A program made the translations under genes and the position numbers. The notes under the pieces are model-generated. The model searched no databases. It worked only from the letters and a program-made list of their open reading frames with translations, and was not told the origin of the DNA. DNA of 64,000 bases. It comes from a virus (lineage: Duplodnaviria > Caudoviricetes). Below are positions 1 to 64,000 of the stretch, piece by piece; position 1 is the stretch's first letter, and each line of letters starts with the position of its first letter. Location: positions 32,001 to 96,000 of the IMG/VR virus record IMGVR_UViG_3300031993_000012. The stretch is one strand, 5' to 3'.

Positions 1-1
1 T

Positions 2-469
2 GATGATGGTGAATATCATGTTATTCACGCCAGTGAACTTAACAGATATATCAAAAATAATGGTTTGAATCCGTTACAAAAGAACATCAATAATTGTATT
101 GATGCTGACATAAAAGATTTCATCGACTATTATGAAGAATTAATAGCCATTATAAGAAGATACATGCCGGTTGATGAACCGACTGCTGCAAATGATACCG
201 AAAATGAATGGTATGTGGAATTCGTTCACTTACCATATTACATGTGTTCATCACTATCTAAATCATGTTTAATTGATGATGAGGATTATGATAACGGCGA
301 ATTCTTCAAATTTGTATTTGAATATGGATATAACGAAATGTCAAGGATTGTAATCAAATCATACAATAATGGTGAGACTAAGGGCCTCAAAGTTGATGAA
401 TACACAGTATCACCTGGCACAACAGTACCCATCGCTATATTCGAAGCACTTCGTGAGGCGTGTGAATAA
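2..469 (+). CDS. hypothetical phage protein (5' truncated by window edge)
   Basis: Frame is open from position 2 to TAA at 469, which overlaps the next ATG (TAATG). Confidence 0.7.
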   Translation, partial: DDGEYHVIHASELNRYIKNNGLNPLQKNINNCIDADIKDFIDYYEELIAIIRRYMPVDEPTAANDTENEWYVEFVHLPYYMCSSLSKSCLIDDEDYDNGEFFKFVFEYGYNEMSRIVIKSYNNGETKGLKVDEYTVSPGTTVPIAIFEALREACE

Positions 470-855
470 TGTTAGTTAAACACGCTATCATGTTGGCAGA
501 TTTTTCGCCAGACTATACACCATCTCAATTCCGAGAAAAGATTCTTGGAACAAACGCCACAGATGTTTACATTGGATTTACATCAATGGCTGATTTATTA
601 CAACGCAAACGACCAAAGGCAACATTAAAATGTATCGAAGAAATTGATAGATTTTACATTGCAACAATAGATATTCCAAAGAGGTATATCAAATTATACA
701 ATAAATTCAAAGAAGAAAAACCCGTATTATATATCCATCCGGTGTATCGTGCATCGGATGGAATTATATACCGTCATCCCGATCAATATTGGGTCGAGAT
801 GTGGTTAATGAACGGATTCTATGTTGATGAACCATTTAAAGGAGGTGAAAGTTGA
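469..855 (+). CDS. hypothetical protein
   Basis: 128-aa ORF coupled to both neighbours. Confidence 0.75.
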   Translation: MLVKHAIMLADFSPDYTPSQFREKILGTNATDVYIGFTSMADLLQRKRPKATLKCIEEIDRFYIATIDIPKRYIKLYNKFKEEKPVLYIHPVYRASDGIIYRHPDQYWVEMWLMNGFYVDEPFKGGES

Positions 856-1094
856 TGTACACCATTGAGGTATCATGGGGTGAGAAACGTGAATGCGTTT
901 TTAATCCTATACAGGAAGAAACAATCTGGGGAGTGATTCTCAGATTGCAAACATTGTGGAATGCTAATACATCCACATTAAATTTCTCCACAAAGATAAT
1001 GGAGAATGATAAAATTATTTATGATGGACCTCTCAATCAGTTTGTGATTGATGGTTTCCGTTATGATGTCATTAAGGAGATGATGAAAAAATGA
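852..1094 (+). CDS. hypothetical protein
   Basis: RBS AAGGAGGTGA; ATGA overlap with next gene. Confidence 0.75.
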   Translation: MMYTIEVSWGEKRECVFNPIQEETIWGVILRLQTLWNANTSTLNFSTKIMENDKIIYDGPLNQFVIDGFRYDVIKEMMKK

Positions 1095-3031
1095 ATAAGC
1101 TTGAAGTATTAACAATCGTAAAAGATTGGATACATGATTTGTCATATATTAATATGGAGACCGATGTTGAACATATTATGGATACTGATGGAGATACATT
1201 TAAAGTATATTATATTTCATCAGAATTCATAATTTCGATTACGTGGCTCGCACACAGTGAGTCTATCACCATTCTTATCAATCACCAATTTATCGCATCC
1301 ATTGAAAATAATGGTGAAATAGTTTATGATGAATCATACTACGAAGAAAAGCTTAAACCATTGGTTCAGTTTGATATTCGTTCTCTGATCAGCAGACTGA
1401 AACACCCACCGACGAAAGAATTCAAAGCATTCTGTAAAGGTGTTGAAGAATGGTTATCCCATTTGAATAATTCAACATTCAAATGGTATTGGTATTCTCC
1501 AACAGTGAATTCAATCGGTAAATGTTATAAAGTTAATGTTGGACCATTCGAGCGTTTATTCCATATCGAAAACTGTGATGGTGGAATTATACTGGATATC
1601 AATTATAATCAGACAATCAAATATATCGATGGTTTGGTAACAGTATTGCCTAAATCAGTAATTAAACCATTTACGTTTGAAGAAATATCACATTTACGTG
1701 ATACGATATTTTCCAGCATGCATAATGAGGAAAACAATCTCAAAATTATACGTATTGAGGAAATATTAAAACAGTGGTTATCGGATATGTCAATGACATA
1801 TACACGTAATGGTGAACATGCATATATTGCATGTATAACACAGCGTGGTTTACACCCATCTACGCACGCTCATATCGGCGTTAGTGTTCATGAGCAGAAT
1901 CCATGTATTTGGTTGTACAACACAACCAACCGCATTATTACATTCGATCCGGATAATAATTGGGAACCGGATATGTTAACTACATATTCTAATCATTATC
2001 CATTCTCTCATACTAATCTTACGAAACTCATGGCAATGTATGTTAAAGAATTTTGTGGTATTGATTATGAATTCCGCAATACAATATTTAATACAATTGA
2101 GCAGTTTTTAAAACGCAGATATCATGGGAGAATTGCGTTATCAAAAAACAATATCAAACATGTTAGATGGAATTTCCGTGGTAAAATCTTTGAATTCGTT
2201 TGGGTTCATGACAGATGGAGAGTATCTACTACCAATTTAGGTGTACACGTTCGAATCTCTGATATTTATCCATCTGGTGATATCAATATGGGTTCATGTA
2301 TAGGCTCAGAAGAAAAAGGTCTTATCAATGAAATCCGTGAAGCCATTAAACCAGTACCGGATTCCACGGATGAAGATTTACTGGAATCTATCAGTAAAGA
2401 ATACAGAACAATCACTGATGTACTGACTGATGATTTCAAGAAGAAAGTCAAGGAACGTAATACTGTAATTAATTCCAGTGATATTAATAATGTCATTAAC
2501 GTTATTAATGCTGGTGACATCCAGGAATTTCCTAGTAAAATTGAAGTTGCTGAGTCTATATTCCATCATAGACCTATAGATGAAATCAGAAAAGAGTTCA
2601 ATGATGCAGTTCATTCAATTAAACCGGAAACACTCTGGTTTGATTCAATGACTGATGTTATTGAAAATATTAAAAAGCAGGAGGAAAAAGAAATGCTTAT
2701 TGACGAAACATTGGCTGTTAAAATTGTTAAACAGCGGGGAGGTATGTATATACCGGAAATCAAACACGTACTCTTTAATGAGACAAAGCTTGTTACTACC
2801 GTAATATTTACGGATGGTGACAGAGTCACATCCAAATGCTGTGATGAAAATGTATTCGATCCCGAAATGGGATTCGCAATGTGCATCATGAAGAAGCTTT
2901 ATGGTAATCGCACACGTTTCCAGAAGGAAATCAAGAAATATCACAACGCAGGTATTCATCGGAATATCAAAATCGCAGAAAAAGCAGCGCGTAAAGAAAA
3001 AGAAAAAGAAGAAAACGACGCTGAAATATAA
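1091..3031 (+). CDS. large hypothetical protein with conserved phage C-terminal domain
   Basis: 646 aa; C-terminal IKHVLFN..VTTVIFTDGD..SKC....FDPEMGFAMCIMKK resembles a domain common in Bacillota phage proteins. Confidence 0.8.
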   Translation: MNKLEVLTIVKDWIHDLSYINMETDVEHIMDTDGDTFKVYYISSEFIISITWLAHSESITILINHQFIASIENNGEIVYDESYYEEKLKPLVQFDIRSLISRLKHPPTKEFKAFCKGVEEWLSHLNNSTFKWYWYSPTVNSIGKCYKVNVGPFERLFHIENCDGGIILDINYNQTIKYIDGLVTVLPKSVIKPFTFEEISHLRDTIFSSMHNEENNLKIIRIEEILKQWLSDMSMTYTRNGEHAYIACITQRGLHPSTHAHIGVSVHEQNPCIWLYNTTNRIITFDPDNNWEPDMLTTYSNHYPFSHTNLTKLMAMYVKEFCGIDYEFRNTIFNTIEQFLKRRYHGRIALSKNNIKHVRWNFRGKIFEFVWVHDRWRVSTTNLGVHVRISDIYPSGDINMGSCIGSEEKGLINEIREAIKPVPDSTDEDLLESISKEYRTITDVLTDDFKKKVKERNTVINSSDINNVINVINAGDIQEFPSKIEVAESIFHHRPIDEIRKEFNDAVHSIKPETLWFDSMTDVIENIKKQEEKEMLIDETLAVKIVKQRGGMYIPEIKHVLFNETKLVTTVIFTDGDRVTSKCCDENVFDPEMGFAMCIMKKLYGNRTRFQKEIKKYHNAGIHRNIKIAEKAARKEKEKEENDAEI

Positions 3032-3116
3032 AAAGGCAAAAGAAGTAACATATAATTACATCAATTAGAGATTGACGAACCTGTCAACTGAATGTTCAAT
3101 GTATAATTGATGACAT

Positions 3117-3199
3117 TACCGTTTGGCGACATACACAATCACTCATGTCGTTTCGATGAGTGTCAGACAGCAATCAATGTGTATGTTCGCCGACGGGTA
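3117..3199 (+). ncRNA. putative structured small RNA with internal hairpin + ACAGCAAT
   Basis: Long closing stem TACCGTTTGGCGACATACACA / TGTGTATGTTCGCCGACGGGTA enclosing CACTCAT-loop-ATGAGTG followed by TCAGACAGCAAT. Confidence 0.5.
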
Positions 3200-3204
3200 T
3201 TTGT

Positions 3205-3285
3205 GGATGTGTGGCGGAATGGCAGACGCGCTGGTCTCAAGTACCAGTTCCGAAAGGAGTGAGGTTTCGAGTACCTCCACATCTA
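3205..3285 (+). tRNA. tRNA-Leu(CAA)
   Basis: GGATGTG/CACATCT acceptor, CTGGT-CTCAAGT-ACCAG anticodon arm, long variable arm, GAGGT-TTCGAGT-ACCTC T arm; no encoded CCA. Confidence 0.9.
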
Positions 3286-3393
3286 TTACTGGGGTTACGT
3301 TTATATTACGGCTTCTGACTTTGCGGTTCATTGCGTAACTCCAGATCACCCCTAAAACCCGGGTAGCCTTTGCGTATCTACCCGGGCAAAAAA

Positions 3394-3507
3394 CGACGGA
3401 TAACTCAGTAGGTAGAGTACGTAAAGGAATCTAGATTTAGATTCGTACAGCAATCAGCTTGCATTCTAAGCACGGTGTCGTAGGTTCGAGTCCTACTCCG
3501 TCGACCA
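3394..3507 (+). ncRNA. tRNA-like gene with 38-nt insertion in anticodon stem (TCT/Arg anticodon if removed)
   Basis: Perfect acceptor CGACGGA/TCCGTCG+ACCA, D and T arms; insert 3423-3460 splits CGT|GC; residual arm CGTGC-ATTCTAA-GCACG. Confidence 0.75.
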
Positions 3508-3508
3508 A

Positions 3509-3608
3509 TGGTCATGATGGGTAATTCCCCATCTTGTATTTAAGATGGTAACAGCAATCATCGGTGAATAAATGACGTTCGAATCGTAAATATTATTCAT
3601 CATGACCA
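3509..3608 (+). ncRNA. tRNA-mimic-like RNA with hairpin-ACAGCAAT module
   Basis: TGGTCATGATG/CATCATGACCA closing stem ending in CCA, CCATCTT/AAGATGG hairpin + TAACAGCAAT, T-loop-like ACG-TTCGAAT-CGT. Confidence 0.55.
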
Positions 3609-3614
3609 ATCTAT

Positions 3615-3722
3615 GCGGATATTAGCTCAATTGGATAGAGCGTACGGCCATAAGGAATCTAGATTTAGATTCGTACAGCAATAACACCATAAGGTTATCA
3701 GTTCGAATCTGATATATCCGCG
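3615..3722 (+). ncRNA. tRNA-Arg-like body with anticodon loop replaced by the hairpin-ACAGCA module
   Basis: GCGGATAT/ATATCCGC stem, GCTC-AATTGGATA-GAGC D arm, ATCAG-TTCGAAT-CTGAT T arm; 39-nt loop containing AAGGAATCTAGATTTAGATTCGTACAGCAAT. Confidence 0.7.
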
Positions 3723-3726
3723 AATC

Positions 3727-3835
3727 AAACCCATTAGCCGCATAGTTTAGAATAGGTTAAAACGCTGAATATAATCTGAGCATACTAGGACTATTCGGAA
3801 AAGGTTGTTCGAATCGACCTGGGGTTAATGAGTTT
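3727..3835 (+). ncRNA. degenerate tRNA-like RNA with enlarged anticodon arm
   Basis: D arm GTTT-AGAATAGGTTA-AAAC, CTGAATA/TATTCGG stem with 20-nt loop, GGTTG-TTCGAAT-CGACC T arm, extended closing stem. Confidence 0.55.
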
Positions 3836-3843
3836 AATCATAT

Positions 3844-3960
3844 GAAGGTGTTAGTTTAGTTGGTTAAAACGCGTTAAGGAATCTAGTGATAGATTCGTAC
3901 AGCATATTATTTGCATATGGCGCACGAGACACATGTTCAAATCATGTACACCTTCTTCCA
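3844..3960 (+). ncRNA. tRNA-His-like gene with 38-nt insertion in anticodon stem (ATG anticodon if removed)
   Basis: 8-bp GAAGGTGT/ACACCTTC acceptor (G-1:C73-like); insert 3875-3912 splits CGT|GC; residual arm CGTGC-ATATGGC-GCACG. Confidence 0.7.
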
Positions 3961-3963
3961 GAT

Positions 3964-4570
3964 GTGACATTAGCGCAGTCGGTAGCGCATTCGCTTTAAA
4001 GGAGAAATAATATGGAATTATCAACACATGCTAAAGGAGTTGTAACAGAATTAGCTGTACAACAAGCATTCATTAAACATGGATTCGGCGTATCAGTCCC
4101 AGTGTTACCCACTTCTAGATATGACATGATTGCTGATATTGATAGCAATTTATTCAAAGTCCAAATTAAAACAGCTAAGAAACTTCCAAATTCAGATGCC
4201 TTTATGATCAGAACGAAATCAACTAGAACACATCGATACGGTGTATCCGTTGTTAAATATACAGCGGATGAAATTGATATGTTTGCTACATGTTATAATG
4301 GTGATGTCTATGTTGTTCCACAATATTTAGCACAAGGAACTGAATTCATTTTTAGAAATTCATCAGCGAGTAACCAGAAAGTTGGTATTCATTTTGCATC
4401 TGATTTTAAGTTGGATAATGTTGTTGAAAAATGGAGAAATCAATCATTATCATTCAACAATAACCAACTTTATTTGAATAATAATGTATTATGATTATAT
4501 GATATTATTCAAATATAATAATTATCCTTTAAAGCGTGGGTCGTGGATTCGAGTTCCACATGTCACACCA
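3964..4570 (+). tRNA. tRNA gene interrupted in its anticodon loop by an endonuclease ORF
   Basis: 5' half GTGACAT-TA-GCGC-AGTCGGTA-GCGC-A-TTCGC (3964-3994); 3' half GCGTG-GGTC-GTGGA-TTCGAGT-TCCAC-ATGTCAC-ACCA (4534-4570); acceptor halves perfectly complementary. Confidence 0.8.
4012..4494 (+). CDS. PD-(D/E)XK endonuclease, PDDEXK_5 / I-Ssp6803I-like homing endonuclease family
   Basis: KG..TE...F.K.G..VS.P.....RYD.I.D......VQIKT pattern; RBS AAAGGAGA. Confidence 0.8.
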   Translation: MELSTHAKGVVTELAVQQAFIKHGFGVSVPVLPTSRYDMIADIDSNLFKVQIKTAKKLPNSDAFMIRTKSTRTHRYGVSVVKYTADEIDMFATCYNGDVYVVPQYLAQGTEFIFRNSSASNQKVGIHFASDFKLDNVVEKWRNQSLSFNNNQLYLNNNVL

Positions 4571-4726
4571 TTGCGGTCTTCAGACAGCCGCAACAATTCC
4601 TAATCACGGCTGGCACTTATACATCCCTTCGTGTCAGCCACATATGTAACCAATGAGCTTGTCCATCTCAGAGGTTGCACCTCAATTGACAGCGATATCC
4701 ACGCCGCTGTTACATATCCTTTCATT

Positions 4727-4754
4727 TACGGCAGCTCCTTCGGGAGCTGCTGTA
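4727..4754 (+). terminator. stable UUCG hairpin closing the RNA island
   Basis: TACGGCAGCTCC-TTCG-GGAGCTGCTGTA; no clear U-tract, so it could be a processing or stability hairpin. Confidence 0.45.
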
Positions 4755-4782
4755 GTACCATTTATCTTTAGGAGGAATTTTT

Positions 4783-5523
4783 ATGTTACCCGAAATAATC
4801 AATTATGCTGATGAGAAAACTCACGAATTTCGTAAATCCATTGTCAGTGGTAAACCAAAAACAATATTGGTTATACATGATGATGACAGATCGAAATATC
4901 TTGGATTGTTTGCTATGTTAAGCGGCAATAAATGTGAGATAATAAACAATTCAACCGCAATGTATCATATATCCCACGACGTTATATTTGACGATGGTAT
5001 ATCAATTGATGATATTACATTCAATATATTTGATAAAGGTAATCTTTCTGAAACTCATGTCAGAATGGTAAAAATGCCAGATGATATATTAAATGAAACC
5101 ATCAGAGATATTGCATTAGGTAAAATAACCGAAGCTCCATTAGTAGTAAGCTTGTTGACGATGTATGAAAAATGTAATGGTACGGAATATATGACCAAAG
5201 TATACACAGATGTCAGATGCGATGATAAAACTGTCGATTTATATCATGATAATCATTATAATGTCACATCAAATTCAGAGAGAATCAAATCTACGGATCC
5301 TTATGATCAGATGGAAACAGCCATGATATTTAAAAACTATTTATCATATGGATTGACTGTGTGGTATATATTCCAAAAGGTCATTGGTGATGATGAATTA
5401 AAACAGTTCGTCACCAAATGCAAATGTAAACACAAATATTGTGGTAAAGAAATAACTGTTACTAAATATTCAATAGCATGTCAGAAATTGATACTTCATT
5501 TGGCTGAACGTATGAAAAAATAA
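4783..5523 (+). CDS. hypothetical protein
   Basis: 246 aa, RBS AGGAGG; followed by hairpin ATCCCCAGA/TCTGGGGAT + T run. Confidence 0.8.
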   Translation: MLPEIINYADEKTHEFRKSIVSGKPKTILVIHDDDRSKYLGLFAMLSGNKCEIINNSTAMYHISHDVIFDDGISIDDITFNIFDKGNLSETHVRMVKMPDDILNETIRDIALGKITEAPLVVSLLTMYEKCNGTEYMTKVYTDVRCDDKTVDLYHDNHYNVTSNSERIKSTDPYDQMETAMIFKNYLSYGLTVWYIFQKVIGDDELKQFVTKCKCKHKYCGKEITVTKYSIACQKLILHLAERMKK

Positions 5524-5602
5524 TATGATATCCCCAGATAATTCTGGGGATATATTTTTTGTGTAATATGAACATTAGAGTATAAAAACATTACATGAAT
5601 GA

Positions 5603-5677
5603 TTCCGTATCGCCAAGGGGTTAAGGCAGATGTCTTTGAAGCATCTATCGCTCGTTCGATCCGAGCTACGGAAACCA
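5603..5677 (+). tRNA. tRNA-Gln(UUG)
   Basis: TTCCGTA/TACGGAA+ACCA, GATGT-CTTTGAA-GCATC anticodon arm, GCTCG-TTCGATC-CGAGC T arm. Confidence 0.92.
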
Positions 5678-5919
5678 AAGGAAGTTTACTTCCAAACAGA
5701 TGTGAGGTTCACGTTTTCACATTTGTCTCCTTAACTTTTAGCCATGTGGATACTAGTTGCCACCTTCTCTGGTATCCACGCGCTTCTTTTGTTCTATATC
5801 CTACTTCTAATTTTAGCCCGGGTTATTCCCGGGCATCTATTTTTTTCAAATTCCATATTTATATTATTTAATTGGATTCTATGAACGTAGAATCAAAAAT
5901 ATATCGGAGGTATAAAAAT

Positions 5920-5994
5920 ATGTTTGCAAAATTAATCGAATTCATTAGAGGTATCGTATCATTCCTGAGCGGAATGTTATTTGCCATCAGATAA
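5920..5994 (+). CDS. 24-aa amphipathic peptide (not in ORF track)
   Basis: MFAKLIEFIRGIVSFLSGMLFAIR; RBS GGAGGT; stop overlaps RBS of next gene. Confidence 0.55.
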   Translation: MFAKLIEFIRGIVSFLSGMLFAIR

Positions 5995-6007
5995 GGAGGA
6001 ACATAAA

Positions 6008-6748
6008 ATGGAAATATTATTAGATAACAAAAGTATCGCTGAAAAGATTGCATATGTAGATGCAGTGGAGCGCGTTGCATTGTGTAGTAATCAGTATGTA
6101 TATACTGCATTTCATAATGTAATTGTCACCGATAATGTTGAATTTGATGTAGATTTCTACATAGGAGATCCACGAGAGGTAGATTGGGATTATACTCAGC
6201 TCGATGAAGAAACCGTTAGATTTAAATTCGACGAATCTGACATTAAACTTCTTAAGGAATGCCATAATAGTAAAGAGCTTAATCAGGTGGTTCACAAAAT
6301 TCTTATATCGTGTATCGAGAAGCTTAACAAAGAACTGAGTGATCTAATCGGTGCTGGATATGTTGATTTTCAAACAATGATCTACTATAATAACTATACG
6401 AATGTAATCAGAAGCTGGAAGAATCTTAGAATTGATTCAGGGTGGCAAATCAAAAAACCTAACAATTATGGTGCAACAGATAGCGTTAAACAGGGTGACT
6501 CTGATTGGGGTGTACTCCAATTTATATGGGGAACTGCTGTTTATAAATTTGGAGATTATGGTACATCTCCTAGAGTCGGATGGATAGATATCAAAGAACA
6601 TCCAGAATTCTATGAATGGATAGATGCTGTATGTTTCGATGACATCAGTAATAACATATCCGTGAAGACAAAAGAATTGACTAATGAATTCAGAAAGGTG
6701 GTGAAGAATATTGGGGCCGTCAGTCCTGAAGACAATCGTGCAACTTGA
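6008..6748 (+). CDS. hypothetical protein
   Basis: Start reassigned to ATG 6008 after AAGGAGGA. Confidence 0.8.
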   Translation: MEILLDNKSIAEKIAYVDAVERVALCSNQYVYTAFHNVIVTDNVEFDVDFYIGDPREVDWDYTQLDEETVRFKFDESDIKLLKECHNSKELNQVVHKILISCIEKLNKELSDLIGAGYVDFQTMIYYNNYTNVIRSWKNLRIDSGWQIKKPNNYGATDSVKQGDSDWGVLQFIWGTAVYKFGDYGTSPRVGWIDIKEHPEFYEWIDAVCFDDISNNISVKTKELTNEFRKVVKNIGAVSPEDNRAT

Positions 6749-6845
6749 TGTTCGATCAACTATTGATATGATTGTTGTCGCATTTTGTATGCTGATGATT
6801 ATCCGGTATGGTCAATATCGGAAGAAGAAAAGGAGTAAAAAGTAA
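6711..6845 (+). CDS. putative 44-aa small membrane protein (not in ORF track)
   Basis: TTG start after AAAGGTGGTGA; hydrophobic MIVVAFCMLMII then RKKKRSKK; TAATG coupling to 6845. Confidence 0.4.
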   Translation: MGPSVLKTIVQLDVRSTIDMIVVAFCMLMIIRYGQYRKKKRSKK

Positions 6846-7306
6846 TGGAAGACAAAATATATATTCATTATGGATCAGATCATTTTGACCCAGAATTATT
6901 TAAAGAAGCGGAATATGAATCTGAGTTCGATTTTAAACCCTATAAAGGTGGATTATGGGCATCAGAGGACACGGATGATGAGTCATATCATTCTTGGCGA
7001 GAATGGTGTGAAATAGAATGTTTTGAACTTTATAGGTTAGAAACATCTTTCCGTTTCAAACTTGCGGAACATCAGAAACCATTCGTAGTTAAAGATGATT
7101 CTATTATTGAAACTAAATATTGTGGTTATTGCAACCCATACAATATTCATCGATTTTCTCGGTTACATCTGAATTTAGATGAACTCAAACGTGATGGATA
7201 TACTCATATTGAGTTTCATAAAAATTCATGGACACACTGGGCTTTCTATAGCTGGGATTGCGATTGTATATTAATATTGGACCCAACGGTAATAGTCCCA
7301 GTGTGA
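6845..7306 (+). CDS. conserved-looking phage hypothetical protein
   Basis: YIHYG...KP.KGGLWAS...WREWC...WDCDCILIL motifs; RBS AAGGAG. Confidence 0.8.
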   Translation: MEDKIYIHYGSDHFDPELFKEAEYESEFDFKPYKGGLWASEDTDDESYHSWREWCEIECFELYRLETSFRFKLAEHQKPFVVKDDSIIETKYCGYCNPYNIHRFSRLHLNLDELKRDGYTHIEFHKNSWTHWAFYSWDCDCILILDPTVIVPV

Positions 7307-7322
7307 ATCGAGGTGATGAAGA

Positions 7323-7589
7323 ATGATTATAAATGACATGACAGTCATACCAAAGAAAGATAAAGAAACCGAGTATGACGTTGTTAAGGGACACAAACGG
7401 ACGATAACAATTAAACGACACAACATCGGATTACAATTCGAAGCGGAATTGACATTTGATGAATATTATTGGGTATTCGGTGATCGAAGACCTGAGAAAT
7501 TCAATCTGGCATTCGAATCCGCATTGTATGAATTTATCCGAGAAGAGTTCAAGGAGGACGAAGATGAACAAGTTAAAAATCACGGGTAG
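7323..7589 (+). CDS. hypothetical protein
   Basis: RBS GAGGTGA. Confidence 0.7.
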   Translation: MIINDMTVIPKKDKETEYDVVKGHKRTITIKRHNIGLQFEAELTFDEYYWVFGDRRPEKFNLAFESALYEFIREEFKEDEDEQVKNHG

Positions 7590-7860
7590 TACACCCCTGA
7601 ATTGCACCGGTCTCGTAACAGGAGACTATTACATCATTGATGATGGACATAAAAAGATCGGTCAATTAATATCGGCTACGATTTTGAATATTATATTCAG
7701 AATATATGTTTCGGATAACGTAGTCGTATATGATGAACTGAGAATCCCAACAATTGATTTGATTGACAGTTCTACGATAATCACACACATCGGTGATAAT
7801 TTACCGGTGAATGAGTTGGCTGAAATCCTTTGTGATATACCGAAGGATGAAATGATGTAA
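7564..7860 (+). CDS. hypothetical protein
   Basis: Start reassigned to ATG 7564 after AAGGAGGA. Confidence 0.7.
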   Translation: MNKLKITGSTPLNCTGLVTGDYYIIDDGHKKIGQLISATILNIIFRIYVSDNVVVYDELRIPTIDLIDSSTIITHIGDNLPVNELAEILCDIPKDEMM

Positions 7861-7861
7861 C

Positions 7862-8161
7862 ATGAAACTGTACAATGATTCATCAAACAACAAACAAATC
7901 GCAATCAAAGATATCATATACATGATAACGCAATTGGATAAATTTATCCAATTATATGACAAATGTATATACGAAACTGACGATGAACAACGTCGTGCAA
8001 TTACTAAACTGGAAGACATTGTTCATCTGTTCAAAAAACGCGACTTCGAATATTTGTTCGAAGATAAAATCAATCTGATTGATTGGGATACAACAACATC
8101 AAAATTCACTCCAGATGAAATAAAAGCATGGAGAGAATTCTTCAAAAAGAATCCGTATTGA
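7862..8161 (+). CDS. hypothetical protein
   Basis: 99-aa ORF in operon. Confidence 0.7.
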   Translation: MKLYNDSSNNKQIAIKDIIYMITQLDKFIQLYDKCIYETDDEQRRAITKLEDIVHLFKKRDFEYLFEDKINLIDWDTTTSKFTPDEIKAWREFFKKNPY

Positions 8162-8176
8162 AAGGAATGATAAACA

Positions 8177-9073
8177 TTGGATATCACACAATTTAAACCA
8201 TTCGTAATCGAGAAGCTACTATTGTCGTTGGTCAGACGACATCAGATTCGTTCGGTTACAAACACAGATACTCGTTTTGATATAGAAACGGAGAACCATA
8301 TAATTCATGGTTATTCGTATGAAGCACATGGTCTCCAATGTTTATCAATATCAATTGAACGAAATAAAGTTGAAGAATATTTAATAAAACTATATTACTC
8401 TGAACAAACGAAATATCACGAAATGATGAAACAACATTTATCGACATTCGATGCTGATGTGTTATCACCTTTGAACAATGTATTTGATGATTGGGATCAT
8501 GGTCGACTGGCTGTGATCTCATTCGGTCATCGTGATTCTGTTGCAAATTTATTTCGTTATAAAATTGCTGTCAGTCAACAAAACAAGTTAATGATTGCTC
8601 GATCCAAAAGTGGATTTTCATATGCATTCTTAGATTCCGATATGAAATCATTTATTGAGAATCGTGATCTAGGAATTACGACGAATATCATATTAAGGAG
8701 ACTTGATAATTTGGAATTTAAATCGTTGACTTCCGAAATGCCATTTGGTCCAGCGTTAGAGTTATTTGAAGACGCTATCAAAACTCCACTTGAAAAACCA
8801 CCTATACATTACAATATCATCACAATCAATTCGCGACCACCATATATTATGAAATCTCCTACGAGAAATGTATGGATTGTTGTATTAGAAATCGACGAAA
8901 AACATTCTAAATGTCGATCTGGTTATATTGATAATGAACCAGATCCATATGCAATATCGTGGAATGTATATAATATACGAACTACGAAGATATACTACTA
9001 TAAAGAATTACGTCGATATCAAATAATGCGTGGAAATGATTGTGTGGATATCACACATCTAATACGTGAATAA
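8177..9073 (+). CDS. hypothetical protein
   Basis: 298 aa, TTG start after AAAGGA. Confidence 0.75.
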   Translation: MDITQFKPFVIEKLLLSLVRRHQIRSVTNTDTRFDIETENHIIHGYSYEAHGLQCLSISIERNKVEEYLIKLYYSEQTKYHEMMKQHLSTFDADVLSPLNNVFDDWDHGRLAVISFGHRDSVANLFRYKIAVSQQNKLMIARSKSGFSYAFLDSDMKSFIENRDLGITTNIILRRLDNLEFKSLTSEMPFGPALELFEDAIKTPLEKPPIHYNIITINSRPPYIMKSPTRNVWIVVLEIDEKHSKCRSGYIDNEPDPYAISWNVYNIRTTKIYYYKELRRYQIMRGNDCVDITHLIRE

Positions 9074-9136
9074 TAATTATAACACCCGGGTTTAACCCGG
9101 GTGTATATAAACTTTTACTGTGAAAGGAATAATATA

Positions 9137-9520
9137 ATGGAAACCGTAAACATACCTTGGACACAAGAGGAAATCAATCTCAGATATTTGGATTTATTCA
9201 TTGAATGTTTGAATAAACCGATGGACAAGTTATTTGTGAATAATCGTTTACAAGTATCATTACCAAGTAAATATGTCCAATTCGATCCAGCACACGGTGC
9301 TTGTATCAAATATAATAATCTGATCAGAGGTCACGTCGACAAGGATTTTATAATTCAAGTCACAGATGTCATTAATGATGATTTACTTGAATACATGTCT
9401 GAAGAACGTTTGATGCTTATAAAAGAAAAGTATAGACGTTTCAGAAGAAAGTACATTCTTGAAACACGTGCTGATCTATTGTATGAGAAAATGAAACAGG
9501 AGCCTGAGGAAGATGAGTAA
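9137..9520 (+). CDS. hypothetical protein
   Basis: ATG 9137 after GAAAGGA. Confidence 0.7.
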   Translation: METVNIPWTQEEINLRYLDLFIECLNKPMDKLFVNNRLQVSLPSKYVQFDPAHGACIKYNNLIRGHVDKDFIIQVTDVINDDLLEYMSEERLMLIKEKYRRFRRKYILETRADLLYEKMKQEPEEDE

Positions 9521-9992
9521 ACTGAAAGAACTCAATAAAATACAACCATACATGACAACAAACTGTCAATTGGTATTCTCCAATAAATTCAACCCACTTG
9601 AGGTGTATGATATGCTCTTCAATGATGAAACTCTGAGAGCGTTATTTGAATCTCGTTGGGTATTATGTAGAATCGGAGAGTATCCAATGTCAAGATATGA
9701 CTACGATAGATTCATTACAAAGTTCTCTAGTCCCTGTGTAATGATGGATACAATCATTGAAATGGATCACACATATCAGGGCAACATTACAGTCCCAACA
9801 CAATACGAACCGATGTTCAGAAGTCTTGAACACCCGGTGATTCACCCGGTGGTTATAAGTAATACAGAGTCCATGACTGGATTCCGTATTGCATACTTCG
9901 TAGTATATGATAAATCTGAACTGATTTCTACCAACATCTATTCAGGTAAATGGTGGGACTATGGAAGGGATGATAAGAATGAAACTCGATAA
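9513..9992 (+). CDS. hypothetical protein
   Basis: 159 aa, overlaps upstream stop. Confidence 0.75.
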   Translation: MSKLKELNKIQPYMTTNCQLVFSNKFNPLEVYDMLFNDETLRALFESRWVLCRIGEYPMSRYDYDRFITKFSSPCVMMDTIIEMDHTYQGNITVPTQYEPMFRSLEHPVIHPVVISNTESMTGFRIAYFVVYDKSELISTNIYSGKWWDYGRDDKNETR

Positions 9993-10032
9993 AGGCTGGT
10001 ATTAGATGATATAATTTAGGAGGTATCCCAAT

Positions 10033-10476
10033 ATGAGTATGGACAAGATCCAAGAAGTACTTCATTCAGAATTCGACATCAAAACGCATAAAGAAACTTT
10101 CACTAACTATTTGGAAGTAATAATAGACGAAGAAGGAAGAATCATGTATGCCGTTCCATCACATATGGAAAGACTCATTAAAGTGTATATGGAACGATAT
10201 AATGTGACCCGTAAAGAAATCGTAAATAAACTTACATATGACGCACCATGTGAATATGGATTAGACCTATCCGCTTATCTGTGTGATAAGCTTCATTGTA
10301 TTTGTGTATGGTTTGATAGTTACAGAGGAAAACCTAATCAAATACAACTCAACAAATTGAAGACATTACGTCTGTCTGGTATATATCATGGTCCAGTCCA
10401 TGATATATATGAAGAAGAACAAAAGAAAATGAAAACATTAATAAATGAATTAAAAGAGTTTGCTAAGGAGGTATAA
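10033..10476 (+). CDS. conserved-looking phage hypothetical protein
   Basis: YLEVIID..G.I.YAVPSH motif; RBS AGGAGGT. Confidence 0.8.
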   Translation: MSMDKIQEVLHSEFDIKTHKETFTNYLEVIIDEEGRIMYAVPSHMERLIKVYMERYNVTRKEIVNKLTYDAPCEYGLDLSAYLCDKLHCICVWFDSYRGKPNQIQLNKLKTLRLSGIYHGPVHDIYEEEQKKMKTLINELKEFAKEV

Positions 10477-10477
10477 T

Positions 10478-10957
10478 ATGAATAAAAGGTTCAGAAAGAA
10501 GTGTAGGAAAGCAGCGAAGATTCATAAGAATATCTTCTATGCCTATAACCTGGCGCGCAAGCTCAATCAGCAGTGTAGTGGTTGTTCGTCAGATTACCAT
10601 CACTTCAGAAAGACCAATCTGAAACGTTGTCTAACATACCATAAGTGGTGTATAAAGCATAACAAGAAGCTGTCTGATATGTACTATAGTATTCAGACAA
10701 GAAACAAAAGAAAATATTCTCCAGAGTTCGTGTTTAATGCCTTGAAGGATTTCAAAAAGGGTCATCTAGTAGATGATATTTCTCATCCCGTTTCAAGTAG
10801 AGAAAACATTGAATATGCTCAATCTTGCGTGTTGGATTTTAGAATAACACCACGTTTCGAAATAAACGACGATGGTTCAATGAAACTTACATCGTTTGGA
10901 TTAGTTAAGGAGGATTTACATGAATCAACGACAAAAGAAAAAGCAGACAAATCGTAA
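10478..10957 (+). CDS. basic hypothetical protein
   Basis: ATG 10478 after AAGGAGGT; N-terminus MNKRFRKK. Confidence 0.75.
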   Translation: MNKRFRKKCRKAAKIHKNIFYAYNLARKLNQQCSGCSSDYHHFRKTNLKRCLTYHKWCIKHNKKLSDMYYSIQTRNKRKYSPEFVFNALKDFKKGHLVDDISHPVSSRENIEYAQSCVLDFRITPRFEINDDGSMKLTSFGLVKEDLHESTTKEKADKS

Positions 10958-11231
10958 ACCGTTCAACAAAGTTCATTCAGCCGTACGTTATGAGATAGCT
11001 ATCTACATAGAGAAGAGAGCAATCAAAGCTGGAATTGAACCTAACAAGAGAGCCATCTGGAGTTATACCAGATGGCTTGCTCATAACCTGTCAGAAGATG
11101 ACTGGTATAAAACAACATTAATCGCTTGCGGTGTACCGCGTGGTGTATTCACAAAATCTTTATGGGATATGAACGATGAAGAGATTGAATTCCTTGAAGC
11201 GCTTGGTGTTTATAAAGCTAAGGAGGATTAA
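10920..11231 (+). CDS. hypothetical protein
   Basis: RBS AAGGAGG; N-terminus MNQRQKKK. Confidence 0.75.
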   Translation: MNQRQKKKQTNRKPFNKVHSAVRYEIAIYIEKRAIKAGIEPNKRAIWSYTRWLAHNLSEDDWYKTTLIACGVPRGVFTKSLWDMNDEEIEFLEALGVYKAKED

Positions 11232-11233
11232 TT

Positions 11234-11446
11234 ATGGACCATGATTCCCAAGAGAACGAAATCATTGAAGTCAAAATACCAGGTAAGATCCTGAATATAA
11301 CTATCACAAAGAATGACTTTGGTTTAGCAGATGTTCTTATAAAAGATTTGACAAAAGACGAAATGGTTGTACTTATGGATCACATCTGTGAGTTATTCAA
11401 TGTCAGCGATGCCAATTTTTCAATAGAAAATAAAGAGGAGGATTAA
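11234..11446 (+). CDS. acidic hypothetical protein
   Basis: RBS AAGGAGG. Confidence 0.7.
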   Translation: MDHDSQENEIIEVKIPGKILNITITKNDFGLADVLIKDLTKDEMVVLMDHICELFNVSDANFSIENKEED

Positions 11447-11448
11447 TT

Positions 11449-11745
11449 ATGAGAGGCAAATGGTTTAGAAAGAAGAAGAAAGCTCTTAGAAAGAACTATG
11501 AAGCTTTCGTTAAGAATCGCACAAGACTTTACGATTACACCAAGGGATGTTCCAAGGTGATCTATTCAACAAAGGGTGAATATAAATTCGATTCAATGTC
11601 TTACAAGAAAGCACTTAACTACCATAAGAGAACAGTGATCATTCCGCAGGCTAGAAAAGAACTGGCAGAATTCATCGAACGTGGTCGTATGTTCTATGGT
11701 AGAAGATATAATTTCAAATTAGAAAAGGAGCATTTGTACTTATGA
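11449..11745 (+). CDS. basic hypothetical protein
   Basis: RBS GAGGAGG. Confidence 0.7.
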   Translation: MRGKWFRKKKKALRKNYEAFVKNRTRLYDYTKGCSKVIYSTKGEYKFDSMSYKKALNYHKRTVIIPQARKELAEFIERGRMFYGRRYNFKLEKEHLYL

Positions 11746-12539
11746 ACGATATCAAAGAACCAGACATAATCAAACAGTATGTTTGTATCGCAGAGAACAC
11801 AGATATGCATATCATGAAAGTGCTTGAAATCACAGGAGACCTTGATATAGCTAAAAGAGTGTGTATGGCTCACATATATGAAGTAGCTGAAAGGGAGAAA
11901 GATCCTGACTTAAAGGTCGAGAGCACAATGTGGAAGGAAGAGCTTGCAGGAATAACAATAACGTATCAACTCCGTGGTGAGAAGACCGATTCCACTGTAT
12001 ACAAAGTGAGAATCCTGTTCTTCGAAAGAGATTGGAACGAGATAATGAAGAGACGGAAACAGCTCACTGAGGTTACCGACACTCCGATTGTTACAGCATC
12101 TCAGGAACCTTCCAATCAGCCTCTGAAGAAGGCTCTCGATGAGATCAAAGATTACAAGAATCTTATTGGTCCTCCATCACATCCTCAAAATGAATATATG
12201 GAGTACAACTTCAAATATCTTTCAACTAAGCAGAATGGTGACAAATTGATCCCAGTTCTCAATATGAATGCATTCAAGTGGGGATTTCCCTACATGATAA
12301 TGACTAACATGTCGCCGTGCATAGATGGCAGATGCATATACACAGATGATGTTGTTGTAACATATGGAATTGCAGCATGCTTATCTAAAGATGACACCAC
12401 GGTCATATTCATATCAACTTATGATGAACTTGGAGACACAATGTTCGGTTGTATAAGAGAAATCAGAGTGAACGTAAAAGATCTTTGCAGTCGTGTAAAG
12501 ATTAAATGCGTAGGTATGATAGAAGGAGGAGTATTATGA
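11742..12539 (+). CDS. hypothetical protein
   Basis: 265 aa, ATGA overlaps at both ends. Confidence 0.75.
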   Translation: MNDIKEPDIIKQYVCIAENTDMHIMKVLEITGDLDIAKRVCMAHIYEVAEREKDPDLKVESTMWKEELAGITITYQLRGEKTDSTVYKVRILFFERDWNEIMKRRKQLTEVTDTPIVTASQEPSNQPLKKALDEIKDYKNLIGPPSHPQNEYMEYNFKYLSTKQNGDKLIPVLNMNAFKWGFPYMIMTNMSPCIDGRCIYTDDVVVTYGIAACLSKDDTTVIFISTYDELGDTMFGCIREIRVNVKDLCSRVKIKCVGMIEGGVL

Positions 12540-13297
12540 ATGATACAATCGTTAGAGACAAGAAGGTTATCTTTATGCGTGAGTATTGTCCTACTGAAGA
12601 GAGTTGTTTTAGCAGTAACGACATACTCACATTCATCTACAATTTGAGAGATAATGCTCAAGCTAACATCAATGAACGAATCGGTGTTGCACATGGTAAT
12701 ATTAAATATCATCGTTATATAGTAACGAATATGATATTCTATTTCGGATTTAAAATCATCGTAACAAACGATCTCATCAGTTGTCTTGATACAATGACGG
12801 ATTACGTGTTGGATTCATCCGAGATGCAATTCGCTATTGTATTTGATATGGATAAAGATGAAGTTTTATCAAATCCAAGAATCCACGCGTGTACACCAAC
12901 GGAAATACCGATGAAACGGATTTCATTCGATGGAACATTTGGAATCGTCGAAAGCTCGTATCCTGATGGATACGAAATGGTTGATACCGACAGCGAACTG
13001 TTACTTATATTTGATGAGCAATCTGATAAGATGTTCAAATATGATCAACTGTATTGGGTAACAATAAAGAATCCTCGTGAGAAAGAGTTCTTCGATGGTA
13101 AGTTCATTACAGATCACAATGTTGAATCGGTTACAAAATTAATCGAAAAACTCAACAAGGAAATTATACGCTGTAAAGCATGTGGAAAATATTTCATTTT
13201 CCGTGACAAAGAAAGAGAATGGTATGATGATCGTGGTTTTAAATATCCTCGTCGTTGTAAAACATGCTCTAATATCAACAAACATGTGAATTATTAA
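12536..13297 (+). CDS. protein with C-terminal zinc ribbon (zf-trcl-like)
   Basis: CKACGKYFIF...E.EWY...GF.YPRRCKTC; start 12536 after AGGAGGAG. Confidence 0.8.
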   Translation: MNDTIVRDKKVIFMREYCPTEESCFSSNDILTFIYNLRDNAQANINERIGVAHGNIKYHRYIVTNMIFYFGFKIIVTNDLISCLDTMTDYVLDSSEMQFAIVFDMDKDEVLSNPRIHACTPTEIPMKRISFDGTFGIVESSYPDGYEMVDTDSELLLIFDEQSDKMFKYDQLYWVTIKNPREKEFFDGKFITDHNVESVTKLIEKLNKEIIRCKACGKYFIFRDKEREWYDDRGFKYPRRCKTCSNINKHVNY

Positions 13298-13381
13298 AAT
13301 GACGCGCCCCATTTCGGTTCGCGTCACGTATTCATGATGATAGAATAATAAGTGTTGATCTTTGTAAGGAGGAAAATTAAT

Positions 13382-13696
13382 GTGATAACACCCGGGTCAA
13401 TATACTTCAATTGTTTAGGAGGAATACACATTGCAATACCTTTCAAAGAAGATTCTGGTGTTGTATTATTCATCATGTCGGATGTTTTAAATGATGAAGT
13501 TTATTTCACAACAGACGCTGATGAATTCATTGAAAGATATACATTGTATCAGGTATTCAATAAACCAAACAATGGAGAAGCATTTGATGAATTGGTTAAT
13601 AAAACCAAAGATAGGTATGATAAAATGAGGAGGAAATTAATTATGTCTGAAAATAATAGAATAGAATCAAAAACATATTGTGGTATAAACGAATAA
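13382..13696 (+). CDS. hypothetical protein
   Basis: GTG start after AAGGAGG. Confidence 0.6.
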   Translation: MITPGSIYFNCLGGIHIAIPFKEDSGVVLFIMSDVLNDEVYFTTDADEFIERYTLYQVFNKPNNGEAFDELVNKTKDRYDKMRRKLIMSENNRIESKTYCGINE

Positions 13697-13711
13697 TGAA
13701 AAAGGAGAATT

Positions 13712-14257
13712 ATGATGAATAACTTAACGATGAGAAATGATAAACTGCTCCAGAAGCGTTTCGATACGCTTAGAGCAGAAGCATATAAAAAATACGCCAA
13801 TGACCCAGAGATGGCAAAACTTGTAGCGGGTTCTTTATCAACAACCGCATTAGTCCTTGCTGGTATCTGGGTGGAGTTCCATGAACAGTTTAAATACGAC
13901 TCTTCATGGATTATGAACACTATGGGTAAATTGATGCCATTCATAAAATCATTTTCTAATGAACGTTTGAATGCGATCGCATTGGAGGATTTACCGAATG
14001 ATGTAATAACATTATTCGTCATACCCGAAAATAATAGAATCGAAGTGATCATTGGTACAACATCGGTTGCTAAGATAAAAGTAATTGATTCAGTTATTCG
14101 TGTCAACTTTAATAAAGAAAAGAAATTTGAATTATCTGCGTTCGTAGAAGAACATGTTACAGCAGCACTCGCAAAAGTCGATCATTTGACGCAACTGACT
14201 GAGGATGCGATTAATAAAATGATCAATGGCGAATCTGATGATGAGATAAACGAATAA
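13712..14257 (+). CDS. hypothetical protein
   Basis: RBS AAGGAG; followed by TATCCCCGGG/CCCGGGGATA hairpin. Confidence 0.8.
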   Translation: MMNNLTMRNDKLLQKRFDTLRAEAYKKYANDPEMAKLVAGSLSTTALVLAGIWVEFHEQFKYDSSWIMNTMGKLMPFIKSFSNERLNAIALEDLPNDVITLFVIPENNRIEVIIGTTSVAKIKVIDSVIRVNFNKEKKFELSAFVEEHVTAALAKVDHLTQLTEDAINKMINGESDDEINE

Positions 14258-14389
14258 AAGGTATATTATCCCCGGGATATCCCGGGGATAATACATATAA
14301 TTTTGGGTGTAATTCTATTACAGTAGAATTGGTCGACCCCCAGTGTATATTAATATTCCGGTCAAGTTTAATTGATTGGAGATGATACC

Positions 14390-14548
14390 ATGGATCAACA
14401 TTCACATGTTGTTATTCCGAAAAATCCATCCGGATTCATGAATAATATCATGAAATGGTATAATGAACATCCTACCGTTCATATACCGAAAAAGAATGAA
14501 CCGACAATAATACCGCTCGGTTCAAGTGTTGGTTTCATCAAAAACTAA
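14390..14548 (+). CDS. 52-aa hypothetical protein (not in ORF track)
   Basis: MDQHSHVVIPKNPSGF...GFIKN, RBS GGAGATGA. Confidence 0.4.
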   Translation: MDQHSHVVIPKNPSGFMNNIMKWYNEHPTVHIPKKNEPTIIPLGSSVGFIKN

Positions 14549-14616
14549 CATAACATCCATACACAAAAACATTCTCGATCCCGGAATATTAATATTACAC
14601 ATATTGTATGTAATGA

Positions 14617-14931
14617 TTAACCATTTAATTCGATACCGAATACATGTTGTACATATTTAACGTAACAATCCACATACATCAAATCATTAGCTTTGTCGTA
14701 TGTTACTTCGTAATACTTACCGTCTTGAAGATTTGTAGAAATCATTGCTTTCTGATTTCCTAAAATATATGAGTGTGTAACTTCATATACGTCATCAATA
14801 CTGAGTTTAACTTCATCAGTTGGATCTAATTGTTGACGTACAATATCAAGTACAGCTTGTCTTGCAGTAGCAATGAACTCGGTACTACCAAGAAATGGTT
14901 TATTGATCTTAATTATGTTATTCATTTTCAT
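14617..14931 (-). CDS. DUF6275-like phage protein
   Basis: DDVY......LGN.KA.IST...DGKYYEVTYD.....MYVD.Y pattern. Confidence 0.7.
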   Translation of the reverse strand: MKMNNIIKINKPFLGSTEFIATARQAVLDIVRQQLDPTDEVKLSIDDVYEVTHSYILGNQKAMISTNLQDGKYYEVTYDKANDLMYVDCYVKYVQHVFGIELNG

Positions 14932-15205
14932 TCACCCCATGTTTTACACGATCTGCTTGTTCAGCATATTTTGCGTCATTGAATCTACTAAGGTCGCCTG
15001 CTAAATAGCCCGTCACGCGGCGTATACGAACAAATGGAACTGAATGTTTATGAACTTCCAGTTTTGCATATCCTTTAGAATCAAATGATATTATCAATGT
15101 ATCAATGATTTCATCAGGATATTTCTTCGTTACGTAATCAACGTATGCTTGTTTCTCGGCCTCGGATATTTCGGTGATATCACCGTGCTTGAATATGATG
15201 TTCAT
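14918..15205 (-). CDS. stand-alone NrdD C-terminal glycyl-radical domain protein
   Basis: RIRRVTGYL...RFNDAKYAE..DRVKH matches the class III ribonucleotide reductase C-terminus; only 95 aa; RBS AAGGAGG. Confidence 0.8.
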   Translation of the reverse strand: MNIIFKHGDITEISEAEKQAYVDYVTKKYPDEIIDTLIISFDSKGYAKLEVHKHSVPFVRIRRVTGYLAGDLSRFNDAKYAEQADRVKHGVNENE

Positions 15206-15396
15206 ACAGAACCCTCCTTGATAATATAATTATATTAAACCATTGTACAATTATCTAGAATTCTTAAATTCTATATTTATATAATTCTTATGTATAATAG
15301 GAAAGTAACACTTTCTATTATCATATAATATCAATCTTTACGGGTTGTTCCCAGTGTATCTGTACAGATATGCGAATAACAAGAAAGGAGTACGTT

Positions 15397-16176
15397 ATGG
15401 CACGTACAAAGAAAACAACAGTAGAGGAAGCAACTGAGGAGAAGGTTGCATTCCAGCCCAAGAAGACAGTGAAGCTGTTCTTCTTCACAGAAATCCTTGG
15501 AAGCTGCCCCGCAGACAAGGAGATCTACTCAAAGTACATCGCAAAGAATCGTCTTGATGCACCAACCATTCAGGACGAACTCCAGATGGTACCTGAGGAA
15601 GAAGTTATCGAGCAGGGAACCACTTGCTTCCTGGTGAGGACCCACGGAAAGGATAAGGGTAAGCCCTGTCTGGCAGCGTATACAATTCTCGGTTTCATGA
15701 AAGAGAAGACCAAGTATCTCCGTCAGGAACCCGGTAATGGATTTGACAAATTCACCAACTACAAGTCCAAAATCGATGGTAATTTCAACATTGATAAACC
15801 GTTCATTACATTACATCTTCCCGAAGGAGAAGAAATGGGTATCTGTCAGAGACCTCTCAGGGCCGAGACTGCGCAGGGTCCGAGAGTAGCACTCGCTTCC
15901 AGCCTCACATGCCCTCCCGGTACAACCTGCGAATTCGAGCTCTATATCAATAACAAGGAGTTCAATAAGTACGCAATCGGTTGTCTCCGTAAAGGTTTCC
16001 TCAGTGGAACCGGTCAGTGGCGTTCTTCTCAGCAGAAAGGCAGATTCCTGTTTGAAATCTATGATGCTGATGATACTTATATTGACGGTAATACCAAAGA
16101 ACATGTAGGTTGTCTTTCAACTGATGCCAACTGGGAAGAAATGTGGAGCGACTTCCTCGACGAATATCGTCTGTAA
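15397..16176 (+). CDS. solitary Cas7/RAMP-like protein
   Basis: N-terminal strand KLFFFTEILGS, helix ILGFMKE, thumb-like RPLRAETAQGPRVAL, PGT.CEFEL, and C-terminal Gly loop GFLSGTGQWRS...GRF typical of RAMPs; RBS GAAAGGAG. Confidence 0.75.
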   Translation: MARTKKTTVEEATEEKVAFQPKKTVKLFFFTEILGSCPADKEIYSKYIAKNRLDAPTIQDELQMVPEEEVIEQGTTCFLVRTHGKDKGKPCLAAYTILGFMKEKTKYLRQEPGNGFDKFTNYKSKIDGNFNIDKPFITLHLPEGEEMGICQRPLRAETAQGPRVALASSLTCPPGTTCEFELYINNKEFNKYAIGCLRKGFLSGTGQWRSSQQKGRFLFEIYDADDTYIDGNTKEHVGCLSTDANWEEMWSDFLDEYRL

Positions 16177-16190
16177 TACCTAATACCAAT

Positions 16191-16220
16191 AATGAGCGCG
16201 GATAAAACCGCGCTCATTTT
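16191..16220 (+). terminator. intrinsic terminator / processing hairpin
   Basis: AATGAGCGCGG-ATAAAA-CCGCGCTCATT-TT. Confidence 0.75.
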
Positions 16221-16250
16221 GTATGCTGACTGAAACCAGTACTGTTTTAA

Positions 16251-17263
16251 GTGTAAAGTAAAGTCGAGTTAGGTTCAGTATTGGTTCAGTGGAGTTAAGT
16301 CTAGTCATGTACAGGTGTTGTGGAGCGGCGCTGTGTTTGGGTGATGCAAAGCGAAGTCTTGCTTAGGTATAGTACGGTATTGTCCCGTATGGGTATGATA
16401 ATGTTCCGCAAAGCACAGTGAGCTTTTGTAACGGTAAAGCTGAGTATTGCAGCGTTGAGGTATAGTCAAGTATGGTTGTGTGCTGTATAGGTCGGGCGAA
16501 GTTTCGTTCTGTATAGTGACGGTATAGTTATGAAGCGTAGCGTAGAGGTATGGCACGGTTACGCGCTGTACAGGCATAGTATGGTATCGTTATGTCATGG
16601 CACTGCATTGTGGTGTCTGGCATTGGCAATGCAAAGTAACGCGAAGCATTGGTGCAGTGAGGTGTTGTTCTGTGAAGGCATCATTATGAATCGTATTGTA
16701 ATGTGTGGATTTAGCTCGGTCTAGTTTTGTCCGGTGACGGCGTAGTAATGTTAGGCGAGGCGATGCAAAGGTGTCGTGCAGTGAAGCACCGTTTAGGCAT
16801 GGTAAAGCATAGCTTTGTTTAGGTGCGGCTGAGTCTGGTCCGGTTTTGTGAAGGTGCAGCAGGGTTCCGTGGTGCACTGTGGCGTAGAGTATCGGTATAG
16901 TCACGTAAGGTTTGGTATAGGCATGGTGTAGTAAAGCATAGTTGTGGTATAGCTATGCATCGTAAGGTTTGTATTGGTATAGTGTAGTCCTGTAACGCTG
17001 AGCACTGGTGTAGCGAGGTATTGCTCTGTCGAGTGGTGGTAAAGCATGACAAGGTAATGTTGAGTAGAGGTGAAGTGAAGTCTTGCGGGGTTTTGCTGTG
17101 GTACTGTGATGCGACCTATTGCTTTGTATTGGTACAGCTCAGCACTGTAATGTCGTGTCAGGTTCAGGTACAGTTTAGCCAAGTGAGGTGGAGTATAGTA
17201 TAGGTATAGATATGTACAGTCAAATGCTGTCAAGGTTAAGCTGAGTAAAGTCTACTTCTGTAA
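16251..17263 (+). repeat. nested pentamer array 1: about 34 units of G(GYNNN)n, putative guide-RNA array
   Basis: Hand parse, e.g. GGTGAT-GCAAA-GCGAA-GTCTT-GCTTA|GGTATA-GTACG-GTATT-GTCCC-GTATG; G/T-rich, C-poor plus strand. Confidence 0.9.
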
Positions 17264-17294
17264 TGAGTAAAATATAACGAAAGGAGTCTTATCC

Positions 17295-17696
17295 ATGAAA
17301 GATAAGAAAATCAAGAAAGTTTTGAAGTCGATTCAAAACGGAGAAATCTCAGCCAAACAACTGAAAGAAATCCTTGCTGAAAACCCCGAACTCAAAGACA
17401 TCATTGACTTAGTGAATCCTGAAGTCACATGGAAGAAACATCCAATGTATCCGTTCGTGGAAACATCGAGCAATGGTCAGATTAAAGTTTCTGGTGAACT
17501 TGTAAAGCCACGGGTATGGGATGGCTTGTTGAAAGTAACGCTGCAGTATGGCAAGAAACGGTTATACGCAGCGTTACTCATATTACAATGCTGGGAACCA
17601 TGTCCGGGTAAATTAACCGACTATACTGTCGGTTACATTGACGATAACGTCAATAACCTAAAGCCGTCTAATCTATATTGGAAGGCCAAAAAATAA
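17295..17696 (+). CDS. NUMOD4 + degenerate (probably inactive) HNH domain protein
   Basis: E.TWK...YP..ETSSNGQIK (NUMOD4-like); VGYIDDNVNNLKPSNLYW aligns to V.H.DG...NN...NL.W with His replaced by Tyr; RBS AAAGGAG. Confidence 0.7.
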   Translation: MKDKKIKKVLKSIQNGEISAKQLKEILAENPELKDIIDLVNPEVTWKKHPMYPFVETSSNGQIKVSGELVKPRVWDGLLKVTLQYGKKRLYAALLILQCWEPCPGKLTDYTVGYIDDNVNNLKPSNLYWKAKK

Positions 17697-17708
17697 ACGA
17701 CAGTTTAT

Positions 17709-19010
17709 GTGTAAAGTAAAGTGTGGTTCTGTCGTGTTTTGGCATAGCAATGTGTGATATCGTTTCGTATTGGTAAAGCAGAGCATAGTGTAATGCTGTG
17801 AAGGTATGGTAGGGTAAAGTAACGCAAAGGTATCGCGTTGTTCAGTGATGTGACGGTTTGGTAGGGTAATGTAGTGTGTAGCTATGGCATAGCGATGTTC
17901 TGTGAAGTGCGGTCGCGTATTGGTATCGTAAAGTATTGCGGTGTCGCGTAGAGGTTTAGCTTGGTGCTGTATAGTACTGGTGGAGCATAGTTAGGCACAG
18001 CTGGTCTTTGTTTTGTGCTGGTATGGTATGGCGTAGTATAGTCTGCAACGGTGTAGCAAAGTAGCGCGGTGTTCAGGTATAGTGATGATAGTTTTGTTCT
18101 GTATCGGTAAAGTGCTGTATTGCTGGGTAATGGTATTGTATTGTCGCATATTGTCTTGTGAGGGTGAAGGGCAGTATTGTCGCGTAGAGTAGCGGCAAAG
18201 CATAGTGATGTCGCGCAGCGTCATGGTAAAGTCAAGTGATGCTATATGGTGTCAGGTGATGGTAATGTGGGGCAATGTGTAGTATAGTAGAGGCGAAGTC
18301 TAGCGATGCTAGGTTCTGGTGTAGTATAGTACCGGAACGTCTAGTATTGGTACAGTGGAGTACAGCGTTACGAAGTGCTGGTACTGTTAAGTGATGTGTA
18401 GTGTCGGTATGGTAATCCGTAGTGTAGTAGAGGTAATGTGGGGTGTGGCACTGTATAGGTGTGGTGTAGTGTTGTATCGTAATGTCAGGTAATGGCAACG
18501 TAGTACATGGCAATGGTTCAGTGTAGTGCCGCATAGTCACGTAGAGGTTTAGTCTGGTGCCGCATGGTCAGGTTGCGGTTTAGCCTAGTTTCGCTTAGTC
18601 CAGGTAATGTTAAGTCTAGTGTAGTTTTGGTTCAGTGATGTGTGAAGTAATGGTATAGCAATGTCTGGTACTGGTATGGTATAGTCACGTGAAGTGTCGG
18701 TTTGGCGGAGTAAGGTTTAGCTCAGTGATGGCGTGGTAGAGTAAAGCGCGGCACATCGTCGTAATGGCGTAGTCTCGTATAGTATAGTAAAGGTAAAGTG
18801 AAGTATAGTGCTGTAATGTGCCGGTGAGGCAAAGCAAGGTCCCGCTTGGTATTGGTTTGGTGCAGTCAAGTTATGTCACGGTAACGCAGTACATAGTAAT
18901 GTATGGTACAGGCTCAGTTCAGTAGAGCTATGTTTTGGCGAAGCGGGGTATTGTCAAGCGTAGTATGGGTTTCGCAGGGTCCTGTTATGCATTGTGTCGG
19001 TGCTGTGTGA
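17709..19010 (+). repeat. nested pentamer array 2: about 45 units of G(GYNNN)n
   Basis: Same grammar and same first 14 nt (GTGTAAAGTAAAGT) as array 1. Confidence 0.9.
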
Positions 19011-19033
19011 CAGCATTAAAAACCTACACACTT

Positions 19034-19076
19034 AAAAAAAGAATATTCCCGGGTCGCTCCCGGGTATTCTTTTTTT
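19034..19076 (+). terminator. intrinsic terminator after array 2
   Basis: A7-GAATATTCCCGGG...CCCGGGTATTC-T7. Confidence 0.75.
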
Positions 19077-19115
19077 GTTCACGATTTGATAATTTATACG
19101 AAAGGAGTTGTTTTT

Positions 19116-19928
19116 ATGGCAACTGTATTACAACCAGACCGAGTTGTTACATGTAACGGAGTCAAGGTAAATCAATATTTTCTGACCGTGAACAATCCAT
19201 TTCATATTGATATGCCTACATCGGAAATGAATAAAGTCATTGGTGTAACAATTCACAATACCGATTGGATATCTGTTATCCAAGGTAGTACACCCGCAGA
19301 GCAATATACACGTGCAACCGTCAATGGTAATATGAATGATGTCCGTGTTCATTATTATGTTGATGATAAATGTGCATGGCAAAATTTACCATTGAATCGT
19401 GCAGGATGGCATGCTGCTGATGGTAAAGGTGATGGTAACAGAAAGACAATCGCTATTGAATGCATCATGTCACCAAATTACAATGGTATCGATCAAGCAT
19501 CAGAATTAAACTGTGCACGTTTGGCTGCGTATTTACTCCATGAATACAAACTCGATATCAATCATTTGTATACACATACACATTGGTTGAATGTTAAAAA
19601 TGGTAAACGTGGTGATGTTGATTTTTTGAATACGGATCCCAGCCCCGAGAAACGGTGCCCTTTGTATATTCTTCCACATTGGAATGAATTCAAAGAAAAA
19701 GTTCATGATTATTTGAATGAACTGAACAATGGTAATGAAATCAATCATACAAATGATATGATATATTTGAAACAAGGAACTCCGATATATCCGAACGCGG
19801 GTGTGAATACCAGAATGAGTGGAATAATAAAAACATCATGCAAATATACAATCGTTGAAAGACGTACTGCATATGGTATAACATGGGGTAGATTAAAATC
19901 AAATAAAGGATGGGTTAAATTGAAATAA
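19116..19928 (+). CDS. endolysin, N-acetylmuramoyl-L-alanine amidase (Amidase_2) with C-terminal SH3-like domain
   Basis: VTIHNT, VHYYVDD, WHAADG..GN..TIAIE, THTHW, K.CP; C-terminal YTIVE....WGRLKS.KGWV. Confidence 0.92.
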   Translation: MATVLQPDRVVTCNGVKVNQYFLTVNNPFHIDMPTSEMNKVIGVTIHNTDWISVIQGSTPAEQYTRATVNGNMNDVRVHYYVDDKCAWQNLPLNRAGWHAADGKGDGNRKTIAIECIMSPNYNGIDQASELNCARLAAYLLHEYKLDINHLYTHTHWLNVKNGKRGDVDFLNTDPSPEKRCPLYILPHWNEFKEKVHDYLNELNNGNEINHTNDMIYLKQGTPIYPNAGVNTRMSGIIKTSCKYTIVERRTAYGITWGRLKSNKGWVKLK

Positions 19929-19960
19929 TGAATGCGGGGGTATCACCCCCGCTCATTATA

Positions 19961-22174
19961 TTATACTTGTGAATATCCGAATTTACGATTCATCCATGTG
20001 TTTGCACCAGCCATGATTGAATCACCAATATTGTCAAATGTATGTCGTAATGCGGACGATGTTAATGCGAGTTTCGTTACTAAACGAACTGCGGGATTTA
20101 CACGATATTTATCACAACCACACATCTGTGCGATATAATCAAACATTGTATTGTTATTCAAGAATGTTGATATTTCGTTCATCGGTGATGTCATTAATAC
20201 GTGTTGCAAATCTGTAACTGTAATTTGTACATCTATTGCTAACGGATAACCATTGATGGAAACATCTGTTTGTCCGGGGTTCTTTGTTACTGATAATGAT
20301 GTGATCATTCCTAAACGGGTTCCCCATAATCCAGGAACGTTTGCTTGAATGATTGGTGGAAATGCGTATGCAGCCGCGTTGTTTTTTGATAAACGTGGTA
20401 ATGCCATACCCATTAAATAGAATAATGGAACCAATACATTTACTAAATATGAATACGGGTCTCCCGATGGTGATACCAAATGTGTTGTAAATGATACAGT
20501 TTGTTGTGATGTTGATGATTGGAATATCTGTGGATATATAGTATGATCACCAGTAAATGATTTCGTAAAACCACCGACGATTGCTGCAGTAAAACGTCCA
20601 ATACCACCACCGAGTGTACTCATTACCGCTTCAGCAGCATTTGTTCCTTTCTGTGCGAGATTGATAATAATATCATCTGCTTTAGTGGTAGAAGCATTTG
20701 TAAGAAATGCGATTTCATTACCGAATGATTGACCTTGATTCATGATACCAAATAATTGTGAATCACCAACATTGTTTGTATATGTTTCATTGAATGAATT
20801 TGGGTCTACCATTAATGATACATATTGAGATGTATCTCCTTCGATGTTGTCTCGTTGAGTAACTGCCCCTAATCCATCAGTTGGTGTAATGTAACGATAA
20901 TTACTCCAAACATCATCGCCTTTATCAGAAACATTTGCATTCATTCCGATTGGGAATAATTGTTCACCGATTCTAACTGGTGCTTTCTGTAATCCGAGCA
21001 TTATTACTGCAGTATTAATCATCATCTTAACATTGTTGATGTATGTGTACCAATCCGCTTCGAAAGTGTAGAATGGTTGTTGAACTGATAATGATGTCAA
21101 TAATGATGCTGTTATACCAGCCGCTCCACCAAGTATGGAATCACCAATCGAATCTATCATCTGACGTGTTTCACCGGTTATGTTTGCAACTTCAACATCT
21201 GCATCAACGCCTTCTAATCCTAACTCGGATGCTTTGGCCATTGTGAAATCATCACCATCATCACCAATTTCAATACTGAAAGCATCAAACGCTGCTTCTT
21301 GATTAACAACCTTTTCCATTACTGTGGTTTCTGATAAACCCGGAACAGATGTATCATCTTTACCATAAATATCATATGTATTTAATGCTTTCAGATAATT
21401 CTTTGTTTGGTTGAGTATTCCCCATAAAGAACCGACACCACCGGTGAATCGTGCACGTCCAACGAAGAAATTGCATATTGGTGCATCTTGTAATATTTTT
21501 TGTAAATAATAATCACCGACTGGACCATAGTGTGAATCGTCATATGCTGATAATAATCTCATATCACACATATTGGTTAATTGCGGTGGTGCACCGAATA
21601 AACGTGGTGAATATAATTTCAATAATGGATTTGATTGTGTTGGTGCGGATGACGATGATGAATATGATTGTTGTATACCCGCAGTTGGTATATAATAATT
21701 ATTTGATGTATTTCCGGTGATTTGATCTGTTAATAATTGCTGTGCTTCATTGGAAACTTCTTCTTGTGTTTTTGTTGCAGTTTGACCTTCTTCGTATTTA
21801 CCAACGGCATTCCGATACGTCTTATACAGTAAAGTCGTATCATCATTACTACCGATGATTCTGGCATATGCAGCTGGATTAGAAGTTTTCAAATCATCCA
21901 ATGATCGAAGTGTAACCATGGTTTCTGAATCGCCTAATCGGTCAATTAAATCATTGATTGGTTTGTTTTGTAATGCACCTTCGTAACCTTGACCTTCGAC
22001 TAATTGTGAACGTAAATCTTCACTCATTAAATCGATGATGGTTTGTGCTCTATCAGGTTGATCTGCTTCAATTGCTGCATCTATTAAGTCTGTACCGGTT
22101 TCGGTTAATCCCATATTAAACAACATTTCACGTCGTTCTTCGGGTGTCGGATTATCATATAATGACATAAACAT
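19961..22174 (-). CDS. putative virion (baseplate/tail) structural protein
   Basis: 737 aa; late-promoter motif upstream; C-terminal PPII...G....GMITSLSVTK....NGYPL.IDV.ITVTDL resembles tail-tube/baseplate-like folds. Confidence 0.6.
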   Translation of the reverse strand: MFMSLYDNPTPEERREMLFNMGLTETGTDLIDAAIEADQPDRAQTIIDLMSEDLRSQLVEGQGYEGALQNKPINDLIDRLGDSETMVTLRSLDDLKTSNPAAYARIIGSNDDTTLLYKTYRNAVGKYEEGQTATKTQEEVSNEAQQLLTDQITGNTSNNYYIPTAGIQQSYSSSSSAPTQSNPLLKLYSPRLFGAPPQLTNMCDMRLLSAYDDSHYGPVGDYYLQKILQDAPICNFFVGRARFTGGVGSLWGILNQTKNYLKALNTYDIYGKDDTSVPGLSETTVMEKVVNQEAAFDAFSIEIGDDGDDFTMAKASELGLEGVDADVEVANITGETRQMIDSIGDSILGGAAGITASLLTSLSVQQPFYTFEADWYTYINNVKMMINTAVIMLGLQKAPVRIGEQLFPIGMNANVSDKGDDVWSNYRYITPTDGLGAVTQRDNIEGDTSQYVSLMVDPNSFNETYTNNVGDSQLFGIMNQGQSFGNEIAFLTNASTTKADDIIINLAQKGTNAAEAVMSTLGGGIGRFTAAIVGGFTKSFTGDHTIYPQIFQSSTSQQTVSFTTHLVSPSGDPYSYLVNVLVPLFYLMGMALPRLSKNNAAAYAFPPIIQANVPGLWGTRLGMITSLSVTKNPGQTDVSINGYPLAIDVQITVTDLQHVLMTSPMNEISTFLNNNTMFDYIAQMCGCDKYRVNPAVRLVTKLALTSSALRHTFDNIGDSIMAGANTWMNRKFGYSQV

Positions 22175-22191
22175 TCTCCTTTCAAGTTGAG

Positions 22192-22209
22192 ATTACTTTT
22201 GGGTTGACC
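22192..22209 (-). promoter_or_regulatory. putative phage late promoter
   Basis: GGTCAACC-CAAAAG-TAAT on minus strand just upstream of RBS; motif recurs (see findings). Confidence 0.6.
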
Positions 22210-22284
22210 AAACATATTTGTATTTCATATTTATATCATTAAAATGTAACAGTCAGGTACTGTTCATTATTTCAGAAAGGAAGC

Positions 22285-24660
22285 GTGTTTATGAGTAAAA
22301 TCCAAACATTTAAAGACGATGAAATGTACATCAAAACTTCTGATATTGATGCAATTCAACGTCGTCCATCAATGTACATCAGCCAGGTTGGTCTTGGAGG
22401 TGCAGGTCAAATATGTCGAGAGTTGATTGATAATTCTCGTGATGAGTGTATCAAAAAAGATTCTCCCGGTGATGAGATATACATTGAAATCGATGACAAA
22501 CATCTATTTGTCAAAGATAATGGTCGTGGTATCGCAACTGATTTATTACAGAAAGTATATGAAACCAATCAGGCTGGTTCGAGTATGTTAAGAGCTGGTG
22601 GTGAAACTGTTGGTGAAAATGGTTCTGGTACCGCATTGGCAACTGCACTCAGTGGAACATTGATTGTCACAACCACCAGACCACAAGAAAAGAAAAAGCT
22701 CACACTCGAATATCACGATGGTAAATTAGCCGATAAGAAATTAGAAAAATATACCGGCAATGAACATGGACTCAGTAACTATTTCGAACCATCTAAGTTT
22801 TATCTGGGAACAAACAAAATTCCTGTTGATGATTTAGCAGAATGGATTCGTGATTTTGATTATACTATTAACAATGAATACAAAATCATTTATAAGATAA
22901 GAAACAAAGAATACAAAGTTGAACATAAACCGTTAAAGAAATATATCCAATTACACTGCACGGACGCAAATGCATTCTCAACATTCCCAATGGAATTCAG
23001 TTGTAAAGGAAAACTTGATGAAGATTTTCAGGGTAAAACATATCATCGTACATTTAATGTTGATGCTGTGTTGGTTTATGCACATCCGGAATATACCGAT
23101 GATTTGATATGTCAATCATGGATGAATAAAATAAATACAATTCAACACGGTTCACATCTGAGTGGTGTACTCAAAGGATATCAAATGTTTATAACCGAAA
23201 AATGTATCAAACGCAATAAGAAGTTAGAAGATGAAGATCTCCGTAAAGATATTATCAATCATCTTCATATTGTTGTAAACGCCCGTTGTAATCTCGCACA
23301 TATGTTCTCTGGTCAGACCAAGTACAATTGTATTTCTCCAGATTTGGAAAAAGCAATCATTGATGCTACATATGAATCATTGAATAAGAATGTTACAAAA
23401 GAAATCGTTGATCAGTTTGTTGATATGGTTATCGGTAATCATCGTGCACGTGTTGCGGGTGAACAATCCAGAAATATCAATAAAGCCGTCAAGGATGATA
23501 AAAAATGGGTTCAACCAAAATGTTTCATTCCGTGTTCAAATGTCAAGTGTGAATTTCCACGTGAACTGTATATGGTTGAAGGTAATTCAGCAGGTGGTGG
23601 TTTACGTGCGGCACGAGATGCACGTTTTCAAGCAATATTCCAAGCTCGTGGTAAAACATTATCCGTTTGGAGCAAAGCGATAGAAGAAGTGTTAAAATCC
23701 CAAGTATGGAGAGATTTCATAAAATGTTTAGGTTGTGGTATTGGTCCAACATTCAACATGAAGAAACTCAAATATGATAAAATTATTATTGCAACTGATG
23801 CTGATATAGATGGTTTCCAAATCAGAGTATTAGATGTATCATTGTTTGTAATGTTTTATCCGGAAATCATCCAAGCTGGTAAATTGTATATTGCAGAACC
23901 ACCACTGTATCGTCTTGAACAAGGTAAGAAACATTTCTATGTTGCAACTCAGAATGAATACATTGATGTATGTATCAAATCAATTGGTGATATTAAGATT
24001 GAATTCCCCGAAAGACCAAAACATCAAATCACCGCAACAACATTTGTTCATCTTACATTCAATTATTTATCGGATCTCAGAGATGCAAGTATCACTAGAA
24101 ATGTCAATCCTCAGTTCTTAGAATACATTGCATGGGGAATTGCAAATAATGGAGGTGACATCAATAAGTTTATCAAGAACATAACCAAGTGGCAGAAACA
24201 ACTCGCAGATGTATATCCTGAGTTAGGTTATGATGATAAAACCCATCAGATTACAAATGTAATTGATTACCATGATCAACTGGTTGTATTAGATGAATAT
24301 TTGGTTGAATCAATCAAATCCATAATTGATACAATAATGATTTATGGTGTAATGATTACATATACATCGAAGAAACTCGGTACATCGGTAACAAATACGT
24401 TGTCAAATTTCTATGCTGATATGGAGAAATATTATCCGACAATCAAGAACCGTTACAAAGGTTTAGGTTCGTCGCCAGCAATTATATCCAAAGAAGTTAT
24501 CATGGATCCGAAGACACGTAGAATTATTCGTCTTACGATGAATGATGCATTAATTATGCAACAGATGGGTGTTTTGTTGGCAAAGGATAAAGATTCTTTG
24601 TTAGCACGTAAAGATCTCATCAGTAGTTTCCACTTTACAAAGAATGACATAGATAATTAA
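22285..24660 (+). CDS. gyrB: type IIA topoisomerase B subunit (GyrB/ParE-like)
   Basis: RRPSMYI, ELIDNSRDE, DNGRGI, FSGQTK, EGNSAGG, RGK, TDADIDG, PPLY, RYKGLG. Confidence 0.93.
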   Translation: MFMSKIQTFKDDEMYIKTSDIDAIQRRPSMYISQVGLGGAGQICRELIDNSRDECIKKDSPGDEIYIEIDDKHLFVKDNGRGIATDLLQKVYETNQAGSSMLRAGGETVGENGSGTALATALSGTLIVTTTRPQEKKKLTLEYHDGKLADKKLEKYTGNEHGLSNYFEPSKFYLGTNKIPVDDLAEWIRDFDYTINNEYKIIYKIRNKEYKVEHKPLKKYIQLHCTDANAFSTFPMEFSCKGKLDEDFQGKTYHRTFNVDAVLVYAHPEYTDDLICQSWMNKINTIQHGSHLSGVLKGYQMFITEKCIKRNKKLEDEDLRKDIINHLHIVVNARCNLAHMFSGQTKYNCISPDLEKAIIDATYESLNKNVTKEIVDQFVDMVIGNHRARVAGEQSRNINKAVKDDKKWVQPKCFIPCSNVKCEFPRELYMVEGNSAGGGLRAARDARFQAIFQARGKTLSVWSKAIEEVLKSQVWRDFIKCLGCGIGPTFNMKKLKYDKIIIATDADIDGFQIRVLDVSLFVMFYPEIIQAGKLYIAEPPLYRLEQGKKHFYVATQNEYIDVCIKSIGDIKIEFPERPKHQITATTFVHLTFNYLSDLRDASITRNVNPQFLEYIAWGIANNGGDINKFIKNITKWQKQLADVYPELGYDDKTHQITNVIDYHDQLVVLDEYLVESIKSIIDTIMIYGVMITYTSKKLGTSVTNTLSNFYADMEKYYPTIKNRYKGLGSSPAIISKEVIMDPKTRRIIRLTMNDALIMQQMGVLLAKDKDSLLARKDLISSFHFTKNDIDN

Positions 24661-24677
24661 AGAAGGGATGGATTAGT

Positions 24678-26726
24678 ATGTTCAATTATAATATCGATAC
24701 CGAGGTTAATGAATCAGAGTTCGATGACCTCAGAGAGATGGATGAAATAACCGACGTCGATCAGTTATTGGAGTTAATTGGTGTGCCTGTGATTATCAAC
24801 AGGCACATTTCCGACATTGAAACATTCATGAGAAGAGTTGTGGATATTGCAGTAATGTGTTGGAGTAATGATGATGGAAATGGCGATACACTTGAGCATA
24901 CTAGAATCAATTTTAAAGTATCCGCTGAAAGTGTTGTTACATATTCATTACCATTGAACGCATTCATGTTCTTTCTCATATTCATCAATCCGATAATCAA
25001 ATACGTTGAAGACATCAAGATTGAAGATTTCATATTTGAACCACCATTGATTGAGAAAGAAACGATTGCGATTATCAATCGTATCATGAGAGTATTACAA
25101 CAGTTCATGCATCCAATGTCTGAGATATACGAAGTAATCGCAAATGTTCTGTTATATATGTCTGAGCTTAACAGAATATTTGGTCAAGCATGTATCCAAA
25201 TATTTACGACTGAAAATCTGTTTCTTGACCATTACAGAGAATCTGCAATCATTCGTGATATCAATAATACTGTATATCCACGTAACATGCAGACTGCAGA
25301 TATTGTTGAAGAAAACAGTAAACGTTTCATATTGTTACGTGATGAAATGATTAAACGTGGAAATCCGTTATTCATAGATGATCGTTTCACACGTATACTC
25401 AAACAGAAACAGATTGAAGAATTGTTCATTCATTTCGGTCAGATACCAGATGGACGTAATATTGTCAATGTTCAAATGAATGGTAATGGATTCAACGATG
25501 GATACAAGGATCCGGAAGTAATTTATGCGGCAGCAATTGCAGCACGTGTTCCGGATTTGATGAATGCTGACTATATGGGCGTGGTTGGATACTTTGCACG
25601 AAACTTGTGGATTCTCACATACGGAACAATATCCAAGAAAGTAAACGATTGTGGTTCAAAGAATCCGATTCCAATTGTGATTGATGAATCCGCACTCAAG
25701 ATGTTCGATGGACGTTATTATTATAAAAATAAACACGATGGAATTCGTCGTGTGTTCCATAAAACAGATACGCATCTTTTAGGTCAACAGCTCTGGTTCC
25801 GTTCACCATGTACATGTAATCTGAACAATGATGTTTGTCATATATGTTATGGTAATGCAGCATTGCGTGTCAAAGATTTCAACGGTGGATTTGTATGTAC
25901 AACACAATTCATGACAGGACCAATCAATCAGAATGTTTTATCAGCAAAACATTTATTGAAAGCAAATGCGGAACTCATTGTATTTACCAATAATCTGGAT
26001 AAATATTTCGAAATGGATTCCTGTCAACTTTCCGTCAAAGAAGATGTTAAGAAGTTTGATATATTCATTCGTGAAGATTATATGGATGACATCACCGAGA
26101 AATTCGAAATGTTTATTGGTAAGAATATGGAACCAATCACCATTACAAATTACGCAAATATCAATATCAGCAAAACCGTATTATCCAAAGCAAAGATTAT
26201 ATCAATCGACGATGTTAATTATTATCGTATCAATTCATCAAAGGTTGAAGATGATCTGTGTACACTGACTCCAATCAATAAAATGATGACAGAGAAATAC
26301 CTGAAGATGATGCATCTGTTAGATAATAACATTGTTAAATATGATAATGTATCTGACGTTGTTACAGAGCTTTATCATTTACTTGATGGAACAATACCGT
26401 TATTATCAACACATGGAGAAATCATCATTGGTTGTTTACTCCGTAATCATGAGAATCCAATGCGTCGTCCGAATTGGTTGAATTATGATGAACCGTATCA
26501 GATGGTACGTGTTAAAACCGCATTGTCGAATACGGATTCATTCACAGAAGCAGTTGCATCTGAACAAACAAATCATCATCTTCGTCATGCTGTATTCGAT
26601 CGTCGTAATACAATCAATAAAATCGGTGCACGCTCATTCATTGACTTCTTATTCGGTTATACCAGAAAAGATATGACAGAAAAAGAACTTGCAGAAACAA
26701 TGAAAAGCAACGGTTGGATATTATAA
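24678..26726 (+). CDS. phage multisubunit RNA polymerase beta-prime C-terminal subunit
   Basis: Bridge-helix-like GYFARNL, DCGS, zinc site RSPCTC...VCHICYG, trigger-loop-like QNVLSAKH; no DxDGD in this fragment. Confidence 0.85.
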   Translation: MFNYNIDTEVNESEFDDLREMDEITDVDQLLELIGVPVIINRHISDIETFMRRVVDIAVMCWSNDDGNGDTLEHTRINFKVSAESVVTYSLPLNAFMFFLIFINPIIKYVEDIKIEDFIFEPPLIEKETIAIINRIMRVLQQFMHPMSEIYEVIANVLLYMSELNRIFGQACIQIFTTENLFLDHYRESAIIRDINNTVYPRNMQTADIVEENSKRFILLRDEMIKRGNPLFIDDRFTRILKQKQIEELFIHFGQIPDGRNIVNVQMNGNGFNDGYKDPEVIYAAAIAARVPDLMNADYMGVVGYFARNLWILTYGTISKKVNDCGSKNPIPIVIDESALKMFDGRYYYKNKHDGIRRVFHKTDTHLLGQQLWFRSPCTCNLNNDVCHICYGNAALRVKDFNGGFVCTTQFMTGPINQNVLSAKHLLKANAELIVFTNNLDKYFEMDSCQLSVKEDVKKFDIFIREDYMDDITEKFEMFIGKNMEPITITNYANINISKTVLSKAKIISIDDVNYYRINSSKVEDDLCTLTPINKMMTEKYLKMMHLLDNNIVKYDNVSDVVTELYHLLDGTIPLLSTHGEIIIGCLLRNHENPMRRPNWLNYDEPYQMVRVKTALSNTDSFTEAVASEQTNHHLRHAVFDRRNTINKIGARSFIDFLFGYTRKDMTEKELAETMKSNGWIL

Positions 26727-26732
26727 GGAGGG

Positions 26733-27794
26733 ATGATTATGTATACACCAAAGAATTATCCTTCCGGTAGATTATCCGGAATGGTTAAACCAAAATATCT
26801 CATCATCAAAAGTTTACTTGGTGAAGATTATGATACATCACATGGAGTTGATATCTATATTGATCTCAACACATTCATTACCGCAATGATTTCATCAAGA
26901 AATTATTTGTCAGCATTACCGTTTAACGAAGACGCTCAAGCAGATATAGTTGCATCATTCATTCATATTGCATTGCATTGGAAGAACTTTTCTCGTCAAT
27001 GGGATGATGCAAAGATATTCTTGATAATGAATGATTATGAGAATCCGTTATGTTGTGAACAGAAATCATTGAAATCATACTTACATCCATACAAGGATAA
27101 AATCAATTCCAGTATGTATGATAATTTTCGTTACTATCTCACAGAAGCGGTTAATATCACACAAAAAGTATTTCAGTTCATTCCGAATATGTATCTGATT
27201 AAATGTAAAGATTTCGATTCATTAGTATTTCCAACGGTACTCAAAGGATATGAATTGAATAACAGAAAACGTATAATCGTTACTGGTAATAATCTCTTTA
27301 CAGGATATATGTTTGAACCGAACTGTCGTGTGATATATTCCAAATGTCGTCATACTGGAATATCACAAGTATACGATCCAATCATGATTGCCAAAAGCAT
27401 ATCAAAGATTGATGACGATGCAATCGATATATTCATCAAGAATAAAGTATTCTATAATATGTTGAATATAATTGTCGGTGACTTCGATCGTGGTATCCTT
27501 GGAATGACTGGATTGGGTATTACCAGAATCGCAACTGAGATTGCACGTAATTACGAAAAAGGTATTATACCGAATGATCCTAAAAGTATTGAATCATTGT
27601 TGAGTGTGGTTGATGCTAATTATCATTCGTATATAAAACAATCATATCCATTGGTGGATTTAAAAACACATGGAAACATGGTTAAACAATCATCAATTGA
27701 AACAATCAAATCCGAACAGATGATTGATAATATCGACATCGATGGTTTGAGAGAATTCTCAATCGATGGTGTAAACTTACTTGAACTGATATAA
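26733..27794 (+). CDS. divergent 5'-3' exonuclease/FEN (PIN-like) fold protein
   Basis: IYIDLNT N-terminal strand; GDFDRGILGMTGLG resembles the H3TH motif. Confidence 0.5.
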   Translation: MIMYTPKNYPSGRLSGMVKPKYLIIKSLLGEDYDTSHGVDIYIDLNTFITAMISSRNYLSALPFNEDAQADIVASFIHIALHWKNFSRQWDDAKIFLIMNDYENPLCCEQKSLKSYLHPYKDKINSSMYDNFRYYLTEAVNITQKVFQFIPNMYLIKCKDFDSLVFPTVLKGYELNNRKRIIVTGNNLFTGYMFEPNCRVIYSKCRHTGISQVYDPIMIAKSISKIDDDAIDIFIKNKVFYNMLNIIVGDFDRGILGMTGLGITRIATEIARNYEKGIIPNDPKSIESLLSVVDANYHSYIKQSYPLVDLKTHGNMVKQSSIETIKSEQMIDNIDIDGLREFSIDGVNLLELI

Positions 27795-27805
27795 TGATAA
27801 TACCC

Positions 27806-27989
27806 CGGGAAATCCCGGGGTATTCTTTTTTCTAGAAAATGGAAATTCCATATATATATTATTAATATGAAGAAAGAGTAAATAATATACTCAATCTTCA
27901 GTCAAATTAATCAAAACTTTTAACTGGGGTAACTGGTCTAGTCAACTAACCTGCAACAAATTATGTATGCAGGTCCAGGAGGTAAACTT
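27806..27989 (+). promoter_or_regulatory. duplicated promoter + structured 5' leader, copy 1
   Basis: CATATATAT..TATTATTAATATGAAGAAAGA, GAAG/CTTC hairpin, CCTGCA/TGCAGG hairpin; homologous to 28520-28694. Confidence 0.75.
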
Positions 27990-28388
27990 ATGGCAACCAA
28001 TGAAATCATCAATAATATTCTAGACAGACATGCTTGGCATGTTGGAGAAGAACATAAGTATTTCTTAGGTAACGATATCGTCTATGATTATTGGGAGGGT
28101 GATTATGAGATCCTCCCGAAGGATGATGAACCCTCTATCATTGGAATAGGGGTATCAATCTGGGATGAAGATCATGAGACTAATTTTTACGTAATTATCA
28201 CAGATGATGGTTCGCTGTATTATTACAGTGGAACAATCCGTCAAAAAGAACACATTCGTGATATTATAGTCAATAAAAAATCATCATCTTACACAAAGAT
28301 TTGTGTTCATGAGTACGCCGACGAAATCGGTTGGTCTCTTAAAGATATAATTGATTTCGCGGCACTTAGATGCCAGCTGTTCGAATAA
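27990..28388 (+). CDS. hypothetical protein (cassette 1)
   Basis: ATG 27990 after AGGAGGT. Confidence 0.75.
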   Translation: MATNEIINNILDRHAWHVGEEHKYFLGNDIVYDYWEGDYEILPKDDEPSIIGIGVSIWDEDHETNFYVIITDDGSLYYYSGTIRQKEHIRDIIVNKKSSSYTKICVHEYADEIGWSLKDIIDFAALRCQLFE

Positions 28389-28478
28389 AACACCCATCTC
28401 AACGCGGGTGTATAATAATAGCGTAATGTCCAAAAAGTGACCAAACGAATAAAAGAAGCCCCCATAATGGGAGCTTCT

Positions 28479-28519
28479 TTTTTCTTGTTTAGAAATCGAA
28501 ATCATCTCCACCACCGGTA
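28479..28519 (+). repeat. 41-nt exact direct repeat of 29114-29154
   Basis: TTTTTCTTGTTTAGAAATCGAAATCATCTCCACCACCGGTA in both places. Confidence 0.9.
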
Positions 28520-28694
28520 CGGGAAATCCCGGGGTATTCTTTTTTGCTATAATATTAATATTCTACATATATATTATTAATATGAAGAAAGAATAAAATA
28601 TATTCGATCTTCAATCAAATCAATTCTTTTCAGGGCGTAAGTAGCCTAGTCAGCTAGCCTGCAAATTATGTATGCAGGTCCCAGAGGTACATTT
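28520..28694 (+). promoter_or_regulatory. duplicated promoter + structured 5' leader, copy 2
   Basis: Same elements and order as 27806-27989. Confidence 0.75.
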
Positions 28695-29087
28695 ATGAGA
28701 AGACATAGTGTAAGAGCCGATGAGGCAATAGTTAGAATGTTTCATCCAGAAAACCTTTTAAAGGTGTCATACCATGGTGACAGCATCCCTCACCTTTGTA
28801 TAGAAGTCAACGCTGATTATGAGCGCTGTCTCACAATAGCAAAGTTGTGGGACACATTCCACCTGGTGCGTGTAATGCGCACTAACACGGGGCGTGACAT
28901 TGTAGAGGAGTCCCGCCCTGTAACATCAGGTATAAAGCCGAGCAGCCTGTATCTCTCGGGTTATGCGTTAGAAAATTATGACTCGATGATAGAGATAATG
29001 GATGGAATAAACCATCCGGAGTCACATCCCGAAATCAACCTCTTCTTTGACGAGGTCGAGGCATACATCAGAGAGAACGAAGAATGA
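28695..29087 (+). CDS. hypothetical protein (cassette 2)
   Basis: ATG 28695 after GAGGT; no visible similarity to the cassette 1 protein. Confidence 0.75.
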   Translation: MRRHSVRADEAIVRMFHPENLLKVSYHGDSIPHLCIEVNADYERCLTIAKLWDTFHLVRVMRTNTGRDIVEESRPVTSGIKPSSLYLSGYALENYDSMIEIMDGINHPESHPEINLFFDEVEAYIRENEE

Positions 29088-29123
29088 TTTAATGCTCCCC
29101 ATTACGGGGAGCATTTTTCTTGT

Positions 29124-30173
29124 TTAGAAATCGAAATCATCTCCACCACCGGTAGATGCACCGTCAGATGTATTGGTTGTATCAGAGCCAGTATCATCTG
29201 ATGTGGTGGATGTTGTGGTCATTGGTTTTGTTGGTTCATTCGATGTTGATGGTTTGTTAGAAGATTTCTTTTTTCTATCCTTAGCTTCTTCAGCAGCACG
29301 TGAATCGTAATGATCAATCTGTGCTTTCAGATTATTCATCTTGATATTATACTTCTCGATGTTCTTCTTGTACTTAGATTCGATCTTACGTTTACGGTCA
29401 CTTTCAGGTATTCTCAGATAGTCAGCGTATGCTTCTTTAGTTGCTTCATATAATGAAGCAATTTCTTCATACTTCTCAATCTTTCTATCATACGAACGCA
29501 TCAGTATTGCATTGAAGAATGATATCGGATTGATTTCTTTTGCACTTCTGAATATCTTTGGAATTACTCCTAAAGCTTTAACTGCAATTCCAGCCACTGC
29601 ATCAATTGCTGTATTGACACCTTCTTCGAAATACTCACTGAGATCTTCGTGGAATGTTGCATATTCAGTATATGTTGCACGAATGTATTCATCGATCTTC
29701 TTATCCAGATCATCGTTAAATGTTCTGATAAACCAACTCATATCATTCTTTCTGGAAATCTTATCTGGTTTATATACCAGACCTTTTTCAGTTGCTTCTG
29801 TTGATGCATAAATACGTGCAAGCTCACCAACCAGTACACGATATGCAACAGTAAACAATGCTGTGAATAAACTGTTACGTTCATCAGGTTTATTCAAATA
29901 TGCAAGTACCATCTGAGGGAAGATTGGACGATGCAATGTGAGGAACATCGTTTTGATATCCTTTGCATCTGTCGCAGGATACTTTTTCAATGTTGATAAA
30001 TCTGCAATCTGTTTATCAATGAATTTGTACATCGGAACTTTTCTGATGTCACCTTTACATTTGAATTCATCACTACTTTTATTAGAATATATCTCACCTA
30101 ATACTTTCATGATATTCTGCATATCATCTAACTCTTGAGCAGATGGTTTGCGTTTAAAAATACTCATACCCAT
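29124..30173 (-). CDS. putative virion protein with S/T/D-rich C-terminal tail
   Basis: 349 aa at end of structural operon. Confidence 0.6.
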   Translation of the reverse strand: MGMSIFKRKPSAQELDDMQNIMKVLGEIYSNKSSDEFKCKGDIRKVPMYKFIDKQIADLSTLKKYPATDAKDIKTMFLTLHRPIFPQMVLAYLNKPDERNSLFTALFTVAYRVLVGELARIYASTEATEKGLVYKPDKISRKNDMSWFIRTFNDDLDKKIDEYIRATYTEYATFHEDLSEYFEEGVNTAIDAVAGIAVKALGVIPKIFRSAKEINPISFFNAILMRSYDRKIEKYEEIASLYEATKEAYADYLRIPESDRKRKIESKYKKNIEKYNIKMNNLKAQIDHYDSRAAEEAKDRKKKSSNKPSTSNEPTKPMTTTSTTSDDTGSDTTNTSDGASTGGGDDFDF

Positions 30174-30188
30174 TTTACACTCCTTTCA

Positions 30189-32003
30189 TCAACCGAGTAA
30201 CTTAAAGATGTCACGTGTCTTAGAACCAGCAGTTGACAATTCAGCAAGCTGTTTATTGACGGATGCAAGTGAATGAACCTCATAATCATCATGGTTATCC
30301 GGAAGGAGAATCTTAATGGATTCAGCATCAGTATCGATTACAACCATGGAGATGAGGAAGAGTTCCTTGCAGAGTTTAGCAGCAGTACGACCATTCAACA
30401 GATCGATTCCAGTCTTTGCCTTGACATTAATAACATCGCCAGCAGAAATTATGAGTGATGCGTTTGGAATTACACCAAAATCGAAATCATCTTCGATCTG
30501 TGATTTAACAACACTCCATGTGATGTTCTTACCTTTGATTGCTGCCTTTGTGGGAGCATCTCCAGTCATATGTGCGAGCTCGTACAAACGACGATACCAT
30601 TTACGTTTAGGATCACGTGAATCAACTGCGGTTTGTTTCTTCTGTTTAACCTTGAATACAATATCACGGAAGAACTTAAGCTCACCTGCACGCCACTTGG
30701 CTTTACGTGCAATCTTATTCATTTCCTTAAGAGGATATTCTGCAACATCCGGAAGTATATCAGCATCAATAACACGATTGAATGTTTTAACGCCGATTAC
30801 ATAATTGACTGGTTTTGAAAGCGTTCCGTCCTGAGCTTTAACATGATATGAAACATTCATCATGAGTGGTTTCATTGTATTGAGTTTCTTAAGTTTGGAT
30901 TCATCAAGAATCTCAGGTGCTTTAGGAGCATACTTCCATTTACGCTCCTTCTCTGCTTCTTTTAAATCTTCGGCACGTTCTTTCTCGCGTTGTTTATCAA
31001 GATGACGTTCACGAACCTGAGTATGCTGGAACTTCTTACGTTCTAATTCATCACGTTTTGCTTGTGCCTTTTCATCACGTTCGTCTTTATATTGCTGATA
31101 ACCAAATTTCGCAAGAGCCAGATTATACTCACGATTACTGTCATCGATTTGTTTCTGAAGTTTTCTAAGCTTTTCGATTTCGTCTCCTCGTTTTTTCGCA
31201 TCGTTGAGTTCGTTTTCTGCTTCTTTTATAGTAGCCTTATATTCATCCAGTGCTTTCTTTTCGACACTACGTTTCTCAGCTTCTTCAGCACGTTTGTCAG
31301 CTTCAACCGCGTGTTTCATTGCACCTTCAGCTCGTTTATACTGTCTAGTACTTTCTTTTTTAAAGTACGCTGTTGTATCATTAGCATCTTTCAGTTCATC
31401 ATTAAGATCTTTGATATGTTCTCCAGCCTTTTTAAGTTTTTCGGTAAGTCTTTCAATTTCATAATCTTTAGCATCTTGAGCGTCTTCTTGGAAGTAATGA
31501 TCAAACTCAGACAATGGTTGTTTGTTGTATTGTTCAACAATCACACGACCATCAGCATCTTCGATACTCATAATACTGAATTCCAATGAGTCACCATTTT
31601 CCATAACGATTTCATTATGTACAGCATCATGAGCATAATCCATATCAGTATATTCAACATATCTGTTGGTATCTGATTGATATGCAGCAAATGGTGTTCT
31701 GTTCTTAACCAATGATTCATCAACAATTGGATTCAAACTTAATGCACTCTGAAGATATGATGCATATACTTGTTCGAGTAACGATGAAGTTGCAGTTGCA
31801 TAATCCAACTGAACAGATGATGAAATAAATACAGGGAATTCAAACAGATTTCCCTTGGCTGCGGCTATGATTGATTTACTATGAGCACGATATGGCTCTG
31901 ATGCACCATAGACTTTTTTACCAGTTTCTAAAGCACGACCATATTCACGCATACCAGTATCGTACGCTTTAGCGGCGGTATCTTTAATAGCCATTAAAAT
32001 CAC
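30189..32003 (-). CDS. putative virion structural protein with central coiled coil
   Basis: 604 aa; K/E/R-rich coiled coil between globular ends; structural operon context. Confidence 0.6.
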   Translation of the reverse strand: MILMAIKDTAAKAYDTGMREYGRALETGKKVYGASEPYRAHSKSIIAAAKGNLFEFPVFISSSVQLDYATATSSLLEQVYASYLQSALSLNPIVDESLVKNRTPFAAYQSDTNRYVEYTDMDYAHDAVHNEIVMENGDSLEFSIMSIEDADGRVIVEQYNKQPLSEFDHYFQEDAQDAKDYEIERLTEKLKKAGEHIKDLNDELKDANDTTAYFKKESTRQYKRAEGAMKHAVEADKRAEEAEKRSVEKKALDEYKATIKEAENELNDAKKRGDEIEKLRKLQKQIDDSNREYNLALAKFGYQQYKDERDEKAQAKRDELERKKFQHTQVRERHLDKQREKERAEDLKEAEKERKWKYAPKAPEILDESKLKKLNTMKPLMMNVSYHVKAQDGTLSKPVNYVIGVKTFNRVIDADILPDVAEYPLKEMNKIARKAKWRAGELKFFRDIVFKVKQKKQTAVDSRDPKRKWYRRLYELAHMTGDAPTKAAIKGKNITWSVVKSQIEDDFDFGVIPNASLIISAGDVINVKAKTGIDLLNGRTAAKLCKELFLISMVVIDTDAESIKILLPDNHDDYEVHSLASVNKQLAELSTAGSKTRDIFKLLG

Positions 32004-32046
32004 TCCTTTAAAATAATAAAATGTTAATGGGGAGAATTACTCCCCA

Positions 32047-32601
32047 TTATTCAAGACGCATCACTTTTAATAATGCTTTAGGTACTTTATCCATGTATTC
32101 GATAGTAACTTCATAACGTGGTCGATTAGAATAATATTTGTTTGTATGTGATTCTACAATCAATCTATCATCTTCAAGTATTCCCTGTTTACCACGTTTT
32201 TCATTATGAGTCATCATATCGAATACAGCTTTGTCGAAGTTATCGACATCACCGATGTTTCCCCACGGTCTTATATACCCGTGTTCTGCCAAAAACTTCT
32301 GACTCTTTGTCATACTATTTGGAATTGGCATATAAATGTCAACTTTGATTTTACACGGAGTCGTTATATATAAACCATTTAATTTTGGACACACGACATC
32401 ATTGAAGAATTTTGCATTCTTTGCAGCTCCAGGTACATATACACGATATCCAGATAAACGTGGACGATGTGATGGTACTGGAACTGTTGGTATTATAAAT
32501 GATACCTTTTTCCATTTGATCTTTTTATATACAGCAAGAAAACTGAGAACCGTATTCTTGACTGTTGTAGAAAGATTATCAAGCTCTGTAATGATACTCA
32601 T
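32047..32601 (-). CDS. rusA: RusA-family Holliday junction resolvase
   Basis: P.PS.RPR, DVDNFDKAVFD, EDDRLIV. Confidence 0.85.
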   Translation of the reverse strand: MSIITELDNLSTTVKNTVLSFLAVYKKIKWKKVSFIIPTVPVPSHRPRLSGYRVYVPGAAKNAKFFNDVVCPKLNGLYITTPCKIKVDIYMPIPNSMTKSQKFLAEHGYIRPWGNIGDVDNFDKAVFDMMTHNEKRGKQGILEDDRLIVESHTNKYYSNRPRYEVTIEYMDKVPKALLKVMRLE

Positions 32602-32614
32602 ATATTACACACCA

Positions 32615-33922
32615 TTAGTTTGCATATATACGGTAATAAATGAGTATCTCCCAGTCCGATTGGATTGGTAATGCATTAAATGTGTAATATGTTATGAGCT
32701 TTATACGTTGAGCTTCATCAGTGATTTCACCTTCAGAAATAGAATATGCAGCAGTATCAGCGTATTCTTTGAACTTGTCTGTTGCATAAACAAATTGATC
32801 CAGATGATATAAATCATTGACTTCAATGTTTGTGGATAAACGGAGATGATCTTTAATGGTGTTGAAATCAATTGTTTCGCCTTCACCGGTATCAATGATA
32901 GTGTTCATATCTGTCATGAATGCATCGATATGAGTTTCGGTAATTGTTTCCCCGAGTGTAGCAGATAATACTTCATTGATTTCAAACGCAATCTGTTGAA
33001 TCTTTGCAACCAATTCAGCATCATATTCAGTGTTACCAAATATGAGTTTTATGATCTTCTGTACATGAGTATCGTATAATCTTTCAACGACACTAATAGC
33101 ACCCGGTATAGCATCATATGCAACCAAACCAAGTTCATTGATTTGTGCAGTACCAGTATTTCCATCGTGATTGAAATATGCAATACAATCGTTTTCATCT
33201 AATGATAAATGACACTCTGCATATGATTCAATACGATTTGTTTTGCCCTGACCATTTGGTGCACCCGGTCCGAGGTCATCTTGTGTAACGGGATCAACAT
33301 AATCCCAACGTTCACCATCTTTCCACCATGAATGGTATATATGTGGTGTATCATCAAACTTCTTAATGTAGTATGCTTTTACATTATTATTTGATGAAGA
33401 TGAGGGACGATGAATACCGAGATATTTATTTGCTTCAGTTGGTGATAATGCAGTAAGATCAGTTGTTTCTCTGAATGGAATTGCATTTCTTAAACGTGTA
33501 AATGCATAATTGGTATTCTTTGCGGTGATTGCATCTTCTGCAGAACCACCATTACCAATCATAAATCCCTGAATGAAATGAGTTGCTGAAATATTAGTAT
33601 CCATTTCAGTATAATCATCAGGATTGATTCCGATGCGCATTTGATCGTCATTGTTGAGATCCGGTATAATGATTGTTGAATCCTTACCCATATCTTCTGC
33701 ATCAGTACCGGGACCATGGTATGAGTCCAGGTATAAACCGAACATCTTCATCAGTACCCACTGGTATCCAGAAATGGATATGACATTGGTACTCTTTTCA
33801 TGGAACACCTTTTCTCCGGTAATTTTGTTTCTGCGATATATACTGATTTCTCCAACCAATCCATGGGTATCACCAACATTGATTGAATCTTCGAATAATA
33901 TCGCTCTATCATTCTTATTCAT
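32615..33922 (-). CDS. putative baseplate/tail structural protein
   Basis: IGNGG...INELGL motifs as in baseplate/fibre attachment proteins; context. Confidence 0.55.
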   Translation of the reverse strand: MNKNDRAILFEDSINVGDTHGLVGEISIYRRNKITGEKVFHEKSTNVISISGYQWVLMKMFGLYLDSYHGPGTDAEDMGKDSTIIIPDLNNDDQMRIGINPDDYTEMDTNISATHFIQGFMIGNGGSAEDAITAKNTNYAFTRLRNAIPFRETTDLTALSPTEANKYLGIHRPSSSSNNNVKAYYIKKFDDTPHIYHSWWKDGERWDYVDPVTQDDLGPGAPNGQGKTNRIESYAECHLSLDENDCIAYFNHDGNTGTAQINELGLVAYDAIPGAISVVERLYDTHVQKIIKLIFGNTEYDAELVAKIQQIAFEINEVLSATLGETITETHIDAFMTDMNTIIDTGEGETIDFNTIKDHLRLSTNIEVNDLYHLDQFVYATDKFKEYADTAAYSISEGEITDEAQRIKLITYYTFNALPIQSDWEILIYYRIYAN

Positions 33923-33934
33923 TAAATAACCTCC

Positions 33935-36900
33935 TTAATCGATGATTTGTCCATCTATATGGTACCAACCCGTCCATGAGTTGTTCTTTTTATATCGTAT
34001 ATAAACAATACCCAATTTTTCAAATGAGTATAATTTCTGAATGGCATAACCGGAATCAGATATAACGGGTTTCTGTTCAACACGGAATATACCTAAACCG
34101 GTAGTAGGACGATGTTCAATTGAATCGGTTGTATCTGCATCAGCATAATAATTTCCGGTAGTCAGATTGTTTAAATCGAAACCATTCTTCAGTTTCTTAA
34201 TATCGTAATCTGCTTCGAGTGTAAGCTTACCATCTTTATCAAATGTCAATCCAGCACCGACATTAACACCGATACCACCTTGCTGAGAAACTGATACATT
34301 ACCATTGGCATCCGCGCTAATGGCTTTGATGTTGTATGTGTTTGTCAAACCACGTGATGTATCGATTGGTGCAATCAGTTTACCATCGGGATCAAACATC
34401 AATCCATCGTCTTTAAGAGCAACCAAACGTGAACGATATTCAGTATGGATTTCATCAGTATCACCGGATGGAACATAACCAATGTCATTTGCACGGATTC
34501 TTATGATTAATGAATTCGGACCACCTGTATCATTTTCTGAATTCCATGTCACATTACCAGCAATTGATAATCCCAAACCATATTTGGTATTTATATATGC
34601 TGAAAGTGGTATATTTTTATCAAGTGCAGATTTGTTCTGTAATAAGTTAACAACTGGATGCTGGTTACTCATCATATCAGTTTCATGATATATCGTTGGA
34701 TTTATGCTCAACGACAACTTCTTTTCATCACCGATAAAATCAAACGAATGATCAGCAAGTATATGAAGTTGTTTCTTAATATCTTCACCTTCACCACGGC
34801 GTTCTACAACTAATCCTTGACCAGCACGTACTTCCAAACGTTTGTCTGAATTAATACCGATTGATTCATTATCATAACGAACACATACTTTACCAGATAA
34901 ATCGAATGGATGATCACTGTAAGTATCCCATGTTTCAGGTGTCACATATTCACCACGAATCTCCAAACCATCACCGACATTCACCATCAATCCACCAGAT
35001 AATGCATATGATTCAAGTTGCTCGTCTGTTATTGGTAATGGGTCAGTATTAATATACGGATCTTCGTTTTTACCGAACATTGATTTTTCCAATTTATCAT
35101 GTGCACCAATAACACGTAATCCAGACATATTAAACATGTATAACGGATTAGTGTATACACTTTCTTCAGTCTCACTACCACGACCAAGTGCTTTGGGTTT
35201 AACGACTTTGAATAAATTGACGCCGATATATGAAGGCGGTTCTTTTTCGTATGTCGGATATGTGTATGGTATTGATGCAGACCAGTTTACTGCATACTTC
35301 GAACCATATTTGGTTACACCATCAGAAGACTCTTGTACGCATATATCATGCGGAATCAAACACAGCGACAAGTCAGTCATTATTGTAATACCACCAACTG
35401 AAGCTTGATCGTTTGGCATTACATCAACCGGACCACCTGGGAGCACAGCCATACGTTTCATACGGTTTGGTTCAACCAAACTATTTCCAGCATATGGAAC
35501 AACTCTTGCGGATTTACCATCGTGACGATATTCGCCCCAGTTTTCCGCAATTGCAATACCGGAAATATCCAATGTTCGATTCCACAAACCATTTGCATTT
35601 ACGTGACCTTTACGTGTTTTAACTTCTATTACGTCACTGAACTGGTCTTCATGAAATTCCTTGTCGTATATTTTATACTGTAAGCTATTACCTACCAATG
35701 GACGTAATGAATAGAAATCAACTGTATATCCAGTTGTCGGTGATAATCTATCAGGTGCAGATGTTACTTTACCAATACACATACCACGCATCATCAGTTC
35801 ATACGATGTTCCAGGTGGAATCTGATATTTGGCTTTAATCCAACAATCATTGCTTTCTATAAAGACTGAATATCCTGATGCGGTAGATGTATTTCTGATA
35901 CTGATATAACTATCACCGGTATCAGTTGGATCAACTGGTGCTGGATACCCTGCATTTTCATCGTATGGATTCATATAACGAATGATCGGTTTTGTTTCGT
36001 ATATACCACCACCCGGTCCAATATCAGGCATATCATCGATAGTAATTGGTTCACAGTATAACAGATTAACTGATGCAACTGGTCCTTCAAATGCACCATC
36101 TTTGATTCCGGTTACAACAAACTTTGCTTTCAAAAATGGTTTATCAACGTCAACAATATCACCGACACGATAACCATCACCAGATTTATTATAATTGAAT
36201 TGTTTATCATCCGGATTGGTTTTAACCAACTCCACATAATTCTTTTCAGCATTCAATGTATACAGCGGACCATCCTGAATACGGTAATCTTTGAAGTTAC
36301 ATACAACAGTATCATTCTTATGCAGTGATAAATCTTTAAGATAAAAATTACCACCGATTGGTGGTGATAGACGTCTACCATTGATCTGAATATTACATTG
36401 TGGATATTCTATTTGAGTACCAGGTTCTGTACTTGTTGTAGATAACATACCACCTAAGAAAATATATGTACCCGGATGCTGAGTGTCTTCAGTATAATTT
36501 CCGTAAATTCCATCATAGAAATGCAACTTACCGGAAATCATCGTATCATCAATCTTCAGACCTTTTTCACTGGCAGTACCTTCGTGATTAACATACAATG
36601 CACGTTCACTGGATGAAATATTAACACGCAATTCACCGGCTTTCATTTCCGGATGTGTTGTATCAGAAACCACATTTTTGTATATCAGAGAATCATCAGT
36701 CAAACCGATACCATTGATTGGTTTTGTATTGGCAACAAGAACATTTGTAAGTGGATCAAGAACAATACAACCAATATATGGACGTGTATCATCAGTGTCA
36801 TTCCAATGTTCAACATAAAATGGAGCAAACAAATCATCCAAATTATGCTGATTCAAGCATTCATTTAAATCACTTTCAGTATCAAATAATTTAAGTTTCT

Positions 36901-37219
36901 TAAAACCGAATTGTTTTGTGAGTTCATCGATTACCCAACTTTTTATATCATTGAATGATATGTTGTCAACATTCTCAAGACCAACATCGGATGAATCTAA
37001 AACAACAACACCAGTTCTACCATTAACGGAGTTCACAACACGAGCAAGTTTATTGTTTATTGCCGCCCATATACGTTCAAGTGTTTCATTTAATGCTGTA
37101 CCTGATTGGTCATCGTTCACAGATTTTGTGTTCGTACTAGGATAAATATCTTCAGAAACAACGTCATCACCAACAATGGTTTCTCTCGAAAGCTGCACTT
37201 TGTCATCCATTAAAATCAC
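33935..37219 (-). CDS. tail fibre-like protein with C-terminal knob domain
   Basis: VNSVNGRTG.V.L...DVGL.NVDN fibre motif, G.GL repeats, C-terminal DLNNL.TG.Y...YIR.....W..W knob pattern. Confidence 0.75.
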   Translation of the reverse strand: MILMDDKVQLSRETIVGDDVVSEDIYPSTNTKSVNDDQSGTALNETLERIWAAINNKLARVVNSVNGRTGVVVLDSSDVGLENVDNISFNDIKSWVIDELTKQFGFKKLKLFDTESDLNECLNQHNLDDLFAPFYVEHWNDTDDTRPYIGCIVLDPLTNVLVANTKPINGIGLTDDSLIYKNVVSDTTHPEMKAGELRVNISSSERALYVNHEGTASEKGLKIDDTMISGKLHFYDGIYGNYTEDTQHPGTYIFLGGMLSTTSTEPGTQIEYPQCNIQINGRRLSPPIGGNFYLKDLSLHKNDTVVCNFKDYRIQDGPLYTLNAEKNYVELVKTNPDDKQFNYNKSGDGYRVGDIVDVDKPFLKAKFVVTGIKDGAFEGPVASVNLLYCEPITIDDMPDIGPGGGIYETKPIIRYMNPYDENAGYPAPVDPTDTGDSYISIRNTSTASGYSVFIESNDCWIKAKYQIPPGTSYELMMRGMCIGKVTSAPDRLSPTTGYTVDFYSLRPLVGNSLQYKIYDKEFHEDQFSDVIEVKTRKGHVNANGLWNRTLDISGIAIAENWGEYRHDGKSARVVPYAGNSLVEPNRMKRMAVLPGGPVDVMPNDQASVGGITIMTDLSLCLIPHDICVQESSDGVTKYGSKYAVNWSASIPYTYPTYEKEPPSYIGVNLFKVVKPKALGRGSETEESVYTNPLYMFNMSGLRVIGAHDKLEKSMFGKNEDPYINTDPLPITDEQLESYALSGGLMVNVGDGLEIRGEYVTPETWDTYSDHPFDLSGKVCVRYDNESIGINSDKRLEVRAGQGLVVERRGEGEDIKKQLHILADHSFDFIGDEKKLSLSINPTIYHETDMMSNQHPVVNLLQNKSALDKNIPLSAYINTKYGLGLSIAGNVTWNSENDTGGPNSLIIRIRANDIGYVPSGDTDEIHTEYRSRLVALKDDGLMFDPDGKLIAPIDTSRGLTNTYNIKAISADANGNVSVSQQGGIGVNVGAGLTFDKDGKLTLEADYDIKKLKNGFDLNNLTTGNYYADADTTDSIEHRPTTGLGIFRVEQKPVISDSGYAIQKLYSFEKLGIVYIRYKKNNSWTGWYHIDGQIID

Positions 37220-37243
37220 TCCTTTATATAGTTATATACCGGG

Positions 37244-37297
37244 TGTAAACGCTGTGGTAATGTACGTTCGACCGCGGGTATTACCAGTTGGTTGACT
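37244..37297. promoter_or_regulatory. pair of face-to-face putative late promoters
   Basis: Plus TGTAAACG-CTGTGG-TAAT (37244-37261); minus AGTCAACC-AACTGG-TAAT (37280-37297). Confidence 0.55.
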
Positions 37298-37319
37298 GTA
37301 TAATCTACCCGAAAGGACA

Positions 37320-40300
37320 GTGATTTCTATGGCAGAATCAGTTGTTTTAAACAATTATTCTGATGATTCTCAGATCAAATCGTTTATTAATAATAATCTG
37401 ATGCCACGTGTATTCAAGAATATACCATTGAATGTTTTGAACATGGGTGAGTTTTCTATTATAAATGAATATTTGTCACAAGGAATGGAAAATCTTGCAT
37501 TCACGTCATCATTTTATTTCAATGAAAGTTTTATAACCAAAGCCGTATTACCAGATTCAATATTTGCAGAAGCTGCATTATTCAATCTCGGTTATTCATT
37601 TGCAACTCCATCTGCATGTAATATGTTATTGGAATTGAATCTCGATGACATATATCGAAACGCAACATTGAATTCAGAAACCGGGTTATATGAATTCATA
37701 CTGGATAAAGATACAATCATAAATCTGTTGGATAATGGTAATGAATATTCATTGGATTATGATATATTGATTCAATATCGAAATGTACAAACATCTGAAA
37801 GTACAGCTCCGATACCAGCATGGAATTGTCAATATACCAATATGGATGAATTGAATGTTATTGCAACGAATAAAGATCGTTATATAACATACCGAGTTAC
37901 AACAAAATGGTTATGTTTATTCATCCAAGTAAATGAATATAAACGAACCAAGTATGTCGTTACAAATAACACAACCAGTGGTATTGCAACATCGGACAAA
38001 TTGATTACATGTACAAATCACATTTGTGGATTTGATGTTAAATACGTTGATACTGATGGAACGTATCAATGGATTCCACATGATCACATATTACCAATAC
38101 ATTCAAATGTTACCGACAATGAACCATACATTCATTATGTAATGGACAACCCACAAACCATTCGTTTCATGTTCCAACTCGATGGACCGAAACGTTTTAC
38201 ACCAACAATGAATTCACGTTTCGAAATATATGTCTATACATGTCATGGAGAAGCAGCAAACTTCAAAGAATGGGATAATGAAGAATCGCAACCAAAGGTG
38301 ATATCAAAGGTTAATAAATATCCAAACAATGCAAATGTTTTGAAAGCATGTTTCGTTCTTGCAGGTGGTAGTTTCGGTGGTACAAACATTGGTACAGTTG
38401 AAACCGTTCGTCGTGAAACTATTGAAGCATATAATACTGTACATGTATTATCGACTGATCATGATTTAGCTGAGTGGATGAAAACATTTTATTTCAAAAA
38501 TGTATTGTATCCATATTTCTTCAAACGTCGTGATGATCCATGGGGTCGTATCTGGAGTGGTTATTTGGCACTCAAAGATGATGATGATTATGTTTACAGA
38601 ACCAATACACTTCATGCGTATATTCCATACAATGTTTTGTATAGTAACAATGAGAATACTGTAACAAACAATGAAATCATTATACCACCCGGATGGACAT
38701 GGGTTTATAATGATTACACTGAACGAATGACATTACATCCAATAACAAAAACCGCGTCTAATAAAGTTGAAACGGTTAAATCGTTGGATAGTTATCCGGA
38801 TAAATTTGTATTTGCAAATCCATTTGGTATTCGTATTCAGAAAGAACCATTTGCTATGGGATATTTTAATCCTTGGGTAAATCAATTCTTAACAACTACG
38901 AATACTGGATTTAAGAATATAAATCCAACTGATGACACTGATCCGGTTGTATTATATCATGCGACTGCAGTTTATACTGAGATACAACGTTTGTACAAAG
39001 ATGATTATTACCGTTTGACAACATTCATTTTACCATCAATTGATTATTGGGGTACACGTAATAATTCATTGGTTCCATATTTACGACGCAATGCAACTGA
39101 ACCTGCATTCGTTACTCAGATATGGAATTATTTCCAACATCCATTGGATATGTATGCACCATCAATTCCAATGATTGCATTATCTGAAGATGAAGATGGT
39201 TATTTACCTTATGACAAAGAAAAGACATATTTCTGTGTTGAAACAAAGAATCAGATAGATGGTTCATCATGGAGTTTACAAAACATCTGGATTGATGATT
39301 ACACGAGTATTGAACATAAACGTGTATATTTACCAATAAATGGTGAAATTACCAGATTGGTTGGTTCTGACGATATCTGGGGAACGAATGGTATCTGTAA
39401 AGATTACTCCGTATATTCAACGGGTATAACTGATATCAATATTTATCCTGTGACAATTGTTGATAAAGGCATTGAATTTGGTCGTGTACAAAATCAGAAT
39501 TATTATCGTATGGGATTAGATGAATCTGCTGTTACTGGTAGAATCAGAAAGATCGTTGTTGACAATGCAACATTATCATCTGAAACTGCATATGGTGAAA
39601 ATCGTTTGTATCGTATCGGTGATAAATACAACAACGTTTATCTCAATATACATTACGATGATGGGACCGTTGATGCTGTATTGATTTCAAATGCTGCTGT
39701 TGTTTATACACCATATAAGTGTGTGTATGATGAAGTATCTGGTATGTACGAAATCGATATGCAGAATGTATCCGGTGGCGAAGTAATTGTTTATGCAGAA
39801 ATGAAACCTGCTGCTGACAGTGGATCTATTGAATATTACCGTGTACCTTTCTCGGTAATAGAAAAGAATACACCTCTCTTCAGCATAGAAAATAAACTGT
39901 TGCCAGTTGCTGATAATAATATGCGTGTTATTATATCTGCATCAATAAATGGCGCTGTTGTTGGATATACTGAAATGCAACCTGTATCTCGTGAGAATGA
40001 TGGTAGCTATCGTTACGATGTTCAGATTTATCCATTAAATGAATTGGTTGATATCGATGATCGTATTGCTATTGCTTCTACCGATATCGGTGGTGGCTCA
40101 TGGATATCTCTTAACCGTGGATCCGCAGTTACAGTAAATGCATCAGATCCAAAGTTCAAAATATCAATACTGGTACGCGCAGAAACACCGAACTATGAAT
40201 CTGAAATTTATGGTAATTCAAAATATGATGGATTCCGTATTGTTGATGAATACACAATTGATTCATTTGAGTTGGTTCAAGAATTAAAAGAAATGCGATC

Positions 40301-41372
40301 GATTGTTGATTTCGGTGACAGCACCGTTCCATCAAAAGAACAGATGTCGAATTACAATAGTTTCATCGGTTTGTATAATCCATCATCTGAAGAAAATAAT
40401 ATCTATACATTATACAAATATGCATATGATCGTACTAATGGAATGCGTGATACATATCCATTACCGTATGATGAAGTGGTTGTGACCGCAACGAATATGC
40501 TTAATGAATTCGATGAATATCTGTTGGTATATCAAGAAATCATATCATCAATTGTTCCAACAAGTATGACAGAGATTGCAGATGTAATAAAATCAATCAC
40601 TGAATCTAAATCGGAAACACTTGATGATGTTGATTGGGATAATGTAGCCGCAGTGCTTCAAGGTTATATCGGTAGAATAAATAATGCATTCTCAACTGTC
40701 AATGTCAACGGAGGAGTTAATATTCAATTGGTTCCATTTGTTGAAAGTAGTCTGATGGTTAATGATCGATTCGGTAATTTCGTTGAATCATTTGTAAATG
40801 TTCACAAGGTAATTGAACCCATCATTTTCAACAGATTAGATGGTAACCATTATCTTGATTGCAAACTGATTGCAACTTATGGACTTCCACATACATATTG
40901 TACAGATATTGAGAAGATGAAAAATCTTCCGAAGGATCAAACACACTTCTGGCCAAACTTAGCAATACAAATATCATTTGATGTAAAATTCAAGAATCCT
41001 GCATTAACCACAAATACAACTGATGAATTGAAGAACATTGTTAAATCATACTTCAATAAATTAACAACGCTTCATACATCAACTGACACTGTTAGCATGA
41101 ATAACAATATTTACATTTCACGACTCATACACGAGATGGGTAATCATGATAATGTTGAATATTTGAAATTCAATGGATTCTATACAGATGAAGCTAAAGA
41201 TCCAAATGGTGATTACATGGATGCAAATATCCAAGTCATCGTTCAGCGTTGGGATACTTTAGAAGATTTCCCGAAGTACAGTAGTAACGGAAAACAAATT
41301 TCCGAATTGGAAAACTTTGTTCCGGAAATGTTCGTACTTGATAATGATAGCATCATAATCAATAGCATATGA
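37320..41372 (+). CDS. putative baseplate wedge protein
   Basis: 1350 aa; NESFITKA.L..SI...A...GY..ATPS N-terminus, T.HGEAANF and GGT....E...R motifs of wedge proteins. Confidence 0.7.
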   Translation: MISMAESVVLNNYSDDSQIKSFINNNLMPRVFKNIPLNVLNMGEFSIINEYLSQGMENLAFTSSFYFNESFITKAVLPDSIFAEAALFNLGYSFATPSACNMLLELNLDDIYRNATLNSETGLYEFILDKDTIINLLDNGNEYSLDYDILIQYRNVQTSESTAPIPAWNCQYTNMDELNVIATNKDRYITYRVTTKWLCLFIQVNEYKRTKYVVTNNTTSGIATSDKLITCTNHICGFDVKYVDTDGTYQWIPHDHILPIHSNVTDNEPYIHYVMDNPQTIRFMFQLDGPKRFTPTMNSRFEIYVYTCHGEAANFKEWDNEESQPKVISKVNKYPNNANVLKACFVLAGGSFGGTNIGTVETVRRETIEAYNTVHVLSTDHDLAEWMKTFYFKNVLYPYFFKRRDDPWGRIWSGYLALKDDDDYVYRTNTLHAYIPYNVLYSNNENTVTNNEIIIPPGWTWVYNDYTERMTLHPITKTASNKVETVKSLDSYPDKFVFANPFGIRIQKEPFAMGYFNPWVNQFLTTTNTGFKNINPTDDTDPVVLYHATAVYTEIQRLYKDDYYRLTTFILPSIDYWGTRNNSLVPYLRRNATEPAFVTQIWNYFQHPLDMYAPSIPMIALSEDEDGYLPYDKEKTYFCVETKNQIDGSSWSLQNIWIDDYTSIEHKRVYLPINGEITRLVGSDDIWGTNGICKDYSVYSTGITDINIYPVTIVDKGIEFGRVQNQNYYRMGLDESAVTGRIRKIVVDNATLSSETAYGENRLYRIGDKYNNVYLNIHYDDGTVDAVLISNAAVVYTPYKCVYDEVSGMYEIDMQNVSGGEVIVYAEMKPAADSGSIEYYRVPFSVIEKNTPLFSIENKLLPVADNNMRVIISASINGAVVGYTEMQPVSRENDGSYRYDVQIYPLNELVDIDDRIAIASTDIGGGSWISLNRGSAVTVNASDPKFKISILVRAETPNYESEIYGNSKYDGFRIVDEYTIDSFELVQELKEMRSIVDFGDSTVPSKEQMSNYNSFIGLYNPSSEENNIYTLYKYAYDRTNGMRDTYPLPYDEVVVTATNMLNEFDEYLLVYQEIISSIVPTSMTEIADVIKSITESKSETLDDVDWDNVAAVLQGYIGRINNAFSTVNVNGGVNIQLVPFVESSLMVNDRFGNFVESFVNVHKVIEPIIFNRLDGNHYLDCKLIATYGLPHTYCTDIEKMKNLPKDQTHFWPNLAIQISFDVKFKNPALTTNTTDELKNIVKSYFNKLTTLHTSTDTVSMNNNIYISRLIHEMGNHDNVEYLKFNGFYTDEAKDPNGDYMDANIQVIVQRWDTLEDFPKYSSNGKQISELENFVPEMFVLDNDSIIINSI

Positions 41373-41405
41373 AATAGTAGGAGGGGCTAAAGCCCCTCCG
41401 ATATA

Positions 41406-44288
41406 TTAACTTCTTTGAATCTTAAATGTGAACGTATCTGTTGGTTGAACACGTTTTGGATTGTTGATTGTTTGTATTGTATTTGTTGTTCCAGTAATCT
41501 TATGAATTCTTGAACGTGCCAGTGGATTGAATCTCATCGTTGCACCAGATACAATTACATCATACTCTTTGTATACCGTATGATATATTCCATATTCACT
41601 GGAGAATGTAGTATTCGATGAATGTATATATTCATCAATATGATTATTATCATACAAATCACCAATATCCAATAAATATGATGTGAGTTCTGTTGCGGTT
41701 GTTAAACTGTTCAACGGATATTGACAACCGAGATCTGCATTATAAACATTATTGGATATCTCCAATCCAACAAATGAACCGTTCGTATTTGTCGAGAAAC
41801 GTCCATGAGTTGTTAAATTGATAACATCCATTTCGTTTTCTAAATCTCTGAATACAGTCGGATTATTATCCAGCACCAAGATAAATGGTACACCTTTATC
41901 ATACATCGGGTCTTGTGAAAATGTTGCTGGAATCGATGCTGGGAATATAAAGCATTCATCACATGACCGGAATGTTGTATCCCATATTCCAGATGGATGT
42001 GAATTGAATGGATGTATAGCTGATGTGGTTGATACCGGATCACCAATCTCCACAGATTCATCAGTTGTTATGTTATAATATATGATTGTATACTGGTTGT
42101 AGTTTTGATCATATACACGGATGTATACATGATTCTTCCAACCGGTAATTCCATTCATCAGATAATTTCCGTTGATTGTAAATGTTTTGGTTACAGTACT
42201 GGTCGACATATCATAAACGTTGAACTTAAGTGATGATAAATCAGATGAATCACGATAAACACATAATGTCGTTTTGTTCAATGCAATTCCCCACATGCCG
42301 GAAATAACCGATGTTTCTGAACCTGCATTTGCATACAAATCAACAATACCAATTTCTTGATCATTATTATGTACTGCAACAACATATCCTTCATCCGTGA
42401 ATGAATGTAATGTTTCAGTATCATGTGTTTGATGCGTGAATGGAATCTGAACATCGACATATGTTGGAGAAACTGTTTTATCATTTGATATCGTGTATAT
42501 ACGATAACAACCAGCAGCATAGTTGTTGTTTGCAGTGTTTGAAGTATGTGCTTTATGTGCGATTACTAAACGATCACCATCATCCGTCAGTTTAAACATT
42601 CCAAGTGAATTGGTGTTCATTCCATCGTAAGTTCCACCAACATATCCAGCACAATTAATATTGTCATAATTCTGGATTGTATATGTTACAACATTTGAAG
42701 AATCATCTGGATAAATTATTTTATTAATACCAACCAAACAGTTGCATTTCGGATTTGGTATAAGTTCCATCTGATATTCTGATCTGGTATTAACAACTAA
42801 TCCAGTCACATCAATTGTATATCCGGTGTTTACGTTGTCAAGTTGTAAACATGTGAAATCATAATTTGGAACCAATGATGTATTCGATGAACATATGTAG
42901 AAACGTTTATTTCTATAAGCAGATTCAACATTTGTTTTTGTCACTTCAACCCATGTTGTTGGATCCCAGTATGAATCAGTTGCCCATACATGTGCCGTTG
43001 ATGTATTGAATGATAATATGTCATAATCACCAGCTTTACTGTTTGGATATATCCATACTTCAATCGGATCACTATTCAGAATCGTTTTGTAATAAACATT
43101 GTATATGAATGAATGGTCATATATGAATGATGAGTCCCCAAGGAAATCTTCATCAACCCATTGATGTGAATTATGGTTGTATACCTTTATATGTGATGCT
43201 GATAACTGATCGAGTTGTAAACGTGCACGATAATTTTTGTGCGTTTGTAATGTTGTATTGGCATTTGTACAATATGTCCATAATGCATCGGTGAACGTGT
43301 TATCATTGAAATTCGTCATTGCAGTAATTTCAATTGATTCCGGTGATGACATATGAATACTGTTATTGTGATCAATTATTGATACGACTGAACGATGTGA
43401 AGTACTTGAATCTTTGACCAAGAATTTTGATACCCATCCTTCTTCGTATAATTTTGGTGTCGTATATGACATAACACCAGTTACTGATCCTTCTACGGTA
43501 TCAACAGTATTGAACATATTGACATCTGTAAGACCGTCGATTGAATGTGTATATCTGTCATATAAACGACACTGTCCTTTACTGGAACAACCGATGTTTG
43601 TTGCCAATGTTACAAGATACAGATAAGGACTGATGACAGTATAATTATCATTTGTCCATGCCGCGTTGACCATCGAACCAACATTCATAATGACGCCAGT
43701 GTATACGATAACCGTTGTTTTTTCGTTAATACGTTTCTGGAATGATGACACATTACCATATTCATCATAAATACGAGAATGAGTAACACCTTCTTTTGTA
43801 CTCCAGCTTTCAGTAGTCTCCCAGACCAGCATTATTTCAGTAATGGTTTTATCTTCGCTAATACCGGGGATATCATAATCGAAATCTGCACGTAATGTGA
43901 ATGCATGTGCGGATACGAGATTCGTTATATTGTCATATACAAGCGGTGATGTTTGATCAAGTGACATCTGATATCGTTTATCACACTTCGCTTCAGCAAC
44001 TAATTCTTCAAGATCTGTATCCGCTGGATTGATTGGTGAAGTACCAGTTCCAATTCTGATTCTTGGAGCATGTGGATCAAACCATTCGAAACTTTTTGCG
44101 GTTGCAATAAATGATAAACCTTTGTTGGTTAACATATTAACACCGAACTTTTCTTCTGTTATATTACCATTTCTATCTTCTGATATTATATGATAAATAT
44201 TATTGAAATGCGGAATATCATCATTGATATTTAATTTCGTTCGATATATGTCAATGAATTGTTTAACATTATCGGGAAGTCCATTCAT
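41406..44288 (-). CDS. tail/receptor-binding protein, paralogue of 44850-47468
   Basis: 960 aa, beta-rich; shared EK.G.N.LT..G, ATD.YW and KITGTT.TI..N motifs. Confidence 0.65.
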   Translation of the reverse strand: MNGLPDNVKQFIDIYRTKLNINDDIPHFNNIYHIISEDRNGNITEEKFGVNMLTNKGLSFIATAKSFEWFDPHAPRIRIGTGTSPINPADTDLEELVAEAKCDKRYQMSLDQTSPLVYDNITNLVSAHAFTLRADFDYDIPGISEDKTITEIMLVWETTESWSTKEGVTHSRIYDEYGNVSSFQKRINEKTTVIVYTGVIMNVGSMVNAAWTNDNYTVISPYLYLVTLATNIGCSSKGQCRLYDRYTHSIDGLTDVNMFNTVDTVEGSVTGVMSYTTPKLYEEGWVSKFLVKDSSTSHRSVVSIIDHNNSIHMSSPESIEITAMTNFNDNTFTDALWTYCTNANTTLQTHKNYRARLQLDQLSASHIKVYNHNSHQWVDEDFLGDSSFIYDHSFIYNVYYKTILNSDPIEVWIYPNSKAGDYDILSFNTSTAHVWATDSYWDPTTWVEVTKTNVESAYRNKRFYICSSNTSLVPNYDFTCLQLDNVNTGYTIDVTGLVVNTRSEYQMELIPNPKCNCLVGINKIIYPDDSSNVVTYTIQNYDNINCAGYVGGTYDGMNTNSLGMFKLTDDGDRLVIAHKAHTSNTANNNYAAGCYRIYTISNDKTVSPTYVDVQIPFTHQTHDTETLHSFTDEGYVVAVHNNDQEIGIVDLYANAGSETSVISGMWGIALNKTTLCVYRDSSDLSSLKFNVYDMSTSTVTKTFTINGNYLMNGITGWKNHVYIRVYDQNYNQYTIIYYNITTDESVEIGDPVSTTSAIHPFNSHPSGIWDTTFRSCDECFIFPASIPATFSQDPMYDKGVPFILVLDNNPTVFRDLENEMDVINLTTHGRFSTNTNGSFVGLEISNNVYNADLGCQYPLNSLTTATELTSYLLDIGDLYDNNHIDEYIHSSNTTFSSEYGIYHTVYKEYDVIVSGATMRFNPLARSRIHKITGTTNTIQTINNPKRVQPTDTFTFKIQRS

Positions 44289-44304
44289 AATATCAACACT
44301 CCTT

Positions 44305-44832
44305 TCATGTTATTGTGGCTTCGTTTGAACTGATGTTTGTTATTTGTAAAAATCCATCAATCTCGGAATTATGAGTTGTGATTATTGATGCTGCATTAAT
44401 TGTATTATTCGTACATGTAAATGTACAATTATGAATCTCGAAATTATCATATACTATCGCAGTATCCCGAGTATATTCATAAATATTGATTGTATCATTC
44501 GCAATGGTTATTGATGGAGTTGGGATCTCGTATGGTCCATACACATCAACCGATCGTTTTGAATATGTTTCAATCGTTACGTTTCCATTGGTAATAACCA
44601 TTGATGGATTCTGGATTTCATATGGTCCATATACATCAACATCAGTTTCAACATATGTTACAACATTTGCAGGTGTAGTTCCAATACCAACAATTGATAT
44701 AGTATGATCAATGTAGAATGGAGTACGTCGTTGATTTGCAACATATACACCAGAAACCGGGATCAATTGGTGAATATCTCCCGGTTTGATTACGTGTTTA
44801 TATACTTCTTTGGATTTGAATATATTTGCCAT
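44305..44832 (-). CDS. tail-associated protein with three ~31-aa repeats
   Basis: VDVYGPYEI..PS..I.N....I..Y twice plus one degenerate copy. Confidence 0.65.
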   Translation of the reverse strand: MANIFKSKEVYKHVIKPGDIHQLIPVSGVYVANQRRTPFYIDHTISIVGIGTTPANVVTYVETDVDVYGPYEIQNPSMVITNGNVTIETYSKRSVDVYGPYEIPTPSITIANDTINIYEYTRDTAIVYDNFEIHNCTFTCTNNTINAASIITTHNSEIDGFLQITNISSNEATIT

Positions 44833-44849
44833 ATAATCAACTCCTCATG

Positions 44850-47468
44850 TTAATTTGATTCTCCCGGTGGTTTACCGTAGAATGTTGGTGTATTTGAGAA
44901 CGACAATGAGAACTCTTTATTCGTTAATGATTTCGTATGATTTAAAGCCATGATTGTACGTGTGGTTCCGGTTATTTTTATCGGCATGAAATTAATCAAT
45001 GGACACATAATTGCATCCAGTATGAAATAATTGTTGTATATGAATCCACGCACATATGAGTCAACAGATTGAGTTGTATATGTGTTTGAACTCCAATCAC
45101 CCGTATACATATATTGACCGATATCAATGAAACGATAGAACCATTCGTCACCAGCAGTATCGCGTTCAGTAACGGTCACCATACATAACGAATTGCCTAT
45201 TTCAGCAATCTGTGTACCTGATAAATGATAATACTGTGAATCATACTGAGCATTCAATTTTGTATTATCAAGTATACGTATATTTGTAATATCGTCAATC
45301 GATACACATGCAACAGAATCATGATAACCAACACGACGGTTTCCGTATGTGATTAACATGTTTGATACACATTTATACAATGGACCATTACCATCAGCAG
45401 CGGTATCAATTGGAATAATAGTATTCGAACTCGTGAATGTTCCAGTACGAATATCACATATGAATGTTTGTGTTCCGGTTAATATGAATACATAATTAGT
45501 ATGTGCCATTATATAATGAATCGTAGATGTTAATCCCGAAGGTAAATTGAATTCATTAACATTCGTTGATGTCGATGTATCATAGATGATTAATTTTGTT
45601 GAATCATCATTGATATACGCAACACGTGTTGTATGCCACATCAAACAACCAATTGTGACGTTGGTTAACGATGATACTGTTGGTGTTGTTGATGTAAATT
45701 TAACAACATCCAAACATTTATTATCACCGGATGAAATACATAATAAACCACTATCATTTGTTGAATATTGACGTTTGTCCGCAGATGCCGTAAGTGTTAT
45801 TGTTGTTGGTATATTTAATGTACCATTTGACAATGTTGACATATCATACAGATATCCCGTAGTAGAATCAGTTGTCAATAACCATTTTCCGTACGTAAAT
45901 GGATATCCATGAGTCGACAATGTTTCAACATGATTTCCGGTTATCGAAAATGCTTGAATAACGTCTACACCATTTCCACCGTATGAAATCGATACGTTAT
46001 AATCAGAATTATCAATTGTAAAGAATCCAAGTCGATGTTGTAATGATGAATATGCCGATGGTGTATCTTGATATCCACTTGACGATGTATCAATCTTCAA
46101 ATAGAATGTACCTTGACGAACCGGATCTAACGATATATTATTTGTATTTGATAACCAATAACGTTTCGTTTGTGCATTCGCCGGTATGCTTGCACGATTG
46201 GTTATTTGAATCCAATCATTGTTTGGAAGATTCAAACCATGCCAATATTTGTCAGTCGCATATAATGTTTGTACATTACCGCGAATCTGTAATATCGGAT
46301 CTGCAGGATTGATATTCTGATAAACGTACAATGTTTCTTTACTGGAATTATTACTATAAACCAACGGTTTTGCATATGTTTTCGACATTGTAGTTTCATC
46401 GAATAAATGATTCGGTGAATTATTATAGAACAACGTATTATCCCAGTTTCCGTTTTTATAATTGAATGTGGTGACTGATGATACTGTCATCTGTGTAATT
46501 GGTATTTCGCGACCAATTGCGTCTGCAAATCCGTTTTGATCAAACGGATTATGTGAATGCCATATCGGTGATGTGAAAGATTCCGGTTCTGATAATTGTT
46601 GTGGTTGTATTATTAAGAATCCATCTGCTTCACAGCTGAAACCATCAACATATGTATTATCCGGATCCGATGATGATAATATAACCGGATTCATTATCAA
46701 TGATTTCGTGATTGTTGAATTTACGATTGCTGAACGTGAACGTGAATAAATTTCACGATTTGTTTTGCCATTCATACCATTGTACGATTCACGTTTAAAT
46801 GTTGATACTGTTGGGATATCCATACGGTTCATCATTATATATGCGGATGTTATAACGGAATAACTATTGTTAGCATATCCATTAAGGATCAAACTCTCTA
46901 AGAACGAGCAACACATATAAACTTCAATGGATAATTTTGTACCGGGTGATTTTGTAATGGTTGCTTTATCACCATGATTATCATATACGAATGAATGTGT
47001 CCATAATTCATCCCAATCATCACCAATACCATATTCGGTTATTGCAACATCGGAACTAACACCAGCGATGTTCTCTGCGAATTCACCAACCATGTATTTC
47101 ATTATGGCGGTAATACGACCATTGTCACTTTGATCACCTTGAGCAAAATACAACGGATACGAATAATCGTATGGCTGGTTTTTATCTGTCGCCGCAAGAC
47201 CGTTAAACAAAACGGCATTCATGATACGTGATGTTTTATCAAAAGAATTTGAACCTTCACCAACATACAGTTTCTTTGGAAATGATGGAGTTCCATCGAC
47301 ACCGAAGAATTGTTGGAAACCGTAATCAGTTAACAAATTCATTCCATACTTTTCATCAATACATATGCCATCGGATGTGTACGTTTTTGCAACGTACACA
47401 TTTGACACATGGCCGGTTTTCATATTCATATTATCCATGAATCTAAAAACCTTTTCGATATCTGTCAT
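44850..47468 (-). CDS. tail/receptor-binding protein, paralogue of 41406-44288
   Basis: 872 aa, motifs shared with its paralogue. Confidence 0.65.
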   Translation of the reverse strand: MTDIEKVFRFMDNMNMKTGHVSNVYVAKTYTSDGICIDEKYGMNLLTDYGFQQFFGVDGTPSFPKKLYVGEGSNSFDKTSRIMNAVLFNGLAATDKNQPYDYSYPLYFAQGDQSDNGRITAIMKYMVGEFAENIAGVSSDVAITEYGIGDDWDELWTHSFVYDNHGDKATITKSPGTKLSIEVYMCCSFLESLILNGYANNSYSVITSAYIMMNRMDIPTVSTFKRESYNGMNGKTNREIYSRSRSAIVNSTITKSLIMNPVILSSSDPDNTYVDGFSCEADGFLIIQPQQLSEPESFTSPIWHSHNPFDQNGFADAIGREIPITQMTVSSVTTFNYKNGNWDNTLFYNNSPNHLFDETTMSKTYAKPLVYSNNSSKETLYVYQNINPADPILQIRGNVQTLYATDKYWHGLNLPNNDWIQITNRASIPANAQTKRYWLSNTNNISLDPVRQGTFYLKIDTSSSGYQDTPSAYSSLQHRLGFFTIDNSDYNVSISYGGNGVDVIQAFSITGNHVETLSTHGYPFTYGKWLLTTDSTTGYLYDMSTLSNGTLNIPTTITLTASADKRQYSTNDSGLLCISSGDNKCLDVVKFTSTTPTVSSLTNVTIGCLMWHTTRVAYINDDSTKLIIYDTSTSTNVNEFNLPSGLTSTIHYIMAHTNYVFILTGTQTFICDIRTGTFTSSNTIIPIDTAADGNGPLYKCVSNMLITYGNRRVGYHDSVACVSIDDITNIRILDNTKLNAQYDSQYYHLSGTQIAEIGNSLCMVTVTERDTAGDEWFYRFIDIGQYMYTGDWSSNTYTTQSVDSYVRGFIYNNYFILDAIMCPLINFMPIKITGTTRTIMALNHTKSLTNKEFSLSFSNTPTFYGKPPGESN

Positions 47469-47469
47469 A

Positions 47470-50400
47470 CTAATCCTCCCTTCTGATTTCGGCTGAAATT
47501 AATTTCTTATAATCACGATTGATATGTACAGATTTAATTTCTTCAGCATATGTTTCAGCATCATATTGAAGATTTCCAACATGAATTGACATATATGATG
47601 AATTGAATCTGATGTATCTATAATCGTACACAAATGCTTGGGCTTGATAACTATTCATTGGGTATATTGAACGATTGTATTTATAACCCAGATTATATTT
47701 CGCTGACGATTGATAATTGGTTGTAAATAATTTGTAATATGGTAAGAAGAAGTATTGTTTGAATGGAGTACCTAATACAACCGGATTTCCGTCAGTATCA
47801 ATATTATTGGCAATCGGTCTGAAATCATTCAATGTGAATTGTAATGGTAAACTTACAAATGATTTGTATGTATCATATACATCATTGGGTTTCAATTCAC
47901 ATATATAAAGATTCATCAAACCATTGCATGTTATGTACAAAATATTATTTGATACATATACCGACGTTGGTGTCGTTGATGATAATGGGATTACGAATGT
48001 TCCAAGTAATGTTAAATCTGTACTTGAATAAATTGCAACTGTATCAGAACCACCGGAAACTTCCGATACAACAAATATACGTTCATCGTCTGCACATACT
48101 ACAGAATTCTTGCTGGAGAACGATGCACATGTGTCATCTGATAGATCAAATGAATAGAATGTATTTTTATCTAATCTTGCGATTATATAATTACCACTGT
48201 AAACGATTTCACCGAATACACCATTTGGTGATGAATATATCTGTCGAACTGTTTCTTGCAAACGTGTGTTATAGAAATTAATATGCTTATCAGTTAATGT
48301 ATGATACAAGAATACTTCATCATTATACCAACATATACGTCCACCTGCGATTTGATCCTGTGTAATTATTTTCATTTTACCAACAAGATCAGTTTGATCG
48401 ACAATGGAATTCAACGGAATTCTCCAGAAGAAACTTTTATTACGATACACGGTGATATATACGTCAGTATCATTAATTAAGAAATCTCCGACTTGGTTAT
48501 ATATGGATGATTCATAATTCATTTCCAATTCTGATAATGTTGTCTCGAATATAACAGTAATTGTTTTTGTTATTATATTGAAACTCGATAATCTGATATG
48601 GGTATCATTCATACTCATTAATGTATAAACAATACGATTACGTACCTTCGAATTTATATAACCAATCTTTGTGATTGTTGTTCCATCCAACATTGTTTGT
48701 GGAATGAAATCATTGTATTTAGTTGGTATTTTATTATATTCACCGACAGACATTAAATCCGTTGGTCGTTTATAAACCTTTTCATGTTCAATTGGTGGTT
48801 CACTGTGATCTGTACGTGTTGATGTGGTTGATATTGAATAAACCTGATATTCATGGTCAGGTTCATCATCCATAACAAATGTCATGTCGATACGTTGTTG
48901 AGATTCATATGGTTCTGATTTAACCGTATATTCGATATTAGAATCAAAGTTCTCTGTATCAATTGATATTTCATCAATATAATTGGATGTATTGATTAAT
49001 GTTGTAACGTGTAATGTATTTGGAACGGTGACGTATGCAACACCGCTAATGTTGTCATCAGGGTCATTGAAGTATATGTCATAATTACCAACGAGACCAT
49101 TTTCATTTTCGATTGTTGAAGTACCATACTCCATAATCGCAGAAAGTGTAATCGTTTCAACACCTGGAACCAATGTCCATAATTCATTTTCAGAATCATA
49201 TGTTTTAATTCCTACAGTGTCTCTGATTAACAGCTTGCTGGTTGTCACACCATTAACCGTGATTGTTATCGAACCGAATTTATTGGTGTTACCACCCTGG
49301 ATATTAACGGCATCTGTCATATGATATTTAGAATCTGGAATATAGCCAGTTGGTTTATACGATGATGCTGTTAATACATAACCAGAACCGCCACAACCGT
49401 AACGATCATCATCACCACCACTGTCAGGTTCGGTTCCACAGCCACCAAACCAGCCACCGCCACCGGAACCACCGTTGCCACCATTAACATTACCACCAGC
49501 ACCGCCGTATCCAAAACCACCGTTGGTTTCAGGATATTCATTTGTCGGTGATGCAATCTGAGTACCTGGTCCAGCATTATATCCATATCCATATGTACGA
49601 GTATCTTCACCACCTTCGGTACCACCACCATGACCAGCATGAACGTCATTATCGTTGCCATTACAACCACCGCCACCACCAGCACCACCGGCGACAATTA
49701 TACGTGATAACAACGAGTTTGTGGTATTGATGTATGTGTATTCGTATGTCGTTTTGTCTTCATCTGGTACAGCTGGTCCAGCAATAAAATCACGATTGTA
49801 AAATGTCCCAGCATAGAAAGTTTGTCGTAATATATCATACATTCCAAGCGCATCATCTGAATTACGTTTACATGGAACCAGATAACATTTGAATTCACTT
49901 GATTCATATACTTTGAATGAATACATCTTACCGATCATTGTCGCGCCATCATAATTGTTATTGTTATTCAAACCGAACAGACGCATTACCCTTTCGCCAT
50001 CAACCTGGCCACCAGATGAATTTGTCCAGCCATCGATCAATTGACCATTATCATCATACCATGATGCAGAAGCACCATCAGTTATAATAGTAACATTTTG
50101 ATCTCTCGGGAATGTAGAATCGTAATGATGATATTCATCACTATTACATCCATAACATGGATACCAATCCCATGCATATTGAGCAAAGAATACATGAGCG
50201 CGTACTCTTTGATCCGTACGCGCACCATATATACCAACGTATCCAACATTGTTACTTGTGGATGATACATAACAATGGCATTCAATTCTTGTGTCTGATT
50301 TATGAATGTAACCAATATCGATATATGGACCACCTTCGGATTCCAAGTATTCCAATTCAGTATATCCAGATGGAACAGACAGTACTTCAGTAACTGTTTC

Positions 50401-52782
50401 TGGTTTTAATAAACGAACATCAGTACCACCACCAGATGCAGTCGCTTGTGATTTATATGTGGTCGTGTCCGAACATGCACCACCATTGAATGTAGAATTC
50501 GGGAATCGTGATTGATACATATTTGATATACCATCAGGATACATCAACGCATGTGTTGGACAACCACCGACGACCAGATATACATCCGTTGGTTCTGATA
50601 ATGATAACGAACCTGCAACATGTCCACCATATGCAAGTTTCGTTGTATTCAATGTCCAACGATTACAACCAGCAGCACCATCACATGTTATACGATAATC
50701 ACCAACTGGCAATGTGAGTTTTTCATAATTACCAGTGCATATTGATTTAATCGTATCACCGTTTTTGATTTTTGTCGTTTGTTTACATATGATGACTTTT
50801 GCTTGATTGGAACAACCGGAATTCATATACGCATGTTGGAAGTAATATTTAGAAGTTGGAATATACCCAGTCGGTTTATGTGAATTGGCGGTTAATACAT
50901 AACCAGAACCACCACCTCCACATGTTACGGAATTTGATTGATAACTGTATGCCAGACCGGTGTAACCACCAAACCAGCCACCACCACCACCGCCATCGCC
51001 TTCGCCACCACCACCAGTAGCGTCAATTCCGGTTTTGCGTATTCCATCTTGTCCACGACCAAAATGTGCACCCTCAGTTTGTGTTGGATATATACGTGCA
51101 TTATATGCTTGACCTGTGGTACCACCAATAGCACCACCGCCACCGGCATTATTATTATTACCGGTCATCCAGTCTCCTCCAGCACGCCATCCACCACCAG
51201 CTCCACCAGCAACCATTATACGTGACATAAGTGAATCACGTTGAGTTGTATGGATATCTACTGCATTAGATGAAGCTAATTGTTTTCCGGGTTTGTAATA
51301 AGTATGTGTCATTTTGAATGATTGTTTGATTATCATAAATGACATATTTGCATTAACAGTTGCACCATTTGCAACAGTGAATTCAATACAGTTGATTGTT
51401 TGTAAACGTAAACCGGATGGACCGGTGAAATAATCATATGCCGGGTATCCATCAGCATAAGTTTCATATGCAGTAAACGTATCATATGTTGAATCATAAT
51501 ATCCGAATTTAAATGTAATTGTATTTGGTATTGATTGTGGATTTATGAATGCTACTGAATAACCATTCTTATCATCATATGAACCGATCTCTGGAATATA
51601 TACCGGTGTGCGTAACATCGCACGATATATTGCGGTATTAGATGCAGTACCAGAAATTGAATAATTGCCTTCATCAATAATAAATCGCACACCATCAACA
51701 GTATCATCATCATTGACTGCCATTGATAATATATTTGGAGAATAATCTCCATCATATGCAGTAAATGTATTTGCACATACATCATAGAATCCTGGAGTAT
51801 CATCTGAGTTACGAATAACCGGAATGAATTTATGAACATCATTACCATCTTCCGATATAGTAAATGAATGCATAATTCCAGGACATGAATTGTTATAGAA
51901 GAACGTTGAATTGTCTGATGTTTTATGTTGACCAAAGAATGACAATGTTGGTATCAAATATTCAGATTTGGCGAAATCAAATGATGCACATCCGATACCA
52001 TAATCTTCCGAATGATATACAGTTTGAGAATCATATGCATGCCATGTTATTTCAGTTCCTGTGAAGTTGTATATTACTCGACCGGGTAATACATTATTTG
52101 CACAATATTCCGTTTCAAATCCACCAGGTGTACCTGCCAAATATTTATCACTACCACTAACACGCAAACAAAATGAATATATCATTTTAACCGGGTCACT
52201 GGTTGTTGAGTTATATGAACCAAATAAATTCTGATAACTATACCAATCCGCAGACAGATATTCGAAATCTATCTCTAATGTAGTTGATCCTTTTGGTATA
52301 TAACCAGTATCAAAATAACTATCGTATTTACTACATAATTGCGTCAATACAGTATAATCATTTGGAATATTAACGGTCGTTGTTACAACAGATTCGGGTG
52401 TAACATTTAAACGTATATCTGATGCACCACCACCGGATGGACCAGAATGCCATTGTGTTGGTTTAACGGATTTACCACCTCGACCACCACCATTATATCC
52501 ACCTGGAGTAAATTGATCATTCGTATTACCGAGTTGACCATCACCACCGACGACAGCATATAACGTGGTATCTTCATTAAATGTGATGACACCCATTGAC
52601 ATACCACCTAAAGGCATACTTGATGTCTCTTGATGTGAATCTGAATATCCACCACGTGCACCATAACACATCATCAAATATGTTCCCGGATGCAATGTGA
52701 ATTGTTCTGGTTGTCCAGTGTATGTGAATTCCTCGATTACTTCAAATAACGTATCTTTATATACGTATAACTCACGACTCAT
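47470..52782 (-). CDS. large tail protein with two glycine-rich (ALK/LTK GRD-like) domains and lectin-like inserts
   Basis: Two copies of GGG.(S/T)D.RL...SRI.VAGGAGGG...GGGGWFGG...GGSGYV. Confidence 0.75.
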   Translation of the reverse strand: MSRELYVYKDTLFEVIEEFTYTGQPEQFTLHPGTYLMMCYGARGGYSDSHQETSSMPLGGMSMGVITFNEDTTLYAVVGGDGQLGNTNDQFTPGGYNGGGRGGKSVKPTQWHSGPSGGGASDIRLNVTPESVVTTTVNIPNDYTVLTQLCSKYDSYFDTGYIPKGSTTLEIDFEYLSADWYSYQNLFGSYNSTTSDPVKMIYSFCLRVSGSDKYLAGTPGGFETEYCANNVLPGRVIYNFTGTEITWHAYDSQTVYHSEDYGIGCASFDFAKSEYLIPTLSFFGQHKTSDNSTFFYNNSCPGIMHSFTISEDGNDVHKFIPVIRNSDDTPGFYDVCANTFTAYDGDYSPNILSMAVNDDDTVDGVRFIIDEGNYSISGTASNTAIYRAMLRTPVYIPEIGSYDDKNGYSVAFINPQSIPNTITFKFGYYDSTYDTFTAYETYADGYPAYDYFTGPSGLRLQTINCIEFTVANGATVNANMSFMIIKQSFKMTHTYYKPGKQLASSNAVDIHTTQRDSLMSRIMVAGGAGGGWRAGGDWMTGNNNNAGGGGAIGGTTGQAYNARIYPTQTEGAHFGRGQDGIRKTGIDATGGGGEGDGGGGGGWFGGYTGLAYSYQSNSVTCGGGGSGYVLTANSHKPTGYIPTSKYYFQHAYMNSGCSNQAKVIICKQTTKIKNGDTIKSICTGNYEKLTLPVGDYRITCDGAAGCNRWTLNTTKLAYGGHVAGSLSLSEPTDVYLVVGGCPTHALMYPDGISNMYQSRFPNSTFNGGACSDTTTYKSQATASGGGTDVRLLKPETVTEVLSVPSGYTELEYLESEGGPYIDIGYIHKSDTRIECHCYVSSTSNNVGYVGIYGARTDQRVRAHVFFAQYAWDWYPCYGCNSDEYHHYDSTFPRDQNVTIITDGASASWYDDNGQLIDGWTNSSGGQVDGERVMRLFGLNNNNNYDGATMIGKMYSFKVYESSEFKCYLVPCKRNSDDALGMYDILRQTFYAGTFYNRDFIAGPAVPDEDKTTYEYTYINTTNSLLSRIIVAGGAGGGGGCNGNDNDVHAGHGGGTEGGEDTRTYGYGYNAGPGTQIASPTNEYPETNGGFGYGGAGGNVNGGNGGSGGGGWFGGCGTEPDSGGDDDRYGCGGSGYVLTASSYKPTGYIPDSKYHMTDAVNIQGGNTNKFGSITITVNGVTTSKLLIRDTVGIKTYDSENELWTLVPGVETITLSAIMEYGTSTIENENGLVGNYDIYFNDPDDNISGVAYVTVPNTLHVTTLINTSNYIDEISIDTENFDSNIEYTVKSEPYESQQRIDMTFVMDDEPDHEYQVYSISTTSTRTDHSEPPIEHEKVYKRPTDLMSVGEYNKIPTKYNDFIPQTMLDGTTITKIGYINSKVRNRIVYTLMSMNDTHIRLSSFNIITKTITVIFETTLSELEMNYESSIYNQVGDFLINDTDVYITVYRNKSFFWRIPLNSIVDQTDLVGKMKIITQDQIAGGRICWYNDEVFLYHTLTDKHINFYNTRLQETVRQIYSSPNGVFGEIVYSGNYIIARLDKNTFYSFDLSDDTCASFSSKNSVVCADDERIFVVSEVSGGSDTVAIYSSTDLTLLGTFVIPLSSTTPTSVYVSNNILYITCNGLMNLYICELKPNDVYDTYKSFVSLPLQFTLNDFRPIANNIDTDGNPVVLGTPFKQYFFLPYYKLFTTNYQSSAKYNLGYKYNRSIYPMNSYQAQAFVYDYRYIRFNSSYMSIHVGNLQYDAETYAEEIKSVHINRDYKKLISAEIRRED

Positions 52783-52812
52783 TATATCACCTTCTTTCTA
52801 CAATTATAATTA

Positions 52813-53259
52813 TTAAGTAAGATCATAAGGTTCACCAGTGCTGTCATATATTGCAACAAGTGTATCCTGTGGCAGATTGTTGATAGTTTCTTGATCTGGA
52901 TTGGAGCCAAATGTAACGATTGATGATTCGAAACCAACAATCTTCAATTTGATACTACCAGGTGTACCATCACCATGATAATCAAGATCAAAGTTTCTAC
53001 TCGTATATCCAGTTAATACACGATATACAGTTTCTTCATGTACGAGTAATGTATTACGAGCGTAATATTTACCACTTTCATAATCGACGATTGTAGCATT
53101 GCCACCACCGCTACCTCCACCACCTTGGGATAATTCAAGCTGGTCGAGTTTATCTGCAATTTCCTGAAGTTTTTCATTATTTGCCGTAATAGCATTCTTC
53201 AGTTTTGTAAATATTTCTGTAATTGTCATATTAATCAATCTCCTTCCGGATTCAACCAT
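52813..53259 (-). CDS. hypothetical virion-associated protein
   Basis: Coiled coil, Gly linker, small beta domain; start may be ATG at 53229. Confidence 0.7.
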   Translation of the reverse strand: MVESGRRLINMTITEIFTKLKNAITANNEKLQEIADKLDQLELSQGGGGSGGGNATIVDYESGKYYARNTLLVHEETVYRVLTGYTSRNFDLDYHGDGTPGSIKLKIVGFESSIVTFGSNPDQETINNLPQDTLVAIYDSTGEPYDLT

Positions 53260-53429
53260 TCGTAGATACGATTGTCAATCTGGGTTAATGTAGCCAGTTT
53301 ACTTTCCTCTTGAGTTATTATAGGAATAAGATTCTCATTCAGAAAGTTTTCTAACCATTCGGCGGTAATCACGTTACATGTACCATCCGGCAGGTTAAAT
53401 GTAAGCGGTTTATTTTTATCAAATGCCAT
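53235..53429 (-). CDS. hypothetical protein, first gene of late operon
   Basis: RBS AAAGGAGTGA; late motif at 53453-53470. Confidence 0.7.
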   Translation of the reverse strand: MAFDKNKPLTFNLPDGTCNVITAEWLENFLNENLIPIITQEESKLATLTQIDNRIYEWLNPEGD

Positions 53430-53452
53430 ATAGCTTCACTCCTTTGTGTAAG

Positions 53453-53470
53453 ATTACAAATCGGTTGACC
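53453..53470 (-). promoter_or_regulatory. putative phage late promoter
   Basis: GGTCAACC-GATTTG-TAAT. Confidence 0.6.
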
Positions 53471-53559
53471 TATAGGAATACCCGGAACATACAATAAAAA
53501 TCATTATGATTGAACATATAAGTATTATTATCAAACCAAATGAAAGGTAGGTATTTAAC

Positions 53560-53742
53560 ATGAATATCACAGTTTATGATAGAGCCAATGGTCAAGTTGT
53601 TGCGGAATTAATGACTGCAACTGCAAACGACGTATTGAAGTTCATCCAAAAAGGATTCAAAGTTATAGATAATTATACAAAACAAGAATTGTCTGAATCC
53701 GATGTTTTATCGATGGTAGGAATGTCCGAGTGTGTAATATAA
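53560..53742 (+). CDS. hypothetical protein
   Basis: 60 aa, RBS GAAAGGTAGG. Confidence 0.65.
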   Translation: MNITVYDRANGQVVAELMTATANDVLKFIQKGFKVIDNYTKQELSESDVLSMVGMSECVI

Positions 53743-53823
53743 ATTTCTACATTCGGTATACATATCATTAGCATGAATAGGATACAAGGATATCCATTCA
53801 AATAAACTCAAAGGAGAATTATT

Positions 53824-54261
53824 ATGGCAGGAATTTTTAGCATGGGTGCATTCGTTGCATATGGTAACGCAGCACTCAACAATCAGAAGGGTAAGTCCAG
53901 TGATCTTCAGGAAGCTTTCAGAGCTGACCTTAAGAAGAACATTGCAATCGCAGGTTATCCTTCGAAGGACGAAATCGGTATCATTGATGAAATCGATAAC
54001 TTCACATTCGAGAACACTCTCAAGCATGTACCTCAGTTGGTATCTGACTATATGAGAGATGAGAACAGAAAGTTCAATATCCCTGCACCCGATGGTAGCT
54101 GTACTGATGCTACAATCGAAATTGTCCATAAGGACAAGCAGACTAAAACGGGTGTTGCAAAACTTGGTAACGGCAAAGAGCCTATTCCGTGGGAGTCAAC
54201 CATCAAAGAACATGATGAGTTTGCAATTACCAACCGCAGAGATCCGTTCAAAGTAAAGTAA
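53824..54261 (+). CDS. hypothetical protein, probably highly expressed
   Basis: RBS AAAGGAGA; codon usage rich in AAG/TTC/AAC; followed by GGTGGGGCC/GGCCCCACC hairpin. Confidence 0.8.
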   Translation: MAGIFSMGAFVAYGNAALNNQKGKSSDLQEAFRADLKKNIAIAGYPSKDEIGIIDEIDNFTFENTLKHVPQLVSDYMRDENRKFNIPAPDGSCTDATIEIVHKDKQTKTGVAKLGNGKEPIPWESTIKEHDEFAITNRRDPFKVK

Positions 54262-54344
54262 TCTTCATGGCATATTTGTGCATGCTTCCTTAAGACACAT
54301 GAAAGGTGGGGCCACATGGCCCCACCCCAAGTGTGTTTATTTTT

Positions 54345-57300
54345 TTAACTGCTAACCATAGCGGTGATAACATCTGGAATTGCATCATCATACATATCAG
54401 ATGAATTTGCTGAAGTTGATGTACCTCTATTGGTACCAATGTTCTCTAGCTTATCCAGTATCTTGTTGAGTAACTTTTCTGTTCTCGGTGAACGTGTATT
54501 GAATTCTGTCTTTATAAGATAATTCAGTAAATCAACACGACTGAGATCAGCAGTATCATTATTGATACCACCTTGGATAGTATAGTTATTGACTGTATAT
54601 GAACCCTCGTTATCATAACCATAGCTCATTAATGTATCGAGCGCGTTATTACTCAGAGGGGGAATACTATTAATTGTATCATCACCGGCACCATATACTC
54701 CGGTTGGAATAAAGAATCCGGAATCAGTTGAATTATAATCAAAATCACCACATGCGGTTGAATCTTGATTAAGCTGTTTAAGTGTTTTCTGTTGTGTCTT
54801 AGATAACAGAATATCACGGTTAACGTTCGAATACGTTTTATCATATGATGTCGAGAATGTAACGTATGGTGCGTCTACATCTTTGGTGATTGTTTTTGGT
54901 GTACCGAATTTACCACTTGTCGTACCAACGAATTGTTTAGTTGTATATTTACCTGTGTAAGGTCCTCTTGCAGTAAACCAGTGGTTTCTATAATATGATT
55001 GCCATCTCTGTCCAGTAGCATCCGTTTCTGCTGTACTCTTATAGAATGTCAGGTTTTCAGAAGAACCTTTCCATTTACTTATACGAGCATCTGATTCAGA
55101 GTTAATACTATTGACTGTATTACCACGATATGATTTATTCTTGACATCAGATGTCAATGCAAAGTCTGACATTTGACCCCAACCACAGAGAGTACCCCAT
55201 TGTGAACTGTAACCAACATAAACGAAATACCAGCTACCAGTTGTAGTAACTTTTGTGTATCTCTTATTGTTTTGAAGTTTACATGTTATCTTGGCGCTTG
55301 TACTTGGTTCAAGATACAAATATACATCACCATATCCTTTGGTAGTAAGCTGATCGTTACTCCATAAAGTACCACCGGTATGTTTCTTTTTCATTGTATG
55401 ATAAAGATCATTACGTTCGGTGTTGGTTGCATATATACGAGTATCACCTTCAAGACCTTCACCATCACCTTTTTCACCTTCATCGTCATAATCGTAATCA
55501 CCGAATGATGAAGATGATGAATTTGCCGCACTAATGGCAGCAGCAGTTGTATCAAGTTGACCTTGAACTGTACCAAGCATGTTCTTATAGTATTCAGGAA
55601 GATCATTTGCATAATCTCCAAGTATTGATGATATATCAAATGCGGCAACAGAACCACCACCGCCACCAGAAGCACCAGTTCCATATCCTTCAGCTTGACC
55701 ATTATCCAGCATCCAGTTATATGCTTCAACAGCAGTACGCATGTGACGAGCTTGACCGGTTGTCTTTGCAAAGTCATATGGTACAAGAGCGTTACCAACG
55801 TAATGTCCCATTGCTTCAGCGATATCAGTATCAGCATACGGACCCCATCTGTCTCCCTGTCCGAGTTTCGGAGCATATCCAAGAGCTTCTTTCATGGAGT
55901 TACCGTAATAACGATTGAAGTTAACGTTCTTTGCACGATCGTATGTTGATGTTGGAGAGAAGTATGTTTCGCCAATGTATTTCAACTGTTCAGCCAATGT
56001 AGAACCATACTTAGTTTCATTTGCACCAGAGTGTGAGTTCTTTGCATCTGGTATCCAGTTCATAAGACCGAATGCATACTGCTTACCAATATTATCCCAT
56101 ACAACTCGTGTCAGTGATTCTTCACCAGTAAGCTTCTTAGCGCCATTTTCGTGAATACCAATTGCAGCAACCATCGCAGTCTGTGGAGCCGTAAATCCAG
56201 CTTTCTTTGCAGCACCCCAATAGTCAGCCTTTGTAAGTTTGTCAGGATAATATTTCCATTGTGGAGATGCATTCTCCATTGCTTTACTGAGTTTGATTTT
56301 ACCTTGTGCATTCTTACCCATACTTGCAGCCATTGATACACCTGCAGCTCCTGCGGCAGCAGCACTACCACCAGTAGCCTCTGAATCAACAGCACCTTTG
56401 AAACGCAGTATTCGAGTAACACCATCAGCAGCGGTTAATGTTTGTGGCAGTAATGATATCCAGTCAGAATTACCATCCAGATATGCAGCACCAGCTTTAC
56501 CTGATTTGACAATACCTTCTTGACCCTGACCAACACCGGTACCACCATCGTAACCTTTAGCACTCCATGAACCTGCATCAGAACCATCAATGAACATACC
56601 GACGTGTTCTTGTGCACAGAGAATATCACCAGGTCTAGCGGATCCAGTTTTGAACTGTAAAATCTCCCAGTCATCAGACGGATTACCTTCGGAGTCAACA
56701 ACAAGATCTTGTTTGTTCTTCTGATAAAGATCATATGTACGAATACCAGTGCCATCACCACTACTGAAATTATATCCCATAGCTTTAACGGCTGCAGACA
56801 TAAGACCAGAACAGTCTTGCCTAAAATGTTTCAGTTCTGTACCATCTCTAAGAGTTACAGGACCAACGTCGCGGGATGTTGAATAAACACCGCCATTATT
56901 TTTAACAGCAGCTTCAAATACAGCAGCTGCAGCAGCATAAAGTGAATTAATATCACCACCACCGCCACCGGAACCACCAACGGCTCCACTACCACCACTA
57001 TTAGCAGCAGTTGTTGCAGTCAATGCTTCACCGAGTTTCTTAACAGCGATAGATGCTTTCTTAGCCTTAACGTATTCACTATCTTCACCTTCAAGCAGAT
57101 GTTTAAATCCACCAGTTACAATAGGATTACCATTTTCATCATGTACGATATTACCTTGAGCATCTTTCTGATAAACAACATACGGTTCATAGTAGTCTTT
57201 GCTGCTTTCAACGAATGATTCATATTGCTGTTTTAAATCATCGGTGATTGTATCATTAACAACCATTGAAATGTATTTGTTTCTTAATACTGAACTGGAG

Positions 57301-60300
57301 CTCCACGCATCAGAAATACGTTTCTCATATTCTTCAGGAGTTTCGCCGTCCTTCATAGGATTCTCAGCACGATACAAATCCATTGCTTTGATAACTTTAT
57401 TCTGGTAATCTTCATCAGAATAATTATCACGTGCTTCTTTAGCAATTTTACTTTCACGATCTTCTTTTTCTTGATTCTCAACCATTTCATCAACTTCTGC
57501 AGATGAATCAGTATTAAACAATTTACCGAAAATTCCAGAAAGTGACATAAGGTTTGCCATTGCTTCTTTAGTTTCATCTGAGAATGCTGCAAGTGAATCA
57601 ACGTCACCTGAACCATATATTCCCATAAGCGATGAACCAGCAACAGAGTTTGCTGAACGGCGTTGGATTCTACCAGTCATCGGATTTGATACATATACTC
57701 CACCATAGTGATCAGTACCAATTGCATTCAGATAATGGTTATTACCGTTACGAGTACCAAACTCAACACCACTTCCAACAAGTGTAATTGGATTATTCGG
57801 TGATGCCTTTTTCAGTGAACTCATCGTTACACCACCGACTTTAGTACCCATACCTAAGGCATTAGATGCAGATAAATATCCACCAACCGATGTTCCACGC
57901 GATGGATCATATGTGCCATGTGATGTCATTTTAGAAGCCAATGCAGACGCAGATATATTTGAACCTGTACGACGATTATATGCATCAGCCAATGCAACCG
58001 GACCACATCCACGACGTGACATATTTAAGTAATTACCATATGATGATTGTGAATCACCACTACCGATAACACTTATATCAGCATTTGAATATGGTATATC
58101 ACCACCAGAGTATGATGTTTGATATCCGTTACTTGATGAATCAAAACCAGAGTTTGTATCCGATTTAACGGTTGTATTAGTATCAACCGACGCATTATCA
58201 GTCTTCATTATTGTAGTAGCATTTGAATCACCAAAATCAGTACTGATATTATGCATCAAACGGAAACCCTTTTGAAGTTGAGCTACACCATCGGTTGTCA
58301 TTTGATCGGATTTCTCCAATAATGATTGTCCAAGCATTGAGATTTTATTCTCTTCATTTACCCATGGGAGTAATGATGCTAATTCACCAACGGTTGTGAT
58401 TATACGTCCGAGACCACCGATGATACCACCGACACCGGATTCAGCAATACCAAATATTGATATACCGAGACCCTTTATGAAATTCGCGGTGTCTTTAATA
58501 TCTCCAAGTCCAGATAATAATCTTAATGGACCGAATTTGAACAATTTTAACTGAAGCTTCTTATCTTCTTCGCGCTCTTCTTCGTGTTGCTTTTGAGCGT
58601 CTTTATTGTCTTCATCAGTTTTGTCATCACGTTCTTTGAAGTATTTAATGAGCGCTTGACCGGTTTTAGATACACCTTCCTTGGCCAATACACCAAGTAC
58701 ACCACCACCTGCAGCAGCAACCACAGTAGTAGCGCGATCAATTGCCTTACGTTTAACCATCTTTTCAGCTTCCTCGATAGAAAGCTTACCGCTCATAATT
58801 TGATCGTAAATTTCTTCACGTTTTGTTTTATTAAGTGGATACATAAGTTTAGCCAAACGATTAGCAACTTCATCCTTATTACCAGATGTAAGTTTATCAT
58901 GTATACCACCTTTGACCTTAGATGCAACTTGCTTTGCACCTTGTGCCAAACCATATGCAGCAATACCACCGACACCACCTGCGAGAACAGCTCCGGTTGC
59001 GAGCATCTTTTTACGCAGCATCTTCTTGGCGTCTTCTTCGGTGATCTCACCACTCATCATCTTTTCGTATACTTCTTGACGTTTTTCTTTATTGACTGGA
59101 TGTAAACGTTTAGAATACTTTTCAGCAATTTCATGTTTCTCATCAGAACTCTTTGCTTTGTATTCAGTATCCTTTTTCTTTTTCTTGTCAGCAGCTTCTT
59201 TGTCTTCACCTGTATCTGTAAGACCACATTCTTTATAGTATTGAGCACGTTTCTTTTTATCAAATGGATGCATAAGAACACCAAATGCTTTTGCAAATTT
59301 GGTGGTTAACCATTTAACACCCTTAGCAATCCATTCGACTGGTTTGAGTACAACGTTTACAATCTTACCAACTGCTTTTCCTAAGAACTCAAGCCATGGA
59401 CCGAGTGGTTTAAGAATTGTATTAACTGCTTCACCAAGTAATGTGAGGATTGGTTCAAGCGCAGTCAGTATAGGAGCAATGATACCAGTAACAGATTTAA
59501 CAATCTCACCGATTGATTTAGTCAATATCTTCAATACAGGTTTCAGAGTTTTGTTCAATGTTTTAAACAAACCGCTGAATGATTTTGCAATACCTTTAAC
59601 AACAGAAGTTACTGTTTTAAATAATATCTTAAATCCTTCAACACCCATAAAGATATTGAATAAGATACCAGCGATACCAGACATGATTCCACCCATACCA
59701 CCAAGTATCTTAGAGATACCACCAAGTTTACCACCTAACTTGGAACCAATCTTATCACCTATACGTGAGAACACACTACCTTTCTTTTCACCACCAGCAG
59801 GTTTCTGTTGATCAGCTCCTACTGTAGGCATTGAAGGTGTGGGTGCCGGTTTTGGTTGCGATGTTGGTGGAGTTGTTGTTGATGGAGTTTGTGTGCTGAT
59901 AGAATCCATTGTTGGTGGATTCTGTTGTGCACCAATTGTTGGCATCAATGATTGTGTTGGATTCGTTGGTTTTTGTTGTGTTGGAGTATTAACCTTTGGA
60001 GCTGTTATTGAATCCATCGTCGGAGGTTCGTCTTTCTTCTTTCTACTATTAAGGAAACTACGTAATCTACCGGGTTTCTTCTCTTCTGATTCTCCTTCCG
60101 GTTTCTCTTTCTTTTTAAACAATTCTTTGGTTCCTTGCCATACTTGTTTTGCACCGGTTGTTATTTTGCCAATGTTCTTTTGAAGTTGTTTCTTAAAGAA
60201 ATTGATTACCGGCGACATGAATTTCTTGGCTGCACCAAATGCAGTCTTCAATGCTGTTGTTATTCCTGCAATCAATGGAGCGAAGAAATTCTTCAGTATT

Positions 60301-62900
60301 CCTTTACCAGCAGAAAACAACTTACTGAGAAGACCACCTTTTTCACTCTTTTTAGCAGAACGATCAATCATTCCACCAACTGCTGCACGAAGTCGTGCTT
60401 TCAACTTCTGATTCTTGATTCTGGAGATTTCCATCATGATAGCTTGTTTATCAGGACCACTATCACCATCTTCAGCAGAAGTTTCCATCATTGACATTAC
60501 GAGATCCATCTGATACTTATCTTCTTGAGATATATCATCACGGTTACCGTAATCTTGTGCACGTTTCAGTGATTTCTCTAAATATTTATCATATTTATCA
60601 GATGCACCACCGAAATGTTCAGATATGAATGATGATGCTTTATCCTTCGCGGAATCATATAATTCATCGCCTTTACGTGACATGAATTCATCGAATTTTC
60701 CACGTATGGAGTCACCAATACCACCACCATACAAACCGACTAACGAAGAACCCGCAACACCGTTGATAGAGCGTTTATGAACTTTTCCATCAAGTGGATT
60801 CATTACATATACATTGCCACCACCATCGGACCCAATGACATTTACAAAATGATTGTTTCCATATGCAGTACCAAATTCAGGTCCAGATCCAAGTAATGTA
60901 ATGGGATTATCACCAGATGCCATTCTTAATGACATATTATTTACAGCACCAGGCGTAAGTGGATGACCCATCATTGCGGAAGCATTCATGAAATTACCAA
61001 CATTCATTCCATGTTTAGGATCATACATTCCACGACGATTCAGCATATCAGCTAATGCAACCGGACCACATCCATTTCTGGCAATGTTTAAATAATTACC
61101 ATATGCAGATTGATTATATGAATTACCCGAACCATGTTCTCTGAGTATTTTCTCAAACTCTTTAATTTGTTCTTTGAGATTTCTAATATCCTCAGAATGA
61201 CGAAGTTTCTCAGGACCTTTCATTTTATCATATTGACGCATCTGCTCTTTAGCATCTTCAAGTTTATCAATTGTATCAGATACTTGGCTGGTACGTTTAT
61301 TTTGTTTAACTGCAGCTTCACGTACACTGGACATATCAACTTTACCAGCGAGACTAGAGAAGCTTGAACCAGATGATGCGAACTCTGTACGTTTTACATG
61401 TAAATCCTGATATGTTTTATTTACACCATTACAGAAATTACGTGCATCTTCACCTTGTGCAATTGCAAGAAATACTGAACGAACTGCACTCATCCAGTCG
61501 ATTCCTTTTTTCTTGAGACTAGCAGCCATGATAGTTGCAGTTTCAACAATTGCAGCTTCCGTGAGTTTTGAATCACTCAGTAATCTATTTGGATCTAAAC
61601 GATTGATGTTTGATTCATATATCAATTGTGCAAACACACCATTCAATGTATTCGTAATCATTGATATATCAGCACGAGATAAATCCTTATTGGTACGCTC
61701 TTCAAATAATTGATTACGTCCTTTCCATGAAACACCTGAACTTTGGAATGAACTTTTTGCAAGATCTCCCCAACGTTCTTGTCGGTATTGTTCACGATTC
61801 TTTTCTTCATCTTTTTCCCATTTCTCACGAGCTTTTGTACCAAGTGTTGATGTTCCCTGGGTGAGTTCACCATTCTTACCGACATTATAATTCATGCCAG
61901 TAACACCTTTAGCAATGATACGTAAGTATTCAGGAATTGTTTTGATGATGGTAGTACGGACATAACCATCGAATGTTGCTTGTTTATTATCAAAACCTTT
62001 GACAACATCTTCCTTGTAGTTATGAGTTGATTCACCACGTTTGATGTCACCAAATAATGTTTTGAATGGTTTCGATGATATAAGATCTTCCAGACCACGC
62101 TGAACTGCTTCTCCAAGTGTGTTGTTGATAGTCTCCATAGTTTTATCAATACTACGACCACCGAGTATCTTTAATTCTTTACCACCGAGACCCGACATTT
62201 GATATGCCATCTGTAATATGTCAGAAGGACCAGCACCCTTAAGCATTGACAACATGCTACCATATCCCATAGCATCTCCAATATATCCACCACCGCTGTT
62301 CTTAGCAGTGTTGTAAATACTATTAAGAGACAAACGTCCTTGGCTATCGTACAACGACATTTTAGCTTGTTCGGTCTTCTCCGCCTGATATACATTACAG
62401 AAAGCATCGAGTTTTTTCGATATTCCTAGTAAAGTAGTATTGATATTATTTACAGATGTAAGGATTTCTGAAGAACGTTGATTGATTGTAGAAACAACTT
62501 CCGCTGTAGAAGCCATTGTTGTTTCTGCTTGACGTGCTCCAAGTTGAACCATGATACTGGATTGACGTTTCGTTATATCCTTCATGGCATCTTTGTCTAG
62601 TACAGTAGAATCTTTATCTTCTTCAGCACCAGTATCAAACCCGGGGTCATAATCATCATCTTCACCGGTATCACCAAATTCACTTTCTTTCTGGTAGAAC
62701 CAATCGTGAATACCACGGAAGTTGAAGTTACGCTTCATATTCTTCAGAGTATCAGTGCTGTTTTTAGCAGCTCTCATAACATCAGTACGCACCGCGTTAG
62801 CATCATTTACTAACTCGACGGCGTTACCCATATACTCTTTACCCTGTTCAATGGTAGCGTCCTTCAGTATCTTCAGACTCTGAGCGAGTAAACTTCCCAT
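54345..62900 (-). CDS. giant tape-measure-like / tail lytic protein (two C39-like peptidases, NlpC/P60-like, tail-lysozyme-like domains)
   Basis: GCGPVALA..H..NP twice; QDCSG..PGDIL...HVGMF; AIGIHENG..FGLMNW..EQL.YI; amphipathic tape-measure-like helices. Confidence 0.8.
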   Translation of the reverse strand: MGSLLAQSLKILKDATIEQGKEYMGNAVELVNDANAVRTDVMRAAKNSTDTLKNMKRNFNFRGIHDWFYQKESEFGDTGEDDDYDPGFDTGAEEDKDSTVLDKDAMKDITKRQSSIMVQLGARQAETTMASTAEVVSTINQRSSEILTSVNNINTTLLGISKKLDAFCNVYQAEKTEQAKMSLYDSQGRLSLNSIYNTAKNSGGGYIGDAMGYGSMLSMLKGAGPSDILQMAYQMSGLGGKELKILGGRSIDKTMETINNTLGEAVQRGLEDLISSKPFKTLFGDIKRGESTHNYKEDVVKGFDNKQATFDGYVRTTIIKTIPEYLRIIAKGVTGMNYNVGKNGELTQGTSTLGTKAREKWEKDEEKNREQYRQERWGDLAKSSFQSSGVSWKGRNQLFEERTNKDLSRADISMITNTLNGVFAQLIYESNINRLDPNRLLSDSKLTEAAIVETATIMAASLKKKGIDWMSAVRSVFLAIAQGEDARNFCNGVNKTYQDLHVKRTEFASSGSSFSSLAGKVDMSSVREAAVKQNKRTSQVSDTIDKLEDAKEQMRQYDKMKGPEKLRHSEDIRNLKEQIKEFEKILREHGSGNSYNQSAYGNYLNIARNGCGPVALADMLNRRGMYDPKHGMNVGNFMNASAMMGHPLTPGAVNNMSLRMASGDNPITLLGSGPEFGTAYGNNHFVNVIGSDGGGNVYVMNPLDGKVHKRSINGVAGSSLVGLYGGGIGDSIRGKFDEFMSRKGDELYDSAKDKASSFISEHFGGASDKYDKYLEKSLKRAQDYGNRDDISQEDKYQMDLVMSMMETSAEDGDSGPDKQAIMMEISRIKNQKLKARLRAAVGGMIDRSAKKSEKGGLLSKLFSAGKGILKNFFAPLIAGITTALKTAFGAAKKFMSPVINFFKKQLQKNIGKITTGAKQVWQGTKELFKKKEKPEGESEEKKPGRLRSFLNSRKKKDEPPTMDSITAPKVNTPTQQKPTNPTQSLMPTIGAQQNPPTMDSISTQTPSTTTPPTSQPKPAPTPSMPTVGADQQKPAGGEKKGSVFSRIGDKIGSKLGGKLGGISKILGGMGGIMSGIAGILFNIFMGVEGFKILFKTVTSVVKGIAKSFSGLFKTLNKTLKPVLKILTKSIGEIVKSVTGIIAPILTALEPILTLLGEAVNTILKPLGPWLEFLGKAVGKIVNVVLKPVEWIAKGVKWLTTKFAKAFGVLMHPFDKKKRAQYYKECGLTDTGEDKEAADKKKKKDTEYKAKSSDEKHEIAEKYSKRLHPVNKEKRQEVYEKMMSGEITEEDAKKMLRKKMLATGAVLAGGVGGIAAYGLAQGAKQVASKVKGGIHDKLTSGNKDEVANRLAKLMYPLNKTKREEIYDQIMSGKLSIEEAEKMVKRKAIDRATTVVAAAGGGVLGVLAKEGVSKTGQALIKYFKERDDKTDEDNKDAQKQHEEEREEDKKLQLKLFKFGPLRLLSGLGDIKDTANFIKGLGISIFGIAESGVGGIIGGLGRIITTVGELASLLPWVNEENKISMLGQSLLEKSDQMTTDGVAQLQKGFRLMHNISTDFGDSNATTIMKTDNASVDTNTTVKSDTNSGFDSSSNGYQTSYSGGDIPYSNADISVIGSGDSQSSYGNYLNMSRRGCGPVALADAYNRRTGSNISASALASKMTSHGTYDPSRGTSVGGYLSASNALGMGTKVGGVTMSSLKKASPNNPITLVGSGVEFGTRNGNNHYLNAIGTDHYGGVYVSNPMTGRIQRRSANSVAGSSLMGIYGSGDVDSLAAFSDETKEAMANLMSLSGIFGKLFNTDSSAEVDEMVENQEKEDRESKIAKEARDNYSDEDYQNKVIKAMDLYRAENPMKDGETPEEYEKRISDAWSSSSVLRNKYISMVVNDTITDDLKQQYESFVESSKDYYEPYVVYQKDAQGNIVHDENGNPIVTGGFKHLLEGEDSEYVKAKKASIAVKKLGEALTATTAANSGGSGAVGGSGGGGGDINSLYAAAAAVFEAAVKNNGGVYSTSRDVGPVTLRDGTELKHFRQDCSGLMSAAVKAMGYNFSSGDGTGIRTYDLYQKNKQDLVVDSEGNPSDDWEILQFKTGSARPGDILCAQEHVGMFIDGSDAGSWSAKGYDGGTGVGQGQEGIVKSGKAGAAYLDGNSDWISLLPQTLTAADGVTRILRFKGAVDSEATGGSAAAAGAAGVSMAASMGKNAQGKIKLSKAMENASPQWKYYPDKLTKADYWGAAKKAGFTAPQTAMVAAIGIHENGAKKLTGEESLTRVVWDNIGKQYAFGLMNWIPDAKNSHSGANETKYGSTLAEQLKYIGETYFSPTSTYDRAKNVNFNRYYGNSMKEALGYAPKLGQGDRWGPYADTDIAEAMGHYVGNALVPYDFAKTTGQARHMRTAVEAYNWMLDNGQAEGYGTGASGGGGGSVAAFDISSILGDYANDLPEYYKNMLGTVQGQLDTTAAAISAANSSSSSFGDYDYDDEGEKGDGEGLEGDTRIYATNTERNDLYHTMKKKHTGGTLWSNDQLTTKGYGDVYLYLEPSTSAKITCKLQNNKRYTKVTTTGSWYFVYVGYSSQWGTLCGWGQMSDFALTSDVKNKSYRGNTVNSINSESDARISKWKGSSENLTFYKSTAETDATGQRWQSYYRNHWFTARGPYTGKYTTKQFVGTTSGKFGTPKTITKDVDAPYVTFSTSYDKTYSNVNRDILLSKTQQKTLKQLNQDSTACGDFDYNSTDSGFFIPTGVYGAGDDTINSIPPLSNNALDTLMSYGYDNEGSYTVNNYTIQGGINNDTADLSRVDLLNYLIKTEFNTRSPRTEKLLNKILDKLENIGTNRGTSTSANSSDMYDDAIPDVITAMVSS

Positions 62901-62938
62901 AATTTTACCTCCTCTTTAAATAGATTTCCTTCTCAGGA

Positions 62939-62956
62939 ATTACCTGTGGGTTTGAC
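62939..62956 (-). promoter_or_regulatory. putative phage late promoter
   Basis: GTCAAACC-CACAGG-TAAT upstream of the giant gene. Confidence 0.55.
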
Positions 62957-62997
62957 CCAAATAAAATAATGGGCGGGGATTAACCCCGCCACATATA

Positions 62998-63756
62998 TCA
63001 AAAAAAGGTTATATCGGTGATTAAATCGAGGTGAAATGTCTGGCGCCATTGTTCAACAAGTTCATTACGTGCAGCTTCAGCACCACTCCATTCATCGATT
63101 TTCAATTGGATTTCTTTGTATGCTGAACCGACATTCACCATGTTCTTTAATTGTGAATATAATGAACGTTCCACGTCAAGTGTTGCTAAACGCATAAAGG
63201 ATTCTACTTGTGACTCCGGTATCGTTTCACCAGTTAAATCATGTTGGCATTCCGCAATGAAATGTAAGAACGCATCTTTTGGCATATCAAATAATTGTAT
63301 TGTATTATATCCTTGCCATTGAGATGTTTGTGGTTGTGATGTTATTCCAGAATATTTATTTATTGCCGCACCGGTAGATACAGCATTCAATATATCCTGT
63401 GGATAATAAGAACCGAATCCAACAAATGGTGAACCAATCGTGAATGTATTTGATGTAATTTCACCACTCTGGTATTTATCAGATGCATAATACGCAGCAG
63501 CAGTAAATACTTCAGTTGTTGTAATTGCTGCCGGTAACATATAGATTCCAACATTACCAGATCCAGGATATTTTTCCACCAGATTCTTTCGGGATTCATA
63601 GCATTCACGAATCCATGGTTTGAAACGAGAGAAAGTTCTGATACTCATTTTGATAATATCAGCAATAACAACTTCAGTTGGTTGTTTAAATGGTAATGAT
63701 ATTGCATTCAATCCATGTGACATTTTAATATCATTAACACAATCTGATATGTTCAT
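62998..63756 (-). CDS. putative virion (neck/head-tail) protein
   Basis: 252 aa, structural context; followed by GGCGGGG/CCCCGCC hairpin. Confidence 0.55.
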   Translation of the reverse strand: MNISDCVNDIKMSHGLNAISLPFKQPTEVVIADIIKMSIRTFSRFKPWIRECYESRKNLVEKYPGSGNVGIYMLPAAITTTEVFTAAAYYASDKYQSGEITSNTFTIGSPFVGFGSYYPQDILNAVSTGAAINKYSGITSQPQTSQWQGYNTIQLFDMPKDAFLHFIAECQHDLTGETIPESQVESFMRLATLDVERSLYSQLKNMVNVGSAYKEIQLKIDEWSGAEAARNELVEQWRQTFHLDLITDITFF

Positions 63757-63768
63757 ACATCATACACC

Positions 63769-63987
63769 TCATTTCTTTTTCATACGATGAATTACTGGTG
63801 TATCTTTATTTTCATATGCAGAATAAAGTTCAGGTGAAATGGTTTTGCTGAAACGGGAATTACGTGTTACGAGATACAGATATATTTGCGAATCGTCTCT
63901 ATATACTTTCATCAGTTTGCGATACTGATTATCCGTCATTTTCAATATTGTATCTTCTTCCAACGACGATGTATCCTTTTCCAACAA
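63769..63987 (-). CDS. hypothetical protein (may start beyond the window edge)
   Basis: ORF track; abuts RBS of next gene. Confidence 0.55.
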   Translation of the reverse strand: MLEKDTSSLEEDTILKMTDNQYRKLMKVYRDDSQIYLYLVTRNSRFSKTISPELYSAYENKDTPVIHRMKKK

Positions 63988-64000
63988 TGATTGAAGTCTC

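What the first reader, a model, noticed from the sequence alone, without database searches (positions are those of the whole stretch)
17697..19020. Second array shares the leader GTGTAAAGTAAAGT and shows traces of local unit duplication
Seen: both arrays begin C(T/A)GTTT(T)A(A/T)-GTGTAAAGTAAAGT (16251, 17709) and then diverge. Within array 2, adjacent units share GTGCCGCAT(A/G)GTCA (about 18526 and 18557). GGTAATGTGGGG occurs at 18261 and 18432, and CGTAGAGGTTTAG at 17947 and 18540. ATAGTCACGT occurs in both arrays. A small hairpin TGCTGT-GTG-ACAGCA closes array 2, and AACG-N6-TA (late-promoter-like) precedes it. Inference: the arrays have a defined 5' handle and diversify by duplication, recombination and point mutation rather than Cas1-Cas2 acquisition.
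Basis: partly seen in the sequence, partly recalled or inferred. Interest (0 to 1): 0.7.

Follow-up and report, generated by a model that had tools for sequence, protein, structure and literature searches.

The report
Shared start module of phage VIPR arrays

Summary
Every motif quoted is at its stated coordinate. The two blocks (16252-17262, 17710-19003) consist of 196 and 250 NNNG(T/C) units, with an extra G mostly every 26 or 31 nt. They lie beside a Cas7-fold gene whose 80 sampled viral homologs all have such arrays. This fits the staggered YNNNG guide arrays of VIPR systems (2026 preprints), which this scan has already met on other DNA.

The shared start is real. The chance of identical first units is about 1e-4. 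The 12-mer GTAAAGTAAAGT also opens an array in the only IMG/VR clade-mate (41% protein identity). It is absent from the rest of the 182-kb genome. In both arrays it sits in the loop of a stem built from different sequences, and four relatives stay alignable as far as those stems.

Generic shared k-mers are not enriched against three grammar-preserving shuffles. Only the 31-nt tract at 18515-18621 is borderline. AACG-N6-TA is not enriched.

Comparative data still support diversification without Cas1, through whole-unit indels, block replacement, rearrangement and tandem duplication of whole guides. It is a new member of a known kind with an undescribed start module. No RNA data and no targets were obtained.

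The parts
15201..15230 (+). Sigma-70-like promoter candidate upstream of vipr (TTCATA-18-TATAAT, 10 of 12)
   Evidence: This is a consensus match only.
15397..16176 (+). vipr: Cas7/RAMP-fold protein. The likely start is the ATG at 15397, behind an AAGGAG ribosome-binding site. The mechanical ORF starts at 15370.
   Evidence: Searches give the ORF and start. One search found 371 homologs. The AF2 model has pLDDT 86. Top Foldseek hits are all Cas7-type RAMPs at E about 1e-6. hhalign to the SUSP1 Vipr gives E 2.8e-4 with the G-loop aligned.
16191..16218 (+). GC-rich hairpin after vipr (11 bp) followed by TTTTG. It may be a leaky terminator or an mRNA 3' stabiliser.
   Evidence: I7
16229..16290 (+). 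Start module of array 1. The 5' arm 16229-16244 pairs with the 3' arm 16276-16290 (15 bp, one bulge, one G.U). The 31-nt loop holds GTGTAAAGTAAAGT (16251-16264).
   Evidence: One search gives z -3.98, with 0 of 200 shuffles folding as well. In one search, 1 of 500 5'-flank shuffles was as stable. Relatives stay aligned to 16284-16293, and C16236T in all four keeps the pair as G.U.
16252..17262 (+). Array 1: 196 NNNG(T/C) units, with super-units mostly 26 or 31 nt
17295..17696 (+). ORF133: HNH-endonuclease-like accessory gene between the arrays (candidate vap)
   Evidence: phrog_959 at E 7e-11. It is 42% identical to the ORF directly after vipr in L001, E 6e-24. It shows no similarity to SUSP1 vap1.
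17685..17743 (+). Start module of array 2. Outer stem: 17685-17691 with 17737-17743. Inner stem: 17697-17703 with 17729-17735. The 25-nt loop holds GTGTAAAGTAAAGT (17709-17722). The 5' arm overlaps the ORF133 stop codon.
   Evidence: 14 of 500 flank shuffles as stable; I5, I11. The inner stem lies in the part conserved in relatives. The outer 3' arm is deleted in some relatives.
17710..19003 (+). Array 2: 250 NNNG(T/C) units, with super-units mostly 31 or 26 nt
18515..18621 (+). The only candidate local duplication: a 31-nt unit, 3.5 copies, 72% matches. It contains GTGCCGCAT(A/G)GTCA twice.
   Evidence: Relatives differ here, with a 5-nt insertion at 18514 in X2 and a 54-nt skip 18515>18570 in X4.
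18994..19020 (+). Conserved 3' end of array 2 with the hairpin TGCTGT-GTG-ACAGCA (19001-19015)
   Evidence: All four relatives regain alignment at 18994 after unrelated array content.
19036..19076 (.). Bidirectional intrinsic terminator closing the locus
   Evidence: I1, I6

Best explanation
The finding lies in array 2 of a two-array VIPR locus of a 182-kb bovine-gut phage. The layout is vipr, start module, array 1, an HNH-like accessory gene, start module, array 2, 3' hairpin, terminator.

The arrays are 'staggered' YNNNG-type vrRNA arrays. Each 5-nt unit would bind one Vipr protomer through its G and pyrimidine. An extra G every 5-6 units delimits about 76 short guides of 26 or 31 nt.

The shared 'leader' is a conserved, array-specific start module. 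Its core is GTAAAGTAAAGT, two in-frame AAAGT units, displayed in the loop of a stem. The stem forms between the non-array 5' flank and the first array units.

I infer that it acts on the RNA, at each junction from coding sequence to array. It would be a processing and/or Vipr-loading signal that sets the 5' end and the register of the first guide. The stems are long enough to be double-strand RNase substrates.

The arrays have no acquisition machinery. They change by gain and loss of whole units or guides, block replacement or recombination between related phages, occasional tandem duplication of a whole guide, and substitutions at the three N positions and T/C toggling at Y.

Shown: the anatomy, the fold of the protein, the protein-array association, conservation of the module, and the modes of change among relatives.

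Inferred: transcription as one unit, the RNA-level role of the module, and guide function.
For: Periodicity is confined to these two blocks in both the 64-kb window and the 182-kb genome. G is present at 95-97% and Y at 97-98% of their positions in pentamers.

The Vipr candidate has a confident RAMP fold. It aligns end to end with the SUSP1 Vipr, keeping the G2- and Y3-contacting W and R. The two G1-reading residues are changed (D177 to Q, H17 to S/T), which fits an NGY rather than a GGY repeat.

All 80 of 80 homolog loci have same-strand pentamer arrays. The preprint lists YNNNG repeats and staggered arrays.

Start module: the identical-start probability is 1.3e-4. The 12-mer is invariant in four array starts or sub-starts across two phages. 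There is no other copy in the genome and no near-copy above chance in the window. Stems enclose it in both arrays. The conservation boundary in four relatives falls at the 3' arms.

In several related families the array starts within about 20 nt of the upstream stop codon, which leaves no room for a separate promoter.

Diversification. No Cas1.
Against: There is no RNA evidence at all, so transcription, processing and any retained handle are untested.

L001 keeps the 12-mer but has no enclosing stem. The stem may therefore be dispensable or specific to this lineage.

The outer stem of array 2 is deleted in some relatives.

The array 2 stem is only modestly better than shuffles (p about 0.03).

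No targets were found under any reading rule.

The hhalign probability to the SUSP1 Vipr is only 41%.

TAAAGT inside the motif resembles a -10 hexamer, so a promoter role is not excluded.
Confidence: 0.7

Rival explanations
1. The shared start is a DNA-level promoter or transcription-start element dedicated to each array. TAAAGT would serve as a -10-like hexamer, and the conserved bases would not be part of any functional RNA.
For: Array 1 and the L001 array lie 25-35 nt after a GC-rich hairpin that could terminate upstream transcription. TAAAGT matches TATAAT at 4 of 6 positions, including A2 and T6. In SUSP1 each vrRNA is preceded by its own conserved upstream block.
Against: No -35 element is shared by the three starts, and the consensus scan reports no + strand promoter there. 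The motif is used nowhere else in 182 kb. Array 2 starts 12 nt after the ORF133 stop codon with no terminator between. The motif is in frame with the unit grammar. The stems and the conservation boundary extend about 25 nt downstream of it.
Confidence: 0.25
2. The identical starts are only a relic of a past duplication of one array, leader included. They have no function of their own.
For: Two arrays on the same strand, each preceded by a similar 22-nt stretch, could arise from one segmental duplication.
Against: The arrays share nothing else above chance, so a neutral relic should have decayed too. The 12-mer is kept in L001 at 41% protein identity, where the flanks are unrelated. It is conserved in four relatives while the array content next to it is replaced.
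Confidence: 0.05
3. The similarity of adjacent guides at 18515-18621 reflects selection for several guides against variants of one target, meaning convergence or maintenance. It would not be a neutral trace of recent duplication.
For: Published VIPR guides often converge on one target element. The copies differ mainly at N positions while keeping the frame.
Against: Families of similar guides would still most simply originate by duplication. Near-perfect tandem duplicates exist in related arrays. No target is known here.
Confidence: 0.15
4. The blocks are not guide-RNA genes. They are a DNA-level protein-binding or structural array, with G-pyrimidine steps every half helical turn (21-nt super-period).
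For: The autocorrelation peak at lag 21 equals two helical turns. There is no RNA evidence.
Against: There is a strict association with a RAMP-fold RNA-binding protein on the same strand in 80 of 80 loci. The strand asymmetry, terminators and stems fit a transcript. Homologous systems have been shown experimentally to make such RNAs.
Confidence: 0.03

Closest known systems
VIPR systems with 'staggered' vrRNA arrays and YNNNG-type repeats (bioRxiv 10.64898/2026.04.26.720920, text, methods and legend of fig. S18)
   Same: The locus is phage-encoded. A small RAMP-fold protein sits next to same-strand pentanucleotide repeats with fixed G and pyrimidine and hypervariable N. There is no CRISPR array and no Cas1. 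An accessory gene is present. The guides abut one another with one extra base at each boundary.
   Different: The locus is very large, at about 446 units (about 76 guides) in two arrays. The accessory gene sits between the arrays. A conserved start module, the 12-mer in a stem-loop, is not mentioned in the text of the three preprints I could search. The preprint did not confirm staggered arrays experimentally. I could not assign a type (I-VII) because no supplementary file of the preprint is held as text.
Type II VIPR of Escherichia phage SUSP1 (KT454805.2: a 195-aa ORF that I take to be vipr, a 146-aa ORF that I take to be vap1, and four vrRNAs)
   Same: The proteins are distantly homologous (hhalign E 2.8e-4) with a conserved G-x-G-x-W-R...G-R-F G-loop. 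Both have 5-nt repeat guides and a conserved element at one end of the guide region.
   Different: SUSP1 has GGY/NN repeats, separate vrRNAs of about 100 nt with 9-16 repeats, and a conserved 3' pseudoknot tail. Here the repeats are NGY, the short guides run continuously, the conserved element is at the 5' end of the whole array, and the accessory protein is unrelated. The G1-reading residues D177 and H17 are replaced.
CRISPR arrays (leader plus repeats and spacers with Cas1-Cas2 acquisition)
   Same: Both are arrays of guide units beside a RAMP protein. Both have a conserved 'leader' at one end and a variable body that differs between strains.
   Different: There are no 25-40-nt direct repeats separating spacers, and no Cas1. 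Guide information is interleaved with fixed bases, so it cannot be copied directly from a target. Turnover is a mosaic along the whole array rather than polarised at the leader.
RNase III processing hairpins of phage polycistronic RNAs (for example T7 early RNA), and tracrRNA:pre-crRNA processing
   Same: There are stems of about 14-18 bp with a bulge or internal loop at the junctions between functional RNA segments. This resemblance is from my general knowledge and from sequence inspection only.
   Different: No cleavage data exist. The loop carries a conserved 12-mer, which such sites do not need. The host and its RNases are unknown.

Membership tests
VIPR system | Small stand-alone RAMP-fold protein (RRM core, G-loop, thumb) related to Vipr | tested here: met
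   The AF2 model has pLDDT 86 and pTM 0.81. Foldseek gave 143 PDB matches at E<=1e-3, with the top ones all Cas7-type RAMP subunits (Csm3, Cmr4, Cas7-11, type VII Cas7). A profile hit to Cas7 has E 7e-4. hhalign to the SUSP1 Vipr gives E 2.8e-4 (probability 41%) with the G-loop aligned.
VIPR system | Adjacent same-strand tandem pentanucleotide repeats with fixed G/Y and hypervariable N positions | tested here: met
   The same is seen in 80 of 80 homolog loci. In related families the N positions change about three times as often as G.
VIPR system | Minimal, mostly viral locus without a CRISPR array or adaptation genes, with a vap accessory gene | tested here: met
   The context is a phage (endolysin at 19086-19928; virus record). 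No Cas1 was found. An HNH-like ORF133 is conserved with L001. Cas2 was not searched.
VIPR system | vrRNAs are expressed and bound by Vipr | not testable with these tools
   No RNA run was available for this locus.
VIPR system | Guides match natural targets by a gapped (1-nt skip) or related code | tested here: inconclusive
   No rule gave an excess over shuffled guides in 2.9 Mb of local DNA. Two long guides read contiguously had no exact match in genome contigs or viral contigs.
Staggered vrRNA array (fig. S18 of the preprint) | Guides abut, and the end of one marks the start of the next (1-nt overlap) | tested here: inconclusive
   The sequence pattern fits, with an extra G giving 26- and 31-nt super-units (58 of 76). 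Processing sites cannot be seen without RNA data, and the figure itself is not held.
CRISPR-Cas | Direct repeats separating unique spacers | tested here: not met
   TRF and repeat searches find only the 5-nt rhythm and one degenerate 31-nt tract.
CRISPR-Cas | Cas1 adaptation integrase | tested here: not met
   PF01867 is absent from the 182-kb record, while 7 control genomes are positive. The record is about 68% complete.

The most novel reading that the evidence does not exclude
GTAAAGTAAAGT, presented in a stem-loop at each junction from coding sequence to array, is the dedicated entry signal of staggered VIPR arrays. It would be a processing and Vipr-loading site that fixes the register from which some 35-45 consecutive 26/31-nt guides are measured out. 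That would make it a functional counterpart of the CRISPR leader plus first repeat. The extra G every 5-6 units would correspond to one turn of the Vipr filament.
Probability: 0.3. Interest if true: 0.6.

Novelty: new member of a known kind. Interest (0 to 1): 0.42.

Why it matters
VIPR systems were described only in 2026. Their staggered arrays appear in one supplementary figure, and the preprint reports no experimental confirmation of them. How such arrays are started and cut into guides, and how they gain new specificities without Cas1-Cas2, are open questions.

This locus offers a compact, testable start element: a 12-mer with flanking stems, present twice in one phage and again in a distant relative. 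Its natural variation across strains shows that arrays change in whole-unit steps and by block exchange.

The G-loop substitutions that accompany the NGY repeat also suggest how repeat specificity is encoded in the protein. These are refinements of a known system, not a new one.

Tried and rejected
The contigs of the closest homologs (P0001-P0005, 95-59% identity) could not be fetched, so no base-by-base array comparison with close relatives was possible.
- Scans with the single protein found nothing in viral contigs or metagenome contigs. The 20-mer of the 3' hairpin gave only three chance hits in metagenomes and none in viral contigs.
- blastn of the locus against phage genomes gave no match. 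Rfam gave nothing relevant.
- No RNA holder was listed among public runs, so 5' ends could not be mapped.
- The 13-mer scan of IMG/VR gave 48 loci. Only L119 (the same contig as L001) is an array start. The internal hits in L083/L084, L118 and L126 could be chance, given how many arrays exist.
- My attempt to quantify AAAGY doublets at array starts across all loci failed, because the block caller was too lax on GC-rich contigs. I make no claim that the doublet is general.
- Target search: four reading rules against own genome plus loci showed no excess. Two long guides read contiguously had no exact hits.
- The preprint's supplementary files are not held, so the VIPR type could not be assigned.
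- Rejected: a CRISPR reading, AACG-N6-TA as a promoter motif, and dispersed k-mers as evidence of duplication.

Full report
**What is there**

The region consists of two non-coding, G/T-rich and C-poor blocks (A 0.23, C 0.13, G 0.33, T 0.32). They are built from a 5-nt rhythm. Autocorrelation of G-pyrimidine steps peaks at lags 5, 10, 16 and 21, and it does so only in these two blocks within the 64-kb window and within the whole 182-kb genome.

A dynamic-programming parse gives 196 units in array 1 (16252-17262) and 250 units in array 2 (17710-19003). About 82% of units are NNNGY pentamers and about 17% are NNNGGY hexamers. In pentamers, G is present at 95-96% of its position and T or C at 97-98% of theirs. 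The hexamers divide the arrays into super-units, mostly of 26 or 31 nt (58 of 76).

**Identity**

I read the three preprints and tested the claim myself.

- The gene upstream (15397-16176) has no Pfam or PHROG match, but it has 371 homologs.
- Its model is confident (pLDDT 86). Its best structural matches are all Cas7-type RAMP subunits. A profile of the family weakly hits type VII Cas7 and Csm4.
- All 80 viral loci fetched through the profile carry pentamer-periodic blocks beside the gene on the same strand.
- I located what I take to be the founding SUSP1 locus in KT454805.2, from its gene sizes and flanking gaps. The gap I read (27480-28040) contains NNGGY repeats.
- The SUSP1 protein aligns end to end with my profile (hhalign E 2.8e-4, probability 41%).

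The G-loop alignment is convincing. According to the cryo-EM preprint, W178 and R179 hold G2 and Y3, and both are conserved here. D177 and H17 read G1, and here they are replaced by Q and by S/T. That matches a repeat in which only G and Y are fixed. The H17 equivalence rests on a weakly aligned segment.

The preprint's methods list YNNNG as an alternative repeat, and its fig. S18 legend describes staggered arrays in which one guide ends where the next begins.

No Cas1 is encoded in the record.

The small gene between the arrays (17295-17696) is HNH-endonuclease-like. It is homologous to the ORF directly following vipr in L001 (42% identity, E 6e-24). It is therefore a conserved accessory gene and not a stray insertion.

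**The shared start**

The 14-mer occurs exactly twice, at the two array starts. Given the unit repertoire, the chance of identical first two units is about 1.3e-4. Otherwise the arrays share nothing above chance.

L001 is the only IMG/VR clade-mate, by both the Vipr homolog (41% identity) and the accessory gene. Its downstream array opens with GATGTAAAGTAAAGT after a hairpin, and it has a second, internal GGTAAAGTAAAGT. The 12-mer GTAAAGTAAAGT is the only block invariant across the four sites.

**Stems around the shared start**

In both arrays the motif lies in the loop of a stem formed between the non-array 5' flank and the first array units.

- Array 1: 16229-16244 pairs with 16276-16290 (15 bp). 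The fold has z -3.98, and 1 of 500 flank shuffles was as stable.
- Array 2: 17697-17703 pairs with 17729-17735, and 17685-17691 pairs with 17737-17743. Here 14 of 500 flank shuffles were as stable, and the arms are also listed.

The two stems have unrelated sequences. L001 has no enclosing stem.

**Relatives**

Contigs from four other studies were laid on the locus. They align through vipr, ORF133 and both start modules. They lose alignment at 16284-16293 and, in one X3 contig, at 17742, which is at the ends of the 3' arms. C16236T, seen in all four, keeps its pair as G.U.

Inside the arrays they are a mosaic:

- 5-nt indels (18187-18189 and 18514).
- A 30-nt deletion (17736-17766).
- Skips of 104-141 nt.
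- Replacement of 383 nt by 283 unrelated letters (18610 to 18994).
- A joint that goes back 416 nt.
- An X2 contig in which the end of ORF133 is followed by an array-1-like leader.

All four regain alignment at 18994, just before the 3' hairpin. The 30-nt deletion removes the outer 3' arm of array 2 in some strains, so only the inner stem is consistently kept.

**Duplication traces**

Repeated 10-, 12- and 14-mers and the longest repeats are not above three grammar-preserving nulls. In-register unit similarity at any lag is also not above null.

The one exception is the 31-nt tract at 18515-18621. Its TRF score of 100 was reached in 1 of 300 shuffles under each of two nulls. On variable triplets alone the test gives p=0.17.

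The process itself is real in the family:

- Among related arrays, TRF finds 24 distinct tandem tracts. Of these, 21 have periods of 5n+1 (16-46 nt), and identities run from 63% to 100%.
- Copy number differs between near-identical relatives, with L013 at 2.2 copies and L020 at 3.2 copies.
- L058/L064 carry a near-perfect 26-nt duplication that their relatives L073 and L079 lack.
- Indels between such relatives come in whole units (5, 10, 11, 16, 26, 31, 36, 41, 62 nt).
- Substitutions fall equally on the three N positions (0.20-0.23) and on Y (0.17), but are rare at G (0.06).

**Other items**

AACG-N6-TA is under-represented in the genome and absent before array 1. Its ACGACAG is the 5' arm of the inner stem.

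In several related families the array begins within about 20 nt of the upstream stop codon. This favours co-transcription with later processing.

The cryo-EM filament has six (binary) or five (ternary) protomers per turn. That is the same number as the units per guide here. The link is my inference.

**Limits**

There are no RNA data and no targets.

**Verdict**

This is a large new member of the VIPR family with a conserved, apparently undescribed array-start module.

Noticed in passing
window 15397-16176 (residues about 213-226) versus L133:28474-29061(-): The G-loop of this Vipr clade reads G-T-G-Q-W-R, where SUSP1 has G-V-G-D-W-R. The residue that reads the first G of GGY in SUSP1 is Q in at least 90% of 41 aligned homologs. 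This parallels the NGY repeat of the whole clade.
   Followed up: partly
window 16180 and 17692-17703; relatives X2 and X3: In relatives, TAAACGACCA is inserted just after the vipr stop codon. It resembles TAAACGACAG, which follows the ORF133 stop codon here and forms the 5' arm of the array 2 stem. A 'stop codon plus ACGAC' junction motif may mark both transitions from coding sequence to array.
   Followed up: no
window 19001-19015 and 17217-17231: Both arrays have a small ACAG/CUGU hairpin near their 3' end. The array 2 hairpin ends in ACAGCA, the same hexamer that earlier notes describe as a handle in small RNAs at 3117-3912 of this window. Here it is base-paired, so this may be coincidence.
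   Followed up: no
window 17622-17635 versus 17694-17707: The 5' arm of the array 2 stem can also pair with a segment inside ORF133 (14 nt, 86% complementary, I4). This would compete with the stem that encloses the leader.
   Followed up: no
window 17295-17696: The HNH-like accessory protein matches phrog_959 at E 7e-11. I did not check the active site.
   Followed up: no
window 15201-15300: A strong sigma-70-like promoter candidate (TTCATA-18-TATAAT) and AT-rich 15-nt direct repeats (15267-15296) lie upstream of vipr.
   Followed up: no
L126:3150-3627 and L118:3200-3500: Other viral arrays use different punctuation. L126 has a conserved hexamer AAATGY every 41-46 nt. L118 has separators AAGGT AAGGT TTT(T)AAT. 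No Vipr homolog lies within either fetched stretch.
   Followed up: partly
L013:5571-5650 versus L020:5535-5650: Near-identical phage contigs differ by one copy of a 36-nt guide unit (2.2 versus 3.2 copies at 97-98% identity). This is a clean example of recent guide duplication.
   Followed up: partly
L001:5424-5842: The clade-mate L001 has an additional array upstream of vipr. That array does not begin with the 12-mer. It starts after a small hairpin, GGGA-TTAAGT-TCCC.
   Followed up: no
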